A program made the position numbers and the translations under genes. Below are positions 1-63,081 of a stretch of DNA of 63,081 nt, in pieces. The stretch spans positions 1 to 63,081 of IMG/VR virus record IMGVR_UViG_3300040810_000410, one strand, 5' to 3'. The DNA comes from a virus (taxonomy: Duplodnaviria > Caudoviricetes). Within the stretch, counting starts at the first letter, position 1, and every line of letters begins with the position of its first letter. The notes below the pieces were generated by a model. It did no database searches and was not told where the DNA came from. It saw only the letters and a list, made by a program, of their open reading frames with translations.

Positions 1-127
1 TATACTTTCTTATCTGACATGATAGTCTCCTATGTTGTTAACTTAAGTATTCATAAGGTTACTTCTTCGTGTAAGCAGAATGAAATAAACTTATGAATAC
101 CTATTGACATTCATTAAAAAGTATGCT
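1..127. repeat. Terminal direct repeat identical to 62955-63081 (circular assembly overlap)
   Basis: The first 127 nt (TATACTTTCT...AAGTATGCT) match the last 127 nt exactly. 127 is a common assembler k-mer length, and an ORF reads across the junction. Confidence 0.95.
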
Positions 128-132
128 ATTGT
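104..132 (+). promoter_or_regulatory. sigma70-type promoter, antisense to the early genes
   Basis: TTGACA (104-109), 17 nt spacer, TATTGT (127-132) with an extended -10 TGn. Confidence 0.6.
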
Positions 133-182
133 TAATACCTATGTTAACATGGGTTTGAATCTAAGGATTCCCTAAAGCTTAT

Positions 183-205
183 TTACTATATGTATTATAA
201 ACATT
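183..205. repeat. 23-bp AT-rich element, exact inverted copy of 3839-3861
   Basis: TTACTATATGTATTATAAACATT is the reverse complement of AATGTTTATAATACATATAGTAA. Confidence 0.9.
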
Positions 206-234
206 AAGGAATACCTTAGTAATACCTATGTTAC

Positions 235-411
235 TTAGAAGTCTCTCTTATTGAATCTCTGAACCCCTCTGCTTTCCTCAACCTTGAATATCTTAGAGAA
301 TCCAAAGTCCTCAGGGTTATTCCAGATCTCCTGCTTATCAAGAGCTTCCATAGTTCTATTGCCTTTCTTATTGTTAGACAATAGTTTACCTGTGATTTCA
401 TAAGACTTCAT
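235..411 (-). CDS. Small hypothetical early protein, 58 aa (not in ORF track)
   Basis: ATG at 411 with GGAG RBS at 417-420; MKSYEITGKLLS...FNKRDF*; abuts the upstream gene. Confidence 0.6.
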   Translation of the reverse strand: MKSYEITGKLLSNNKKGNRTMEALDKQEIWNNPEDFGFSKIFKVEESRGVQRFNKRDF

Positions 412-419
412 AATAACTC

Positions 420-863
420 CTAGTGCTTAGGTGTGTTCGCTAGACGACCTGCTGCTTCCTTAAGGATGTGCTGTTGCATCACTTCGATATTCTCCGCTTC
501 AACTCCTGCTACCTGAACTAATGGTGACTCTTCCATTTGAAGTTTCATAAGGCACATACTAAATGCTTCATCATCGTGACTTACCTTCTTAATACTTGAA
601 GCCATCTCACGTAGTTCTGAGTCTAACTCTTGAGCACCTTCAGTAGCTAATAGAGAAAGGGTAGACATTTGGATCTGCTGCTTGATTTCCTCTGATGTTT
701 CATCCCCTTCAAGACCAAAGAGTACGAAAGAATCTGAAGTTACAACTAACAGAGTTTCTTTTGCATGGTAGAATTCTAAACCACCGTTGTTCGCTTCAAT
801 TAAAGCTGCTGTTGTTTGTAAGCCTAAAGTTTTAGCGATCATGTTTAAAGATTCAGTGTTCAT
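420..863 (-). CDS. Hypothetical early protein
   Basis: 147 aa ORF with AAGGA RBS, in a run of minus-strand genes. Confidence 0.8.
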   Translation of the reverse strand: MNTESLNMIAKTLGLQTTAALIEANNGGLEFYHAKETLLVVTSDSFVLFGLEGDETSEEIKQQIQMSTLSLLATEGAQELDSELREMASSIKKVSHDDEAFSMCLMKLQMEESPLVQVAGVEAENIEVMQQHILKEAAGRLANTPKH

Positions 864-935
864 AATGATTTCCTTTGTTTGGATTGAATAAATATCATAA
901 GTACATTCACTAAGGAATGCACCTAGTTATCTACT

Positions 936-1082
936 CTAGATAGCCGTAGAACGAAGAGAGCGCTTCACATTGGGACGATCGGTTACATGTGATACCGACA
1001 GTCCATTCATTGGATTGCACACCGCTGTGGTCTTTAAGTTGCGCTTACCTTTACGCTTGATTAATACGCTTACTGTTTTCAT
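936..1082 (-). CDS. Small basic protein, 48 aa (not in ORF track)
   Basis: GGAGA RBS then ATG at 1082; MKTVSVLIKRKGKRN...STAI*. Confidence 0.55.
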   Translation of the reverse strand: MKTVSVLIKRKGKRNLKTTAVCNPMNGLSVSHVTDRPNVKRSLRSTAI

Positions 1083-1142
1083 TAGGTGTTCTCCTTAGTT
1101 GCTTGTGCTAACTTGTAGATGGTACGTAGGTTGTAGTACCTG

Positions 1143-1343
1143 TTACCCTTGTATAAGAAAGTTTTCATGTTTAACCTTGTGATATGTGTAACCAATGAAG
1201 AAACCTAACACTAGTGTAGGCACAATGAAACCTAAGAAGTATACTGCTATACTCCATAGGATAAAGATTAGTATATACCAGAAGTAGAACTTAGCTAGGT
1301 TTGTAGTCTCCCATTTCCAGTCAGTAGATCTATTTGTATTCAT
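1143..1343 (-). CDS. Small membrane protein
   Basis: 66 aa with two hydrophobic segments; GGAGG RBS. Confidence 0.65.
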   Translation of the reverse strand: MNTNRSTDWKWETTNLAKFYFWYILIFILWSIAVYFLGFIVPTLVLGFFIGYTYHKVKHENFLIQG

Positions 1344-1623
1344 AGTAAGCTACCTCCCAATCATTCTTAGCATCCATATGGATAATATCTAATTCTTCAA
1401 ATAACGTTGGGATATATTGATTAGTACTCATACTAACCTTAGTAAGCATCCTTTCTAAGCTATCAATATCATAAGTAAACGATATGATTATTCCAGTTTC
1501 ACCGTTAAGCATCATCAGTGTATCACTTGATTTACTACGAGCTACAAAGATCATACCAGCCTTAAACATAGACTTGACTGAAGTTAACGAATGGTTTTTA
1601 GAAGTTGTGATTTGCATTGGCAT
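1330..1623 (-). CDS. Hypothetical protein (probable start 1623, MPMQITT)
   Basis: GGAG RBS precedes the ATG at 1623; the ORF-track start at 1707 overlaps another small ORF. Confidence 0.65.
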   Translation of the reverse strand: MPMQITTSKNHSLTSVKSMFKAGMIFVARSKSSDTLMMLNGETGIIISFTYDIDSLERMLTKVSMSTNQYIPTLFEELDIIHMDAKNDWEVAYYEYK

Positions 1624-1624
1624 G

Positions 1625-1723
1625 TTATTTACTCCGAGCGCCCTTTGCTTGAGCACTATTTGATTTACGTTTGTTTTTCTTTTGATTACGCTTGGAGCTA
1701 GAGGCATAGATCCCCTGCTCCAT
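1625..1723 (-). CDS. Very small basic peptide, 32 aa
   Basis: GGAGA RBS, ATG at 1723; MEQGIYASSSKRNQKKNKRKSNSAQAKGARSK*. Confidence 0.4.
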   Translation of the reverse strand: MEQGIYASSSKRNQKKNKRKSNSAQAKGARSK

Positions 1724-1758
1724 GATTCTCCAAGTACCGCTCATCCCTTGGATTAGTC

Positions 1759-2262
1759 CTATGCTGCTTTCGATTTAGTAACAGCTAAGTCAACCACTTT
1801 CATTAGTTGATCCTTAGTGATACCTTCGTTCTTCATAAGGTTAGCCATTTGAGTTGCTAAACTTGCTGACTTCTTAGTCCAATCGAATTCAATCTCAACT
1901 TTGATAGACGGATGATCCAATAGAGAACCTAATGCTAAAGCAGTGAATGCCTTAACTTCCTGTCTTGCTTTAAGTTTCAACTTCTTGGTTAACTCAACAT
2001 TTGTCACCTTGAACTTAGTCTTAGCACTACCTTTGATTTGTACAGGTACAATTGACGGTAGTATCTTGCGGAATACTGTTTGTAAACGTGGTGTACGTTT
2101 CATTGCATTAAGGAAGAACTCAAGGTTATTAGGACTAAAGCTATCCTTACCAATGTATTCAGCTAGTGTTAACTCGACTTGCTCAACGACACCGCGAGCA
2201 CCAGCCTTAAAGTTAGCAATTGCATTTACTTGAGCTTGTTGACGTGCATTTAATGTAGGCAT
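1759..2262 (-). CDS. First early gene; basic hypothetical protein
   Basis: 167 aa, Lys-rich, AAGGA RBS; first ORF downstream of the leftward promoter array. Confidence 0.85.
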   Translation of the reverse strand: MPTLNARQQAQVNAIANFKAGARGVVEQVELTLAEYIGKDSFSPNNLEFFLNAMKRTPRLQTVFRKILPSIVPVQIKGSAKTKFKVTNVELTKKLKLKARQEVKAFTALALGSLLDHPSIKVEIEFDWTKKSASLATQMANLMKNEGITKDQLMKVVDLAVTKSKAA

Positions 2263-2333
2263 AATGTTATCCTTTTGTTTTACGTTTGGTTAATGTTTAA
2301 TGATAGATACTCTAAGGAATACCCATCAGTAAA

Positions 2334-2366
2334 GAGTGGTACTACATCGCGCCCCACTCAAGGCGC
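2334..2366 (-). other. Predicted H-type RNA pseudoknot
   Basis: Minus strand reads GCGCC-TT-GAGTGG-GGCGC-GATGTAGTA-CCACTC (S1 5 bp, L1 2 nt, S2 6 bp, L3 9 nt). Confidence 0.55.
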
Positions 2367-2800
2367 AATATCAAGGCTTAGTCGCTTATAGGTAGTGACT
2401 GTTGTGATTAATAATCCTGAAGCCTTACCTTTCGTTCAGCTAAGTTTATTCGTCAGAATTCCATAGGATACTTGATTAGCAAGCAGAGGATTAATAACAC
2501 GCAAGTATAACCTAAAATTGATTATCCTTGATGTTAACAGATAGAGGAGTGCTAGTTGTAGCTAGTGAATGACCTTTAAACGCCCATCTGTTTCCGAGCT
2601 GGATTCATGCAAGGTCTAGTCTCATGCTAAACCGAGAATCCTACTCATAACGAACAGGTTGCGAATGGAGAAGTGGTTACTGTTAATTCAGACGGATTCC
2701 TCGATATACGAGTGTATCCCCACCATTGGCTATGTTATCCTGCCGTCAACTGTTTTAGTGCCTAACATTGGCTGTCAATAGCTTAGAGTGCTATCGCAAG
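2367..2800 (+). ncRNA. Candidate structured non-coding RNA
   Basis: No ORF of 60 aa or more; many nested helices, several with G-U pairs that form only on the + strand. Confidence 0.35.
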
Positions 2801-2832
2801 GGCGTCGTTGAACTCCCCAACTCATGCTGCAT

Positions 2833-3264
2833 ATGTTATCGACTCTGCTTGTCGTTGTCAACCTTTTGTTTTCAGTCAGTATCAAGTGGTTAACTCTGAC
2901 CAGCTTGCGACAAATGATTACATAAGTTATTCATCTTGTCAACCGTTGATTATCATCTAGCAATATCTAGCCTCTCAAGCGGTGTTATCAGTAGGTTACG
3001 TGTGTTTTAACGTCTTTATCAATGACTGGTCACCCTGACAACGTGACAAATGATTACATAAAGCATTCATCATGTCAACTAAATGTTTACCCTAAGGTAA
3101 TCAAAGGACAATCTCGTACTGCCCCGTTGACGATTGCCATTAGAACACCATTGAATTATCAAGTCAACAATTAATTTCATAAGTTTACAGTGGTCAGACC
3201 AGATACCATAGTACACCTAATACTACTAATAGTCTGACGTAGCACAGTGTAAAACCAGTGTCAA
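2833..3264 (-). promoter_or_regulatory. Tandem array of leftward sigma70-type early promoters
   Basis: TTGACA-17-TAACAT (2861-2833); two TTGACA-17-AATCAT with extended -10 TG (2942-2914 and 3078-3050, within a 35-bp duplication at 31/35 identity); TTGACT-17-TCTAAT (3167-3139); weaker TTGACA-17-TACGTC (3264-3236). Confidence 0.75.
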
Positions 3265-3267
3265 CCC

Positions 3268-3338
3268 TGTGGATATGTGGATAGATTATAGGTAGTTCAC
3301 CGCTAGCCAGTGTAAACAGTGGGATGCCCTGTGGATAA
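3268..3338. promoter_or_regulatory. DnaA-box cluster
   Basis: Perfect TGTGGATAA (= TTATCCACA) at 3330-3338; one-mismatch copies at 3268-3276 and 3276-3284. Confidence 0.5.
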
Positions 3339-3480
3339 CTATAGTAAACAAGTGTATACAAGTGACTGTAACATTAGTGTGGTAGTAGTGTTGACAAGGG
3401 GGATCTAGTGTGGTACTTGAGGAATCTAGTGATTAACACAAGCCTCCCCATGCTGTCAATAGTCTCCCACAAGATAACCA

Positions 3481-3569
3481 GAGGTCAGACCAGTGCCCTC
3501 TGTAAACCATATGATACACCCATGGAGGTCAGAGGTCAGACCATCGGAGGTCAGAGGTCAGACCAGTGG
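3481..3569. repeat. GAGGTCAGA short-repeat cluster
   Basis: Five GAGGTCAGA copies (3481, 3525, 3532, 3547, 3554); 20-bp GGAGGTCAGAGGTCAGACCA at 3524 and 3546. Confidence 0.85.
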
Positions 3570-3765
3570 AAACCGAAGGGACAGTGGGGGTACTCTCGTT
3601 TACGTAGTCCAGCCCCATGTAAAACTAGTGATTCCAAGTGTCCACTAGTGACATTCCCCTTACCTTTCATAGGGTTAACATATGTAGAGCAGAGGGAATT
3701 AGAGGCCTTATGATGATATCGGTTAAGTCCTGCCCAGCGTTATACTAAAATATTCTAAAGAACTA

Positions 3766-3795
3766 TTGACTTTCATGGCGGTTATATGCTAGTAT
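3766..3795 (+). promoter_or_regulatory. sigma70-type promoter
   Basis: TTGACT-18-TAGTAT with extended -10 TG. Confidence 0.55.
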
Positions 3796-3838
3796 AAGGT
3801 TTCCTAAGGAATACAAGGGAAACGCAAAGGAAATACCA

Positions 3839-3861
3839 AATGTTTATAATACATATAGTAA
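3839..3861. repeat. 23-bp AT-rich element, exact inverted copy of 183-205
   Basis: Direct sequence comparison. Confidence 0.9.
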
Positions 3862-4015
3862 TTAATCATTAAGAAGTTCCCTTGGAATACTTTAGTATAC
3901 CTAATAGTTATAATTCATTCTGCTTATACCTTATGGTTACCTAGGGAGACCTTTCCTTAGGTATGCATCTTTCTGCTTTATCAGATGGTTTCCTAAGAAA
4001 TACTTAAGAAAGTTC

Positions 4016-4044
4016 TTGACAAAGTTTGCATCCTCTGCTATAGT
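4016..4044 (+). promoter_or_regulatory. sigma70-type promoter for the sigma-factor gene
   Basis: TTGACA-17-TATAGT with extended -10 TG, about 30 nt before the ATG at 4075. Confidence 0.8.
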
Positions 4045-4074
4045 CCAGCTAATTCAACTTCAAAAGGACTTATT

Positions 4075-4623
4075 ATGCATATTTCAACTATTACCACTGC
4101 CGACATCATCCCTGAAGCAACACGAGCAATCGAACGCTACACCAAAAGACGTGATCCAAACGTCACCATGTTTAAATACGACACCCATATTACTGTAGAT
4201 GACCTGATTATGGACACAGTAGAGAAGGTAGTCAAAGCAAACCCAACGTACCTTACGAAATCTTACGTCTGGCTAGCAGCTAAATCAGTTTGTATTAACC
4301 GTACACAGAAGAAGAAGCTAGATACTGTTCCAATGTTACCTGCGTTTGAACTAGAAGACGGGGTTAGTACTCCACTAGAAGAAGAGATTCCTGCGGATAC
4401 TTACGATTACCTACAGGATCTAGCGGAATACCTTACAGATTCTCTTGATAAAGAGTCTAATGAACTAATTAAGCTACTACTTACCGGTAAGATGTACGTA
4501 GAAATAGCAGAAGATCTAGGGATTTCCCTTAGAACACTAGAGAGAAAAGTACATGAACTTAAATGGAAGATGGAATACTTGTTAACTGAAGTAGATCCTA
4601 CAGAAAATCCATTAGTATTCTAA
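4075..4623 (+). CDS. Phage-encoded RNA polymerase sigma-factor-like protein (ECF size)
   Basis: 182 aa; region-2-like DDLIMD...SYVWLAAKSVCIN and region-4 HTH YVEIAEDLGISLRTLERKVHELK. Confidence 0.7.
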   Translation: MHISTITTADIIPEATRAIERYTKRRDPNVTMFKYDTHITVDDLIMDTVEKVVKANPTYLTKSYVWLAAKSVCINRTQKKKLDTVPMLPAFELEDGVSTPLEEEIPADTYDYLQDLAEYLTDSLDKESNELIKLLLTGKMYVEIAEDLGISLRTLERKVHELKWKMEYLLTEVDPTENPLVF

Positions 4624-4625
4624 AG

Positions 4626-4651
4626 AAGGCTGCCTTATGGCGGCTTTTTTT
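4626..4651 (+). terminator. Rho-independent terminator
   Basis: AAGGCTGCC-TTAT-GGCGGCTTT followed by a T-run. Confidence 0.85.
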
Positions 4652-4701
4652 ATGTCTGGTGGTTTATACTACCTATATTTCAACCAACATAAGGAATTAT
4701 T

Positions 4702-5097
4702 ATGAATTTAACTGAGAAAGAGGAACTATTCCTAGCGTACCTAGAGAATGCTCCTTCCGTAGCTTCTGTTGCACGTCAAATGGACATTCCAACTAGTACT
4801 GCTTACCAGATGTATGGAAAACTTAAAGATGTAATCATTGATCGTGCCCGTGCTAACCTAGCCATGGGTGCACTTAAGGCTTCTAGGACTGCTCTTGAGA
4901 TGATGGATGCTGATGCTAGTACCGAGAAAGGTGAATTACGCTTATCTGCTGCTGAGAAAGTAATGGATCGTGTAGGTTTAACTAAGCATACAAACGTTGA
5001 AGTTTCTATTGAAGCTGAGAATGGTTTATTCATCCTGCCTACTAAAGTCCCTCTGGCTGCCGTAGAGGCTTCTGACGACGATTTAGCTGACGAATAA
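4702..5097 (+). CDS. Putative terminase small subunit
   Basis: N-terminal HTH (SVASVARQMDIPTSTAYQ), RLSAAEKVMDRVG helix and C-terminal LFILP strand; sits directly before TerL. Confidence 0.65.
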   Translation: MNLTEKEELFLAYLENAPSVASVARQMDIPTSTAYQMYGKLKDVIIDRARANLAMGALKASRTALEMMDADASTEKGELRLSAAEKVMDRVGLTKHTNVEVSIEAENGLFILPTKVPLAAVEASDDDLADE

Positions 5098-5178
5098 CCC
5101 AATGGTACCACTGGTCCACTGAAGTCCTCTCTACGGGCTTCTCTGGGCCTCTAATCACTATATCCTAAAGGAGGACCC

Positions 5179-7227
5179 ATGAAGTTCTTGGATACCCTTA
5201 AAACCTTCGGGCATGATTCCCTAGGTTACCCCTCAGAGAAAACACTAAAGATGATGTATGAGTTATCCCCTAACTTAGATAAGGAAATGGAGGATGCTTT
5301 GTATGTACCTTTCAAGAGTATTAAAGCTCCCTTACATCATGAGAAGAGAGATGATGGATTATTCGTAGCCATCCCTGAGAAATACGTACCTTACCTTCAA
5401 GCTATGGTGCAGAGTCGCTATAGTAAAGCATATAGTGTAGCAGAAGCTATTACTAAATTAGAGGGACTTGGGTACAACATTAGCTCCAAAGGTCAAGTGT
5501 CTAACATTTGGAACCGAGGTGAGACTAAATTAAAACTAAAAGATAAGACCAGAAGTGCTGCTAAGGATTCCCGAGCACGTGTAGCAGAAGCTAAGAAAGA
5601 AGGGAAGGCCAATAAGAAGACAGTAACTGAGGCACGCAAGAAGCAACTTGCTGATGCACGTAAGATTGCTCAAGAGAAAAGATTAATTGCTAAGCTTAAG
5701 AAGGAAGAGGAGCTAGCGAAACGTAGGTTAGCTACAGTAGCTGCCAAGAGTGGTAAGACTGCTAAAGATGTGATGGCAGAGAAAGAGGAGACTAAGGCTG
5801 CCCAAGGTAACATTAAGCAGTCCCACGATAATCTAGAGGAAGCCAAACGTAAAGTAGAGGAAACTGGTAAGAAGGTACTGTATGCACCAACACCTAAGCA
5901 AGCTGAGTTCCATGCTGCAGATGAAGACATTGTGTTGTACGGCGGTGCTGCTGGTGGTGGTAAGTCCTATGCTATGCTTGTTGATGCACTAAGATATTGT
6001 GCTGAGGAAGACTATAGAGGCTTAATCATTCGACGTACGAGTCCTATGCTTAAAGAATTGATAGGTGTTAGTAGGTCATTGTATCCTAAGGCATTTCCTG
6101 GGGCTAAGTACAATAAAGCTGAGAATATGTGGTATTTCCCTAGTGGTGCTACGATCCAGTTTGGTTACCTAGATAAACCAGAAGACTTAGATAACTACCA
6201 AGGTTTACCGTACAGTTACATAGGATTCGATGAGATTCAACATCAAAGGTCAGACGAGGGGTTCACATACCTAATGTCTCGTCTTCGTTCTGCTAATCCT
6301 AACATCAAGTGTTACATAAGAGCCTCTGCAAACCCTGGGGGTGCACCTTGGGTTAAGGAAACATTCATTGATCCAGCAGAACCAAACACTACGTTTTACA
6401 GGAATGGTATTAGTTACCGTTTTATCCCTGCGAACCTAAGTGATAACCCTTACCTAGATACACCTCAGGAAGGGGAAGAGATGTCTCCGTACCGTAAGAT
6501 GCTTATGGCTTTACCTGAAGTTAAACGTAAGCAATTACTTGAAGGTGACTGGATGGCTGGTGAAGATAGTATGTTTGCATTCAGTCCTTTAGTTCATGTA
6601 ACAGATGAATTACCTCCGTTACACTGGGCTGTAGTGAATGGACTTGACTATGGTTATACTGACCCTGCGGCTTCCTTATGGGCAGCCATGGATCCAAATA
6701 GTAATAAGATGGTTATCTATAGTGAACTAGAGTTAATCGGAGAGGTACACGAGGAGTGGGCTAAGAAGGTCAAAGAGCACGAAGGTTACCTACCTCAAGG
6801 TGTAGACAGAGTTATTGACCATTCAGTATTTAACTCCACAGGTCACACAGGGCCTGGGGTTCGGGAGAAGATCTCTAGGTTCGGTTTGTTCCCTAAGCCT
6901 GCTGATAGGAACCGTGAGGCTGGATGGAACCAAATACATGATAGACTTATAGTTGATCCTGTGTCGGGGGAACCAAACCTCCTTGTTCATAGCTCGTGTG
7001 TTAAGCTTATCGATCAGATCTTGTCTGCCAAGCGTAACGAGAAGAAACCAGATGACATTGATGATAAACGTATTAAAACTAGAGGACGTACACATCACTG
7101 GGATTTACTCGATGTTCTCCGTTATATATGTATGGCTCGTCCTCAGAAGATGACTGTACAGGAACGTGCTATGGCTCACAAGACGGAAGCCCAAGGTTTC
7201 GCTAGGTATCGAGGCTATTTCCAATAA
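5179..7227 (+). CDS. terL: Terminase large subunit with a long N-terminal extension
   Basis: PTPKQ adenine-binding motif, Walker A GGAAGGGKS, Walker B YIGFDE, coupling motif SANPGG, nuclease GLDYGYTDP. Confidence 0.95.
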   Translation: MKFLDTLKTFGHDSLGYPSEKTLKMMYELSPNLDKEMEDALYVPFKSIKAPLHHEKRDDGLFVAIPEKYVPYLQAMVQSRYSKAYSVAEAITKLEGLGYNISSKGQVSNIWNRGETKLKLKDKTRSAAKDSRARVAEAKKEGKANKKTVTEARKKQLADARKIAQEKRLIAKLKKEEELAKRRLATVAAKSGKTAKDVMAEKEETKAAQGNIKQSHDNLEEAKRKVEETGKKVLYAPTPKQAEFHAADEDIVLYGGAAGGGKSYAMLVDALRYCAEEDYRGLIIRRTSPMLKELIGVSRSLYPKAFPGAKYNKAENMWYFPSGATIQFGYLDKPEDLDNYQGLPYSYIGFDEIQHQRSDEGFTYLMSRLRSANPNIKCYIRASANPGGAPWVKETFIDPAEPNTTFYRNGISYRFIPANLSDNPYLDTPQEGEEMSPYRKMLMALPEVKRKQLLEGDWMAGEDSMFAFSPLVHVTDELPPLHWAVVNGLDYGYTDPAASLWAAMDPNSNKMVIYSELELIGEVHEEWAKKVKEHEGYLPQGVDRVIDHSVFNSTGHTGPGVREKISRFGLFPKPADRNREAGWNQIHDRLIVDPVSGEPNLLVHSSCVKLIDQILSAKRNEKKPDDIDDKRIKTRGRTHHWDLLDVLRYICMARPQKMTVQERAMAHKTEAQGFARYRGYFQ

Positions 7228-7233
7228 TCGCCC

Positions 7234-7245
7234 TAAGGAGGTGAT
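7234..7245 (+). promoter_or_regulatory. Orphan perfect Shine-Dalgarno sequence
   Basis: TAAGGAGGTGAT is fully complementary to the 16S rRNA 3' end; no ATG follows at normal spacing. Confidence 0.5.
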
Positions 7246-7339
7246 TGTATCTCGCAGTCGGGGTCAACCTGCGTAATCAAAACAACATCCCTCAGCTATG
7301 CAATGTAGCACTAAGCTAATTTAATTAATAGGAGAAATC

Positions 7340-9430
7340 ATGGCTGACAATTTATTAGGTCCTTCGAAACAGAAGGAAGAGATTGAAATTATACAAGACA
7401 GTACAAAGGTAGTACCTCCAGAAGAAATGATGAAGGAACACCAAATGTCTTCACTAGCTGCTCGTATCACTCAAGCAATGACTGAAGCAGATACAGCTAG
7501 ATATACCGTTGAACAACAATGGATTAAGAACATTAAAGCATTCCGTGCACTAGATAGTACAGCATCAGGTCGTAATGGAGACGCAGGTCAATTCCGTCAA
7601 TCAGAGGAATTCAAACCTTACATCCGTACAACCACAGTTAAAACTAAAGCTGCTTACTCTCAAATCATGGAAGCATTACTACAGAACTCACGATTCCCAT
7701 TACTATTTGAACCAACACCTAAACCAGAAGGTGTACCTGAATGGGCTACTAATGACCCTAATGCTGCAGGTCCTGAGTCACAACAAGACTTTGGTATTGG
7801 TTATGAAGGCGATGGTCGTACATTAGGTGCTGGTGCTACCGAAGGTAACCTTACGTGGAAGGAAGATGATAACCTTTATGGTAACCTACAGGAAGGTCGT
7901 GATAAATCTGGTGGTCAATTCGGTCAGTTAAGCCCTGCACAACGAGCGGCTGAACAAATGACTAAGATTGTATTAGATCAGATTGAAGAATCAAATGGTT
8001 TAACAGAGTTACGTCAATCAGTATTTGAAGCATGTCTATTAGGTACTGGTATCATGAAAGGTGTATTCTCTGAAGAAAAGATTATTCATAAGTGGGAAGA
8101 AGGCCAGTACATGCCTGAGAAACGTAAGTTCCCTAAGTTATGCATGGTAAGCGATTGGGACCTTTACATTGATCCTAACGCTATGACTATTGAAGAAGCT
8201 GAATGGGTTATCGAAAGACACCGTATGACAGCTAAGCAACTGAGAGAACTTAAAGGGCGTGCTTTCTTTAGAGCTGAAGAGATCGATGAGTTAACTCGTG
8301 CTGGTCAAGGTAACTATGTACCTAAGAGCTGGGAGCATATCGTTCGTGAATCAGACACTACAGTTAACAATAGTAGACTATGGGAAGTATTTGAATACTG
8401 GGGCTACATCAGCATTCAGGAAGCTATCGAACTAGGGTTACCTCTAGATCAAGTACATAGTGATCAAGTGCATGTGAACGCTTGGATGTCAGGTGGTCGA
8501 ATCATTCGTATCATGGTGAATCCTTTGTTACCACAACGTATCCCTTACTTTGTATTCTGCTATGAAGAGAATCCTTATAGTATCTATGGTGTAGGTGTTC
8601 CTGAGACAATGGAAGACTCACAGAAGATGATTAATGGTTTCACTCGTTTAGCAGTAGATAACCTAGCGTTGTCGAGTAACTTAGTCTTCGAGGTTGATGA
8701 ATCCGTGCTTGTCGCTGGACAGGACATGGAGATATACCCAGGAAAAGTCTTTAGAAAACAAGGCGGTCAAGCTGGTGCTGGTATCAATAGTATAAAGTTC
8801 CAGAACACAGCAAATGAAAGCATGATGATGTTCCGAGAGTTTCGTCAGATAGCAGATGAATCCACAGGTATCCCTTCAGTATCACATGGTCAAACAGGTG
8901 TTACTGGTGTAGGTAGAACCTCAAGTGGTCTAAATATGATTCTGGAGAATGCGAGCCTGAACGTCAAGACTGTTATTCGAAACATAGATGACGATCTATT
9001 GAATCCTCTAGGTCAGATGTTGTTCTTCTGGAACAATCAATTTAACTACGAGAATTTACCTAAGGGTGACTACAACATTGTTGCTACAGGTATTAGATCT
9101 TACACGAAACAAGAAGTCAAAGTACAACGCTTACAAACATTACTTGGTCTTACTCAGAATCCTGCGTTGGCTCCAATGGTTAAACTTCCGTACATCATTA
9201 GAGAACTAGTGAAAGGTATGGACATGGATCCAGATGCAGTCATCAACGATATGGCTGAAGCTAAGATTTACGCTGAGATCATCGGTATGGCTGGAGGCGT
9301 AGGTGGTGGAGCCGCTCCTGTTGAAGGTAATGAAGGCCCAGCAGGTACATCAGGTAACACTAGTAACTTTGAATCCAGTGGTAATCAGGAGGGAATAAAT
9401 GGAGCAGATGCGACCAACGCAATTGCTTAG
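7340..9430 (+). CDS. Portal (head-tail connector) protein
   Basis: 696 aa, follows terL; podovirus portal-like segments LLGTGIMK, LYIDPNA and YGVGVPE. Confidence 0.9.
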   Translation: MADNLLGPSKQKEEIEIIQDSTKVVPPEEMMKEHQMSSLAARITQAMTEADTARYTVEQQWIKNIKAFRALDSTASGRNGDAGQFRQSEEFKPYIRTTTVKTKAAYSQIMEALLQNSRFPLLFEPTPKPEGVPEWATNDPNAAGPESQQDFGIGYEGDGRTLGAGATEGNLTWKEDDNLYGNLQEGRDKSGGQFGQLSPAQRAAEQMTKIVLDQIEESNGLTELRQSVFEACLLGTGIMKGVFSEEKIIHKWEEGQYMPEKRKFPKLCMVSDWDLYIDPNAMTIEEAEWVIERHRMTAKQLRELKGRAFFRAEEIDELTRAGQGNYVPKSWEHIVRESDTTVNNSRLWEVFEYWGYISIQEAIELGLPLDQVHSDQVHVNAWMSGGRIIRIMVNPLLPQRIPYFVFCYEENPYSIYGVGVPETMEDSQKMINGFTRLAVDNLALSSNLVFEVDESVLVAGQDMEIYPGKVFRKQGGQAGAGINSIKFQNTANESMMMFREFRQIADESTGIPSVSHGQTGVTGVGRTSSGLNMILENASLNVKTVIRNIDDDLLNPLGQMLFFWNNQFNYENLPKGDYNIVATGIRSYTKQEVKVQRLQTLLGLTQNPALAPMVKLPYIIRELVKGMDMDPDAVINDMAEAKIYAEIIGMAGGVGGGAAPVEGNEGPAGTSGNTSNFESSGNQEGINGADATNAIA

Positions 9431-9620
9431 ACCTTTGTTAACTAATCAACACTGGGACAAAATGGAAGAATACTTGGCGGGTGAAAAATCCCGTCTTGTT
9501 ATTCAACTTTGCAATTGTAAAGAAGAAGAACTTAAGTTAATCCAAGGACAAATAAAGCAAATTGATAAGCTATTAAACCTTAGGGATAACTTAAAAGCGG
9601 AAGAGAGAAGCAAACGCTAA
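9399..9620 (+). CDS. Small protein between portal and scaffold
   Basis: 73 aa helical protein with IQGQI motif; position typical of this head module. Confidence 0.7.
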   Translation: MEQMRPTQLLRPLLTNQHWDKMEEYLAGEKSRLVIQLCNCKEEELKLIQGQIKQIDKLLNLRDNLKAEERSKR

Positions 9621-9707
9621 CCTCTCGATTTAACTATTAAACTAGAACTCTAGATAGCAAGATTCCTTTAGGATACCTCAGCTATTAGACCTAGAAGGAG
9701 AAATTTT

Positions 9708-10529
9708 ATGCCACAATCACATACACGCAGTTTACTGGGTGACCATCAGGAAAATCATAACACTCAAGAGTCTATGGTTAACCAAGGTCATAATGCAATG
9801 AATCAAGACCCCAATGCGCAAGGAGGTCCAGATACTCAAGCGTCAGTAACACCAGAGCATAACTGGGAGAAGCGTTATAAAGACTTACAATCATGGTCAT
9901 CTAAGCAATTACGCGAGAAAGACGATCGGATTAAAGTTCTAGAACAGCAAGGTGTTCCTAAGATTCAGGTGCCTAAAACACAAGAAGAGCTTGAGGCCTT
10001 CAAAGCACAGAATCCAGAGACATTCGCTGTAATCCAATCCATGGCAGCTAACTTATTCCAGCAACAAATGGGAGCGTATGATCAGAAGATCGCAGAGATG
10101 CAAGGTACGTTATCACAAACTACTGCTGAAAGAGCTATGCTACGTTTGAAAGAAGTACACCCTGACTATGAACAAATCATGAATACTGATGAGTTCCATC
10201 ACTGGGCACGTATGCAGTCAGACGAAATCCAAGGTTGGGTCTATAATAACCCTGACAATGCTGAAAAAGCAATACAAGCACTGTCTTTGTTCAAGTACAA
10301 TAGTGGTTGGGGTAAAACGGATTCACAAGAACAACCAGCGCAATCAGGTGCAGACTTAGCGGTAACAACTACTAACGCAGTCGTAGAGCCTGGGGCTGTT
10401 GATAGAAATCATCCTGCGTACCAATGGAAAGAATCGGAAATCGGTTCGTTAAAACCAGCGGAGTTTGAAAAGTGGGAAGAACATATCACACTAGCTCATC
10501 GTGAAGGTCGTATCTTGTTCGGTCAATAG
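9708..10529 (+). CDS. Capsid scaffolding protein
   Basis: WEKRYKDLQ coiled coil, HPDY motif, C-terminal AHREGRI; directly before the capsid gene. Confidence 0.8.
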   Translation: MPQSHTRSLLGDHQENHNTQESMVNQGHNAMNQDPNAQGGPDTQASVTPEHNWEKRYKDLQSWSSKQLREKDDRIKVLEQQGVPKIQVPKTQEELEAFKAQNPETFAVIQSMAANLFQQQMGAYDQKIAEMQGTLSQTTAERAMLRLKEVHPDYEQIMNTDEFHHWARMQSDEIQGWVYNNPDNAEKAIQALSLFKYNSGWGKTDSQEQPAQSGADLAVTTTNAVVEPGAVDRNHPAYQWKESEIGSLKPAEFEKWEEHITLAHREGRILFGQ

Positions 10530-10560
10530 TAACTAAATAAATTAATAAACGAGGTATTTT

Positions 10561-11529
10561 ATGTCATATTTTAACGGTGCCAGTACTACTAACTTTGGTG
10601 GCAACAGCCCTACAGGTAACTTCAGTCCTACTATCTACTCACAGAAGGTTCTTAAGTTCCTACGTACAACTTCTGTAGTTGAAGCTGTAACAAACAGTGA
10701 TTACTACGGTGAGTTGGGTTCTTACGGTGATACAGTAAATATTATCTTAGAACCAACAATCACAGTTAACGCTTATACTCGTGGTGCAACAGTCACTTCA
10801 GAAGCGTTAGCGGATAACGAAATTACTCTTGAGATCTCACAAGCGAACACTTTCCAGTTCCAAGTTGATGACATCGAGAAGAAATTATCTCACGTCGAGT
10901 GGGAATCATTAGCAACTGGTTCTGCTACATACGCTGTTAAGAATGCTTATGACCGTGAGGTTCTAACGTTCATGGCTAACGGTGCTATTGCTAACCATTA
11001 CTTAGCGGACAATGCTACTGCTGATGGTACAATTGATCAAGTGGCTGACGCTGCTACAGCAATCGCTGCTCCAGTAACCTTAGGTCACGGCACGGGTGCT
11101 GAAGTTGATCCATTGAACTTACTATCGAAACTAGCGTTAGTGCTAGATGAAGCAGAGGTTCCAGAGGAAGGTCGTTACGTTATCGTATCACCACGCTTTA
11201 TGGAATTACTTGCTCGTACAGACAGTAAGTTACTTTCAACTGACTACAACCAAGGTGAAGGTGGTCTGAAGAATGGCTTGGTAATGAAAGGTAAGCTACG
11301 TGGCTTCTCTATCTACAAGACAAACAACACTCCACAGCACACTGGTGGTACAGGTGATTTAATCATCGCTGGTCATATGTCTGCGGTAGCAACGGTTCAA
11401 TCAATCGATAAGGTTGAGACAATTCGTTCTGAATCAACATTTGCTGACATCGTTCGTGGTTTACACGTGTACGGTCGTGGCATTGTACGTTCGAACTGTT
11501 TAGCAGTTGCAGCGGTACTATACGCTTAA
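10561..11529 (+). CDS. Major capsid protein
   Basis: 322 aa; GNFSPTIYSQKV...NSDYYGEL...GDTVNII and FADIVRGLHVYG, typical of marine podovirus HK97-fold capsids; followed by a terminator. Confidence 0.9.
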   Translation: MSYFNGASTTNFGGNSPTGNFSPTIYSQKVLKFLRTTSVVEAVTNSDYYGELGSYGDTVNIILEPTITVNAYTRGATVTSEALADNEITLEISQANTFQFQVDDIEKKLSHVEWESLATGSATYAVKNAYDREVLTFMANGAIANHYLADNATADGTIDQVADAATAIAAPVTLGHGTGAEVDPLNLLSKLALVLDEAEVPEEGRYVIVSPRFMELLARTDSKLLSTDYNQGEGGLKNGLVMKGKLRGFSIYKTNNTPQHTGGTGDLIIAGHMSAVATVQSIDKVETIRSESTFADIVRGLHVYGRGIVRSNCLAVAAVLYA

Positions 11530-11548
11530 TCATAACGATTAATATCCC

Positions 11549-11581
11549 AAGGGATCCGAGGTAATCTTGGGTCCCTTTTTT
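11549..11581 (+). terminator. Terminator after the capsid gene
   Basis: AAGGGATCCGAG...CTTGGGTCCCTT stem followed by a T-run. Confidence 0.85.
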
Positions 11582-11600
11582 ATTACCTAAGGAGCAGTGA

Positions 11601-12335
11601 ATGTACACATTTCTAGAAGTGGTCAACTTAGCTTTACGTGAAGTTAATGAGATCCCAATGACAGAACAACAACTAGCTAATGCAAGGGGTCTTCAACAGT
11701 TTGCTAAAGAAGCAACGAATAGAGCCTTCTTTGATATTAGTAATGAAAGTACTAAATGGTCTTGGCTTCAGTTAGCACGAGACACTCCTGTAGAGGAAGA
11801 GATTCGTAAGTTATCTGATGGTCAACAATGGTACGACACAGAGACTTTAACTAATGGTGTCCGTCAGGAACCTGATTGGCAGTCTTTCCTTATTACAGAC
11901 AAAGATGTAACTTCCACAGATCCTAATGTAACCTCTCAGCCAGCTACACTTGTAAGGAATTTACCTGTGATGACTTATGACCAATGGATTGCTAACTTCA
12001 GAGTTAAAGACTTTGATGGTGCTAATAAAGGTACTCCTCAGTATGTCATTAAGTATTCAGACGGTAAGTACGGCTTTACTCCTGTACCTGATGGAAACTA
12101 TTGGGTTACCTATAACGTACGTAGTTCTGCTACAAGATTTCGTTTGGGTACCGAGGTAGTTCCTATCCCTGAGGAATTCATTACGGTTCTTGTTAGTCGT
12201 ATTAAATATTACCTATGGTTATTCAGAGAGAATGACATGCAAGCTAACTTCTCCCTTGGTGAATATAGGGAAGGCTTAGTTAACATGAAGAGATCACTAT
12301 TGAGTAACAAGGAAGAACGTATGAGGGCAGTATAA
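11601..12335 (+). CDS. Tail tubular protein A / head-tail adaptor
   Basis: 244 aa; TFLEVVNLALREVNE start and FTPVPD; position after the capsid gene. Confidence 0.75.
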   Translation: MYTFLEVVNLALREVNEIPMTEQQLANARGLQQFAKEATNRAFFDISNESTKWSWLQLARDTPVEEEIRKLSDGQQWYDTETLTNGVRQEPDWQSFLITDKDVTSTDPNVTSQPATLVRNLPVMTYDQWIANFRVKDFDGANKGTPQYVIKYSDGKYGFTPVPDGNYWVTYNVRSSATRFRLGTEVVPIPEEFITVLVSRIKYYLWLFRENDMQANFSLGEYREGLVNMKRSLLSNKEERMRAV

Positions 12336-13942
12336 TGGCTGGTAAGATGCAACAGATATCTATCCCTTGTCGAGGTGGGTTAAACCTTAGTAGCAACAAC
12401 CATGAGCTACTAGGGAAGCCTGGGGAAGCCATTGATTTGGTTAACTTCGAGGTAAGTAAAGAGGGAGGCTACAGACGTATTAACGGTTATGAAGCCTTAA
12501 GTACAGCCGAGGTAACTGGAGCAGGTAACGTAGTCGGTGTTGTGAATTACCAAGGTTTAATTGCGTGTCGTGGAGATAACGTATATCATTCTAGTGATAA
12601 CGCAACGTGGACACAGGTTAACACAGCAGCTCGTTCAGGTAACACTCGTTACATGTTTGCTAGACATTATTATGCTTCTAAAGAATACATCTACATGACT
12701 GACGGTGTGAATGCCCCAGCAGTATTCTCTATAGATGACCAGAGTGTCTCTAGGTTTGCTGAACTAGGAGATGACTCAGGTACAGGTAATGCTTTACTTG
12801 GTGCTAAGTACTGTACCTTCTATAAAGACCAATTGATCCTAGGTGGTATGACAGATCATCCTACTAGTATCTTCTATAGTTCACTAGCGGCTACCGACTT
12901 GAATAGCCCTGAGGATGATGATAAAGAAACACCACAAGAGAACTTCAATGGTGCTACCGCAGGTTCCCTTGACTTTGGTGATATAGTCACAGGTATCAAG
13001 AGTCATCGTGAGACTCTCTATGTATTCTGTAGGACTTCTATCTTTAAAGTTGTAGGTATTGAATCAGGTCAACTACAGTCTACTCCAGTTACTAGGGATA
13101 TTGGGTGTGTTGATGGTTTCAGTATTCAAGAGATCGGTGGTGACTTGGTGTTCTTAGCACCTGATGGTTTACGTACGATTGCTAAGACTGAACGACTTGA
13201 AGATATTGAGATGGGTACCATTAGTCGTAAGATATCTCCTTTGATATCCCCTCGTGTTCGGGATGTAGAACGTTATTGGTTTGTTTCTACTGTAATCCGT
13301 GAGAAGAATCAATATAGGTTATGGTTCATAGATCCTTTGAATACTGTAGCTGCTCAACGTGGTATAACAGCAACGTTCTCCTTCATTGATGATCAACAAG
13401 GTTTCGAATGGGCTTTCAGTGAACTGGTTGGCTATGGTGTACTCTCGGTGGACAATGGTTATCACGAAGGTAAGGAAAGAATTATCCATGGTAGTCAAGA
13501 GTCAGGACACGTGTATGTACAAGAAGTAGGTAATACCTTTGCAGGTGAGTCTATTGATTACACATGTCAATTAGCCTTTAGTGACTATGGTGACATAAGT
13601 CAACGTAAGTGTGTTCACAAAGCTATACTAAGTTCTCGTGCTGAGGGTAACGTAGAAGCAGGTCTAGAGGTGAGATATGATTATAACCATAGGGATGTCT
13701 TCCAGCCAGCTGTATATCCTCTGGAACGAATGACGTTACCAGCGATCTTCGGTAAACCAGATTCAACCTTTGGTGATCCTATTGTATTCTTCGGGGCTAC
13801 TAATTTTGGTGATACAGAACTATACACGGAAGGTTCAGGTTTCGTAGTGTCCCTACGTATCCGTCCTTTGAAAACAATACAAGATGCTCCGTTTGATTTA
13901 CAGAGCTTCCAGATCGATTTAACCGCAGGAGGTAAGATCTAA
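12335..13942 (+). CDS. Tail tubular protein B / nozzle (beta-propeller)
   Basis: 535 aa; GGYRRINGY, IGCVDGFSIQEIGGDLVFLAPDGLR. Confidence 0.8.
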   Translation: MAGKMQQISIPCRGGLNLSSNNHELLGKPGEAIDLVNFEVSKEGGYRRINGYEALSTAEVTGAGNVVGVVNYQGLIACRGDNVYHSSDNATWTQVNTAARSGNTRYMFARHYYASKEYIYMTDGVNAPAVFSIDDQSVSRFAELGDDSGTGNALLGAKYCTFYKDQLILGGMTDHPTSIFYSSLAATDLNSPEDDDKETPQENFNGATAGSLDFGDIVTGIKSHRETLYVFCRTSIFKVVGIESGQLQSTPVTRDIGCVDGFSIQEIGGDLVFLAPDGLRTIAKTERLEDIEMGTISRKISPLISPRVRDVERYWFVSTVIREKNQYRLWFIDPLNTVAAQRGITATFSFIDDQQGFEWAFSELVGYGVLSVDNGYHEGKERIIHGSQESGHVYVQEVGNTFAGESIDYTCQLAFSDYGDISQRKCVHKAILSSRAEGNVEAGLEVRYDYNHRDVFQPAVYPLERMTLPAIFGKPDSTFGDPIVFFGATNFGDTELYTEGSGFVVSLRIRPLKTIQDAPFDLQSFQIDLTAGGKI

Positions 13943-14691
13943 TGACTGAAGTTTACATTCGTCAATCCAATTTTTCTAATGGTGATGTTATAGATGCTCC
14001 TCTGTTTAACGCAGAGTATGATCAACTAGCAGCTGTTTTCAGGGCAGCTGATGGGCATAACCATGATGGTACTGAGGGTGGTGGCGCAGCAATCCCTTTC
14101 ATTTCTGATGGAGCTGTTGATGCTACTGGTGTCTTTACCAACGTAACAGATCCCAACAACAAGGTACTAGAGTTCCGAGTGAACGGTGTGTTAGTAAGGT
14201 CTTTCTCTCAGACTGATGGAGATTCCTTGGCTGACTCACAGTTCCTTACGCATACACCAGACGGTGGTGTGCAGCAACCTCTTAATACTTACTTAGATAG
14301 TCTAGAGGTAGCCGTAGGTGATGCTGCTATTGATGTACAAAGAGCTGAGACTGCTGCTAATGAAGCACAAGCGGCTGCCATGATTGTAGGGGTTCCTATT
14401 GTAGTACAAGATGGTGATTCTTACACGATCCCTGAGGATACTGTAGTAGCTGATATTATCTCCCTAGGTAATACAACTATTAACCTACCAACTGCTTTAG
14501 GTACAGGTAGACGCTTTAGTATTCGTCAGAGCGCTACGGCTGCTGAGGGAGTTAAGTGTACTATCATGAACCCTAATTTTACTATCGTTGGTGATATACT
14601 AACATTGGCTGCAGGTGATAATCTAGAGTTATTACCTAAGGATCTAGTGGTAATGGATACAATCAACGCAACTACATTGGAGATTATATAG
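13942..14691 (+). CDS. Tail fibre / fibre adaptor
   Basis: N-terminal GDVIDAPLFNAEYDQL...GHNHDG anchor-like segment; follows the nozzle gene. Confidence 0.65.
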   Translation: MTEVYIRQSNFSNGDVIDAPLFNAEYDQLAAVFRAADGHNHDGTEGGGAAIPFISDGAVDATGVFTNVTDPNNKVLEFRVNGVLVRSFSQTDGDSLADSQFLTHTPDGGVQQPLNTYLDSLEVAVGDAAIDVQRAETAANEAQAAAMIVGVPIVVQDGDSYTIPEDTVVADIISLGNTTINLPTALGTGRRFSIRQSATAAEGVKCTIMNPNFTIVGDILTLAAGDNLELLPKDLVVMDTINATTLEII

Positions 14692-16599
14692 ATGCCTAAT
14701 TATACTTTAAGTACAGTCGAGGGTGGAAGCGCTACGCAGCTACGAGCTATTACTGTACCAAATACACATGGAACTGCTGGTAAGGTAGGTGATCCGATTT
14801 ACGTTGATCCTATCTCTGGTAACTTCCTAGATTACGATCGAAACCTTAAACCAACTTATTTGATAGACAAAGCTCACACTAGTTTCGAGTGGGGCGGTCA
14901 GACTTACCGAGGACACGCCACGATTCCTCGTGGTAATAAGTTATATGGTTTCAATATGTTATTTACTACGTCAAATACCACAAACCAAATACGCTTTGCT
15001 CAGTATGTAATGCACGAAGATAAGACTATGGAGTATGTTGACCTAGTTACTCGTACAGCTGGTGTTACTACATCACCTACTAACTTCCAATTGAACTCTC
15101 CGTTCAAGATAGATGATGATACATGGGTAGCTGTATTGTCTTCTAGTACCTCAGTACGTCTTGACTTAGTATGGTTTACTTGGGACGAAGGTAACCAACG
15201 TTTTACCGCTACGATTACTATAGGTACTATCCACGATATTCTTACTAACACTAATAAAATGAATGCCAGTTTCCTTAAGGCTCATGATGGTACTGTATTT
15301 CTTGTAGGTCAGTCATCTGCTAATAATCCTCAGTTTGTGCGTCTGGACACGGGAACGCAAGGCTTCGTTAGTGTTAGCACTCCTTTGCAAGGAACAGCAG
15401 AGACTCCTCTACTTGATTATGCTCAAGCAACATCTAATGTAACACGCATGCAAACATCAGATGGTAAATTGCTGGTACCTCTAAGTGATAGGTTAAACTA
15501 TGAGTTACTTGGTTGGGATGGTACTGTATGGGCTACTGAAGCTTTAACTATTACACATAGTACAGCAGCAACAGCAGCTACCTCGGGTAGACTTATTGTT
15601 CCCTTAGGGACAGACAAGTGGGTTTCGTTTTACGTTAATGTAACAACAGGTGTATCCGAGTGTGTATTCTTGACGTATGATCCAGCGACTACTGAGTTAA
15701 CTACAGCGTACTACAGAGAAACAGGCGTTTTAACTACTGATATTACCTTTAACTCTTCTTCACGTGCGTTTGCCTTAGGTAACAATGAGTTCATATTCCA
15801 GTCTGCTTCTAACTTTGGGGACTTCGTACACGTCACTTTTGAAGAGGGTACATATGTTACTGCTGATCGCTTTAAGGTTTATATAGGTAACTCACAGAAC
15901 CAAGGTACCATGGGTTTCCACCACCAGTACGATGAAGCTAACAAAGAAGTTATCTTTACTACTAAAGGTATTGGTGAGCCTGCTCAAACTCAGGCGGCTG
16001 TTGTAGGTATCTTTAGATTCCAAATAGGTAAGCTCTTAGAAAATCGTGCTCCTATCTTGGTAGGTTACTTAGCTGAAGACGCAGGTGCTAACTATAAGAT
16101 CAACGTAACGGAACCTGTGTATAACACGAGTAGTGCTGTAGTTGGTCAACGTTATAATAAGTATGACGTAGGTATTGATTCTACCATGATACTTAAGCAC
16201 AAAGGTAATATCTCAGCTAGAGATAAATGTATCAGTCGTATTGATTCTAGGTTAGGTACAAACACCTTAGTTCAGCAAGGCATATCAAGTGTTAACTTAG
16301 TAGTTACTAATGATAGAATTGTGGTAGTGGAATCTGAGGCAGCCTTAGGTAAAACAGATAAATGGTTTGTGGGTGCTACAGGTACTAATTCTACGTCTAA
16401 CTCATTCTTTGGTGGTCTTGTGCAAATTGATGGTTTACCTTATGGTCACTTTGAAACAGAGGCAAGTCTGCAATCTGGTCAGTCCGCTTTCACGTGGGAA
16501 ATCTTTGGTACTGAGGTATTTAATTTCCAAGCTACCATACATAGAGATGCTATTAATACACACGTCTACATTAAACAAGGAGATTCTTTAAATGTTTAG
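14692..16599 (+). CDS. Putative receptor-binding tail protein
   Basis: 635 aa, Thr/Ser-rich beta composition, in the tail module. Confidence 0.55.
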   Translation: MPNYTLSTVEGGSATQLRAITVPNTHGTAGKVGDPIYVDPISGNFLDYDRNLKPTYLIDKAHTSFEWGGQTYRGHATIPRGNKLYGFNMLFTTSNTTNQIRFAQYVMHEDKTMEYVDLVTRTAGVTTSPTNFQLNSPFKIDDDTWVAVLSSSTSVRLDLVWFTWDEGNQRFTATITIGTIHDILTNTNKMNASFLKAHDGTVFLVGQSSANNPQFVRLDTGTQGFVSVSTPLQGTAETPLLDYAQATSNVTRMQTSDGKLLVPLSDRLNYELLGWDGTVWATEALTITHSTAATAATSGRLIVPLGTDKWVSFYVNVTTGVSECVFLTYDPATTELTTAYYRETGVLTTDITFNSSSRAFALGNNEFIFQSASNFGDFVHVTFEEGTYVTADRFKVYIGNSQNQGTMGFHHQYDEANKEVIFTTKGIGEPAQTQAAVVGIFRFQIGKLLENRAPILVGYLAEDAGANYKINVTEPVYNTSSAVVGQRYNKYDVGIDSTMILKHKGNISARDKCISRIDSRLGTNTLVQQGISSVNLVVTNDRIVVVESEAALGKTDKWFVGATGTNSTSNSFFGGLVQIDGLPYGHFETEASLQSGQSAFTWEIFGTEVFNFQATIHRDAINTHVYIKQGDSLNV

Positions 16600-16990
16600 A
16601 TCTAATGTACCCTTCGTAACTATAGATCCTACGATTGTTAAGATTGTAGTTACGTCAGCTAAAATCGATGGGGTAGAGCAGACGGATGATTATCGTCTCG
16701 TTATTCCAAAAGGAGGTGTCACTGAGTTAACTTTTGAACTCCATGATACCAATGGTAACAAACTTCCAGTTACTGATAACTTCGCTGTCCCTATTGGCAT
16801 TCTTAATGGTGCTGTAGCTGACACCTTACTATTATCCTTCGTGGATGGTGTAGGTTCACTAACGGAAACGTGGAATACTTCAGGTGAGTTTGTAATTACC
16901 AAGGAACTCTTGAATACATACATTGATAACACTCAAGTCATGTATGATTTCAGAGGTATGGTGTTCAGCGTATATCGTGTTGGAGCCTAA
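16592..16990 (+). CDS. Hypothetical tail-associated protein
   Basis: 132 aa, overlaps the upstream stop; beta-rich. Confidence 0.6.
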   Translation: MFRSNVPFVTIDPTIVKIVVTSAKIDGVEQTDDYRLVIPKGGVTELTFELHDTNGNKLPVTDNFAVPIGILNGAVADTLLLSFVDGVGSLTETWNTSGEFVITKELLNTYIDNTQVMYDFRGMVFSVYRVGA

Positions 16991-16995
16991 ACTGT

Positions 16996-17019
16996 GGGAG
17001 CCTAAGTGCTCCCTTTGTT
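16996..17019 (+). terminator. Terminator
   Basis: GGGAGC-CTAAGT-GCTCCC-TTTGTT; near-identical to the minus-strand hairpin at 49365-49393. Confidence 0.7.
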
Positions 17020-17035
17020 ACGTTAGAGGTAAATA

Positions 17036-17302
17036 ATGTTTGATAAGTTTAAAGCTTACTTTTGGAAAAACTTAGTTGCTGTAGATCAGTTAGCTAATAC
17101 TATCCTCGGAGGTAGTCCCGATGAAACCATAAGTTCTCGCTTGGGAAAAGGGGAACGACGGGGTTGTAAAGTGTGTTGGTTCTTTTGTCGTATACTTGAT
17201 ATATTCGAGAAAGACCACTGTGCACTGAGCATAGAGGAAGACGAAAGTGAAAATACATGGGGAGGCTCAAGTGGCAGAAGCAACAATTCAAAAAACCGAT
17301 AG
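17036..17302 (+). CDS. Conserved small phage protein
   Basis: DQLANTILGGSPDETISSRLGK...CRILD...DHC pattern seen in many phages; GAGG RBS. Confidence 0.7.
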   Translation: MFDKFKAYFWKNLVAVDQLANTILGGSPDETISSRLGKGERRGCKVCWFFCRILDIFEKDHCALSIEEDESENTWGGSSGRSNNSKNR

Positions 17303-18878
17303 GTCTACTATTGATCTGACAGCGAATGATGCTGTTAATGAGTTCAAACAAATAGGAGGCCCTGTCGAACAACTAGGTGGAGAAGGAGGTACCTTCCGTG
17401 GTTATGGAAACACAGGTCAGAATAAGTACACACCACCTAGCTCAATAGATAAATACGATGGTCCCTTAGTATCACCTACGGGAATTAATAAAGATACAGG
17501 TACATATAATAAACCTATCAGTGCCCCTAAACCTGATGGCACTAAAGATGTCTTTACGGATACTGGGGAATTCGATGGTCCTTTCATTCACCCTGAGCCA
17601 CCTGATGTAGGTAGTGAAGGTGGAGGTAATGGAGGTGCTCCAGATGTCCCTGTTGTTCCACCTACGGACGGTGCTGACTTAGAACCTCCTAGTGCTGGAG
17701 ATCAGATGAGTGCTCGTGCTCAGATCGAGAAGATGCTTAAGGATCCTACGAGTTACCTTACAGACCGTGATCTACTACAACAGTTTACTAATGTTGACAT
17801 CTTTAAGCGAGATGAAAGTGGTAATATCGTTAGAGATGATGATGGTAATCCTATCTTAGATGACACACAGTTTACTGATCCTAATAAGTTTAACTTAGGT
17901 CAGATTGGTGACTTAGATGCAACTACTATTAATATCCCTGATCCTATTAAAGCTAGTGCTGATGTGAAAGCCTCAGATTACACAGCGTCTCTCGTTGACC
18001 CTGAAAGCTTAACAAAGGCTGTCGATGAGTTAGCTAAAGTAGAACCTATGAAAGCTGCTTCAATGGCTGAGCATATGGATAAACTACTTGAAGGTATGGA
18101 AGACGGTAACATCCCATTGTGGGCTAAACCAGCGGTTGCTAAGGTAGAACAACAGTTAGCTGCTCGTGGTATCTCAGCGTCATCCATCGGTAGAGATTCG
18201 TTATTCAATGCTATCATTCAGTCAGCTATGCCTATAGCTCAACAGGATGCTACATTCGAGCAAGAGAAATACAAGACAGAGTATAATGCTAAAGTACAAG
18301 CTGTATTGTCTGATGTTAACATGGAGTTCGCTGCTAAGCAATTCAATGCACAATCTCAGAACCAAGCTAAACAATTCTCTGCTCAAATGAAAACACAAGT
18401 TGACCTACAGAATGCTGCTCGTAAAGATGCAATGTTACAGTTCAACACACAAGTTCAAATGCAAGGTGAACAGTTCAATGCTACACAGGTTAACGCAATG
18501 ACTCAACTAGAGGCTCAATTGCAAACCCAGCGTGACCAGTTTAACTCTCAAATGTCTGCACAGATTGAGCAGTCAAATGTAAACTGGAGACGTCAGGTTA
18601 ACCAGATTAATACTGCAGGTGTCAATGCGGTGAATCAAGCTAACGTACAGAATGCATTTAACTTAAGCAACCAAGCGTTAACATTCTTATGGCAGGAAAT
18701 GCGTGATAATGCTCAGTGGGAATTCCAAGCGAGTCAAGCGGACTTAGATAGGAAAGCTCAGATTGAAGCATCGTTACTTGCTAATGAGACAGCCCTTGGT
18801 GGTGAAATCGGGAAGACGATTGAGAGTATCGTTAATGGTTCTAAATTCCTAGGAAGTTTCCTAGATAGCTGGAAGTAA
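17271..18878 (+). CDS. Internal virion (ejection) protein; probable GTG start at 17271
   Basis: GGAGG RBS 5 nt before the GTG; Q/A/N-rich helical C-terminal half with repeated QFNA motifs. Confidence 0.65.
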   Translation: MAEATIQKTDRSTIDLTANDAVNEFKQIGGPVEQLGGEGGTFRGYGNTGQNKYTPPSSIDKYDGPLVSPTGINKDTGTYNKPISAPKPDGTKDVFTDTGEFDGPFIHPEPPDVGSEGGGNGGAPDVPVVPPTDGADLEPPSAGDQMSARAQIEKMLKDPTSYLTDRDLLQQFTNVDIFKRDESGNIVRDDDGNPILDDTQFTDPNKFNLGQIGDLDATTINIPDPIKASADVKASDYTASLVDPESLTKAVDELAKVEPMKAASMAEHMDKLLEGMEDGNIPLWAKPAVAKVEQQLAARGISASSIGRDSLFNAIIQSAMPIAQQDATFEQEKYKTEYNAKVQAVLSDVNMEFAAKQFNAQSQNQAKQFSAQMKTQVDLQNAARKDAMLQFNTQVQMQGEQFNATQVNAMTQLEAQLQTQRDQFNSQMSAQIEQSNVNWRRQVNQINTAGVNAVNQANVQNAFNLSNQALTFLWQEMRDNAQWEFQASQADLDRKAQIEASLLANETALGGEIGKTIESIVNGSKFLGSFLDSWK

Positions 18879-18883
18879 ATATT

Positions 18884-20122
18884 ATGGGATTATTCAGTTC
18901 AATAAAGAAAGGCTTATCTAAGGCTTGGAAAGGCGTTAAGAAAGCTGTTAAAGGTGTGGCTAAGGGAGTTAAGAAAGTAGCTAAAGGTATCGTTACTTCA
19001 CTTCCTGGAGGTCAGAAACTATGGAAAGCTGGTGGTAAACTTGGTAAGAAAGTCATGGGAGCCATCGGTAAATTCACGTCCAAACTCGGACCCATTGGAA
19101 CGATGGCTTTATCCTTCGTACTTGCTCCAGTGATGGGTCCTGCGATTGGAGCAATGTGGGGAAGCTTTGGTGCGGGTGCTGCTAGTATGGCTGCTTCAGC
19201 TAATGCTTTCGTATCAACATTAGGTTCCGTTGGTTCAGGTATCTTTGCTGCTGGTAACTTCGTTGGGGGTACATTAGGTGCCTTAGGTAATGCGATTACT
19301 GAAGGTGCATCGAATGTATTGGCTGGTAACTTCTCGGGTGCTGCTCAAGCATTCGCAAGTAATGTGACTAATGCATTCACAGGTAAAGCTGGTATGGCTG
19401 CAGTTCACACGGGTTCTATCATGGCTAACACTACTGCTGCTGCAGACCTAGCGGGTCAAGTAGGTGGCTCAGGTGCTGCTGGGCAGATCAATACGTTAAC
19501 TGAGACTGCTAATGCAAGCCTACAGAGTTTACAAGGTATGGGTCAAGTTGGTGCTGATGCGATTGCTGCTATGGATCCTCAAGCTTTAGCTAGGGCTAGC
19601 AATGAAGCCTTCACTGTACAACAAAGCGTACAAGATCAAATGGCTGCTAAGGCTGCCTCAAGTCCAGTACTAGAGGGTGTTGTTACAGATCCTATGGCTA
19701 AGTTCAACCCTGCTGCTAAATTCGGTCCTGCTCCTATGAGTGGTATGGAAGCTGGTGCAGCTCCTACGTTTGGTGAAGCATTACAAATGACTACTGCTGC
19801 TGGTCCTGTGAATGCTAACATCGCACGTAATACTATTGCTAATGTTACCGCAGGTAATACAACCTTCCAAGCGTTGAATCAAACTGCTGTATCTGATGGT
19901 GCTAGTAAGGCTATGCAGAACTATGATGCAGTCAAGGGTTTACTAGGCGGAGACGCAGGTGACGGTGGTTTCCAACCTTATGTACCACAATTAACAAAAG
20001 CACAACCAATATCAGCTGTTTCAGGCGCAAGCGGTCAAGGTTCCGCAGGTTTCTCACTATTAAGTGGAGTCCAAGGTCTTGAGGAATCTCTACGTAGATC
20101 ACAGCAACTGATGTTTAGCTAA
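18884..20122 (+). CDS. Internal virion / DNA-ejection protein
   Basis: Amphipathic Lys-rich N-terminus and a Gly/Ala-rich hydrophobic body. Confidence 0.65.
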   Translation: MGLFSSIKKGLSKAWKGVKKAVKGVAKGVKKVAKGIVTSLPGGQKLWKAGGKLGKKVMGAIGKFTSKLGPIGTMALSFVLAPVMGPAIGAMWGSFGAGAASMAASANAFVSTLGSVGSGIFAAGNFVGGTLGALGNAITEGASNVLAGNFSGAAQAFASNVTNAFTGKAGMAAVHTGSIMANTTAAADLAGQVGGSGAAGQINTLTETANASLQSLQGMGQVGADAIAAMDPQALARASNEAFTVQQSVQDQMAAKAASSPVLEGVVTDPMAKFNPAAKFGPAPMSGMEAGAAPTFGEALQMTTAAGPVNANIARNTIANVTAGNTTFQALNQTAVSDGASKAMQNYDAVKGLLGGDAGDGGFQPYVPQLTKAQPISAVSGASGQGSAGFSLLSGVQGLEESLRRSQQLMFS

Positions 20123-20132
20123 GGAGAAATAA

Positions 20133-20771
20133 ATGAGCGTAATGCAAGTACTACAAGAAACAGCAGGTCAAGGTAATAGTATGCCTAAGTTCTCTAAGGA
20201 GACTTCTGCTAGTAAGGAACAAATGCAAGACGCTGAGACTATGATGATGACTGCTCCGATTCCTGGGCAGTCTCTCACTCAGGATCCGCAAAGTAGATTA
20301 CCTTATGAACAACCACCTAAGTTTTCCGATGTACAAGAGTTCATCGATGAGACCTTCATGCGTTTTACAGATGAAGAAGGTTTACCTAACTTACTAGATG
20401 CAATGAGACATGGGTTACCTGTGGAACACGTTGCAGAGAAATACCTGATGAGAGCTTTCAAGGACGGTGATATTACTCCTGATATGCTTTTGTTATGTAT
20501 CGAACCAACAATCTATATGCTTATCTCTTTAGCAACTTATGCTAACATTGATCCAGTGTTATATCCAGAGGATGACATGGTTGATGAAGATGAGCGTACT
20601 TCAACTGACTTGTATAAGCAAGCTACTCAAGAATTACTTAAGAGTGAAGATCCTGAGGCTGACGATGGTCGCCTAACAGTACAGGATTTAAATGCTCCAG
20701 CAGTAATGCCTAAGAGTTTATTAGCTCGTGCTGAACAAGCTGTAAACCAAGGAGGTCAGAATGGGCTTTAG
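20133..20771 (+). CDS. Putative virion protein
   Basis: APIPGQSLT...PYEQPPKF motif; within the ejection-protein cluster. Confidence 0.6.
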   Translation: MSVMQVLQETAGQGNSMPKFSKETSASKEQMQDAETMMMTAPIPGQSLTQDPQSRLPYEQPPKFSDVQEFIDETFMRFTDEEGLPNLLDAMRHGLPVEHVAEKYLMRAFKDGDITPDMLLLCIEPTIYMLISLATYANIDPVLYPEDDMVDEDERTSTDLYKQATQELLKSEDPEADDGRLTVQDLNAPAVMPKSLLARAEQAVNQGGQNGL

Positions 20772-22650
20772 AGCACGCGCGTTACTGGGAGGTGTCGCTA
20801 GAGGTTTCTTCCAAGCAAACAATGAAAGACGTTCCCGTATGGAACAACGTATGCAAGCCTTAGCTGACAATAAAGCACTAAGGGATCGTGAGCATGCTAA
20901 GAGTGAATATGATCGTACAATGAAAGCAGCTTCACAAGAGCAAGCACAGATTCAAGCTTTACGTTCAGCAGGTCACCTTGATGATAAAGACCAGTATACT
21001 GATACTTACTGGCGTGATACGACTATGGATCTTTGGGATAAGAAAGCGTATGCTAAGCAAGAAGATTTCATTAATGTATACAAGCAAGGTAGAGCTGCAG
21101 GATTCCAACGTCAATTCAAGAATCCAAATGAAATCGCTGGTCAACTAAGAGGTATCTATGATGCTATTGACCAACGTCAAGTAGAGGAATCAGGTAAGTC
21201 AGCTTTAACTGGTTTTGATCAAATGTTAGGTAGAGGTTTCGTGAAGGAACAAGCCCCTGATGAACCAGAGACTCCTATCCCTTCTTTAGATGCTACAGTG
21301 CCTAGTGCTCCTGTGGAAACTCTAGAAGACAAAGGTAAGTTCTTTGAAGCTGCTCAACCAGAACCTAAGTCTATTCAACAAGTAATTAAAGATGACACAG
21401 GTAATAACTTCGCTGTGTTTGCTAATGATAAAGGTGAGATGACTAAGGTTAACTTAACGGTTAACTCAGGTGTCCCTTCGACTCCACGAGGTAATCGTAA
21501 GACTGAGAAGGTTCGTCTATTTGATAGAGACAAAGGTTTCTACTTTGATGAAGCAGTCAACAGAGACATTGATACTGGTGAGGTCTTTGTTAACGGTGAG
21601 TGGAGTAAGCCTAGCCTTAACATTGCTACTATGCCAGCTGATGTTAAACTACAGAAACTAGAGTACACTGATCCTGACTCAGGTGATGAAATGTCTGCTC
21701 AAGCTTATCCTACAGTTGGTTCTGCTACAGGTCCTAATGTTGTCCGTATGCCTGATGGTACTACTTGGGCTATCACTGGTCAACCTGTGTTACTACGAGG
21801 TAAGCGTGATGTGCATGATACAAGTCGCGGTAAGATTCCTGAGACAACTAAAGAGAACCTTAAGTTATTCGGTCAGCAACGTAAGACAGCTTCTTTAGCT
21901 AACTTAATGTTGAGGCAAGACTTCATTAGTTCTCCTACGCAATGGGCTGCAGGTAACATGAGTGTCATGACTGACATGCTAGGTGCTACCTTCGGTATGG
22001 TTGGTGAGAATAGACCTAAGGATCTAGACGCTATTGCTAAGTATATTAACTCAGAGATTCAGGATTCAGAGGAACTTAGGAACTCAATCGGTTACTTAGA
22101 TGCTGCTGCGGTACGCTCTGGTGAACGTGCGGCTCTAGAGAACTTCCTTGTATATGCACTAGCTAGATCTCAGTATGGTGGTGGTAAACTTACAGTACAA
22201 GCTGTTGAGCAAGCAGAGGATGTGGTTAAGCCTGTCTTCCGTGGTTCAGAGTTTAACCGTGGTTCACTACAGACTATCATAGCTAGATCTTCTGACTCGA
22301 TGGCTCTAATCGCTGGTGCAGATATCACCTTAGCTTTAGGACAAGGTTCCGTTAGTAAAATATGGGACTACTACCCTCGTGTTAAACAGAAGGTTGACCA
22401 AGGGTTAACACCTGTTCCTGAGACTGTTGATGGTGATTTAGTGGTTTCTGATATTAAGAGATTAGAGAAAACGAATAAGGCAGCTTATGATGCTACTGTG
22501 AGAAACATGGTAGATCGTTTGGGTGCTAACTGGGAAGAAGCCCTTAAGAAACCTATCCGTTACGATAGTAGGTACGATACGATTGTCATGCCTATGTATC
22601 TTAAGAATGAGGACGGTAGTTATACCTTTGGTGTCTTCCCTGCTAAATAA
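20761..22650 (+). CDS. Putative internal virion protein
   Basis: 629 aa; N-terminal ALLGGVARGF followed by a coiled coil. Confidence 0.55.
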   Translation: MGFRARALLGGVARGFFQANNERRSRMEQRMQALADNKALRDREHAKSEYDRTMKAASQEQAQIQALRSAGHLDDKDQYTDTYWRDTTMDLWDKKAYAKQEDFINVYKQGRAAGFQRQFKNPNEIAGQLRGIYDAIDQRQVEESGKSALTGFDQMLGRGFVKEQAPDEPETPIPSLDATVPSAPVETLEDKGKFFEAAQPEPKSIQQVIKDDTGNNFAVFANDKGEMTKVNLTVNSGVPSTPRGNRKTEKVRLFDRDKGFYFDEAVNRDIDTGEVFVNGEWSKPSLNIATMPADVKLQKLEYTDPDSGDEMSAQAYPTVGSATGPNVVRMPDGTTWAITGQPVLLRGKRDVHDTSRGKIPETTKENLKLFGQQRKTASLANLMLRQDFISSPTQWAAGNMSVMTDMLGATFGMVGENRPKDLDAIAKYINSEIQDSEELRNSIGYLDAAAVRSGERAALENFLVYALARSQYGGGKLTVQAVEQAEDVVKPVFRGSEFNRGSLQTIIARSSDSMALIAGADITLALGQGSVSKIWDYYPRVKQKVDQGLTPVPETVDGDLVVSDIKRLEKTNKAAYDATVRNMVDRLGANWEEALKKPIRYDSRYDTIVMPMYLKNEDGSYTFGVFPAK

Positions 22651-22661
22651 GAGGATTTACA

Positions 22662-25600
22662 ATGGCTAATATTATGAATGGGAAATCATCACTACTTAAT
22701 ACTGGTGTTAACCTAATGGATAACCGTCAGGTTTCCCCTACTACAAACTTATTAGGTAAAGCTAAGCCTATCGCTAGTGTTGCTCCTAATGAGGATGAAA
22801 ACTTAGAGGCTGTAGCAAATACTCAAGTATCAACGGAGGTTCCCCAAGGGGAGCCTTTAGTTGCTTCTGAGGAACCAAATGTTACAATGCCTACACAGGA
22901 ACAACCAATGATTGACACTGGTGTTACTGGTGGTGTACCAAGTGCCCCTAAGGAACCTGAAGCTTTATCAACTACGTTAACTGAGAGTGATCTAGAGGAG
23001 GACACAGTTAACGATCCTTTCCGAGATTCCCTACGTATTGAAGCTCCATTACCTGTGTCTACTTCTGCTTTCGATGATGCTGTAACTTCAGATTCATACA
23101 AGAGTGAAGAACAGACTACTTGGGAAACCGTTAAGGAAAACACAATGACATCCCTAGATGTATCGGATAAGATATCTAGATTTATATTCAAGGGTGCTGC
23201 TGGTGCTGCTGACTTAGCTACATTTCCTGGGTGGGCTTTAGGTCACTACACAATGGGTGGTCAGAAGTTTCCTTTCTCAAGTTTACTAGAGGATAGGTAT
23301 CCTGAGGCTAACTATGTACCTGAAGATGATCCAGATTCGTATGCTGATGATGTCTTACGAATGACACAGACAGGTGCTGAGTTTATATCTGGTGGTGGTG
23401 TTACCAATGTTGGTGCTAAACTGGCTACTAAAGGTGCTTACAAGCTTAGTGCTAAGGTTGATATGAAGTTAGCTGCTTGGAGTGGCTTTGGTTACCAAGG
23501 TGCTCTAGAGATGGGTGCTGATGATACTACTGCGTTGTTGGCTGCTTTCCTAGCCCCAAGTACTCCTGAGGCTTACAAGGCTTTCACTAAGTATGGACTA
23601 AAGGCTGCATACAATACTACTGTTAAACCTTCAGTGTATGTACTAGATAAAGTTACCTCGGTACTTCCTTTGTCTGGTATGATTAAGAACACTGCTAAGT
23701 CTACGGTAAACGATTGGGCACAGTTAAGGAAACAAGAGTTATCTGCTGACCCTGAGATGTGGACACAATCGGTATGGCATCGTAAAGCTAGAGAGATGGT
23801 TCTAAAGACTCCTGATAAAGTACGTTCACTAGAGGAGCAGAAGCAAGAGATTGATTCATTGAAACGCTGGATTCACCAAGCTATCCCTGAGTCTCCTGAG
23901 ATGAAGGAACACGTGGATCGCATGAAAGCACTACAGGATAAGATCAATGCTGACCTTCCTGAAGATAAACAAATGGCTTTCACTCTTGAACAAATCTACA
24001 ATCCAATCCTTAAGAAGAACGGTGAGATGGATGGTATGAAGGAAGTCATGGCTACTCTTAGGTTAACTAATGGTGCTGCTTATGATAAACAATTAAGACA
24101 GAATCATAAGGCTATGTTTGAATACTTGAATAACCATAAGGGTACACTGGATCCTGAGGAAACTAAAGCATTCACTAGCTTCTTTGATAACCATTTAGAA
24201 GAGATTACTAAGTATCAAGAGAATATCTTTGATGTCGCTAGTAAGGAACACCTTCTGAATAACAAAGGTCCCAAAGGTTATGAGTTTACTGATCAACCTA
24301 TGTCTGAGGAATTACGACCAGCATTAGATGAGATCAGAGGTCTTATGCAGAAGTCATACAGTGCTATGCTAGAGAAGTTACCTAAGGACATTGAACTTGA
24401 TACTACTCCACTTAAGGATAACATTAATGAGGTGTTTGAATCCCTAGGTGTCTTTAGTGATCCTAAAGCAATGCCTACGTACCTTAGAGATGTAATGAAA
24501 GCTCTAGTTAAGAACGTAGATGAGGCTGGTGATGATGCGTATACTGGATTGAAGAACGAAGCTTCACAAGTAGGTATTGACCTGAACAAGATTAACCGTG
24601 AGTTACGTGAGTTATCTGCTGCACACAAGAAAGCAATTGATTCCTTTGATGCAGAGGATACTGAAGGTCTTAAGGCTCTTAAGGAAACTCAAGCTGATGA
24701 ACTATTGGAAGCCCAAGGTCGTCACTCGGATTTACTACAGAGACAGAAAGAACTAGACATTGCTAAACGTGATGTTAAACAAGAGGCAGCTAGTGAGTTA
24801 GATTCTTTACCTGAGCCTAACTTAGTTAACGTAGGTGACATTAGAGAAGGTCTTAAAGTTGTTAATGCTAAGATGCGTAAAGCTTTCCAAGCGAAAGACA
24901 TGGATCAATATTTGATTCTTGAGAAGGTTAAGGAAGGTCTTACGAAATCTATGGACGGTCTTGAAGAAGTGGATCCTGATGCTTATAACTTATTCCGTGT
25001 AACTAACAGTCACTACACTAGATTCTCTAAGGTTGACTTTGATGAATCAGTTGCAATGAAGATTACTGAGAGAGGTGATCATCTGTTTAAACTAACTAGT
25101 GATGACTCTGTTAATTTACTTTGGGACAACGCAGGTACTGAGGACATTCAAAGATTCCTGCGTAACTTCGATGGTTCACGCGAGGGTCTAGAAAGTTACT
25201 TAGCTAACCTAGATGTTCCTGAGGGTGATGTTAAAGCTATCGATGCGTATTCTAAGGCTGCTGAGAGGGGCGTAGAGGCGTTAAAAGACATTGTCTATAC
25301 CTCACTAGCTAAGAAGATACATAAGGTCGATATGGACCTTGAGGTTGATCCTGCGGCACGTATGGAGAAGATCAAGAAGATCGTTATTGACTTCCAAGAT
25401 AAACATAAGAGTAAGCTGGATCAAATCCCAGGCCTCGAAGGAATTGCGGATGATATGACTAGCACTGTTCATAAGCTAAGTAAATATCGTCAAGCGGTTC
25501 AACAATTGGAAGATCGTAAGAAAATGGGGATCCTGCGTGATGTCGTAGGCCCAGGAAAACAAGCGTTAGACATTATGAGTGACCGTAAGACAGCAGAAGA

Positions 25601-26369
25601 GTTATATGATTTCCTTACTAATAAACTTGCGAAGGTTGAAGTTGGTGAAGGTAATCTAATGGTAGCTGAAGCGGAGGCTAACGCAATTCGTAAGTTTATC
25701 ACCCGTGGTATAGTGAATGAGTTTACTAAGAACGGTAATATAGACTACGAAGGTTTAGACAGAGCTTTAGCTGTAGGTTCAGGATCACGTAATAACTTAT
25801 CGTTAGTCCTAGGTGAATCTGAGATTATCAAATTAGATAGCTTCAGAATACTAGGGAGAGCAATGGCTGAAGGTAACACTAAGTTTACTGAAGTCTTAAC
25901 GAACGATGCAACCCTAAGGAAACTAGAGAACTTTGGTTTACCGCTGGGACGTATCGGTAGTTTGTTACAACGTCGTGCTATCTTTACTCCTTCTGGAGGT
26001 TACATAGCTGGTGCTGTCGCATCGAAAGCCTTGGATTCTATGGGGAACCAACAGACCTCTAGAGCTATGCAGCTTTTGGTTGAGCGCCCATTTGATGCTC
26101 TTAACTTAGATATGATTCTAATGCAGGAAATGCGTAAGCTACCTGAACAGAAACGTAATCAGCTTAAGAGAGTCATGGAAGGTACTACTTCACACATGAG
26201 AGAGTTAGCCGCATGGTTACCTCAGCAAATGTCGAAACACGTTCAAGCTCACGCAGCTTACCTAGGTTTCGAGATGTCTCAGACTGAAGCAGTTACCATG
26301 ATAGAAGAGGTTCTTTACAATGACCCACGTCATCCAGAAGAACAAAAAGAGGAAGCCAACCAAGAGTAG
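22662..26369 (+). CDS. Large internal virion (ejectosome) protein
   Basis: 1235 aa, helical; last and largest gene of the cluster. Confidence 0.6.
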   Translation: MANIMNGKSSLLNTGVNLMDNRQVSPTTNLLGKAKPIASVAPNEDENLEAVANTQVSTEVPQGEPLVASEEPNVTMPTQEQPMIDTGVTGGVPSAPKEPEALSTTLTESDLEEDTVNDPFRDSLRIEAPLPVSTSAFDDAVTSDSYKSEEQTTWETVKENTMTSLDVSDKISRFIFKGAAGAADLATFPGWALGHYTMGGQKFPFSSLLEDRYPEANYVPEDDPDSYADDVLRMTQTGAEFISGGGVTNVGAKLATKGAYKLSAKVDMKLAAWSGFGYQGALEMGADDTTALLAAFLAPSTPEAYKAFTKYGLKAAYNTTVKPSVYVLDKVTSVLPLSGMIKNTAKSTVNDWAQLRKQELSADPEMWTQSVWHRKAREMVLKTPDKVRSLEEQKQEIDSLKRWIHQAIPESPEMKEHVDRMKALQDKINADLPEDKQMAFTLEQIYNPILKKNGEMDGMKEVMATLRLTNGAAYDKQLRQNHKAMFEYLNNHKGTLDPEETKAFTSFFDNHLEEITKYQENIFDVASKEHLLNNKGPKGYEFTDQPMSEELRPALDEIRGLMQKSYSAMLEKLPKDIELDTTPLKDNINEVFESLGVFSDPKAMPTYLRDVMKALVKNVDEAGDDAYTGLKNEASQVGIDLNKINRELRELSAAHKKAIDSFDAEDTEGLKALKETQADELLEAQGRHSDLLQRQKELDIAKRDVKQEAASELDSLPEPNLVNVGDIREGLKVVNAKMRKAFQAKDMDQYLILEKVKEGLTKSMDGLEEVDPDAYNLFRVTNSHYTRFSKVDFDESVAMKITERGDHLFKLTSDDSVNLLWDNAGTEDIQRFLRNFDGSREGLESYLANLDVPEGDVKAIDAYSKAAERGVEALKDIVYTSLAKKIHKVDMDLEVDPAARMEKIKKIVIDFQDKHKSKLDQIPGLEGIADDMTSTVHKLSKYRQAVQQLEDRKKMGILRDVVGPGKQALDIMSDRKTAEELYDFLTNKLAKVEVGEGNLMVAEAEANAIRKFITRGIVNEFTKNGNIDYEGLDRALAVGSGSRNNLSLVLGESEIIKLDSFRILGRAMAEGNTKFTEVLTNDATLRKLENFGLPLGRIGSLLQRRAIFTPSGGYIAGAVASKALDSMGNQQTSRAMQLLVERPFDALNLDMILMQEMRKLPEQKRNQLKRVMEGTTSHMRELAAWLPQQMSKHVQAHAAYLGFEMSQTEAVTMIEEVLYNDPRHPEEQKEEANQE

Positions 26370-26375
26370 GCAAGC

Positions 26376-26393
26376 GGGACCTTCGGGTCCCTT
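26376..26393 (+). terminator. cUUCGg hairpin (weak terminator or stabiliser)
   Basis: GGGACC-TTCG-GGTCCC with only a short T tail. Confidence 0.5.
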
Positions 26394-26411
26394 CACTATA
26401 GGAGTAAAAAT

Positions 26412-26696
26412 ATGGAACTAGGGACTATATCAGCAATCATCGCGGCTAGCGTTGCGTTGACAACTGCAGTAGGAGGTATACTATTAAAGGCTTTCGTTAA
26501 CCCTGTTAAAACAAAAACGGAGGCAAACAGTATGACAACGAAAGATCATGAGGACCGTCTTCGACACTTAGAGAGTCAAGCATCCCAACACAGTATTCAT
26601 CTAGAGAACCTTATGAAAGCTGTAGATAAACTGGTGGATAAAATAGACGTTCTTGTATCATATCAACGTCAATCACACGATCATCATAATGACTAG
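26412..26696 (+). CDS. Single-TM coiled-coil protein (holin / XhlA-like)
   Basis: N-terminal hydrophobic helix, then HEDRLRHLE coiled coil. Confidence 0.5.
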   Translation: MELGTISAIIAASVALTTAVGGILLKAFVNPVKTKTEANSMTTKDHEDRLRHLESQASQHSIHLENLMKAVDKLVDKIDVLVSYQRQSHDHHND

Positions 26697-26705
26697 GAGA
26701 ATATA

Positions 26706-26957
26706 ATGTCAGGATTAATAACCGTACCAACTCAACAAATTCTTATCCCTGTGTTTGCACCAGTGGCTATTCTAGAGAATGTCACTCAGTTAACCCCAGG
26801 TAATTACGTAGCTTTTAGATGTGCTACTGATGTTAACTACCGATTAAACGGAACAGGTACTTACGTAACTATACCAGCGGGTACCATCATGGGTATCGCT
26901 AAAAACATAACTTCAATTGATTTCCAAGCGAGTGTAGCTGCTATTGAGGTAATGTAA
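26706..26957 (+). CDS. Small putative virion protein
   Basis: 83 aa, beta-rich, GGAGA RBS. Confidence 0.6.
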   Translation: MSGLITVPTQQILIPVFAPVAILENVTQLTPGNYVAFRCATDVNYRLNGTGTYVTIPAGTIMGIAKNITSIDFQASVAAIEVM

Positions 26958-26958
26958 T

Positions 26959-28431
26959 ATGTTGTACCTTGGATTAAACATGTATCATAGCCTCGCGTTT
27001 GCGCGGGGTGCTCCTACTGCTGTTGAGGTAGTAGAGACCTTCAGGTACTTCTCTGATTTAGATGCTGCTTCACTAAGTCATTATACCTTAGAAAACGAAG
27101 TTCTTCTTTCAGGGGATTTTGACATCCAACTTACTGCACAAACAACTTCAACTAGTGATATTATAGCATTATCTGGAGGTACTGGAGGCACTGGATTGGA
27201 ACTCTATAAAAACTCCAGTGGTATCTTGAGTGTTTACTATGGAGGTGTTTCTTTAGGAGGAGGAGGTTCTTTAGATGTAGGTGATGGCTTATTACACGCT
27301 ATTGAACTACAACGTAGAGGTACTAATGTTGATGTGATTGTCGATGGTAATACTTTGGGAAGCGTTACTATATCAGGCTCTTGTCGTGTTAAAACACTAG
27401 GACGCAGAGATGGTGGAGCTTTTTACTGGACAGGTGTTCTATCTGATTTCTTAATTAGGGATCTTACTTTACCAGTAGGTCAGCAGGAAACTGAGTTTTC
27501 TTTAGGTAATGACACTACTTCTAACATAGAAGAATCAGCTGATGTTACTTACGGTACTGAGTTAGTTACTAATAATACCTTCACGGATACATCTGATTGG
27601 TTAAGCCCGAGAAGTAATAGTACGTTAACTGTAGTAGGTGATGCTATAAGATCTACCTCTAACAGCACAGGTACCTTCGGTATTTCAACTCCTCTTGGTG
27701 TTTTATCTTCAGGAGTTCCTTATAAAGTACAAGTAACTATTAGACATAATTCCTCTGGTAACTTTAGATTCAGACTAGATGACACCTTCTCTTTATCTGC
27801 TGCTTTGTATGAGGAAGCTAACATAGTTAGTGGTACTACTTTGGAATTTATATTTACAGGCACAGGGGCTAACACTTGGTTAGGTATGATTAACACAGGA
27901 CATGCTTCTGGTGACTGGGTTGAAATTGTGGAAGGAGTTACGGTCACTGAGTTACTTACTGGTAATTTAGTTAATTATGTAAGTATTCCATCTAGAGTAG
28001 AATATGTACAGCAAGGGAACGATTGGATTGGTACCACGGAACTATGGGATCATAATAATGTTGTCGGGCTGACAGGTGACTGGTTGTCTACTCAAGAACA
28101 AGTGTATGAGCTTAATGGGGCTGCTGGTACTCTTCTTAAACCTTCCAGTGCTTCTATTGTAGAATACATTAGAACTACTTTTAATTACACAGCAACGGCT
28201 GGCGCCTTGAGAGTAGGTGACTCAGGTATTCAGACAATCGGAACATCAGGCTTCTATAGTATAGATGGATACGATGTTACTTCTTTTGGTTTCAAAGGTA
28301 ATAGTGGTTCTGTCATTGGTACTTTATCTAGTGTGTCGGTGAAACGTCTACTAAAGGGGGTTTCCCTGCCTAATACACAAGGTGGGGTGTTCGGAACTTT
28401 AACTTATTTTAATACATTGGAGGCTATATAA
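26959..28431 (+). CDS. Lectin/LamG-like and carbohydrate-binding domain protein
   Basis: GDGLLHAIELQRRG...VIVDG...FYWTGVLSDF (LamG-like); ELVTNNTF...DW (CBM-like). Confidence 0.6.
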   Translation: MLYLGLNMYHSLAFARGAPTAVEVVETFRYFSDLDAASLSHYTLENEVLLSGDFDIQLTAQTTSTSDIIALSGGTGGTGLELYKNSSGILSVYYGGVSLGGGGSLDVGDGLLHAIELQRRGTNVDVIVDGNTLGSVTISGSCRVKTLGRRDGGAFYWTGVLSDFLIRDLTLPVGQQETEFSLGNDTTSNIEESADVTYGTELVTNNTFTDTSDWLSPRSNSTLTVVGDAIRSTSNSTGTFGISTPLGVLSSGVPYKVQVTIRHNSSGNFRFRLDDTFSLSAALYEEANIVSGTTLEFIFTGTGANTWLGMINTGHASGDWVEIVEGVTVTELLTGNLVNYVSIPSRVEYVQQGNDWIGTTELWDHNNVVGLTGDWLSTQEQVYELNGAAGTLLKPSSASIVEYIRTTFNYTATAGALRVGDSGIQTIGTSGFYSIDGYDVTSFGFKGNSGSVIGTLSSVSVKRLLKGVSLPNTQGGVFGTLTYFNTLEAI

Positions 28432-30242
28432 TGACTATAGTTCTACAGAACACATCTGATACGATAAACACTGTTACGTCCGAGGCTAACTCTTCGGACC
28501 CTAACGGTCAAAAAAGAGGTCAGATCGATAGGGTTCTTTGTACCGCTCATCCTACACAGAATACAACAGTAGGTATTGAGTTAGTACAGTTCAGTTTACC
28601 CTTCACGCGTAAAGAAGTCCTATCAATTAAAGATTTGAAAGCCTTTGCTTCTGATGGTACTACTGAGATAAAGATTAATGTAAAAGAAGGGTTACGTTGG
28701 TTTAACTGGGATGATTCTCCTACGGATTCCCTTCGTAGCGCTATAGTTACAGTAGAATTAACTTTTGCAGACACAACAACCCCTGTTACTTTTTATATTG
28801 CATGGGGTGAGGGCGAACCTACATTAACTTTACCTGATCAGCCTAATCAACTTAATTGGGTAGACTACAGGACTTCAGGTAAACAATATGTCAACTTACC
28901 TTTGATTCCTGATGTTAGAGAACCTCAGTACGACTTTGATGCTACAGGTTATGGTTACCCTACGGAGAATATCTTAGAGCCTCGTACTTGGGTTACATTA
29001 CCTTCGGAATATTTAAGGTACTCCGAGGTATTCACTCCTTATTCTGAGTATAGCACTCGTTTAGATTCTGAGTTAACCTTGTGTAAACAATTCTTAGACA
29101 AAGGTTTTGAGTCTATGTATAACTATAATGGTGCTCACATACGAGAAGGCTTTGCTGCTCCATTCATGATGGACACAAACTCATTTAGAGAACAGGACCA
29201 AACAACAGGTAAGGCTTCGGAGGGTTCTGGTTATGCTACTTGGTTATTTGATAGAGCTTCTGTGTTTGCACACAAGTACGTAATGTCTGGTAACATTAAT
29301 GACTTAATCATAGCTCATCGTAATATGTACTATTATGCAACTAAGTTAGTTAACGGTGTATACACACCTAAGTCTAATGCGTTAGGTCAGAATGATGAGA
29401 AGTATATTTATTCAAGACCTATAGTCACTGATAACTTACTAGTAGGTACTACGGAGCACATGTACAAGATAGCTCAATTAGATGCTCCTTGGGAAACATT
29501 TGATCATATCTATAGAGTGGTTGATACTAACGCCTCTCACCAATTTTGGACTGAGAGACACGCGGCTTACAAGATGGCTCACTACCTAGCTAAGTGGGAA
29601 TACACAGGTTCTCAGGAAGCTAAGCAGGATGTACTATCAGTATTTAATGAACTATACCGTATGCAACAAACACCTGATAACTCTTGGGTTAAGGATGGTT
29701 CCTTCCGTCATACTGTTGGTTCTCATGAGGGCTTTGGTGGTTACTCGCCTTGTGGTAGTCCTTGGATGTCTAACTTAGTACTTGGTGTTGTTGTCACTTA
29801 TTACGAACACTCTAAAGATACTAGAGCTTTAACTATGATGTACGATTTGTATCGTTACTTGATAGATAATGCTACTTATGAGGCTAGATCTTTAGTGGAA
29901 TATCAACCAGACGATACGTACCCTCGGTACTTATTTGGTGTCAACGGTTACACTAGTGAAGCTAACTCTGAGTCCGATGCACAGCATGCTTTTGATGTTC
30001 TTCATATTTGTGCTCGTGGTTTGTGGGCTGCAGAAATCTTAGGTCATGACACTAGTGCTGACTTGGCTACTATTAGAGCGTTAAAACATTCAGCTTACAA
30101 TGTGTTTTCCCAATATATTAGGGAAGGACAAGATACTTTAGATGCTGGATATACTACGTATCGTGTAGAGCCTATTAGGAAAGGTAATTGGTGGTGGGGA
30201 TCTCAGAACTTCGCTATCTTTAGATTACTGGAGGATTTATAA
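28431..30242 (+). CDS. Putative glycan-degrading enzyme (alpha/alpha-barrel lyase or hydrolase-like)
   Basis: 603 aa, Tyr/Trp/His-rich; WLFDRA, FWTERHAAY and HEG...SPWMS segments. Confidence 0.45.
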   Translation: MTIVLQNTSDTINTVTSEANSSDPNGQKRGQIDRVLCTAHPTQNTTVGIELVQFSLPFTRKEVLSIKDLKAFASDGTTEIKINVKEGLRWFNWDDSPTDSLRSAIVTVELTFADTTTPVTFYIAWGEGEPTLTLPDQPNQLNWVDYRTSGKQYVNLPLIPDVREPQYDFDATGYGYPTENILEPRTWVTLPSEYLRYSEVFTPYSEYSTRLDSELTLCKQFLDKGFESMYNYNGAHIREGFAAPFMMDTNSFREQDQTTGKASEGSGYATWLFDRASVFAHKYVMSGNINDLIIAHRNMYYYATKLVNGVYTPKSNALGQNDEKYIYSRPIVTDNLLVGTTEHMYKIAQLDAPWETFDHIYRVVDTNASHQFWTERHAAYKMAHYLAKWEYTGSQEAKQDVLSVFNELYRMQQTPDNSWVKDGSFRHTVGSHEGFGGYSPCGSPWMSNLVLGVVVTYYEHSKDTRALTMMYDLYRYLIDNATYEARSLVEYQPDDTYPRYLFGVNGYTSEANSESDAQHAFDVLHICARGLWAAEILGHDTSADLATIRALKHSAYNVFSQYIREGQDTLDAGYTTYRVEPIRKGNWWWGSQNFAIFRLLEDL

Positions 30243-30244
30243 TA

Positions 30245-32200
30245 ATGGTTTTTAATATTGACTTCACAGGGTTATCTGCGTTACCAGCAGGTTTCACCTG
30301 TACACAACCAGTTACTTTTGATGCTGATGGTGTTACGATTCCAGCAGGTGCTGAGTTGCGTTATACAGACCCTTCAGGTAATGCTTCGTTAGCTACAGAT
30401 ATTAGACTAACAGGTAAGCGTGCTGACGGTACTACTGACATGACATTGTATATTATAATGTTAAATAATACAGCTAAACACTTGAACATAGCTTACAAGG
30501 CAGCACGTTATGCTAAAATCACAGCTTACGAAGGTAACGGAGAGGGTTCAACAACCGCCAAGAGTATAATCAGTGGTACTTCTACCTTGAACTGGTCTGA
30601 TGGTGGAGCTTCAGGTGGACAAGAGGTTGACCTTAGAGCTGTGTTTGACGGTGATAATCTTAAAACATATGCTAATCTGTCTTCAATAGCACCTGTGTTA
30701 CATCATGACCATACTTTTGGTGCTGGGTTAGCTCCTGTAACTGCTAGTGATGAGATGAAGATCATTGTAGCTTCTACTGCTTTCAAAATTAAAACTCTAG
30801 AATCCTTTCAGTATGTTGAGAGTATTTCTCAGGATACTGTTAGTCTAGGTGATAGTGTTACATTGACAGGTAACTTCCCTGCGACACAAACGGCTTCTGA
30901 AGTTGTTACACTTGAAAGAGAAGGCGTTGTTGTTGATATTACTTCTTCAGTAACCTCTTGGAGTGCTAACGCTATTACTGTCACTATTAATCCTACTCAG
31001 TTTCCATATGGATCTTGTGATATTAAAGTGGTTGATGGTAGCGGTGGCTCAGGTAAAGCTAGCATGACTCTTAATCCTGTAGCAGGTAAAGGTTATATAG
31101 ACGTTGTAGATCCTATAGTAGACCAAGCAGGCATCCTTAGTTTATTCGATAGTTCTACTGGAACTGTTATAGATACTGGAAGTCAGGTAGAGTACGATAT
31201 TATTACAGATTTAGTCATTAGACCAGACGGTACTTACTCTTACACAGGTGCATTGAATTCCCTAGGTATTAACTATCGTGTTTTCTCTATGACCTCTGAT
31301 GACTGGAGTAACTCTGTAACTAAAACTGTAACTATAAATAGACTTACGTTAACCAACGTATCTAATGATTCTATAGTTGTAGGTACTAGTGACGCAACGT
31401 TAACTTTTGATACTAATGTAGGCTCAGGTAATATCTATTATGTATTATCTAAGTCTCCTGTGAGACCTACCAACGCACAGATGGAAGCTGGTGTAGATAG
31501 TGATGGTGTAGCTGGTGTACGTGCAGGTACTATAACAGTCTCTCAAACAACAGGTTTACAGGTAAATGTTACTAATTTACAACAGGGTTCTTACACACTT
31601 TACGCTTTACAAAAAGATGTAGCAGGAGCTTACTCAAGTATCCTTTGGGAAACTTTTTATGTAACTGGTATTCCTGTGGTACCTGTGATTAGTGCTCAAC
31701 CTACAAGCGGTACTATTCAGGAAAGTAGATCAACTAGTGTACATACGTTCTTAGTAGCTGCTACTCCGTTAACTTCTATACAGTGGCAACGGAAGAATAG
31801 TGGAGGTAGCTGGGAAGATATCATTGGTGAGAATACTACATCCCTGTATGTCACTGGTACGGATACAGGTAACACACTAGCGAATTCTCCTGTAACAATA
31901 CGTGCTTTATTAGAAGGTGAGGGTTTAGCTACTACGTATACTAATGAAGTCACTTTAACTATTAATGAAGCGCCTTTCATGGAAATCAATGTACCTAATC
32001 TAAGAGATGGTGTTGTAAGAGTTGTACTTCTTGATACAAATGGTAGAACCAAATTCGTTGATGAAGATATTACTGTGACGAATGGTATTGCTAAAGTCTA
32101 TGTTAACTTAGGCAGTGGTCAAGGGTACATTGGACAACTTTATTACACAGATGGACAAGGGCGTAAGGTAGGTACTGGACTAGAGGGGGTAACTCAGTAA
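30245..32200 (+). CDS. Multi-Ig-like-domain virion protein
   Basis: VTSWSANAITVTI (IPT/TIG-like); PVISAQP...IQWQRK...WEDIIGENTTSL (Ig-like). Confidence 0.65.
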   Translation: MVFNIDFTGLSALPAGFTCTQPVTFDADGVTIPAGAELRYTDPSGNASLATDIRLTGKRADGTTDMTLYIIMLNNTAKHLNIAYKAARYAKITAYEGNGEGSTTAKSIISGTSTLNWSDGGASGGQEVDLRAVFDGDNLKTYANLSSIAPVLHHDHTFGAGLAPVTASDEMKIIVASTAFKIKTLESFQYVESISQDTVSLGDSVTLTGNFPATQTASEVVTLEREGVVVDITSSVTSWSANAITVTINPTQFPYGSCDIKVVDGSGGSGKASMTLNPVAGKGYIDVVDPIVDQAGILSLFDSSTGTVIDTGSQVEYDIITDLVIRPDGTYSYTGALNSLGINYRVFSMTSDDWSNSVTKTVTINRLTLTNVSNDSIVVGTSDATLTFDTNVGSGNIYYVLSKSPVRPTNAQMEAGVDSDGVAGVRAGTITVSQTTGLQVNVTNLQQGSYTLYALQKDVAGAYSSILWETFYVTGIPVVPVISAQPTSGTIQESRSTSVHTFLVAATPLTSIQWQRKNSGGSWEDIIGENTTSLYVTGTDTGNTLANSPVTIRALLEGEGLATTYTNEVTLTINEAPFMEINVPNLRDGVVRVVLLDTNGRTKFVDEDITVTNGIAKVYVNLGSGQGYIGQLYYTDGQGRKVGTGLEGVTQ

Positions 32201-32637
32201 TGCTTAATACATTGTTAGAATTCCTAGGTCGTCCTTTGACGGCTTGGGTTGAAGGAAGAGAGTCACGTAAGTACATGAAGGAAGAAGGGAAGCTGGAGAT
32301 CACGAAAGCGGAAGTAGAACTTAAGGTAGCAAGGCACCGAGCTGAAGCCAAGAGATTACTAATGAATGATGCAGTAGATGCAGACTATGATAAGCAAGCT
32401 CAACTAGAGAAGCGATATACGTTAGCTGATGAACTGTTAACAATCTGTGTAATACTATTAGTAGCTGCTCACTTTATCTTCCCTGCGTCACTTGCGGCTG
32501 GTTGGGCTGCTATGGGGTACACTAGTGCCCCTTGGTGGTTAGAGTTTATAATCGTTGGTATATTCGTTAGTGTCTTTGGCCTCATGCGTTTATTCCGTGC
32601 GATGAATCCATTTAGTAAGAAAGGAGATAAGCAATGA
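32200..32637 (+). CDS. Putative holin
   Basis: DELLTI...PWWLEFIIVGIFVSVFGLMR; two TM helices and a basic C-terminus. Confidence 0.6.
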   Translation: MLNTLLEFLGRPLTAWVEGRESRKYMKEEGKLEITKAEVELKVARHRAEAKRLLMNDAVDADYDKQAQLEKRYTLADELLTICVILLVAAHFIFPASLAAGWAAMGYTSAPWWLEFIIVGIFVSVFGLMRLFRAMNPFSKKGDKQ

Positions 32638-33992
32638 CAGTAAAGATATACCCAGCGGAAGGCTTTGGGGCACACTTTAGGAGTGTGGTAGCCCTGAGAG
32701 ACGACGTTGATGACATACGTAACATAGCAGAAACCGCTTCAGGTGGAGGCATCGCAGAGGCTCCTAGTGACGGGAACACGTACGCTAGAAAGAATGGTGA
32801 CTGGGAAAGTTTTGAAGCAGGTGCTGGGTTACCTTCAGGTTGGTCGTACACTAAGTACAACGTAGACTCACTTGACCTAGAGTATAATAATGAACTCGTA
32901 GCACGTTTTAATAGAGAGGAGACTTGGTTTCCTACGTCTATACGTACAGGAGTTGGTTCTCTACACTTGGGTTCTCTGCACTCTATGGGTTCTGCAGGTG
33001 AAAACGTTACGTGGGTTAATGAAGACTCATCGATTTGTTGGTTCCCTTCGTGGTCAGGTTTGCCCAAGAATGGAGGTCCTCAGATCCCAATGACTTCAAG
33101 AGTTCACGCTGAGGACTTACTAACAGTTGAACCTGTAGGTGCTTTAGGTTCTGCTGATGTACCCTTCGAGAACTCAACGTTTACTTCAGTAAGTGATGCC
33201 GCCTTCTTTAAATTAACCGTTAGGGCAGGTGAGGATTATAGTGGTTTCTTAACCATGTCCGTTATTAAAAGTACAGGTAAAGAGGTAGCATCTTTTAGTA
33301 CCCTAGTAGACGCTAGCGAAGGAGATGACATTACCCTTGAATTCTCTTACCCACTGTGGATGCTACAAGGTCAGGTTTTTAATACCACTGTAACGAAGGG
33401 AGACGGTACTCCTTTCATTGTGAAAGCTGAAGTATCTGGAGTTAATCCTTGGAGAAGAGCTTTCTATAAAACATTTGTTGATCATGAAGTTCTACACAGA
33501 GGCAACCCTAGTCAATTATCAGCGACTATTAACGGGCTCACGGGAGACGAGCGTATTCCTTGGGGTGCACTAAAAGATGTACCTGAGGCTTCTGCGAGTA
33601 CCGCTGGGGTTATTAAGGTAGGCTCTACGTTAACTGTAGACGAGGAAGGTAAACTACAAAGTAATGTGTCAGGGGCTATTAAGGTAGCTGTTGCCGATGA
33701 GACTGCTATGCTGGCATTGCCTCCTAAAACTAATGAAATGTATATTGTAACTAGAACAGACGAGAACAGATTGTACTACTTGAGTGCTAACAAGAACCCT
33801 AGTACGCTCAGTGAATGGGAAGCAGGTGCTCTCACGACTGATACGGTTGTTAGTTTCAATGGTAGAGACGGGGCTATCGTTGCGAAAGAAGGTGACTATA
33901 CGCTGGAACAGTGCCCTACTGTGGATTTAACTAGTGGCACTAATTATCGTTTAGTTATAGATGATGGTGTGCTATATATGGAGGAGGTATAA
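32634..33992 (+). CDS. Tail-fibre-like protein
   Basis: EAPSDGNTYARKNGDW, ASTAGVIKVGSTLTV and VVSFNGRDGAIV fibre motifs. Confidence 0.65.
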   Translation: MTVKIYPAEGFGAHFRSVVALRDDVDDIRNIAETASGGGIAEAPSDGNTYARKNGDWESFEAGAGLPSGWSYTKYNVDSLDLEYNNELVARFNREETWFPTSIRTGVGSLHLGSLHSMGSAGENVTWVNEDSSICWFPSWSGLPKNGGPQIPMTSRVHAEDLLTVEPVGALGSADVPFENSTFTSVSDAAFFKLTVRAGEDYSGFLTMSVIKSTGKEVASFSTLVDASEGDDITLEFSYPLWMLQGQVFNTTVTKGDGTPFIVKAEVSGVNPWRRAFYKTFVDHEVLHRGNPSQLSATINGLTGDERIPWGALKDVPEASASTAGVIKVGSTLTVDEEGKLQSNVSGAIKVAVADETAMLALPPKTNEMYIVTRTDENRLYYLSANKNPSTLSEWEAGALTTDTVVSFNGRDGAIVAKEGDYTLEQCPTVDLTSGTNYRLVIDDGVLYMEEV

Positions 33993-34984
33993 TGGCTAGA
34001 ATAAGAGTAGCTACAATACAAGACGTAGAAACAATTAATACTACGGTGAATGATTTGGATAACCAAGTTAACGCGACAGATACTGGACTCTCTTCTAAAG
34101 TTAATGCGTTGGATAACCAAGTAAATGAAGAGAACTCGGGGCTGGTAGCTCGTGTTACTGAACTAGAGCAAGGAGGTGTGGGTATTACTAAGATACGTAC
34201 GCATTCACCTAGTGGTATCTACGAGAGCGGTGAGGTGGTAACTAGGCAGGGTGTTCTGTATAGAGCTAATGCAGCTATGGATGGAACGAGTGTTTCTATT
34301 GCGTTTACTGTCGGTACCTCAGGCCAGACGTGGACACCGTTAGATGGTAAAGATTATAGATCCCCTTTATACTTTTCTTCAGCAGCAGCTAGTCATTTAG
34401 CTACTCAGTTAATATCAAACGGTGGGGGCTTTGTTATAAATCAACAAGATTCCAGAGATGACGGTCAGACTATGGCCTTAGGTTTTGATGCGGATGCTAA
34501 GAGGTTAAAACTAGGCATTCAAGGAATTGCCGAGCAAGCTGCATTAACTAGCGTTGATGTAATGACATATGGTGACACACAAGAGGTGTATAAAGCTAAA
34601 GATGAATACCCACTTGATGAAGTGTTTTGTCTAGGTGTTATCCGTGTTAACGAGGATAACTCTGTAGAAACTTTTGGCTTCAAGTATGCAACCCCGACTA
34701 TAGCTAATGAGCAGTCAGTAACCTCTGCTAGTAACATGGATTACCTCAAGTTTGACATTAGTAACTACATGCCTAGTGGTATGACTATTGAGGCTATATG
34801 GACAGAAATAGCACAGACGGAGAGGGATAACCTGGCTTCTATTAACAGCTTTACCACTACTGACGGAGCATCAACTGAGATACGCGTGTATTCTGTGGAT
34901 AATAGCGATTGGTCAGGAGATAACGTAATGGGTTATGATGCTCAAGACATGTACATTAAAGTTATGTGTGTAGCGAGTGCGTAA
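33992..34984 (+). CDS. Tail-fibre-like protein with coiled coil and CBM-like module
   Basis: Duplicated VNxLDNQVN coil; YESGEVVTRQGVLYRA...W module. Confidence 0.55.
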   Translation: MARIRVATIQDVETINTTVNDLDNQVNATDTGLSSKVNALDNQVNEENSGLVARVTELEQGGVGITKIRTHSPSGIYESGEVVTRQGVLYRANAAMDGTSVSIAFTVGTSGQTWTPLDGKDYRSPLYFSSAAASHLATQLISNGGGFVINQQDSRDDGQTMALGFDADAKRLKLGIQGIAEQAALTSVDVMTYGDTQEVYKAKDEYPLDEVFCLGVIRVNEDNSVETFGFKYATPTIANEQSVTSASNMDYLKFDISNYMPSGMTIEAIWTEIAQTERDNLASINSFTTTDGASTEIRVYSVDNSDWSGDNVMGYDAQDMYIKVMCVASA

Positions 34985-34986
34985 TT

Positions 34987-35030
34987 AAGAAAGCCCCTTG
35001 GTATACATATGTACCTTGGGGCTTTCTTTG
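34987..35030. terminator. Bidirectional terminator where the two arms converge
   Basis: AAGAAAGCCCC...GGGGCTTTCTT hairpin with A/T-rich flanks. Confidence 0.8.
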
Positions 35031-35033
35031 TTT

Positions 35034-35345
35034 CTACTTCTTGGTAGCAGAGGATTTAGGCTTCTTAGGTGCCTTAGATTTAACCTCTGTTTCCTTAGGT
35101 TTAACCTCTGTTTCCTTAGGTTTAACCTCTGTTTCCTTAGGTTTAACCTCTGTTTCCTTAGGTTTAACCTCTGTTTCCTTAGGTTTACTTGGGGCTTTCC
35201 TAGGTTTCTTAGGAGCTTCCTTAATAGTTAATACTAAAAAGTAATGTCCATTAGAAATACTAAGGGAACCTACTTGTTCAATATCTAGTTTATTTGCTTC
35301 TGATTCTAAAGAAGCTACGTTTTTAGCTGAAAGGATCTTTAACAT
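35034..35345 (-). CDS. Small protein with a Lys/Pro-rich repetitive tail (probable start 35345)
   Basis: GGAGA RBS; 5x KPKETEV; own promoter upstream. Confidence 0.7.
   Translation of the reverse strand: MLKILSAKNVASLESEANKLDIEQVGSLSISNGHYFLVLTIKEAPKKPRKAPSKPKETEVKPKETEVKPKETEVKPKETEVKPKETEVKSKAPKKPKSSATKK
35079..35183. repeat. Perfect 21-bp tandem repeat, 5 copies
   Basis: TTTAACCTCTGTTTCCTTAGG x5. Confidence 0.95.
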
Positions 35346-35371
35346 TTTATCTCCTGTTAACATGTGTGTTT

Positions 35372-35401
35372 AGGGTAGCATATTTTACATACTAAAGTCA
35401 A
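35372..35401 (-). promoter_or_regulatory. sigma70-type promoter
   Basis: TTGACT-18-TACCCT with extended -10 TG. Confidence 0.55.
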
Positions 35402-35403
35402 TA

Positions 35404-35889
35404 CTAAATAGCATAATTTCTATAGTCTGCTAGATATTTTTCCTTAGTAGCCTTACCAAGGTGTGTATTGTAGTGTTCTTTAGCATACTCTGCTAGTCCT
35501 TCGATATCCACAGGTAACCCTTCAGGTACTCTGTAGTAATGTAAGCGAGCCATGATGATCTGTAACTTAAGGTTCCAAGCTAATTCATCTGCTGCTTCTG
35601 ATGTAGCACTTCCCATTGGAGCCATAGCAATTACTGCTTTATCCAGTAAGGGTCTATAGTCTAGGAAGTTCTCAGAGATATCGTTGTAAGTCTCAGGTTC
35701 CATCTGGAAGATACCTAAGGCTGGGCCATTGATCTGCCTGATGTATGTCCCTAGTTTACTCTCGTGGGCTGCTGTCATCATAAGTAACTCTACTGCTTCA
35801 TCACTATAAGGTACTGTGCCCTCAGTTAACTGATCGAAATGCTGTAGTGTTTCTACGATTAACTCACGTAACTGATGTTTATCTATCAT
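35404..35889 (-). CDS. Lysozyme-like / transglycosylase protein, candidate endolysin (probable start 35889)
   Basis: TAAHES...GPALGIFQMEP catalytic-Glu pattern; GGAGA RBS before MIDKHQ. Confidence 0.7.
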   Translation of the reverse strand: MIDKHQLRELIVETLQHFDQLTEGTVPYSDEAVELLMMTAAHESKLGTYIRQINGPALGIFQMEPETYNDISENFLDYRPLLDKAVIAMAPMGSATSEAADELAWNLKLQIIMARLHYYRVPEGLPVDIEGLAEYAKEHYNTHLGKATKEKYLADYRNYAI

Positions 35890-35938
35890 GAATATTTCTC
35901 CTAAGGCTGGTGGGGAATACAAGAGGATAGCCAAAAGG

Positions 35939-37630
35939 CTACCCCTCACAAACTGTACACTCCCCTTTCGAAGCAGCGACACCAGCTTTAGAACGCATGT
36001 AGTATAACGCTTTAATACGTTCATCTTTAAATGCCTCCTTATGGACTGCTGAGATAACTTCCTCAGATTCATCTGCGTCGAAGAATAAGTTTAACGACTG
36101 CCATTGATCTATGTGTTGTCCTCGTTGACCTGCGAGTCTGATAAGTACTCTTTGATCAATTTCATAAGCTGTAAGGAACACACGTTTCTCGTGCTCAGTA
36201 AGCCAATCAAGGTGTTGTACTGATCCATTGTTATCGATGATGCTCTTGACGAGTTCGTCTGTCCACCCAACTCTTTCCTTAGCCAATGCAAGGAACACAG
36301 GATTGACACGATAGATTTCCCCTGCTGCCGATGGTTGGTTCCATACATTCGCAACGACTGGTTCGATCCCTTGAGATACTCCTCCACAAAGCAACGCTGA
36401 ACTTGTGTTAGGTGCAATCGCGAGTAAGTGAGTATTGCGTCTTCCAAGTCCTCTACAGTACTCAGGTTCTCCAAGTGTTTCCGCGAGATACTTTGTTGCA
36501 CGTTCAGCCTCCTTTCTTATGTAAGCGAAGATTTCTTCGTTGAGCAATGCTGCATCAAGCGAGTCCATAGGGATCGACTTTGACTGGAGTAACGTGTGGA
36601 ACCCAAGCGTTCCCAGCCCCAAAGGCCTCCCACGTTCTGTTCCTCGTACTGCTTTTTCAAGCCCTGGGATATCTCTCGCCAATCTAATGAACTCTGAGGC
36701 GATGCAATCAAGTAAGACGATTGAGTTGAATACTGTGTCTGTGTCTCTCCACTCGTCCCACCTAGACAGATTGAGTGACGAGAGTACACAGGTGTAGGTC
36801 TCATGTTCGTCACTATGGAGCATGATCTCGGTACAGAGGTTGCTAGCTTTACAGGATAGTCCATGTATTTTGTAAGATTGAGGATTAGCTCTGTTAATCT
36901 TATCAACGAAGTAGAAGTATCCCTTTCCAGTGATCGCTTTGACTTTAAGTGCTCGTTGGTATCGTTCAATTGCGTCAAGATCCCCACGGTCAAGACGATC
37001 AACGAAGGAATCCGTGATAATCCATCCGACGTTAAGGTCGTCCCCCTCGTGCAGTAGCTTATCCGCAAGTTCAAAAAAGTCTCCATGAGTGATTTCCACA
37101 TAACCTGCCCAAGCACCTCTGCGACTGGTTCCTTGTGCAACATCTCGCATATCTTGGACGAATCCCTCAAAAACTGGGACAACACCAGACGCAGTTCCTC
37201 CTGCTGAGATAGGCTCACCTCGGTGTCTAATGTCTCCCATGTAAGCTGAAGTTCCGAAGCCGTTCTTAGTAAGCAGAGCAGTTTCTCTTCGATTTGTATA
37301 GAACTCATCAATTGAATCTCCTACGTATTGACCAGAGCATGACACTGGTAAACCTTTGTTAGTCCCTGTGTTTGAAACCATAGGGGTTGAACCTGCTAAG
37401 TCACCCGACCACAGTAAGTTAAAGAATACTGTCTCCCAGTGTTCACTATCAGGCATGTGCTTTGAGAGAACCTTAGCGATCCTCTCGAATGTATCTCGTA
37501 TACCTGTGGCTTCATGCAAGTACTTAGCTTTGAATAGCTGCCACGAGGGCGTAGTGAACCACGAGGGGATTGCTCCTAGTGCTTGTAGTTCCTTACGCTC
37601 TTTACTTAATTTCTGATAAATTGTTTCCAT
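35939..37630 (-). CDS. nrdA: Class I ribonucleotide reductase alpha subunit (short, no ATP-cone)
   Basis: PVSC, SNLCTEI, AIAPNTSS, QGIEP, LYY and C-terminal CxxC; RBS supports the METIY start. Confidence 0.95.
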   Translation of the reverse strand: METIYQKLSKERKELQALGAIPSWFTTPSWQLFKAKYLHEATGIRDTFERIAKVLSKHMPDSEHWETVFFNLLWSGDLAGSTPMVSNTGTNKGLPVSCSGQYVGDSIDEFYTNRRETALLTKNGFGTSAYMGDIRHRGEPISAGGTASGVVPVFEGFVQDMRDVAQGTSRRGAWAGYVEITHGDFFELADKLLHEGDDLNVGWIITDSFVDRLDRGDLDAIERYQRALKVKAITGKGYFYFVDKINRANPQSYKIHGLSCKASNLCTEIMLHSDEHETYTCVLSSLNLSRWDEWRDTDTVFNSIVLLDCIASEFIRLARDIPGLEKAVRGTERGRPLGLGTLGFHTLLQSKSIPMDSLDAALLNEEIFAYIRKEAERATKYLAETLGEPEYCRGLGRRNTHLLAIAPNTSSALLCGGVSQGIEPVVANVWNQPSAAGEIYRVNPVFLALAKERVGWTDELVKSIIDNNGSVQHLDWLTEHEKRVFLTAYEIDQRVLIRLAGQRGQHIDQWQSLNLFFDADESEEVISAVHKEAFKDERIKALYYMRSKAGVAASKGECTVCEG

Positions 37631-37638
37631 CGGTTCTC

Positions 37639-38628
37639 CTACCAAATAAATTTCTTCTCATTCCAATCACGGTTATACTCGTTGCCAACACCAACAAAGA
37701 AGTCATGCAACTGTACTGCGTTGATACCATCGTAAAACCAATCTTTAATCGGGTTGTTGCTTTCGTCAAACCTAGGTAAATCTAAGCCTACCTTACCTAC
37801 TTCTAATTGATCTAAGCACAGGTTGATACGATGGTTTACGAAAGCCTTAAGAGACGCTACAGTGATACCTTCAACGTCATCATTAGGTAACATACGCTCA
37901 ATGATAGCATGTTCGTGTGCTTGTATAGTGTTCACTGCATCAAGGATAGCCTTGCGTTGTTCTAAGGTATAACGTCCTTGCTGGTTCGCTAGTACACGTG
38001 TCTTCGTTAGCAATGCTCCTGCTTCGCTATGTAAGTTCTCATCTCGTACACTAAACTTTACACCAGCACATACGTTCTTCAACAGGTTCTTGCCTGCTGA
38101 TTGGAAGTGCAGAAGGAAAGCAAAGCTTGAATACAGGATAGCACCCTCCACGATAGAGAATACCGCATGAGATACCACAGGGTCAGGGTGATCAATCATC
38201 TGCCCTATGAACTTCATTCGTGCACTCAGGACTGTATCTTGCTTGTATTCATTATAGAAATCCTCGGTATCTAAGTTTAACGCAGCATTCAGGTTATTGT
38301 AGAACGGAGCATGTACTGCGTCCTCAATGAAAGCAAAGGTCATAGCCATGCGTTCAATACAAGCGGGAGCCTGATACTCGTCAATCACTCGACGTCCCCA
38401 GTAACTAGTGGAAGCTAACTTCTCATACAAGGTGAATAGCTTCAGTAAGTAAGTCACAGCAAAGCTAGCGGGTGCTGGCATGTTCACTCGGATATCTTGG
38501 ATGTCCTTAGACACATCGATTTCCTTAGGAGTCCATGCGATATCTTGTTGCTTCTCTGCTGCCTCAAGTGCCCAAGGGTACAGCACTACGTACCCTTCGG
38601 TTTTCTTCATTCCATCAATCTTTTGCAT
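37639..38628 (-). CDS. nrdB: Ribonucleotide reductase beta subunit
   Basis: WTPKEI, EDAVHAPFY, EGAILYSSF, RDENLH. Confidence 0.93.
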   Translation of the reverse strand: MQKIDGMKKTEGYVVLYPWALEAAEKQQDIAWTPKEIDVSKDIQDIRVNMPAPASFAVTYLLKLFTLYEKLASTSYWGRRVIDEYQAPACIERMAMTFAFIEDAVHAPFYNNLNAALNLDTEDFYNEYKQDTVLSARMKFIGQMIDHPDPVVSHAVFSIVEGAILYSSFAFLLHFQSAGKNLLKNVCAGVKFSVRDENLHSEAGALLTKTRVLANQQGRYTLEQRKAILDAVNTIQAHEHAIIERMLPNDDVEGITVASLKAFVNHRINLCLDQLEVGKVGLDLPRFDESNNPIKDWFYDGINAVQLHDFFVGVGNEYNRDWNEKKFIW

Positions 38629-38876
38629 TACATAAGTTCCTTCATTAACTCTTGGAAGCCACCAATGTGACGCTCCTCGATATCCGTAGGGCTATCCTCG
38701 CCTCGTACAAAGATCTGAGGTACCGCACGTACACCTTTCTTTACAAAGTTTTCTTGGAAGTACAGAGAGCTAGAAGCATCCATGTAAGTGTAAGGTAAAC
38801 CTTTTAGGTCTAATAATTTCTTAGCTTGCTCACAGTAAGTACAATTAGGGCTTCCATAAATAGTATATTCAATCAT
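38628..38876 (-). CDS. Glutaredoxin
   Basis: CTYC, VPQIF, HIGGF. Confidence 0.9.
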   Translation of the reverse strand: MIEYTIYGSPNCTYCEQAKKLLDLKGLPYTYMDASSSLYFQENFVKKGVRAVPQIFVRGEDSPTDIEERHIGGFQELMKELM

Positions 38877-38877
38877 A

Positions 38878-39516
38878 TTATTCTCCCATTAATTCTTTCC
38901 ATGCTACTGGGTATAACTCACGAATCTGAGCGTCTACCATAGTAGCCAGTTGTTGGATCTCAAGTTGTGCATGAGGATCCATTCGTTGTCTACAGAACCT
39001 AGCGAATGCTGCTATAGATCCTGTCCAGTACCAGTTCACCATGACACCCTGAGGTAATACAAAGCGAGCCTGTTCTTCTGCTACTCCTTGTTTCAAGAGT
39101 TCTTCATAAGCTTTTACCGCAGCTTTAACTGAGTTCCCGTAAGTAGCTAAAGCATTCAACTTATCGTAACCCTTAAGGTCTCCACCAGATCCTTGTTTCT
39201 TGTTGTCTACTTGAGATCTAAAGGTAGGATAGAAGATCTCTGGTGTATAACTAACGTAACGTCTGGACTCTTCGTTCTCCACGAATCCCACCTTATGTTT
39301 AAAACACTGCGTTCTAATTGGAATCGGGGCGGTGATACGTAAGGTGATTGCTGTGTGTGCAAAAGGAGTCCAGTGGTTATGCTTAGCAAGATAGCGTATA
39401 AGTTTAGCATCTTGTTCCTCCGTTCTATTTTCATCATCTTGATTAGCGAAGGAGACACGAGCTGCCTTCACAATTGACTGGTCATTACCCATGTGATCAA
39501 TGTATTCTACTTTCAT
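38878..39516 (-). CDS. thyX: Flavin-dependent thymidylate synthase
   Basis: AARVSF, HWTPF, NEESRRY, ARFVLPQ, HAQLEI. Confidence 0.95.
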   Translation of the reverse strand: MKVEYIDHMGNDQSIVKAARVSFANQDDENRTEEQDAKLIRYLAKHNHWTPFAHTAITLRITAPIPIRTQCFKHKVGFVENEESRRYVSYTPEIFYPTFRSQVDNKKQGSGGDLKGYDKLNALATYGNSVKAAVKAYEELLKQGVAEEQARFVLPQGVMVNWYWTGSIAAFARFCRQRMDPHAQLEIQQLATMVDAQIRELYPVAWKELMGE

Positions 39517-39675
39517 TTACTTCTCCTGACACTTCTCTCGCCAGCGTTCTGCTGATGATTTCCACTCATCTCTAGATGCTTTCATGTACTTATATTTTTC
39601 CCATGCTTCCGCTATACCTATGTATATCGCTACGGCTCCTGCGAACCCTAGACCAAATAAGAATCCTTCAATCAT
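39517..39675 (-). CDS. Small membrane protein, 52 aa (not in ORF track)
   Basis: Start overlaps the upstream stop (ATGA); N-terminal TM helix MIEGFLFGLGFAGAVAIYIG. Confidence 0.6.
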   Translation of the reverse strand: MIEGFLFGLGFAGAVAIYIGIAEAWEKYKYMKASRDEWKSSAERWREKCQEK

Positions 39676-40061
39676 ATCACTGCTCCATGTTTAACTAATA
39701 TTGACTTGAGTTCAGGTTCACTAAAGTTAGGACCTTTAAGTACCTTACCGTCTTCCCTAAAGATAGGCTCACCATCTTCCCCTAGTTTACTCATGTTAGA
39801 ACGTTGAACTTCCCTTAACAAGGCATCAATTGGGAAACCTAGGGTAACCGCTTGTTGGGCTGTAACGTAGAGGATATCAGCCAGTGCGTCAGCTATTTCA
39901 ACTATGTCTCTATTATCAATTGCTTCCTTGAGTTCCTCACGTTCCTCGTCAATCAAAGTTAATAAACGAACAGCCTCTTCTCTATTGGGTAACCTAGGTT
40001 TACTTGAGGTTGATACTTTGTACGTATGATTAAACTGTCTAACTTGTGCTTCTAAACTCAT
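39672..40061 (-). CDS. MazG-like (PRA-PH type) nucleotide pyrophosphohydrolase
   Basis: EEREEL...EIADALADILYV...EVQRSNMSK...REDGKVLKGP. Confidence 0.85.
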   Translation of the reverse strand: MSLEAQVRQFNHTYKVSTSSKPRLPNREEAVRLLTLIDEEREELKEAIDNRDIVEIADALADILYVTAQQAVTLGFPIDALLREVQRSNMSKLGEDGEPIFREDGKVLKGPNFSEPELKSILVKHGAVI

Positions 40062-40399
40062 GCAGATATCTCCTTCATGAAATCCTCAGGGTTCTCATTG
40101 TAAAAATGAATAAGGAATGTAATGTTACATCCGATGTGGTAAATATGAGGTAGACCGCTATCGCTATCTATTTCCTCACCAGACTGTAGTGCTGCTAAGT
40201 GTCGAAGCAATGCACCTTGGTATCTTGCGACAGCCTCAGGTAATTTCTTCCAACCGTGTGCTGCATACTTCTGTGCACCAAAGGTTAACACCTTAGAGAT
40301 ACTCTCTGCAACAGGTAATGGAAACAATTGCATCATTGGTTTCTCACCGTCAAACTTAGCTGCTCCTGCTGCTAAATCATCAATTACTTTATCGGTCAT
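40058..40399 (-). CDS. dATP/dGTP diphosphohydrolase-like protein (DUF5664 type)
   Basis: KFDGEKP, VLTFGAQKYAAHGW, ALLRHL, DSDSGLPH. Confidence 0.8.
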   Translation of the reverse strand: MTDKVIDDLAAGAAKFDGEKPMMQLFPLPVAESISKVLTFGAQKYAAHGWKKLPEAVARYQGALLRHLAALQSGEEIDSDSGLPHIYHIGCNITFLIHFYNENPEDFMKEISA

Positions 40400-40848
40400 G
40401 CGTCCTCCTTAAAGAACTTAGGGAACAACTTCTTAATGCGTCGTTTCCATTGGTTATCTGTTATTTTCTCTAGGCGTATCATAATGTATTCATCACCACG
40501 TGACACCTTATCTTTCAATGCTTCAATCTCAAAGATCTGCCTGTCATCGAAACCCATGGCTAACTGCATGGAATCTAACAGAGGTTTGAAAGCATTATCT
40601 AAATCACTTAAACTACTTGAGTAACCTACAACAAGTGACAACTTAAACTTATCCGTGTCTTTAAAGTCGTACTTATGATCCCCAAGTAAACTAAAGATGT
40701 CAGACTTGAACTCACGATATTCCTTCGTATCCTTCTTGAACTTAGCGTAATGCATCTTATTGGCCGAGAAGGGTTTCTGGTTCAGTCTGACTTCAAGTAC
40801 TATCTTACCCAAGGTTATGTACTGCCTTAACTTGATCAACAGTAACAT
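40396..40848 (-). CDS. RusA-like Holliday junction resolvase
   Basis: KPFSAN, SDLDNAFKPLLDS, FDDRQI; start uncertain. Confidence 0.8.
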   Translation of the reverse strand: MLLLIKLRQYITLGKIVLEVRLNQKPFSANKMHYAKFKKDTKEYREFKSDIFSLLGDHKYDFKDTDKFKLSLVVGYSSSLSDLDNAFKPLLDSMQLAMGFDDRQIFEIEALKDKVSRGDEYIMIRLEKITDNQWKRRIKKLFPKFFKEDA

Positions 40849-41071
40849 GTGGGTTTTCCTTAACCATCTTACGTAACTGCTTGTAACATAAACCTAAGTG
40901 AATCGTACCTGTCTCTTGGTTCTTATAGTGAGTCTTGCGACCCAACTGAGCCATCACAGATTCAGTTGTAATACTGTTGGCTTGCTCAGGGTCTACCAAA
41001 GACTTTAATAGTTCTTTCATTAATTGAATAGTCTGGTGTTTAATTAATTGTTTCTTACTTAGCTTTTGCAT
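40805..41071 (-). CDS. Hypothetical protein
   Basis: 88 aa, GGAGA RBS. Confidence 0.7.
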   Translation of the reverse strand: MQKLSKKQLIKHQTIQLMKELLKSLVDPEQANSITTESVMAQLGRKTHYKNQETGTIHLGLCYKQLRKMVKENPHVTVDQVKAVHNLG

Positions 41072-41081
41072 AAGTTTCTCC

Positions 41082-41948
41082 TTAGAATTCTAATGCTACA
41101 GGGAAGACATCAAACTCATCTAGTTCGACATCAGCCTTCTTAACTTTAACTGGGTTGTAATGAATCTTAAGATCACTCGGGGCTTCTAACAGCATAAAGA
41201 TTAGTTGATAAGTCTCGTGGAATCTATAGTCACCATAGTCTGGATCGTCTTCTTCCTCGTACATATCCTGATATAGTTCATAGATTACCTTAGCGTAATC
41301 CTCAGGATCATTCTCATCAAGTATTTTCTTAGCTCTAGCTTCACCAAACTGATGACAAGGGATCGCTCGTTTCTTAGGATCACTTGGTTTATTAGCATGG
41401 GATAGCCCAGGAATGTTATCAGTAGCCATGTCCCCTAGGATCATTTGTTTCCAAAGATTCCTGTGGGCTTTCTCTGGTGTGATAACCATGAGTTCCTTAG
41501 TATTCATATTGTAATGGTGTCCAGCGTACTGCCAGAGGTCTTTATCTTTAGTAGCGATGATCGTCTTGACCTTAGGGTTATCCTTGAAATGTTCACTCGC
41601 TATAGTTAAAGCATCATCTGCTTCCACTCCCACCATCATTTGAAATCCAAAGTGCTTCTGAAGATAGTCTCGTATCTCATCGTAGAACCGAGGTTTCTCA
41701 GCGTTTGTCTTTCGTTGTCCTTTGTAAGGTAACGTAGTTGCTACCTTTAATCTGAAGTTGCTTTTACCATCCGTAAGGAATCCTAGGTGATGGGTTGCTT
41801 TTGAACCCACTAGGATCTTACGAACGATTGTATTGACTATCTTACTGACTTGGTACCAATTTGGGTACTCCCCTTGTTTCTCCTTAGCTTCTACACAGTA
41901 GGCAGCTTCGTAAACAATAAGGTCTCCGTCAATAAGAACTAAATCCAT
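41082..41948 (-). CDS. 5'-3' exonuclease (T7 gp6 / PIN fold)
   Basis: LIDGD, NFR...YKGQR, EADD, DKDL, GDMATDNIPG. Confidence 0.9.
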   Translation of the reverse strand: MDLVLIDGDLIVYEAAYCVEAKEKQGEYPNWYQVSKIVNTIVRKILVGSKATHHLGFLTDGKSNFRLKVATTLPYKGQRKTNAEKPRFYDEIRDYLQKHFGFQMMVGVEADDALTIASEHFKDNPKVKTIIATKDKDLWQYAGHHYNMNTKELMVITPEKAHRNLWKQMILGDMATDNIPGLSHANKPSDPKKRAIPCHQFGEARAKKILDENDPEDYAKVIYELYQDMYEEEDDPDYGDYRFHETYQLIFMLLEAPSDLKIHYNPVKVKKADVELDEFDVFPVALEF

Positions 41949-42163
41949 TAAGCATCCTTATGAATATTTCTATCCAGAACACTCATGATTTTATCAGCAC
42001 CAGCTTCCATCTTCTCTAGTTTACTAGGACGATTCATTCGCTTAGTAGCACTTCGGTTTCTTGCGTAGAACTTCTTGTCACGTCGATGTTGCTCAATAAT
42101 AGGTGCAGCCATTTGACGTGCTAGTGTTTCTACTTCTGGACTTGTTGCTTCGGTCTCAATCAT
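41948..42163 (-). CDS. Hypothetical protein
   Basis: 71 aa, translationally coupled at both ends. Confidence 0.65.
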   Translation of the reverse strand: MIETEATSPEVETLARQMAAPIIEQHRRDKKFYARNRSATKRMNRPSKLEKMEAGADKIMSVLDRNIHKDA

Positions 42164-42648
42164 TAGGTATTCTCCTGTTCTATTTGTTCAACAAAATTAG
42201 CTACTGCCCTTAGTTCAGCAGAGGTAGCATCTTGTTTAATTCGATTTGCTTTCATTGAGATAACTTTGACGTTACCCTTGGTATAACCTAAGTAAGGTAT
42301 TAGTCTGTCTAGGGATGGACTATTGTCTGTCATACCCTCTGTTGAAGGTATCAAAGGAATCTTAAGTATAGGACAAAGGTTTGGAATCTGAATGTCTTCA
42401 TAATGAATATTAAACATTAGTCCTTTCTCTTTGGCTCTAGACTTAGCAGCACTTAGCATACGCTTCATGGCTAGTTCCTTTGCATCTCTAGGATTCGTAG
42501 GATCACGAACGGTCTCAGGTAACGCTGGGAGATTTCTATTCCTCTCGCATACCTTACACTCGCCTCGTGGTCTGTTATTATCATTCCTTACCCTGAAGTT
42601 GTCAAGTGTTTTCTTTTGTCCACACTTAATACATTTCTTCTTGTTCAT
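42163..42648 (-). CDS. HNH-like (homing) endonuclease
   Basis: Zinc-finger CxxC...CxxC; SPSLDRL...GYTKGNV...ANRIK. Confidence 0.8.
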   Translation of the reverse strand: MNKKKCIKCGQKKTLDNFRVRNDNNRPRGECKVCERNRNLPALPETVRDPTNPRDAKELAMKRMLSAAKSRAKEKGLMFNIHYEDIQIPNLCPILKIPLIPSTEGMTDNSPSLDRLIPYLGYTKGNVKVISMKANRIKQDATSAELRAVANFVEQIEQENT

Positions 42649-43355
42649 ACGGACTCCTCTGTTTTGTCGTCACGGAGGTGTAAGTAACGAGGGTGTCTAA
42701 ACTTACCGCCACTAGTCATCTCCATGTACTCTACTTCAATAAGGTACTTTTGGTATCCTTCGGTGAAGAACTCAGGTCGTGCATCATATCTAACCTGCCA
42801 CTTCTCTCGTTCCAGATCAGAAAACCCTGTCCCAATCTTACCGTATTTCGTAAGAAGTGCTCCCATCTTTCCCTTGTGTTTCCCTGTACCTGTTTGAAAT
42901 CCAATGACATAGACATCAGCTGTCTCCTTAGGTTTCACTCGCAACCACTTGTCACCTTGACGAAGGATTAAACCCTCGTCTCCCTTGGTGACTTGTTGTT
43001 GCAATAGCTTGTTGATTTCTTCGGCTGTCGGGTCGAGTACCTTTGGTAGCACAAGACGAGGATCCAAGGGATCCAAGCTATATACTTTATCCAAGGGTAC
43101 TGGCGAACCATTGACCGAAGAACGTACCAAGCCCATACTCGTCGACCAATCCGTGTCGAAGATTTCTGCGTCTGTGATTTCATTGGGTACTCCTTCTAAG
43201 TTATATAAAGGTTTACCATTACGAGAAATAGGATTACCATCAGAATCTCTAAGCATACGAGCACCGTCAATCTTCCGTGAGACTTCCCAAGTCCCTTTAA
43301 GGTCATTCCCTTTCCAGCTTGTTGGTTTGATTTCATTATAGTTACCTCTAGGCAT
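42645..43355 (-). CDS. Minimal ATP-dependent DNA ligase
   Basis: KIDG motif I, EGLILR, RVKP, GTGFSD, FRHPRY; TAATG-coupled to the polymerase stop. Confidence 0.88.
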   Translation of the reverse strand: MPRGNYNEIKPTSWKGNDLKGTWEVSRKIDGARMLRDSDGNPISRNGKPLYNLEGVPNEITDAEIFDTDWSTSMGLVRSSVNGSPVPLDKVYSLDPLDPRLVLPKVLDPTAEEINKLLQQQVTKGDEGLILRQGDKWLRVKPKETADVYVIGFQTGTGKHKGKMGALLTKYGKIGTGFSDLEREKWQVRYDARPEFFTEGYQKYLIEVEYMEMTSGGKFRHPRYLHLRDDKTEESV

Positions 43356-45295
43356 TAATGTGTCTCCAGCCATGTGCTCCCGTCCATCGCTTCGCCCTCA
43401 AGTAAACACTTGGAGCCTAGCTCTGCGGAGATTGTTAAGAACGCTTGCTCACATATCTCTTTGAATCGAGGTACGTGTGCTTCTAGGACTTCAAATTGTC
43501 CTTCATCATGTACATTAGCTGACGGTGCCCAATCGAGACCTTCAGCATCTGCGTGTCTAGCTACTTCAATTAACCAGTACTTCATTACGATAGCTCCCAT
43601 ACCTTGAAGCAGAGTATTAAGGGCACTATGAGGACTCCTAACACGTAGTATACGTCCATCGAATCCTTTAAGCCAGCCTCTATCCTTAGCAGCCTTTAGT
43701 ACTCCCTCACGTAGTCTCTTGAGTGCTGGTAAGCTGTTTAAGAACTTAACCTTAAGAGCCTTACCTTCCTTAGCACCACCACCGACAATCTCACCAATCT
43801 TAGCATCACCTGCTCCATAAAGGAAACCATAGATGAAAGTCTTAGCGTTGTTCCTCGTAGGTAAACCAGCAGCCATTTGATTAGCTGTGTGGATATCACC
43901 TTCAAGGAGGGTCTTGGTGTACTCATCGTCACCCATGTAATGAGCAAGTGTACGTAGTTCGAGTCCCGAGGCATCACAGCCTACAAGTCTATATCCTTTA
44001 CGAACGGTAAACAAACTACGACACCTGTCACCATAAGGACTGTGTGCTGAAGGAACCTGAGCAACATTAGGACTACTGTGAGTCATCCTGTTACTGTTGG
44101 CACCCATGGAATTCACGTAACCGTGGATCCTATAAACCCCTTGATCCTCATGCCATATAGCTTTAGCAATCCAATCTTTAACCATTGCTTCCCTCTTCTG
44201 TATAAGGAAGTATTCAGCTAATGGTTTAGCTTCTGGAATACCCGCGTCAGCCGCAAGTTGTAACGCAGCATCGTCAATGATGTAGTTACCTTTGTCAGTC
44301 TTAGATAATCCTTTGTAACCAGCACGTAATAACCTCTCAGCTATCTGTGCTCGGGAACCTAAGGAAAACTCAGGCCATTCTATGAGACTAAAGCTGCCAC
44401 TTGTATACTCTCGTGCAGGGATGAGTTCCCCTACGTCTACATCTCTATACTCAGGTGCTGGAACAGAGGTTTCCCAATCAGGAAGTTTCTTAAGTCCAAC
44501 GGAAGAGACCGTACCATCCTTCTTAACACGAGGTTGTACAACTCTGATGAACTTAGGGATTGGTTTGAATGTTTCATGTACTTCATCCTCAAGTTCAATA
44601 ACTCGTTCCACTAGTTCCGCATGTAACTTCTCAGCACCTACCATATCAAAGACAAACCCATGTTGCATCTGTCGTTGAATAAGGGTTGCTGTATTCATCT
44701 CACACATGATACTTTGGAAACTAAAGTTCTTCAAAAGAAATGTTAACTTGTGCCAAGCGTCTACGTTGACTCTAACATCCTGATCACAGTAAGACTGCAT
44801 CATTTGTGTAACCACTGAACCATTCCATCCTGCGTCAAACTTAAAGGTCCTGCCCTTAGCTTCTGCATCCTGCTTCTGCAAGAGAAGCTCCTCGTTATAA
44901 TGAGGTTGTTCAGGGTCAAACACAGGATAGTACTCAGTCTTCTTATTACCTAATCGTTGACCCCATGCATCTAGGGAATGTCCACCTTCGATATCAGGAT
45001 AGTACATTCTGGATAACCAAAGGGTATCAATGATTAGAACGTGTGGCTTGGGTTCCCAATTGAAATGCTTCTTGAGCATAGGTAAGTCAAAGCCTATTAT
45101 GTTATGACCAACAAGGACATCAAAGGTATCAAGGACTGCAAGATACTTACGTAACTCATAGTCCTCAGATTTCCATTCGTGTCTTGTGGCAGCATCAATG
45201 ATAGTCATACAGTGCATCGTAGTCATATCATTTAAGAAGCCATCGGTCTCAGCATCAAACACGCCTACCGATAGCCCTTCGATTTCCTTCCACAT
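43355..45295 (-). CDS. DNA polymerase family A with 3'-5' exonuclease
   Basis: FDAETDG and GHNIIGFD exonuclease motifs; DASGLELR, KTFIYGFLYG (T7-like Tyr), VHDE. Confidence 0.97.
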   Translation of the reverse strand: MWKEIEGLSVGVFDAETDGFLNDMTTMHCMTIIDAATRHEWKSEDYELRKYLAVLDTFDVLVGHNIIGFDLPMLKKHFNWEPKPHVLIIDTLWLSRMYYPDIEGGHSLDAWGQRLGNKKTEYYPVFDPEQPHYNEELLLQKQDAEAKGRTFKFDAGWNGSVVTQMMQSYCDQDVRVNVDAWHKLTFLLKNFSFQSIMCEMNTATLIQRQMQHGFVFDMVGAEKLHAELVERVIELEDEVHETFKPIPKFIRVVQPRVKKDGTVSSVGLKKLPDWETSVPAPEYRDVDVGELIPAREYTSGSFSLIEWPEFSLGSRAQIAERLLRAGYKGLSKTDKGNYIIDDAALQLAADAGIPEAKPLAEYFLIQKREAMVKDWIAKAIWHEDQGVYRIHGYVNSMGANSNRMTHSSPNVAQVPSAHSPYGDRCRSLFTVRKGYRLVGCDASGLELRTLAHYMGDDEYTKTLLEGDIHTANQMAAGLPTRNNAKTFIYGFLYGAGDAKIGEIVGGGAKEGKALKVKFLNSLPALKRLREGVLKAAKDRGWLKGFDGRILRVRSPHSALNTLLQGMGAIVMKYWLIEVARHADAEGLDWAPSANVHDEGQFEVLEAHVPRFKEICEQAFLTISAELGSKCLLEGEAMDGSTWLETH

Positions 45296-45304
45296 ATGTT
45301 TCTC

Positions 45305-46987
45305 CTAGAACCCTAATGGTTCATCTTCAAACTCATTATTGTCCTCAAAGAAAGTCTCAGGGTCAATAACTGTCATCCTACCAGTTTCATCGTCAAAGTA
45401 TGCATAATCACAAGGACCTGTTCGACCCGAGAATCTGCATTTAAGTACATGGAAGCTAGTAGTATTTCGTTCTTTATCTGTTTCAGCATACTTGTTCCTC
45501 GCTATAGCTATGGTTGTCATGGCAATCTGCTTCAGTGAACCTGAGCCTTTCAAATCATCTTCAGTAGGGATACGTCCCTCTTCGAATGACTTACCACCGC
45601 CACCAGTTTTCCTAAGATGAGATACAACTACAACACAGATGTTCAAACGCTTCACCATCTTAAGTAAACGGTTCATGAACTTATCCATACTCAGGTTCTC
45701 ACTACCAGCAGCACAATCGGATACTGCGATGGTAACGTGGTCTAGGAAGAATAACTTACAGTTTTCTACTGTAGCCGCATACTCAATCTTATCAAGCAGG
45801 GATTCATCTTCTACGGAACCTTCGTGATCCAAGGTGAAGTAACGCTTATCACCAAACAGTTCATCATGGATACGCTTCTCTTCTTCCTCTGGAATATTCA
45901 CGTCAGGTAGCATGATACGTTTGTTAGCATGGAGAGCCATAAGACCACCCACGTTATCTCCCGTGTCTTCCTCTAGTGAAATGTCCATTAGATTCCAATC
46001 AGTTTTCTTCATAGCTACAGTCAGTAGGTTATACTTCCATTCCCTCAAGACCTGTGTCTTACCAGAGCCAGTCCCTGCGGTGACAAGGACAATCTCTCCA
46101 AGTCTGATTCCGTAGGTCTTCTGGTTAAGTTCTGTGTACTGGGGATCAAACGGGATACTCTCCACGTCCTTCTTCGCTTTAAATTTTTCCCATGTGTCTG
46201 CGCCATTGATAATACCTCCAAGTGTATACTGTCGTGCTCTCCAGAATTCATCGACATACTTAGAACCTTTGTTAGCCTTGAGGTAATCACAAGCATCCTT
46301 ACCCTCAGTTAACTCTAGTACCTTAGCACGCCCAGGGAATAGAGGACCTACTTCTTCAACGCCCTTCCTACCATGTTCGTCTGCATCAAAGTTCAAAGTA
46401 ATACTATCGAACTCCTTTAACTGATCGAAGCAACGCTTAGCTTCCTTCTTGGCACTGTTGATACCATTGAAGATACTGAAGTGAGGATACTTGGAGCCTG
46501 TCATACGATAAGCAGCCATTGCATCATACTCTCCCTCAGTTATCGTTACGCTTCTACCTGTCTTAGGAAAGACTTGCATACCGAACAACATAGCTTGACT
46601 CATGTCACCATGGATCTTGAACATCTTCTCGGGATAATACCTTTCCTTTACTGCAACTAGGTTGCCCTGTGCATCGAACGCTGGAAACAAATGACTACCT
46701 TTAGCAGTCGTCTTAACACCAAACTTCTTGCAGGTGTCTACATCAATCCGTCGATCAGCAATAGCTTTATAATCGGCTTCATGATAGAAATCAAAATCGA
46801 AACTCATTGGTTCTCCTCTCGGTCTACGGGAAGGTTCGTACTTCCCTCCTTTCTCTGTGTTATCGTGTCCACCACACTTGTGACAGAACTTACCACCATC
46901 CTCGTACCTAACCATAGCATCGGACGAGCCACAAGACCCATCCGTTGCTGTACAAGGTAAACGATACTCTACAATCTTACCGCTCAT
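45305..46987 (-). CDS. Primase-helicase (T7 gp4-like)
   Basis: Zinc finger, TOPRIM EGEYDAMA / FDAD, Walker A AGTGSGKT, FLDH, DLKGSGSLKQ. Confidence 0.95.
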   Translation of the reverse strand: MSGKIVEYRLPCTATDGSCGSSDAMVRYEDGGKFCHKCGGHDNTEKGGKYEPSRRPRGEPMSFDFDFYHEADYKAIADRRIDVDTCKKFGVKTTAKGSHLFPAFDAQGNLVAVKERYYPEKMFKIHGDMSQAMLFGMQVFPKTGRSVTITEGEYDAMAAYRMTGSKYPHFSIFNGINSAKKEAKRCFDQLKEFDSITLNFDADEHGRKGVEEVGPLFPGRAKVLELTEGKDACDYLKANKGSKYVDEFWRARQYTLGGIINGADTWEKFKAKKDVESIPFDPQYTELNQKTYGIRLGEIVLVTAGTGSGKTQVLREWKYNLLTVAMKKTDWNLMDISLEEDTGDNVGGLMALHANKRIMLPDVNIPEEEEKRIHDELFGDKRYFTLDHEGSVEDESLLDKIEYAATVENCKLFFLDHVTIAVSDCAAGSENLSMDKFMNRLLKMVKRLNICVVVVSHLRKTGGGGKSFEEGRIPTEDDLKGSGSLKQIAMTTIAIARNKYAETDKERNTTSFHVLKCRFSGRTGPCDYAYFDDETGRMTVIDPETFFEDNNEFEDEPLGF

Positions 46988-46996
46988 TTGTTACTC

Positions 46997-48355
46997 CTAA
47001 ATAGAAGCTCGCTCCTTAACGATTCCCCAAGGATCACGCTCACGGATTCTGTCATCACCGTGGTAATAACAAACCCAGTTCTCACGTTCAACCATGGCAT
47101 TCAATACGTACTCTTCCTCGCGGTACTCAAAGCCACCAAAGGCAGTCACTAGACCACGCTTCGAAGTCTTACCACCAGCAATAGGATCCTTATACACGTC
47201 AATCCATTCACCGTTAATACGAGCTGCACTACATTTCATAGCCCAACCTAAGGTATCACGATCGATCTTCTGAAGAAGACCACCGCCCATACCGAAAGCA
47301 ATATTGTCGATTGATAATTTAGAATCAACCATACGTTGCATTATACGCACAATTGAATCTTCGTCAACCCCATCACCTTGGATTACTCGAATGTGATCAG
47401 GTAGAACTTTGAAACCTTTCTCATTGGTACGGTGTCCAAATAGTTTCATTAGTTCCTGAATGACTTGTACTGGAGTTGTCACTGGGTCACCTGAGTCTGG
47501 ACGTATAACAAGAGTGCCACCTACTTCTAATAGCAGAGGTTCTAGTTCCTTCCACATCTTTAGTGCTTCCCAAATGTTATACGAGTCGGATACACAAGCA
47601 AAGATCTTACCTTCACCACCGTTCTTTCTAATGAAAGTCTCGTACATCTTCTGCTCATTCTCACGACCCCATGAGGTTACTGTGGAATGTTCAGTAGCAG
47701 GGATACTAAAGCCAGCCATGACACCACGGTAGTTATCTCGTACATACTTGATAGCCTCTAGTGTATCAGTACCCATGAATTGAGTTAAGTGACCAGCACC
47801 ACCAGCAGCCGCTGACTCTCCAGAGGAAACACCACGTGCTCCAAAGTCATGCAGTTTGAACGGAAGTGTGCTCATGTCAGCACCAGTAATCTCCATGAAC
47901 TCAGCGATGCGAGTCTTAACATAGCGACTACGAGAGGCTACAGTACTAGGGTACCATACCATTCGTAGGAATAACGTCTCGAAGAAGGATGTTAACCAAG
48001 GATACTTAGGGTCAGTGTTGACTATTGATGCCACAGGGGTAGACGGTTCGACTACTGTTCCCTCTGGTACACCACAGACTCGCACAGGGAAACCCTTGCC
48101 ATGGTAATCTTCTAGTAAATCCCACCATTCATCATTGAAAGGTACACCGTGTTCCTCAGCAATCTCTTGTAACTCTGCGATGTTAAACGCAAATACATTA
48201 CCAGAAATCAGCTCTACGAAGTCATGAATACCTAGGACTACCACAGGATAGTTACCTTTTCTCGCTTCAATATAACTGTAGATATGCTCAGTTCCTTCTG
48301 GATACTGTTTGTAATGTGATACTTTGTAGCTATCTGCCATTAATAAAGGGTTCAT
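46997..48355 (-). CDS. nadV: Nicotinamide phosphoribosyltransferase (NAMPT)
   Basis: DSYKVSH, LHDFGARG, IPATEHS, VSDSY, IRPDSGDP, IQGDG, FGMGGGLLQ. Confidence 0.95.
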   Translation of the reverse strand: MNPLLMADSYKVSHYKQYPEGTEHIYSYIEARKGNYPVVVLGIHDFVELISGNVFAFNIAELQEIAEEHGVPFNDEWWDLLEDYHGKGFPVRVCGVPEGTVVEPSTPVASIVNTDPKYPWLTSFFETLFLRMVWYPSTVASRSRYVKTRIAEFMEITGADMSTLPFKLHDFGARGVSSGESAAAGGAGHLTQFMGTDTLEAIKYVRDNYRGVMAGFSIPATEHSTVTSWGRENEQKMYETFIRKNGGEGKIFACVSDSYNIWEALKMWKELEPLLLEVGGTLVIRPDSGDPVTTPVQVIQELMKLFGHRTNEKGFKVLPDHIRVIQGDGVDEDSIVRIMQRMVDSKLSIDNIAFGMGGGLLQKIDRDTLGWAMKCSAARINGEWIDVYKDPIAGGKTSKRGLVTAFGGFEYREEEYVLNAMVERENWVCYYHGDDRIRERDPWGIVKERASI

Positions 48356-49350
48356 TCTTTTGCTCCTCCTGCTATCGAAAGCAGTCGTTGTGTTATTAAG
48401 TTATGGTTAAAGAATAGTAGAGTCTTCTCGTGTAATACATCGGTCAGGTCTACCCACTCTAACGATTCTGTCTCTTCACCATCAGGGTTCAACTCAAGTT
48501 CTTCCTCAGGGTGAATTACAAATAAATAGTTGACACCTAAGGTACGTGTACCTATGTCATCTATGTTCTCTTCAATTGCTCTAGTGATACACTTGGCTCT
48601 ACCAGTAGCAAGTAAAGAAGCTAAGTCCACATCAGATTCCTCTAACACTTCTCTCATGCAGCCATCTAATGTAGTCTCAGTATTCTGGAGGTAACCACCT
48701 AGTAAACCTAACTGACCTTTACCTCGGAAACCTTTTCGTTTACCTACGAGAAGTTTATCACCTTGTACTATCACAGCAAAGCTTACAGGTTCCATAGGAT
48801 TACCAAATGGGTGACCCTCTTCCTTCGCTTTCATACTTTCCATAGTTCCATGGTACTCGTCGATTAAACGTACGACATCATGGTGTTCCTCAAGGTACTT
48901 CTGAATACCATCAGGTAATAATGATTCCACTGTCCATAGGGAATTAGTATACCAAGCATGACGAATCTGAGTAGCAGAGATATTAACATCATCTAGTACT
49001 TTCACTGGGTAAACTAAGTGCTCACGATACCACTGCTCATCCTTAGGATTAGTATATAGTGTTACGTTAGCTGGATTCTCTTCAATGTTATTAACCAAAG
49101 CAATCACGTTGCTTTCCCATTCGTCATCTGTAGGGCAGTCTTTCATAGGCACAATAATTAAACCTTCGAACCTATCTCTGATAAACTGAATGCGTTCTTC
49201 AGCAGTGAAAGGGTTCTTGAAGTCTGGTAACTTGTTAATGCTACCTACGACTACAATAGTCTTATCATTCTCTTCTAGTGAACGCTCGATTAAACTTACG
49301 TGTCCATTGTGTAACGGCTGGAACCTACCGATAATTAAACCTACTTTCAT
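48352..49350 (-). CDS. Bifunctional NMN adenylyltransferase / Nudix hydrolase (NadM-Nudix, NatV-like)
   Basis: GRFQPLHNGH, NPFTAEER, ISATQIR; Nudix box GGYLQNTETTLDGCMREVLEES. Confidence 0.92.
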   Translation of the reverse strand: MKVGLIIGRFQPLHNGHVSLIERSLEENDKTIVVVGSINKLPDFKNPFTAEERIQFIRDRFEGLIIVPMKDCPTDDEWESNVIALVNNIEENPANVTLYTNPKDEQWYREHLVYPVKVLDDVNISATQIRHAWYTNSLWTVESLLPDGIQKYLEEHHDVVRLIDEYHGTMESMKAKEEGHPFGNPMEPVSFAVIVQGDKLLVGKRKGFRGKGQLGLLGGYLQNTETTLDGCMREVLEESDVDLASLLATGRAKCITRAIEENIDDIGTRTLGVNYLFVIHPEEELELNPDGEETESLEWVDLTDVLHEKTLLFFNHNLITQRLLSIAGGAKE

Positions 49351-49364
49351 GTGTTCTCCTCTAG

Positions 49365-49393
49365 AAACAACAAAGGGAGCACAAAGGCTCCCT
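49365..49393 (-). terminator. Terminator after SSB
   Basis: Minus strand AGGGAGC-CTTTGT-GCTCCCT-TTGTTGTTT. Confidence 0.7.
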
Positions 49394-49399
49394 ACGTTC

Positions 49400-49849
49400 T
49401 TAATAATCTATATCTTCATCTGCACCAAACTCATCTAGTTCATCCTCGAATTCCATAGAACCCTTAGATTCCAGACGTAATACCTGTACTGCGTTTAAGT
49501 CAGCAGAGATACCTTCTTGTTTCGTTGGTGACTTCCAATTACGTAACTTGTATTGTACTGACACAGTAGAACCACGACCTAACTCACCCTCTAACGGATA
49601 GTCTTCGCTCGGTACTGTACCTACAATACGTGGACGGAACTTACTCTTGAATGTTGCTTGGTATTGAGTCTTACCATCGTATTCTTTAGTCTTGACTTTA
49701 ATACCTGCGGCTTCTGCATCAGCAGCCTGCTCTTCTGTTAAACCTACTACAATTTGATACTTCTGTGAGAAATCATCGATGTTTAACACGTTGCTGAATA
49801 ATACTGATACTTTCTTTAATACTGCCATAATATACCTCTTGTTTTTCAT
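49400..49849 (-). CDS. ssDNA-binding protein (gp2.5-like)
   Basis: LGRGSTVSV, LNAVQV and an acidic C-terminal tail ending in an aromatic residue. Confidence 0.7.
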   Translation of the reverse strand: MKNKRYIMAVLKKVSVLFSNVLNIDDFSQKYQIVVGLTEEQAADAEAAGIKVKTKEYDGKTQYQATFKSKFRPRIVGTVPSEDYPLEGELGRGSTVSVQYKLRNWKSPTKQEGISADLNAVQVLRLESKGSMEFEDELDEFGADEDIDY

Positions 49850-49893
49850 TCATAATCTGACTTGTTCTCCCGTCGTTGTTGATAGTTAATTAC

Positions 49894-50142
49894 CTACTTA
49901 AATATAGGTTGTCCATTTGACATCAAGGATAGTAATTCCAATTTGTCTAAAGTTACTAACTGTTTTTTATAATGGGTAGTTAGTTCATCCCAATCGTCAA
50001 TAAGGCAGAGTTGTAAATGTTTAACCTCTTCCTTAGTTAACTTTAGTTGATACTTTGCTTCTTCTTTATAGTGAATCCAAAGTAATTGTAATGCATGGTT
50101 ACTGCTAAAAGGTTCCATAGTTAACTCCGTTTGATTACTCAA
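49894..50142 (-). CDS. Hypothetical protein
   Basis: 82 aa ORF just downstream of a promoter; start uncertain. Confidence 0.45.
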   Translation of the reverse strand: MSNQTELTMEPFSSNHALQLLWIHYKEEAKYQLKLTKEEVKHLQLCLIDDWDELTTHYKKQLVTLDKLELLSLMSNGQPIFK

Positions 50143-50150
50143 GTAAACTT

Positions 50151-50179
50151 AGAATAGCATGGAACCTTTCTGCTGTCAA
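50151..50179 (-). promoter_or_regulatory. sigma70-type promoter for the replication cluster
   Basis: TTGACA-17-TATTCT with extended -10 TG; A-tract upstream. Confidence 0.75.
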
Positions 50180-50343
50180 CCTTTTTTTCTACGCTCTAAG
50201 TCATCAAAAGCTTCCTTGAAAAGCTTCTCTTCTTCTAAGTGACGTAATCTAATCCGTTCTCTGTCCTTCTTATCACTGTACATACTATAGAAAAGGACAC
50301 CGAATGCTACGATGATTAGTAGCGGAAACAATAGTTCAATCAT
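50176..50343 (-). CDS. Small membrane-anchored protein, 55 aa (not in ORF track)
   Basis: GGAGG RBS; MIELLFPLLIIVAFGVLF followed by a charged helix. Confidence 0.6.
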   Translation of the reverse strand: MIELLFPLLIIVAFGVLFYSMYSDKKDRERIRLRHLEEEKLFKEAFDDLERRKKG

Positions 50344-51047
50344 AAGACCTCCTGATGTATCACAAAACCACTCTCGTCTTTCTTAGCATCACCCTTGGCT
50401 GTTAACCCTACGATAACCCCAGTTGGATCTAGGAATCTCAAGTCAGTCTTGTCCCCATCGATAACCTCACGTCCGTGATACGTATCCCATAATTTATCGA
50501 ACACTACCGCTACATTAAAACCTCTTGCTAACATCCTGAACATAGTTTCGGGTTTCTCGTGTTCACTACGGGAAAATGTAAGATGATAGTTAGAGGATAT
50601 TCTACGTGTCGAGGGATCCCACTTAGTATAATCATAGAACTGTATCTCAGGATACAACGTCATGTCTAAGTAGCGTTCCCACATGATATCACTAGTACCA
50701 TTGAGCCGAACTGCTGGACGCTTTCCACGGAGCCTTGCGTACCGACTAAAGTCCAATAGTTCCTTATGTAGTTGTTCTAGGAAAGACTTACGATCCTCTA
50801 CAAACCAGTCAGCTTTTTGTATACGGGCGGATTGAACGTTCGAGAACCGTCCTCTCCCTGCTGTATACAGGCATGCTGCTGCACATCCAGTGGACGCTTT
50901 AGGACAGAGGTTAACCCCTTTCGTGTTACTCTTGTGTGGAGCCATGTATAAGATTGCTGTGAGGTATTCACTGGATCGGTCTCCTTTGACTGTCTTAGCG
51001 TTTGTCCCGACTGACAAGAGCCGCTTGGGTCTGTTAATTTCATTCAT
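50340..51047 (-). CDS. Gp88-family (radical-SAM-like) protein
   Basis: CPKASTGCAAAC triad, RLNGTSD, QFYDYTK, DLRFLD. Confidence 0.7.
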   Translation of the reverse strand: MNEINRPKRLLSVGTNAKTVKGDRSSEYLTAILYMAPHKSNTKGVNLCPKASTGCAAACLYTAGRGRFSNVQSARIQKADWFVEDRKSFLEQLHKELLDFSRYARLRGKRPAVRLNGTSDIMWERYLDMTLYPEIQFYDYTKWDPSTRRISSNYHLTFSRSEHEKPETMFRMLARGFNVAVVFDKLWDTYHGREVIDGDKTDLRFLDPTGVIVGLTAKGDAKKDESGFVIHQEVL

Positions 51048-51099
51048 GCGTTCTCCTTTTGTTTAAAGTAGGACACCCGAAGGTGCCCTAGGTTTAAGC

Positions 51100-52158
51100 T
51101 TAAGATTCGTCTGTAACGAACTGGATGTACCAATCGTTTACATCGCTAATCGTGACGTACTTCTCCCACTCACCATCGTGACCACGACGAGCAAAGACTA
51201 AGTTGTCATGCTTTTCTTGGTACTCAAGGAAGTAGAACTCACCTCGGTAGCACTTATTGTTAGACTTACGTTCAAGGATGTAAGGCTTGTCACGATCTAC
51301 AGGGAAGTCCTTAGCTGTTGCTATGAACGTATGTAAACCAAACCCTTCTTTATGCCATACTCGTACATCAAAGTGATTACCAATCTGTGGTACGTACTTA
51401 GGTTCTTCAAAGGTAACAGTATTCTTCTTACCTGTTGCTACGAAACCAGCGTCCACTAGTTTCTTGTCGTTACGTTTAACTTCCTCAAGAATCTCGTAGC
51501 GACACGCTCGACCTTTCTCATTGTTGTAATCGCTAGGGATAGCTACTACATCACGAGGGTTAATCTTAAGTACTACCATACGACCACCACGACCAAAGCC
51601 CTTAGCATAGTTATGAGCAGCAAAGTGAAGACCAGCGCTACATGTACGGTCTTTATCTTCATCCACAGCATTACGTGGCATCTCAACGACAGCACCAACA
51701 GAGTTATCCATCGTTCCTGTATGGTGGTCAGTGAAGTCCTGACGTACACTCTTGTATGCTAAGAAGTGACCGTCCTCTGTGATAGGTAACTTAGAAGCCT
51801 CAAGGAAATCATACAGTTCATCAACTGCACGCTTACTTGGGTTCTCCATTAGGTTCTCAAGGAACGCTAACAACGGTTTAGCATCGAAGCCTTCTTTAGC
51901 CATCGTAATGATACGACGAGACAGAGAAGACTTCACTAGTTGACCATCATAGTAAACTTCACTATCTTTTAGTTCAGCCTTAGAGCCATCTAAAGCTTGT
52001 GTTATTACTGTCTTCAAATCAATAATACGAGTGGCTTCTTCCAATTTACCAGCTTTAGTTAACTCAACGATCTGTTGGAACGCTGGATGACTATTGTGTG
52101 CTGTATGAAACTTACCTCCTGATTGAAATGAGATAGTTGTACCTGTGTAAATAAACAT
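51100..52158 (-). CDS. rIIB: rIIB-like protein
   Basis: FLENLMENPS, ITEDGHFLAYK, TCSAGLH, VVAIPSDY..KGRACRY. Confidence 0.88.
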   Translation of the reverse strand: MFIYTGTTISFQSGGKFHTAHNSHPAFQQIVELTKAGKLEEATRIIDLKTVITQALDGSKAELKDSEVYYDGQLVKSSLSRRIITMAKEGFDAKPLLAFLENLMENPSKRAVDELYDFLEASKLPITEDGHFLAYKSVRQDFTDHHTGTMDNSVGAVVEMPRNAVDEDKDRTCSAGLHFAAHNYAKGFGRGGRMVVLKINPRDVVAIPSDYNNEKGRACRYEILEEVKRNDKKLVDAGFVATGKKNTVTFEEPKYVPQIGNHFDVRVWHKEGFGLHTFIATAKDFPVDRDKPYILERKSNNKCYRGEFYFLEYQEKHDNLVFARRGHDGEWEKYVTISDVNDWYIQFVTDES

Positions 52159-52167
52159 ATAGTTCTC

Positions 52168-54225
52168 CTAATGATTTTCTGTGATTAATTTAACAAATGT
52201 GTCTATGTTCTCTTGGTTACTTTGTTTATTCCAAGAGGACGTAATCTGACGTACTAGCCTATGTATCGGCTCGTATTTTTCCTTCAGCTTCTTAACCTTC
52301 GGGTTCAACGTTGGTGTATACTCAAGAGCTTTCTTCATGATGATCCTGTGTAACCTATCGGTGTCCAAATCATCATGGAGCGTAGTCTGCTTAAGAATGT
52401 AAGAAGCATAACGAACGTACGCAGCGATACTCTTGTCCCGTAGAACAGGGAGAATCGAGCGTTCTAACTTGTTGACTCGGTGCATACTAGAGAGTAACTG
52501 TCTACGATTCCTCTGTTCCTTATGTATTTTTATGATGTCTGGTATGAAGGATTTCAAGACATCATCTGTAAGTATCTCCATGCCTTTACCCAACTTAGCG
52601 ATAGTCTTAGCACGAATAAAGTACAGAGGTTTATCGAGGAAGTGCATTAAGCCTGATCTAAGCAGTACTCTTATTTGTAGGTCAGTCTTTATCTGCGCAC
52701 CATGTATCTCTAAGTAATAACCGTCCGTAGGGATATCAGTCTGCTCCTCCATGTGATAACGGAGAGTACCCTCCTCAGGTATATTGTTGCTATCTTTAAC
52801 ACGAAACACCTGATTAGGTTCAGACCTATTTTTATCTTTAGGAGTCGGAGGTGCTTTAGGTTTAGGCACAGGTTTACCCAAGATACTAGAAAGTAGGGCT
52901 GGTTTTACATTGAGTTCTTCTTCGCAGTCCTTAATAGCCTGTGACACCCTATCATCATAAGTTGCTTTAGGTGCCGGTGGGACATGAACAATTACCACCT
53001 TACTTAGATCGTGTGCTGAGTGATTCTCGTTAATAAATTGAGAGAAACCTATGCCTAAATCCATCACGTAGAACTTAAGAGTACCATCAATGACACCACG
53101 CATCTGCGCTCCAGTTGATCTATAGACATTAGCGTAACGTCTCTGGACAGTCCTTAAAGGTAATCCAGCTACGCTTCTGATGTAACCATTGCGCCATACA
53201 TTCCAAGGAACTTTTTCCTTATTCCACGTAAGCACTGTGTAATCATTAATCAAGCTACCATTGGCATCATAAATAACCTTACGTGCCTCGAAGCTTGTAG
53301 TACACTTGTCTAATTGATTCTGCAAACCTTGTACGTATTCCCTACGTATGCGGTGTAGCACTTCAGTGATGTACTTCTTAGTTCTCGGAGTCATCTCCAA
53401 GTGTTCCCTTGATGGAGGGATATCTACACTCCCAATCGGTACTTTAATGGTTAATCCTTTGTTGAATATAGAACGTAAAGAATAATCAAACTCACCTGAG
53501 TCTAACTTGTACGCCACGTTGCCCATCACAACGAAATTCTTGGATCTCCAATCGTCGTTAGTAGTGTAGAAGTAATCCTGTGTCTCCCAACCATCAGGTA
53601 GTTTCTTGAAGGTAACAGTACCCTCACCACCAGTGATCTTAGGTTTCACAGGGAAGTAGCGCAACTGAATTGGAACCTGTTTAGTGAACTCTGGTACATC
53701 ACCCTCGTCAAACGAGAAGGATACACGTAAGCCACTAGACTCCTTTGATTCCTCTTCAGCTACTTTAGTAACCTGCGGTTCCCCTTTGTCCTTGAAACAC
53801 AACCACGTGGTCTTAATCCCTCCGTGGAAATTCTCGACCATGAAGGTATCAGTCATTGTGAATGGGGTCTTACTGCCCAAACCAAAGCCACCTATGAGGT
53901 CATTAGTTTCTTCCTTGGTACTCGCACCAACATTCGTGTAGATGTGCTCAAACTTATCGTGGGGAATCCCTGTCCCGTAGTCACGAATAGCAAAAGTCTT
54001 GTCTAACCACGAAGGCAGATGTAAGTCAAAGGGCGTGTCAGCCTTCCCTGCTTCTACGTGAGCATCCCATGCATTCGCAGATAGCTCCCTGATGACAGCC
54101 GCTGGTTTATTTGTGTACATCTTACTGATCAAGATATCGTACATCTTAGCATTCATTTCGAATCCAAAGGCGTTCGCTTCTACTCCCTGTACTTGAGCAG
54201 ATTGATGTATATTCTGTATTTCCAT
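52168..54225 (-). CDS. rIIA: rIIA-like protein (GHKL ATPase N-terminus)
   Basis: IRELSANAWDAH, IRDYGTG, GGFGLGSKTPF, PPSREHL; adjacent to rIIB. Confidence 0.88.
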   Translation of the reverse strand: MEIQNIHQSAQVQGVEANAFGFEMNAKMYDILISKMYTNKPAAVIRELSANAWDAHVEAGKADTPFDLHLPSWLDKTFAIRDYGTGIPHDKFEHIYTNVGASTKEETNDLIGGFGLGSKTPFTMTDTFMVENFHGGIKTTWLCFKDKGEPQVTKVAEEESKESSGLRVSFSFDEGDVPEFTKQVPIQLRYFPVKPKITGGEGTVTFKKLPDGWETQDYFYTTNDDWRSKNFVVMGNVAYKLDSGEFDYSLRSIFNKGLTIKVPIGSVDIPPSREHLEMTPRTKKYITEVLHRIRREYVQGLQNQLDKCTTSFEARKVIYDANGSLINDYTVLTWNKEKVPWNVWRNGYIRSVAGLPLRTVQRRYANVYRSTGAQMRGVIDGTLKFYVMDLGIGFSQFINENHSAHDLSKVVIVHVPPAPKATYDDRVSQAIKDCEEELNVKPALLSSILGKPVPKPKAPPTPKDKNRSEPNQVFRVKDSNNIPEEGTLRYHMEEQTDIPTDGYYLEIHGAQIKTDLQIRVLLRSGLMHFLDKPLYFIRAKTIAKLGKGMEILTDDVLKSFIPDIIKIHKEQRNRRQLLSSMHRVNKLERSILPVLRDKSIAAYVRYASYILKQTTLHDDLDTDRLHRIIMKKALEYTPTLNPKVKKLKEKYEPIHRLVRQITSSWNKQSNQENIDTFVKLITENH

Positions 54226-54240
54226 TTGTTATCCTCTTGT

Positions 54241-54501
54241 TTACCAGTTGTCCGCAGTTATCTCCTCACTAGAGTCAACTACAGTTGAAATTGTTAAGAT
54301 CTCTACCTTACGTACATTAGTATTTCGGGCAGCCATACTCGCAGCATATTCCTTAGTGTTACGCTGGCAGATACTAAGGGTCTTGTAACCATTAGAACCT
54401 GCTCGTGATGAACGTTCTACTAAAAATGTTACTTCCTCACCGCTAACAGGGCATTCACACGTAATTCTACCTACGTAGCCATCTTTGCTAAGTACTTCCA
54501 T
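54241..54501 (-). CDS. Hypothetical protein
   Basis: 86 aa, GAGGA RBS. Confidence 0.65.
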   Translation of the reverse strand: MEVLSKDGYVGRITCECPVSGEEVTFLVERSSRAGSNGYKTLSICQRNTKEYAASMAARNTNVRKVEILTISTVVDSSEEITADNW

Positions 54502-55010
54502 AATTTCCTCGCTTTACTTACGAACCCACCTGAATACTTACGGATCTTCTCCATGTGAAGGTACCAATCCACAGTATTCCAGTCGCTCTTCATTTGATTA
54601 CACTTACGACAACATGGTTCTACATTGTCTGCTTGATATGGTTTTGCTGAGTCGATTCTGTCGAGTCCTATGGTTTCAATAGTGTCACCACAATGTACGC
54701 AAGGCTTCTGCCAGTGCTTCATGAACTCATCTCTCGTCAATTTAAACTCGTAGCCACGCTCACTAGCACTTCTCTTGTACTTAGCGTAACGTGCTTCTGG
54801 TTTCCTAGCATACTTACGTTGAGCTGCAAGGTATGAATCACCATGAGTTTTCCTGTGTTCCCTTTGACACCCACGACAACGAGAGCGTTTACCATCTTTC
54901 TTTGACTTATCGTTGGTGAAATGGGAACGGAGTAACACTTGATTACATGCGGAACAACACTTGTGTGTCTTGGGATCATGAGGTATCTCCACATTTGACT
55001 TAGGCATCAC
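54471..55010 (-). CDS. HNH endonuclease
   Basis: Zinc finger; PCVHCG..IGLDRIDS...NVEPCCRKCNQMK. Confidence 0.85.
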   Translation of the reverse strand: MMPKSNVEIPHDPKTHKCCSACNQVLLRSHFTNDKSKKDGKRSRCRGCQREHRKTHGDSYLAAQRKYARKPEARYAKYKRSASERGYEFKLTRDEFMKHWQKPCVHCGDTIETIGLDRIDSAKPYQADNVEPCCRKCNQMKSDWNTVDWYLHMEKIRKYSGGFVSKARKLWKYLAKMAT

Positions 55011-55296
55011 AGTCTCCCATGATTATCGCAGCATCCCTGTAGATACTTACACCATTGTCAAATATCACACGATCCGCAGTTATCTTATCGACTCCCCATT
55101 CCAAGTCAGGTCTACTCTTTGGAAAACCTATGCAAGTCTCAGGGTAATAACTAGGTTGTGCTAGTTCTACCTTTGGAGTAAACACAAGACTGTGCGCTGA
55201 GTTACCTATGAACACAGCCAACGCTATAATAAAGAGGAAACCTAGTACTTGGTTCTTATATAGTCTATCCATAGACCACCACCTTAACGTTGACAT
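55000..55296 (-). CDS. Membrane-anchored hypothetical protein
   Basis: One TM helix; probable start MDRLY. Confidence 0.6.
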   Translation of the reverse strand: MSTLRWWSMDRLYKNQVLGFLFIIALAVFIGNSAHSLVFTPKVELAQPSYYPETCIGFPKSRPDLEWGVDKITADRVIFDNGVSIYRDAAIIMGDCDA

Positions 55297-55741
55297 CAGG
55301 AAGGTGCTTAACCATCTGTGTCATTACGTAACCCCAATCACCACCACCGATACCACAGCCAATCATTGGAAACCAAATAGTTTCACCAACGTACTGTTCG
55401 TTAATCAACTTCAGTGCCGCAGGGAATATGCTTGGTATAAAGTCAGCACCTGTTTGATACTGAGTATAAATGTTTAAGCATTCAAATGAATCGATAGGTT
55501 TCAATGCACCATTAATGCGAGCCTGAGTTACCTGTGCTGTACTAAAGTCACCTAGCTTCTTCACTGCACCCTTTGGTGACCAGCGTTGGTCTGCTAGTGG
55601 AATCTGAGGAAACTTACTAGCTAACGCACCAGCTATCCCTGAACCCATAGTATGGAAACAGTTACAACCATGAGCTATTATCTTAGCTTCACCGCTTAAT
55701 GCTAAGGCAATCAAGTCACCTTTAATTATTTCAAAAGACAT
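55265..55741 (-). CDS. Macrodomain (ADP-ribose-binding / hydrolase) protein
   Basis: KGDLI, HGCNCFHTMGSGIA, FPMIGCGIGGGDW. Confidence 0.88.
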   Translation of the reverse strand: MSFEIIKGDLIALALSGEAKIIAHGCNCFHTMGSGIAGALASKFPQIPLADQRWSPKGAVKKLGDFSTAQVTQARINGALKPIDSFECLNIYTQYQTGADFIPSIFPAALKLINEQYVGETIWFPMIGCGIGGGDWGYVMTQMVKHLPDVNVKVVVYG

Positions 55742-55811
55742 AATGTTCTCCTATTGTTTTTCCGCTTGTAATATTAGGATAGGACACCACACGGATGCCC
55801 TAGGTCTAATG

Positions 55812-56210
55812 CTACAATGAAGCGATACGAGCCTTAATCTCTGCTTCAGACAAAGCTAATCGACCTTCTTTCTGCTTAGTCGCTAGTAACTCTAGAAGCT
55901 CAGCTTTCTCAGCAGCTTTAGCAGCAGCCTCAAGTTTAAGAGAGTTCTCCGCTTGTTTAGCCGCAATGATGTACTTAAGAATTTCTAAGCGAGTTTCTGC
56001 TGCTGTATTCTTACGTACTGTAGTCTCAACGAATGATACTGTTGGTGTAGCTTCGTTATCGTTGAAAGCAGCCACAGCTAACTCATCTAGGTTTACCTTA
56101 CCTGTCTTAGAGGTCAATGGTAAATCCCATAGTTGTTCCACTGTTAACTGACCCTTTGATGAAGGGAATCGTAGCTTCTCTCGTGAAGCCTTAATGAATA
56201 ATTGTTCCAT
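55812..56210 (-). CDS. Conserved phage protein of unknown function
   Basis: ASREKLRFPSSKGQLTVEQLWDLPL; C-terminal coiled coil. Confidence 0.75.
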   Translation of the reverse strand: MEQLFIKASREKLRFPSSKGQLTVEQLWDLPLTSKTGKVNLDELAVAAFNDNEATPTVSFVETTVRKNTAAETRLEILKYIIAAKQAENSLKLEAAAKAAEKAELLELLATKQKEGRLALSEAEIKARIASL

Positions 56211-56219
56211 GTTGTTCTC

Positions 56220-56336
56220 CTATAAAATAAAGAATCCAAAGATACCCATAGTAATACCTAAGGCTGTCCAACCAAGTACCCAGCTGGCTGAAACTGAGGG
56301 ATACTGAGGAATCTCAGCACCCTTGAAAGGTTTCAT
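56220..56336 (-). CDS. Small membrane peptide, 38 aa
   Basis: MKPFKG...WVLGWTALGITMGIFGFFIL*; fills the gap between two genes. Confidence 0.4.
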   Translation of the reverse strand: MKPFKGAEIPQYPSVSASWVLGWTALGITMGIFGFFIL

Positions 56337-56347
56337 CTGGCGACCCA

Positions 56348-58372
56348 CTAGAAGCTCACCTGATATAAGCGACCATCAACCTTAAGGTACACATTGTTTC
56401 TCACTGTTTCAGAGAAGCCAATACCATTAAGCTGTCCTTCAATAGGCTGAGCTTTCATACGATTACCTAAGACCTCAAATACCTTACGGTTCTCGTGTAA
56501 CTCTGCTGAAAGGAATTCATTGTAGAATCCACGTACTGCATCAGGATTAACAAAGTTATCCAAGATAAAGAATGTATGCTTGTTACCTGTGCTGTTACCA
56601 TCCCAATGGTTAGGACTATGCATTACAGTCTGAACACGATGGAACTTCTGAGTAGATAGACCCCATGTATTACGAGAGCTATCAGTACGATCCATGCTGT
56701 CAGCAGAGAATTCCACTTGGTTGTTACGGTCAACCTTGAAGCGGCATATTTGCTTAGTTCTAGCATTACCTAAGGCACCACGATGGAAGAACGAGAAGAT
56801 CTTACCGTCGATCTCAATCTCCACAGTGAAGCCTTCAGTTGATTGACCACGTCTGCTGTATTGGTTAACCTTAACAGTAATCCATTGGTTCCTAGGGATA
56901 TCTCTGTCTTCATGGTAACAAATGTTCTCCACTGGATCCTTATCGTTCATACGCTCACTGTTCATGTCAACATCAAGCATAGGTAAACCACGCTTACTTC
57001 TACGGCTACCAAAGAAGATATGACCATTCTGAGGACAGTTAATATGAAGATCTAAGTCGTCACTGTTATCCCAAGCAAGAGAGATACGCATAGCACCATC
57101 GATCTTACCACCAGCTTTCTTAACTTTCTCTGCGATACCATCGGTTACATCACCTTTGTATGTCCAGCTAAAGTTATTATCCCACTTGAAAATACTAGGT
57201 GCATCAGCATCCACTGGTGCTACTAAAGTCATAGCGTTAGTATCAGCTAAGCGGTTCTCAAGTAGAAGTTCCACTGCCTTAGCACTAGGTAATACCTTAG
57301 TCATGAAGTCATTGATACCGATAGCTGTAGCCTTAGTCAAGTCAACGTTGGTATCCTTAGCGGCATCCTTAAGATCACCAAAGATACCACCCATTGCAGC
57401 CTCTGCACCAGCATCAGCCCACAGTACGTTGTTCACTGTGATATCTGTGATTAACGCTGGACGTCTAGGAAGAGACTCTTCGATACCAAGTTCCTTCACC
57501 TTATTCTCAGCAGCCTCAATCATACCTTTGGTAATTACCTTGCTACTACGCTTGTAGTTATGTGGTGCTACCTTAGCTTCGAATGAGTTGACTGCTTGCT
57601 CTAAGTCCATGCCTGAACTAATGTCCTTAACTAGAGTACCAATCACAGTACTACGTAGGGTCGCCAGAGAGCCAAGCTGACGAGACTTAGTCCATAACCA
57701 AAGTGATGCATCATCCATTGAATTATACTCTGTTAGAACGTCTCTCATTAGCTCTAAGGTAGACTTGTGTTCTGTTCCACGATACAGATTGTTATCATTA
57801 ACTAAGTCAAGCACAGTATTCACTGCATCTAATGTTAGTTGTTCACAAGATAACTTCAGGGATGCATAGTGATTTCCTGCTCTACCAACGATATGTCGTC
57901 TACGGTCACCATTAGTTTCCACATGTAACGCTGGGTTCAGTTCAAGGTAGAAGTGTTCCCAAACATGGGTATTACCATCATCCATTATCTCAACATTTGA
58001 ATCCGTACCTACCTTCTCCGTGTCTGACAGGAAGATACTACGGATACCAGCATTTTTAACTAAAGCACTCATGGTAGCCGCTAGATCATCATAGTAAGTA
58101 CCTGTGTTGATCTCATCCCAAATAGATACCAATTGACCATCCTTGATAGCTACGATGTTACCTACCTTACGAATGAAAGCCTTACAACATTGACAGTCAT
58201 GCTCCCCTCGTTCTCTATAGATTTCATTGTGACCTAAAGCAGTAAGCTTCATAATGTAGACGTCCCATAGTTCATCCTTCGTTGCATTACTAGCAAACAA
58301 AGGTAACGTCTTGATAGCTTCATAAGCTTGCTGTACTGCTGCTTTTAATACTGTGAATTGTACTGTGCTCAT
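56348..58372 (-). CDS. Large conserved phage protein of unknown function
   Basis: 674 aa; HDCQCCKAF, LYRGTEH, ISLAWDNSDDLDLH...LDVD...PVENI (YfaP-like segment), SPNHW...GNKH. Confidence 0.8.
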   Translation of the reverse strand: MSTVQFTVLKAAVQQAYEAIKTLPLFASNATKDELWDVYIMKLTALGHNEIYRERGEHDCQCCKAFIRKVGNIVAIKDGQLVSIWDEINTGTYYDDLAATMSALVKNAGIRSIFLSDTEKVGTDSNVEIMDDGNTHVWEHFYLELNPALHVETNGDRRRHIVGRAGNHYASLKLSCEQLTLDAVNTVLDLVNDNNLYRGTEHKSTLELMRDVLTEYNSMDDASLWLWTKSRQLGSLATLRSTVIGTLVKDISSGMDLEQAVNSFEAKVAPHNYKRSSKVITKGMIEAAENKVKELGIEESLPRRPALITDITVNNVLWADAGAEAAMGGIFGDLKDAAKDTNVDLTKATAIGINDFMTKVLPSAKAVELLLENRLADTNAMTLVAPVDADAPSIFKWDNNFSWTYKGDVTDGIAEKVKKAGGKIDGAMRISLAWDNSDDLDLHINCPQNGHIFFGSRRSKRGLPMLDVDMNSERMNDKDPVENICYHEDRDIPRNQWITVKVNQYSRRGQSTEGFTVEIEIDGKIFSFFHRGALGNARTKQICRFKVDRNNQVEFSADSMDRTDSSRNTWGLSTQKFHRVQTVMHSPNHWDGNSTGNKHTFFILDNFVNPDAVRGFYNEFLSAELHENRKVFEVLGNRMKAQPIEGQLNGIGFSETVRNNVYLKVDGRLYQVSF

Positions 58373-58382
58373 TGGTTTCCCC

Positions 58383-59627
58383 TTATAAAGTGCTGTTCCA
58401 TTTAGTTGTCTGATTAGTAACAGAAGTTTCTACAATTTCGATTACTACTTGAACATCATCTGAATTCTTGTAAGCATGTTTGTTACCACGGATAGCTATT
58501 AAGTCATTATTGTTAAACATTAGGGTTCTCGTAACGTACGGTGCATCCTTATCTTCTAGCGCCTTATAAGCTGTCCATGACATGTGTTCTTCAGCACCAT
58601 CCTCGTAAAACGCATCTTCATCTTCATCTTTATACTCTTTACCTATTAATGGGTTAGGGTACTTAACTGTGATACTCACGATATTATTTATCATTGAACC
58701 TAACTCGTTAACTAATTGGTAGGGTTTTCCACCATCCTCAGTATTCGGGATGAGCTGATCTACTCGTACCATGGTCTTAACTTCAGGACGTAATGTAGGT
58801 ACGTTAAGGATTGCAGTGATTTCTTCAAGAGACTCATCTGGATACTCTGCCCATTCTTTGATAATCTCATTCATCACATCGAAGCTTACACCGTAACGCT
58901 TAGAGTAAACAATACAAGAAGCCTCTTGATCTTCTGTTAAACCATGAGCCTTACATAACTGTTGTACTACTTGTTGCTCAACACCATCGTAGATGTACAT
59001 GTATCTCATACGGCCTGGGCGGTCTGTAAGGAAATCACTTAGCATGTAGTGAGAGTTATCAATTAGTACGATCAAGCGTTTACGATTGTTTGTACCTTGG
59101 AAGAAGTTAAGCATTTCATCTTGACGATCAGCAGCAATTGCAAGACGATTATGTCTTGAGTCACCTTCATCATCAGAACCTTTTAGTTTACTGATGTGCT
59201 TAAGGAATTCATCAAAGATGATAGTACATTCTTGAATACTGTTAAGGAACTCAAGGTACTTAGGATCTGTACAGAATGAATCAGATACATCGATCACTGG
59301 TTTACCTTGGGCAATAGTTTGGTGGGCTAGTACAGCAGACAATAGAGATTTACCTGCACCTTTCTTACCGAATAGACCTACACCTAAAGCCTGAGGACTA
59401 TTAGAGTAAGCTTTCATGATACGTTCTGAACGTGCTTCAGCAGAACCGAAGATCGTCGCTGGTAATTCCACTTGGTCTGTCTCTTTCTCTAAGTAGAAAC
59501 CGATCATTGGATTAAAGGCTACCTTGTAGTAACCAGCAGGTACTGTATCAACTACTGAGCCTTCTTGGTGAATGAATGGGAATACATTAGCACCAGAGAT
59601 ACGGTATTTAGTTGAAGTGTTAGACAT
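58383..59627 (-). CDS. AAA+ ATPase (true start probably 59627)
   Basis: Walker A GKKGAGKS, Walker B IIFDE, arginine finger DRPGR; GAGGA RBS before MSNTSTK. Confidence 0.88.
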   Translation of the reverse strand: MSNTSTKYRISGANVFPFIHQEGSVVDTVPAGYYKVAFNPMIGFYLEKETDQVELPATIFGSAEARSERIMKAYSNSPQALGVGLFGKKGAGKSLLSAVLAHQTIAQGKPVIDVSDSFCTDPKYLEFLNSIQECTIIFDEFLKHISKLKGSDDEGDSRHNRLAIAADRQDEMLNFFQGTNNRKRLIVLIDNSHYMLSDFLTDRPGRMRYMYIYDGVEQQVVQQLCKAHGLTEDQEASCIVYSKRYGVSFDVMNEIIKEWAEYPDESLEEITAILNVPTLRPEVKTMVRVDQLIPNTEDGGKPYQLVNELGSMINNIVSITVKYPNPLIGKEYKDEDEDAFYEDGAEEHMSWTAYKALEDKDAPYVTRTLMFNNNDLIAIRGNKHAYKNSDDVQVVIEIVETSVTNQTTKWNSTL

Positions 59628-59663
59628 ATTGTTTTCCTCTTGTTTACGTTTGTTTAAATAAAT

Positions 59664-59792
59664 TGATCGTCGGGGCTGGATTGTAACCAGCGTCCTCCCC
59701 AATGTTTAATGGTTAGCCCCGAGGGAATCGAACCGCTCGTCACAACCATTGGGCTAAAGGTGGGGCGCTCTGTCATGCTGAGCTACCCGACG
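59664..59792 (-). ncRNA. tRNA-like cloverleaf with a nested tRNA-like insert in the anticodon loop
   Basis: Perfect acceptor (CGTCGGG/CCCGACG), D (GCTC/GAGC), anticodon (CCCCA/TGGGG) and T (GCTGG/CCAGC) stems; the 59-nt anticodon loop contains TTAGCCC...GGTTCGATTCC...GGGCTAA-CCA. Confidence 0.7.
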
Positions 59793-59858
59793 TTAATCTT
59801 TCTGCTTAAGATAGGGCACCATCAGAGATACCCTAGATTTAAAAAGAAAGGAAGTTAA

Positions 59859-60180
59859 TTACTTAACGCATTCATCATACATCCAAATGCCACCGTTGTC
59901 AACACATTTCTTTTCCAAAGTTTCCTGTTGTTCCTTTGGAAGTTCTTTGTGTTGCTCAGGTGTGATCTTTGTATTTACTAGAACGCATTCAGCTTTATCA
60001 ATTGGATCACTTGAAGAAGGATCGCATGTTAAAACTCGAGGAACCTGTATCTCAATCTTAGGTTCTTCTGGAGGTAAACACAGGATATACCCCAAGTATT
60101 AGTAATGCCCCTACTATAGGATCATAGTCAAAGGCAGCCCAACAGCAGTATAAGACTACTATTATGAATACAGATTCCAT
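59859..60180 (-). pseudogene. Membrane protein apparently split by a 1-nt frameshift at a G4 run (60090-60093)
   Basis: A 40-aa ORF with GGAG RBS (ATG at 60180) joins the 78-aa ORF in frame if one G is removed. Confidence 0.5.
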
Positions 60181-60190
60181 AAGTTACTCC

Positions 60191-61459
60191 TTACTTGCTA
60201 ACTGTTTTAGCGTTGCTTAGTGTACCAAGTTTATCCATTACGCCTAGTTGCAACAATGAATTCATTGCGTCAGTGTTACCACCAGCACCACCACCTAAGA
60301 TAGTCAGTTGGCTAGGCATGTTCATGTTCTCTACAGCACGAGAGTTAACAGTAGCAATATGCTCTTTCATCTCGAACTCACGGAACAACTTACCAGCTTC
60401 TTGCTTCTTATCAATAGCGTATGCTTCAGCGTCAGCTAGTGTAGTGATTACCTTAGCTTCTTCAATAGCAGCCAATGCTTCCTGAGCTTTCTGCTTAGTA
60501 GCTTCTTCAGCAGCCGCAGTTAACTCGATAGCTGTTTCTTTCTGCTTAGTCGCAGCGATTACCGCTAGTTGCTTATCACGCTTAGCTTCTTCAATCTGAC
60601 GAGCCGCAGCAGCTTTGGTTTTGTATTCCATTTGTGCTACGTTCTTCTTACCTTCAGCAATTACTTGTTGCTCAGCGTAGTATGCTTTGTTCGCATTAGC
60701 TTTAGCAGTAATGATTGCCATCTCAGCATCACGCTTGTCACTGATTTGTTTCAATGTTTTCGGTTCAAAGTCCCAAGCTTTCAAGTCAAACTGTGTTACC
60801 GCTAGATTCCAGCGATCAATGATAGAATCAGCAGTCTTAGGTTGACCATCTGTACCCAAGACAATCTCAGGTACATCACGGTTCTGATACTCAGGCTTAC
60901 CTTCTTTATCAACACCAACTTGTACACGCTTTGATACTAACTTGGTTTCATACAGACCGTTATTAGCTTGGTACGTTGCGTTACTAATGAACTCTGAGCG
61001 TTTAGTAGCGTAAGCTTCTTCAGATTTCAACAGACCAGCCGTAAGGTTTAATACCTTAGGGAACTCTTGGTTAAGTAACTTAGTACGTGCACCTTCCTCT
61101 GAACGGAAACGATTGTGGAACTTAAGCATTGAGTCTTCATCAGTAGGTAACGCTACGTTAACCATACCACAGACTACACCTTCACCACCATCTTGGTAAC
61201 GCACTCGAACACCGTCGTTCTGTGCAAAGCTACATACATTGTCTTCACCAGCACCGAAATCCTTCGAGATAAAGTCAGGATACGTAGTTGTCTTACCGAA
61301 CATAGGGAAGTATAACCCAGGCTCGAACTTAACACTCATGCTACCGTTAGGCTTCTGAATGACTGTACGGTAACCAGCATCATTAATACCTACGTTCAAA
61401 GCTACTACTGTAAGACCAACGATACCTGCGATAGCACTAATAATTAAAGATTTATTCAT
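60191..61459 (-). CDS. SPFH / band-7 domain membrane protein
   Basis: N-terminal TM, GYRTVIQ...EPGLYF, long Ala/Glu coiled coil. Confidence 0.8.
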   Translation of the reverse strand: MNKSLIISAIAGIVGLTVVALNVGINDAGYRTVIQKPNGSMSVKFEPGLYFPMFGKTTTYPDFISKDFGAGEDNVCSFAQNDGVRVRYQDGGEGVVCGMVNVALPTDEDSMLKFHNRFRSEEGARTKLLNQEFPKVLNLTAGLLKSEEAYATKRSEFISNATYQANNGLYETKLVSKRVQVGVDKEGKPEYQNRDVPEIVLGTDGQPKTADSIIDRWNLAVTQFDLKAWDFEPKTLKQISDKRDAEMAIITAKANANKAYYAEQQVIAEGKKNVAQMEYKTKAAAARQIEEAKRDKQLAVIAATKQKETAIELTAAAEEATKQKAQEALAAIEEAKVITTLADAEAYAIDKKQEAGKLFREFEMKEHIATVNSRAVENMNMPSQLTILGGGAGGNTDAMNSLLQLGVMDKLGTLSNAKTVSK

Positions 61460-61658
61460 CTGTTGTTTTCTCCGTTGTTGTTAAAGTTTTCAAAAGGTGA
61501 TCAGAATCAGCGTCAATCTCTGATATCTTAACCTCGTTGCGGATGTCACGATTACGTTGGATCGCATCATTCAGTTTCTTGTCTCGTCTTGCTGAGCGAT
61601 ACATTAGTACACCAGCGACGATCAAGATGATTAAAATAAAGAATGCAAATACACTCAT
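61452..61658 (-). CDS. Small membrane protein upstream of SPFH
   Basis: N-terminal TM helix, GGAG RBS. Confidence 0.7.
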   Translation of the reverse strand: MSVFAFFILIILIVAGVLMYRSARRDKKLNDAIQRNRDIRNEVKISEIDADSDHLLKTLTTTEKTTDE

Positions 61659-61668
61659 GTTATTACTC

Positions 61669-61914
61669 CTAGCCGTGAACCATTACAGAACGACGAGAGA
61701 ATGCTACAGCTCGAAAAGGCGAAAAATGTCCTTCATCAAATTGTTTCTCCCAGTAATTCACGTGCTGTCTTGTGATTTTATGTGAAGTTAAGAAGGACTT
61801 AATAGTACCTTTAGCAGCACCTTCCCTTCTAAACTGTTGTACAGCTCTAACGACACTCATTTTAAAAGTTACGTCGAATTGTCGTCTATTCCACGTCTTG
61901 TTTAGCGTTCCCAT
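61669..61914 (-). CDS. Small HTH DNA-binding protein
   Basis: RRQFDVTFKMSVV...HKITRQHVNYWEKQF, resembling transposase-type / Brinker HTH domains. Confidence 0.55.
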   Translation of the reverse strand: MGTLNKTWNRRQFDVTFKMSVVRAVQQFRREGAAKGTIKSFLTSHKITRQHVNYWEKQFDEGHFSPFRAVAFSRRSVMVHG

Positions 61915-62131
61915 TTGTTGTCCCTCCGAACAGTTTGTTGATGTTATCTATTGCAGTAGAGGCAGCATCAGCTTCCATTTGTGCAGCTAGACGTTGGCGC
62001 TCTTTAGCTTGGATAGCAATGGTTGCTTTCTTAACACGAGCGGTTTGTGCCTTGAGAATTTCTCTGAATTCCCTTGTAAAACGGTCTCTTACACTAGCAA
62101 CCGTCTTGATCCCGAATAATTTACCTAACAT
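61886..62131 (-). CDS. Hypothetical coiled-coil protein
   Basis: 81 aa, GGAGA RBS. Confidence 0.7.
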   Translation of the reverse strand: MLGKLFGIKTVASVRDRFTREFREILKAQTARVKKATIAIQAKERQRLAAQMEADAASTAIDNINKLFGGTTNGNAKQDVE

Positions 62132-62175
62132 GATGTGGTCTCCTGTCGTTGTCTTAGGGTATCTGCCTATTTGAT

Positions 62176-62844
62176 CTACATAGCAGTAGTGAAGAGTGTG
62201 TCCATTAGTTCCACAAGATCACCAATCTCTTTCTTCAATCGTTCGATCTCAGCCTTAACATGAGCTGACTTATCAACACCAAGTTTCTCTAAGCCATCAA
62301 TACGAGAATTAAGCTTTTCAATTAAGGCATAGAAATCCTCAGGTGTCATTGTGCTTGCATCACGACCATTAACTAGTGTGACGTTGCTGATTAAATCATT
62401 AGAGTACTTAGGTAGTACTGTGTTTTCTTGTGTTGAATTCACGATTGTTTCTCCTTCTGGTTCACCAAGAGGTTTAAGTGGTGTCCCTTGGCATAAGTTA
62501 GTTTCTGTTTCAGACCTAAGGTACGTCATTACTCTCCGTCCCATATCAGTCGTATTGTAAGTTTCAAGGAATGCTTGCTTAACTACATTAGTTAACCGAG
62601 GGTAGTGAGCAGCAAGGGGTGCAGTAATGCTATCCCATATCACACTAGCCATTATGTTCTTTGTTCGGTCGGATACACTCCTAGGATGTCTACTTATTTC
62701 TCTTTTAACAGCAAGGTAAGCTTCTTCGTAACTAGAGGTGTTTTTAAAGTGAGCCGTAATAATCCTATGATATACATCGTGCTTATAGATTAGCTCTTCC
62801 TTACCTCGTTCAACACCCGCTGAGTAAAGTTTAAGCATGCTCAT
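62176..62844 (-). CDS. Hypothetical protein (probable start 62844, MSMLKL)
   Basis: Start overlaps the end of the upstream small ORF; C-terminal coiled coil. Confidence 0.7.
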   Translation of the reverse strand: MSMLKLYSAGVERGKEELIYKHDVYHRIITAHFKNTSSYEEAYLAVKREISRHPRSVSDRTKNIMASVIWDSITAPLAAHYPRLTNVVKQAFLETYNTTDMGRRVMTYLRSETETNLCQGTPLKPLGEPEGETIVNSTQENTVLPKYSNDLISNVTLVNGRDASTMTPEDFYALIEKLNSRIDGLEKLGVDKSAHVKAEIERLKKEIGDLVELMDTLFTTAM

Positions 62845-62974
62845 TACTACGACCTTTGTTCGGGTGATCCTTAGGTCGCAACGCATCATTGAAACCATGT
62901 GACTGGAACACGTTGATGAATGCTTGGCTTGACTTACGTGGTAGCAGTGCTGTGTATACTTTCTTATCTGACAT
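62831..62974 (-). CDS. Small protein, 47 aa, whose start lies in the terminal overlap
   Basis: GGAGA RBS; MSDKKVYTALLPRKSS...NEHA*. Confidence 0.55.
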   Translation of the reverse strand: MSDKKVYTALLPRKSSQAFINVFQSHGFNDALRPKDHPNKGRSNEHA

Positions 62975-63081
62975 GATAGTCTCCTATGTTGTTAACTTAA
63001 GTATTCATAAGGTTACTTCTTCGTGTAAGCAGAATGAAATAAACTTATGAATACCTATTGACATTCATTAAAAAGTATGCT
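62955..63081. repeat. Terminal direct repeat identical to 1-127
   Basis: Exact match. Confidence 0.95.

What the first reader, a model, noticed from the sequence alone, without database searches (positions are those of the whole stretch)
59664..59792. Nested tRNA: a tRNA-like cloverleaf whose anticodon loop contains a second tRNA-like acceptor/T-arm/CCA module
Seen (minus strand): CGTCGGG-TA-GCTC-AGCATGACA-GAGC-G-CCCCA-[59 nt]-TGGGG-AGGAC-GCTGG-TTACAAT-CCAGC-CCCGACG-A-TCA. All four stems pair perfectly with canonical spacing. However, the T-loop is TTACAAT, the D-loop lacks GG, the 3' end is TCA, and the anticodon loop is 59 nt rather than 7. The insert (59757-59710) reads TTAGCCC-AATGGTTGTGAC-GAGCGG-TTCGATT-CCCTC-G-GGGCTAA-CCA. 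That is a 7-bp acceptor-like helix, a canonical GGTTCGATTCC T-loop and a CCA end, with no D or anticodon arm. AATGGTT can alternatively pair with AACCATT, giving a second possible fold. The insert is far too short for a group I intron. Inference: intact stems with altered loops suggest selection for shape rather than decoding. Options are a tRNA mimic or decoy against tRNA-targeting defences (PrrC/RloC-type anticodon nucleases, PARIS AriB), a precursor processed by RNase P/Z to release a mini-tRNA, or a processing signal for the AAA-ATPase mRNA that starts 37 nt downstream.
Basis: partly seen in the sequence, partly recalled or inferred. Interest (0 to 1): 0.85.

Follow-up and report, generated by a model that had tools for sequence, protein, structure and literature searches.

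The report
Broken tRNA nested inside broken tRNA
In the leader of an early gene of an uncultured 63-kb estuary phage, a shortened tRNA gene copy sits inside the anticodon loop of a second, disabled tRNA gene; it looks more like the product of DNA insertion in a fast-changing tRNA slot than a purpose-built tRNA decoy.

Summary
On the minus strand, 59792-59664 forms a cloverleaf with 21 Watson-Crick pairs at canonical tRNA spacing. It is the only such hit in the window, and 0 of 45 shuffles gave one. Its 59-nt "anticodon loop" holds a canonical T-loop 11-mer, a 7-bp acceptor-like helix and CCA. Default ARAGORN and Rfam find no tRNA.

- **Outer shell.** A covariance model of the element aligns the shell end to end with ordinary tRNAs of related phages (36-40 bits). 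It is an ordinary tRNA frame with its anticodon lost, T-loop positions 56-57 changed and no CCA.
- **Inner piece.** With its own flanks, it aligns best with the CAT-anticodon tRNAs of relatives. It lacks the D-stem 3' strand and the anticodon arm, and its T stem is irregular.
- **Competing fold.** The inner acceptor helix competes with a thermodynamically favoured hairpin (pair probability 0.01 against about 0.9).
- **Variant.** A roughly 97%-identical phage contig keeps both shell halves but has a different insert, 29 nt longer, the size of a whole tRNA.
- **Relatives.** They carry ordinary tRNAs and assorted tRNA mimics in this slot. None has the nested form, so there is no covariation evidence.

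Best reading (0.5): a polymorphic tRNA-in-tRNA insertion product, non-decoding, possibly still cut by RNase P. A selected mimic or processing signal remains possible.

The parts
59874..59902 (-). sigma-70-like promoter (TTGACA, 17-nt spacer, TATGAT), about 80 nt upstream of the element, inside the 3' end of a 78-aa ORF
   Evidence: One search gives 11 of 12 matches. My whole-window scan found only 4 sites with at least 11 of 12; shuffles gave a mean of 1.8. It is a consensus match only; transcription is not shown.
59786..59792 (-). outer acceptor stem, 5' strand
   Evidence: 7 Watson-Crick pairs with 59668-59674. Pair probability 0.96-1.0.
59767..59783 (-). outer D arm (4-bp stem, 9-nt loop with U18 G19)
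   Evidence: Aligns with the D arms of relatives' tRNAs. Pair probability 0.85.
59761..59765 (-). outer anticodon stem, 5' strand (CCCCA)
   Evidence: 5 Watson-Crick pairs with 59697-59701, in the tRNA register. Pair probability is only 0.2, because GGGG runs compete.
59702..59760 (-). 59-nt insert in place of the anticodon loop: a truncated CAT-type tRNA copy with its own 5' and 3' flanks
   Evidence: Alignment to relatives' CAT-type tRNAs including flanks gave z = 5.3, 5.3 and 3.3. Three Arg-type tRNAs gave z = 0.8-1.4.
59751..59757 (-). inner acceptor-like helix, 5' strand: 3 leader bases plus the first 4 bases of the tRNA copy
   Evidence: 7 Watson-Crick pairs with 59713-59719. The register comes from the alignment with L003 tRNA-Met. 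Pair probability 0.01.
59739..59750 (-). 12-nt linker with GG (D-loop remnant). Its first 7 bases pair alternatively with 59708-59714, which include the CCA.
   Evidence: Aligns with the D loop of CAT-type tRNAs. The rival helix has probability 0.68-0.98.
59721..59738 (-). inner T arm with the canonical GGTTCGATTCC loop region and an irregular stem (bulged C)
   Evidence: Pair probability 0.93-0.99.
59710..59719 (-). inner acceptor-like helix, 3' strand, followed by CCA
59702..59709 (-). trailer TTAAACAT of the inner copy
   Evidence: The same trailer follows the CCA of the weak CAT tRNA of L006. The 8-mer occurs 14 times in the window against 3.7 expected.
59697..59701 (-). outer anticodon stem, 3' strand (TGGGG)
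59675..59696 (-). outer variable loop (5 nt) and T arm. The loop reads TTACAAT; the otherwise identical T arms of relatives' tRNAs read TTCGAAT.
   Evidence: Pair probability 0.85.
59664..59674 (-). outer acceptor stem 3' strand, discriminator A, and TCA in place of CCA
   Evidence: Relatives' tRNAs encode CCA.
59719..59758 (-). the 40 nt replaced by 69 other letters in a near-identical phage contig (run X2)
   Evidence: table 5 and table 8, record 3. It is one contig at depth 2.7.
58383..59627 (-). downstream gene: ATPase, 414 aa
   Evidence: phrog_2376, E = 3.1e-58. 31 homologues at E <= 1e-20.

Best explanation
The element is a tRNA gene inside a tRNA gene, and neither can decode.

The shell is an ordinary phage tRNA frame. 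Its anticodon has been replaced by an insert, T-loop positions 56-57 are changed (CG to AC) and its CCA reads TCA.

The insert is a copy of the lineage's CAT-anticodon tRNA locus, taken with a few bases of its own leader and its TTAAACAT trailer. It has since lost the 3' strand of its D stem and the whole anticodon arm.

The arrangement arose at the DNA level, by insertion or gene conversion in a fast-changing tRNA slot upstream of the early ATPase gene. It is still polymorphic: a near-identical phage keeps the shell but carries a different insert, 29 nt longer, the size of a complete tRNA.

As RNA the element is part of the ATPase leader. Host RNase P may still cut at the outer and inner acceptor-like helices, leaving paired halves as in Mycobacterium smegmatis YrlA.

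Shown: the anatomy, the homology of shell and insert to tRNAs, and the polymorphism. Inferred: the insertion mechanism, transcription, any RNase P cleavage, and the absence of a selected function.
For: - **Shell is a tRNA frame.** The model R1, built from this element, matches relatives' normal tRNAs end to end, with the insert treated as a local gap. Scores: L003 tRNA-Met 40.4 bits, L004 tRNA-Arg 39.0, L004 tRNA-Met 36.1. Their T arms equal the shell's except at positions 56-57.
- **Insert is CAT-type.** With its flanks, the insert aligns best with the 3 CAT-type tRNAs of relatives: 45.5, 44.5 and 38.25, with 0, 0 and 1 of 300 shuffles reaching these scores. The 3 Arg-type tRNAs gave z = 0.8-1.4.
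- **Flanks are shared.** Shared bases include TTTA before GCCC (L003), and ACC(C)TTT and CCA...TTAAACAT (L006).
- **Signs of decay.** The inner T stem is irregular. The genome has 0 tRNA genes. Rfam tRNA scores 12.9 bits.
- **Polymorphism.** Run X2 record 3 matches 59809-59759 with 0 differences and 59718-59377 with 11. It replaces the 40 nt in between by 69 letters.
- **Ancestral tRNA slot.** L006 has tRNA-Arg, a weak CAT tRNA and tRNA-like pieces upstream of its ATPase. L003 has an RNA there ending in a T arm, acceptor strand and GCCA.
- **No nested homologue.** None was found in 7 distinct related loci or 2 whole related records.
- **Precedent for internal cleavage.** RNase P cleaves an internal 7-bp acceptor stem, CCA is added and the halves stay together in M. 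smegmatis YrlA (PMC4201824, passages read).
Against: - All 21 shell pairs and all 7 inner acceptor pairs are Watson-Crick. A relic that had picked up 3-4 changes in 28 unpaired bases would be expected to have some in its 42 paired bases (rough probability 0.03-0.16).
- Two mutually exclusive 7-bp helices, one of which hides the CCA, are each unlikely by chance. They could form a switch.
- Elsewhere the genome is tightly packed, yet it keeps this 231-nt gap.
- Relatives carry what look like purpose-built tRNA mimics. L006 2312-2402 has a 12-bp arm capped by UUCG and also has A56. L004 has YrlA-like units. A selected mimic here would therefore not be out of character.
- The 69 letters of the variant were not shown, so "a complete tRNA" rests on length alone. 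That contig has depth 2.7. Four of its 11 differences cannot be placed and may lie next to the joint.
- The similarity to CAT-type tRNAs rests partly on motifs common to all tRNAs. An unrelated Bacteroides tRNA-Arg, picked out by a 21-mer match, scores higher (50.0).
Confidence: 0.5

Rival explanations
1. The element is a selected, trans-acting, non-decoding tRNA mimic. The shell gives a stable tRNA-shaped body. The insert presents either a tRNA top half (acceptor helix, T arm, CCA) or a long arm capped by a T loop. It would bind or titrate a host or defence factor that recognises tRNA shape or the CCA end, or act like a Y RNA.
For: - All 28 stem pairs are intact. The fold has z = -2.71.
- A promoter-like site lies directly upstream.
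- Related phages hold non-decoding tRNA mimics in or near the same slot. These are the L006 mimic with a UUCG-capped arm and A56, YrlA-like units in L004 (40.1 and 27.8 bits) and a composite in G001 with two T arms.
- The early region is rich in likely counter-defence genes: RIIA/RIIB, NAMPT with NMNAT-Nudix, and a macro domain.
Against: - There is no homologue and so no covariation.
- The insert is swapped in a near-identical phage.
- The insert carries its donor's flanks, as DNA capture would leave them.
- The inner T stem is irregular.
- The tRNA-like inner fold has probability 0.01.
- There is no anticodon loop for anticodon nucleases to bind.
- YrlA did not match at E <= 10.
Confidence: 0.22
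2. The element is a selected cis-acting processing or stability signal. RNase P and the tRNA 3'-end enzymes recognise the acceptor/T-arm stacks and cut the primary transcript. This separates the promoter-proximal leader from the ATPase mRNA, or sets that mRNA's 5' end and half-life.
For: - The element lies between the promoter-like site and the ATPase start, and no terminator-like site was found.
- A 7-bp acceptor helix next to a T arm, followed by CCA, matches what bacterial RNase P recognises (established knowledge).
- Known non-tRNA substrates include phage regulatory RNA precursors, mRNAs and t-elements (PMC4919922, passages read).
- The ATPase leader motif is shared with the leader of another leftward gene.
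- Earlier AI notes of this scan report CCA-tailed minihelices in phage leaders. These are leads only.
Against: - A simple minihelix would be enough for this job; a nested double structure is not needed.
- 4 of 7 relatives have no tRNA-like element directly upstream of the ATPase.
- The insert is variable.
- The inner helix is thermodynamically disfavoured.
- No RNA data exist.
Confidence: 0.17
3. The element is a working tRNA gene with an intervening sequence that is removed. Two versions are possible: tRNA-Gly(CCC) with a 34-nt intron, as ARAGORN draws it, or a UUU-anticodon tRNA with an insert after position 37.
For: With introns allowed, ARAGORN calls 59792-59667 as tRNA-Gly(CCC) with the intron at 31/32. 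The first seven loop bases read CCTTTAG, that is UUU followed by A.
Against: - The ARAGORN model needs an intron inside the stem-loop junction, U at position 37, no base 26 and a 24-nt variable arm.
- 59 or 34 nt is far too short for a group I intron, and Rfam finds no intron family.
- No bulge-helix-bulge motif is evident.
- No RNA ligase or splicing enzyme appeared among the 28 of 74 ORFs scanned.
- T-loop positions 56-57 are changed.
- Position 33 would be C.
- The insert is itself a tRNA fragment.
Confidence: 0.03
4. Chance complementarity in an intergenic region.
For: With G-U pairs allowed, cloverleaf geometries with a free loop length occur about 0.3 times per shuffled genome. One such hit lies in the ATPase coding sequence.
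Against: 0 of 45 shuffles give an all-Watson-Crick hit. The shell aligns with real tRNAs at 36-40 bits. The insert holds the only canonical T-loop 11-mer in the genome.
Confidence: 0.01

Closest known systems
YrlA-type bacterial and phage Y RNAs (Rfam RF02553; Chen et al. 2014, PMC4201824, passages read)
   Same: Both are non-decoding RNAs built from tRNA parts: T arm, D arm and acceptor stem. In M. smegmatis an internal 7-bp acceptor stem is cut by RNase P, CCA is added, and the two halves stay together. A related phage locus (L004) has partial YrlA matches.
   Different: YrlA is circularly permuted (T arm, closed acceptor, D arm) and sits on a Ro-binding stem. Here the order is the normal tRNA order, with a second tRNA piece in the anticodon loop. 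There was no YrlA match at E <= 10, and no Ro gene was seen among the ORFs scanned.
Non-tRNA substrates of RNase P: phage P1/P7 C4 RNA precursor, plant mitochondrial t-elements, MALAT1 mascRNA (review PMC4919922, passages and reference list read)
   Same: In both, acceptor/T-arm-like folds embedded in longer transcripts serve as cutting signals.
   Different: Those are single modules with shown cleavage. Here there are two nested modules and no RNA data.
tRNA gene clusters of large phages, with pseudo-tRNAs and small stable RNAs (T4, T5; recalled, not read here)
   Same: Both are hypervariable phage tRNA slots that hold intact, odd and decayed tRNA genes next to each other.
   Different: I know of no described case of one tRNA gene inside the anticodon loop of another. 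Searches listed none.
Nested 'Russian-doll' tRNA genes of candidate-phyla-radiation bacteria, and phage tRNA mimics with nested cloverleaves
   Same: In both, a tRNA or tRNA-shaped body sits in the anticodon loop of a foldable tRNA shell, and the notes interpret this as DNA insertion cassettes or as mimics.
   Different: There the inner tRNA is usually complete and of the same identity as the shell. Here the inner copy is truncated, the shell's identity is unknown, and the host is a 63-kb phage.
Archaeal intron-containing and split tRNA genes (PMC4090602, search listing and abstract start only)
   Same: The tRNA gene is interrupted in the anticodon loop.
   Different: Those depend on a bulge-helix-bulge motif and a splicing endonuclease. 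Neither is evident here.
Engineered tRNA scaffolds that carry a foreign RNA in the anticodon stem (Ponchon and Dardel; recalled, not read here)
   Same: The topology is the same: a tRNA body holds and stabilises an RNA inserted at the anticodon stem.
   Different: Those are man-made. Nothing shows that the natural shell here is kept for that purpose.

Membership tests
canonical tRNA (Rfam RF00005) | four-stem cloverleaf with canonical spacing | tested here: met
   The outer shell has 7/4/5/5 bp, all Watson-Crick. It aligns end to end with relatives' tRNAs.
canonical tRNA (Rfam RF00005) | 7-nt anticodon loop with U33 and an anticodon | tested here: not met
   The loop is 59 nt and its second base is C.
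canonical tRNA (Rfam RF00005) | score at or above the family cut-off (29 bits), and detection by ARAGORN | tested here: not met
   12.9 bits, covering model positions 8-63 only. Nothing reached the gathering score. ARAGORN at default settings found 0 genes.
canonical tRNA (Rfam RF00005) | T loop with C56 and purine 57 pairing or stacking with G18 G19 | tested here: not met
   The shell has A56, C57 and U18. The insert has the canonical T loop but no D arm.
tRNA with group I intron | intron of about 200 nt or more with a group I catalytic core | tested here: not met
   The insert is 59 nt. No intron family appeared in Rfam at the gathering score or at E <= 10.
tRNA with archaeal-type intron | bulge-helix-bulge motif at the exon-intron junctions | tested here: not met
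   The junctions are 2-3 nt on the 5' side and 8-11 nt on the 3' side, with no 3-4-3 motif (reading). The ARAGORN intron model is non-canonical.
YrlA / Y RNA-like (RF02553) | match to the family model; permuted order T arm, closed acceptor, D arm | tested here: not met
   No YrlA match at E <= 10 in 59500-59950. The order of parts is the normal tRNA order.
YrlA / Y RNA-like (RF02553) | Ro/Rsr-binding helix and a Ro protein partner | not tested
   No Ro-like family appeared among the 28 of 74 ORFs scanned. The host is unknown.
tmRNA tRNA-like domain | detection as tmRNA, a G3-U70 pair and a tag reading frame | tested here: not met
   ARAGORN found no tmRNA. beta_tmRNA scored 6.8 bits against a cut-off of 84. 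Position 3-70 of the inner helix is G-C or A-U depending on register.
RNase P minihelix-type substrate | about 7-bp acceptor helix stacked on a T arm, with 3' RCCA | tested here: inconclusive
   The parts are present in the sequence. However, the T stem is irregular, one base separates the helices, and the helix has probability 0.01 in the thermodynamic ensemble.
RNase P minihelix-type substrate | cleavage by RNase P | not testable with these tools
   This needs an in-vitro M1 RNA assay or mapping of RNA ends.

The most novel reading that the evidence does not exclude
The shell is a maintained docking site that accepts exchangeable tRNA-type cassettes in its anticodon loop. That would be a phage counterpart of the tRNA-carrying insertion cassettes noted in candidate-phyla-radiation bacteria. 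The mini-tRNA version here would be kept as a switchable, CCA-presenting top-half mimic: one fold shows the CCA and the other hides it. It would be released by RNase P and would act on a host factor or a defence toxin that targets tRNA acceptor ends.
Probability: 0.12. Interest if true: 0.8.

Novelty: new variant of a known kind. Interest (0 to 1): 0.45.

Why it matters
Phage tRNA regions are known to be variable. A tRNA copy lodged in the anticodon loop of another tRNA gene, with the insert differing between two near-identical phages, points to a way tRNA genes are gained, swapped and destroyed that standard tRNA finders miss. The anticodon loop appears to act as an insertion or conversion hotspot.

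The finding also flags a small phage group whose early region holds many kinds of non-decoding tRNA look-alikes. That group would be a good place to test what such RNAs do. If the element is only a relic, it is a warning: perfect cloverleaf stems alone do not show selection for shape.

Tried and rejected
**Homologue searches with no result**
- Exact-match scans of viral contigs gave 0 hits for the inner 3' part, the outer 3' part and the outer D arm.
- blastn of 1 kb against isolate phages gave no match.
- The single-protein locus search in viral contigs found none.
- Earlier-findings look-ups by place, by sequence and by relatives gave nothing.

**Copy of a host tRNA 3' end (att site)**
- A 21-mer scan of 185,579 species genomes gave one hit, a Bacteroides finegoldii tRNA-Arg(CCT).
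- I take this as chance similarity among tRNAs, not as a host or att signal.

**Mobile hairpin family**
- The insert ends have no other copy in the window.
- They have none in the related loci.

**Homology of the insert to the L006 tRNA mimic**
- I thought I saw it by eye. The alignment score was 31.25, and 28 of 500 shuffles reached it, so I dropped the idea.

**Elbow-specific decay of the shell**
- I dropped this argument after one search showed that U18 G19 also occurs in a normal tRNA-Met of a relative.

**Internal promoter made by the TTACAAT loop**
- It matches TAAACA-17-TACAAT at 9 of 12 positions, with no TG. This is too weak to use.

**Other negative or unusable results**
- The ARAGORN intron model for tRNA-Gly(CCC) is contrived.
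- tmRNA-like reading of the insert: 6.8 bits only.
- Sequencing runs: no RNA holder is listed, so expression could not be examined.
- Runs X3, X4 and X5 do not cover the element.
- The R1 model search of G001 and G002 through the genome search returned nothing. It even missed the tRNAs that cmsearch found on the loci, so that blank carries no weight.
Full report
**What is there**

The window is a complete 63,081-bp virus record with direct terminal repeats.

The outer cloverleaf has a 7-bp acceptor stem, 2 nt, a 4-bp D stem with a 9-nt loop, 1 nt, a 5-bp stem, 59 nt, the other strand of that stem, a 5-nt variable loop, a 5-bp T stem with a 7-nt loop, then the acceptor 3' strand, A and TCA. All 21 pairs are Watson-Crick.

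- A strict scan for this geometry, with the anticodon loop allowed 7-150 nt, found it as the only all-Watson-Crick hit in the window.
- One further hit, with G-U pairs allowed, lies in the ATPase coding sequence.
- In 45 shuffles the G-U-allowed pattern came up 13 times and the all-Watson-Crick pattern never.
- The 59-nt loop holds the only GGTTCRANTCC in the genome, a 7-bp helix flanking it, and CCA.

**What the standard detectors say**

- ARAGORN with default settings finds no tRNA or tmRNA in the window.
- Rfam finds nothing at gathering scores. In the permissive mode it finds no tRNA, YrlA or intron match in 59500-59950.
- The tRNA model alone gives 12.9 bits against a 29-bit cut-off. That match runs from the outer D arm to the inner T arm.
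- With introns allowed, ARAGORN calls a tRNA-Gly(CCC) with a 34-nt intron at 31/32 and a 24-nt variable arm. It recognises the outer acceptor, D and T arms, but the rest of that model is contrived.

**Folding**

- The whole element folds with z = -2.71; 2 of 200 shuffles are as stable.
- In the ensemble, the outer acceptor, D and T stems have pair probabilities of 0.85-1.0.
- The outer anticodon stem has only 0.2.
- The nested structure scores -41.8 kcal/mol, against -47.4 with the outer stems enforced.
- The rival helix buries the CCA.
- The inner T stem needs a bulged C.

**Context**

- The element fills most of a 231-nt gap in a tightly packed genome with 74 ORFs of 45 aa or more.
- A sigma-70-like site matching 11 of 12 positions lies about 80 nt upstream. 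It is one of 4 such sites in the window, against 1.8 in shuffles.
- No terminator-like site follows.
- The next gene, 37 nt downstream, is an ATPase (phrog_2376).
- I scanned 28 of the 74 ORFs. They give a T7-like replication set, ribonucleotide reductase, thymidylate synthase, NAMPT with an NMNAT-Nudix protein, RIIA/RIIB and a macro domain.
- No RNA ligase, CCA-adding enzyme or Ro-like protein was among them.

**Relatives**

- The nearest isolate, an Alteromonas phage with 37.6% ATPase identity, has coding sequence right up to the ATPase.
- From 31 ATPase homologues I built alignment A1 from 28 of them.
- With it I fetched 2 loci from viral contigs, out of 44 pattern matches. I also fetched 6 from metagenome contigs, out of 113.
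- L003 and L007 are the same sequence, which leaves 7 distinct loci.
- None of the 7 has a nested cloverleaf, by a relaxed geometric scan or by a covariance model of the element.

What the slot holds varies between loci:

- **L006:** a tRNA mimic, tRNA-Arg(TCT), another tRNA-like piece and a weak CAT-anticodon tRNA of 36 bits. A small ORF and the ATPase follow.
- **L003:** about 740 nt of non-coding DNA, ending in an RNA bounded by an acceptor-like helix, a T arm and GCCA.
- **L008:** an unrelated, strongly folded RNA with z = -6.24.
- **L010:** non-coding sequence with no clear fold, z = -1.64.
- **L004 and L009:** coding sequence upstream.
- **L005:** the contig starts just upstream of the small ORF that precedes its ATPase.
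- **L004, downstream of its ATPase:** tRNA-Met, tRNA-Arg and YrlA-like permuted tRNA-like units.

This is a fast-changing slot for tRNAs and tRNA look-alikes.

**The shell is an ordinary tRNA frame**

The model R1, built from this one element with the nested structure, matches relatives' normal tRNAs end to end. It treats the insert as a local gap.

- L003 tRNA-Met scores 40.4 bits, L004 tRNA-Arg 39.0 and L004 tRNA-Met 36.1.
- Two of those T arms (L003 tRNA-Met and L004 tRNA-Arg) read CTGG-TTCGAAT-CCAG. The shell reads CTGG-TTACAAT-CCAG.
- The shell's D loop has U18 G19, as does the 67.5-bit tRNA-Met of L003.
- Those tRNAs encode CCA where the shell has TCA.

The shell therefore differs from a working tRNA in only a few places. 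That weakens the argument that intact stems with altered loops show selection for shape.

**The insert is a truncated CAT-type tRNA with its own flanks**

- Aligned with 12-nt flanks, the insert scores 45.5 against the weak CAT tRNA of L006 (0 of 300 shuffles), 44.5 against L003 tRNA-Met (0 of 300) and 38.25 against L004 tRNA-Met (1 of 300).
- The three Arg-type tRNAs of relatives give z = 0.8-1.4.
- Shared letters extend outside the tRNA. They include TTTA before GCCC, ACC(C)TTT on the 5' side, and CCA followed by TTAAACAT on the 3' side.
- The alignments place the missing part at the 3' strand of the D stem and the whole anticodon arm.
- Caveat: much of the score comes from motifs common to all tRNAs. 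An unrelated Bacteroides tRNA-Arg, picked by a 21-mer match, scores 50.0.

**A near-identical phage has another insert**

Contigs of four public runs were laid on 58400-60400.

- One 465-nt contig of run X2 (depth 2.7) matches 59809-59759 without a difference and 59718-59377 with 11 differences.
- The 40 nt in between are replaced by 69 other letters. That stretch covers the inner 5' strand, the linker and the T arm.
- The tool does not print those 69 letters.
- No difference is listed in the shell's T arm or 3' end.
- Four of the 11 differences lie too near a piece end to be listed. They may sit next to the joint.
- The variant's loop would be 88 nt. Subtracting the 10-11 nt of linkers seen here leaves about 77 nt, the size of a tRNA with CCA. 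This is an inference from length alone.

**Reading**

The simplest account is at the DNA level. A copy of the lineage's CAT-type tRNA locus, with a little of its leader and trailer, was captured in the anticodon loop of a neighbouring tRNA gene. The shell then lost its T-loop identity and its CCA. In this phage the inner copy later lost its middle.

How the capture happened is not shown. Repair of a break in the anticodon-loop DNA, or gene conversion between co-infecting relatives using the shell halves as homology arms, would both fit. The genome encodes two endonuclease VII/HNH-like proteins.

As RNA, the element would be part of the ATPase leader. RNase P might still cut at the two acceptor-like helices and leave paired halves. 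This has been shown for the internal 7-bp acceptor stem of M. smegmatis YrlA (PMC4201824, passages read). Other non-tRNA RNase P substrates are listed in PMC4919922 (passages read).

I give the relic reading 0.5.

**What keeps the rivals alive**

- All 28 stem pairs are perfect.
- There are two mutually exclusive 7-bp helices, and one of them hides the CCA.
- The gap is retained in a compact genome.
- Relatives have tRNA mimics that look purpose-built. One example is L006 2312-2402, with a 12-bp arm capped by UUCG and A at T-loop position 56.

A selected trans-acting mimic (0.22) or a cis-acting processing signal (0.17) therefore remains possible. A decoy for anticodon nucleases is unlikely because no anticodon loop exists. 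A spliced tRNA is very unlikely (0.03).

**Literature**

Full-text searches found no description of a tRNA gene inside the anticodon loop of another tRNA gene in a phage. The searches were for nested tRNA, anticodon loop, intron and bacteriophage, for tRNA-like, anticodon nuclease and decoy, and for a tRNA gene inserted in the anticodon loop of another tRNA. I saw listings and abstract starts only.

Earlier AI notes of this scan report nested tRNAs in candidate-phyla-radiation bacteria, nested cloverleaves in a large phage, and CCA-tailed minihelices in phage leaders. I used them as leads and did not test them.

Noticed in passing
L004:5180-5720: An array of repeated units downstream of tRNA-Met and tRNA-Arg. 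There are five copies of an ACAGCAA motif. At least three units are permuted tRNA-like modules (T arm, closed acceptor hairpin, D arm). Two of them give partial YrlA matches of 40.1 and 27.8 bits.
   Followed up: partly
L006:2312-2402: A cloverleaf tRNA mimic. It has a 6-bp acceptor followed by CCA, a T loop TTAGATT (A at position 56, as in the shell here), and a 12-bp 'anticodon' arm with four G-U pairs capped by a UUCG tetraloop. Fold z = -2.21.
   Followed up: partly
L013:528-648 (minus strand; record G001, next to tRNA-Arg): A composite RNA with two canonical T arms. An outer acceptor-like helix and T arm enclose a permuted T arm, closed-acceptor and D-arm module. It does not match YrlA at E <= 1.
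   Followed up: partly
L008:2820-2985: A strongly folded RNA directly upstream of the ATPase homologue: a long closing stem with a multi-branch interior. Fold z = -6.24, with 0 of 200 shuffles as stable. It has no Rfam match.
   Followed up: no
L003:2257-3001: About 740 nt without an ORF upstream of the ATPase homologue. It includes a roughly 190-nt stretch bounded by a 7-bp acceptor-like helix, a T arm with an irregular stem, and GCCA. ARAGORN does not call it a tmRNA.
   Followed up: partly
window 2263-2807 and 59628-59663: A 545-nt non-coding region lies at the head of the left-end leftward genes. Its last 40 nt share a leader motif with the ATPase leader: TTAAACA, then AAACGTAAA(A)CAA, then the ribosome-binding site.
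   Followed up: partly
window, whole: The 8-mer TTAAACAT occurs 14 times against 3.7 expected, and 0 of 100 shuffles reach 14. Ten copies are on the minus strand and most are inside genes.
   Followed up: partly
window 46997-49350, 51100-54225, 55265-55741: The early region carries likely counter-defence or host-takeover genes: NAMPT plus an NMNAT-Nudix protein (NAD salvage), RIIB and RIIA, and a macro-domain protein.
   Followed up: no
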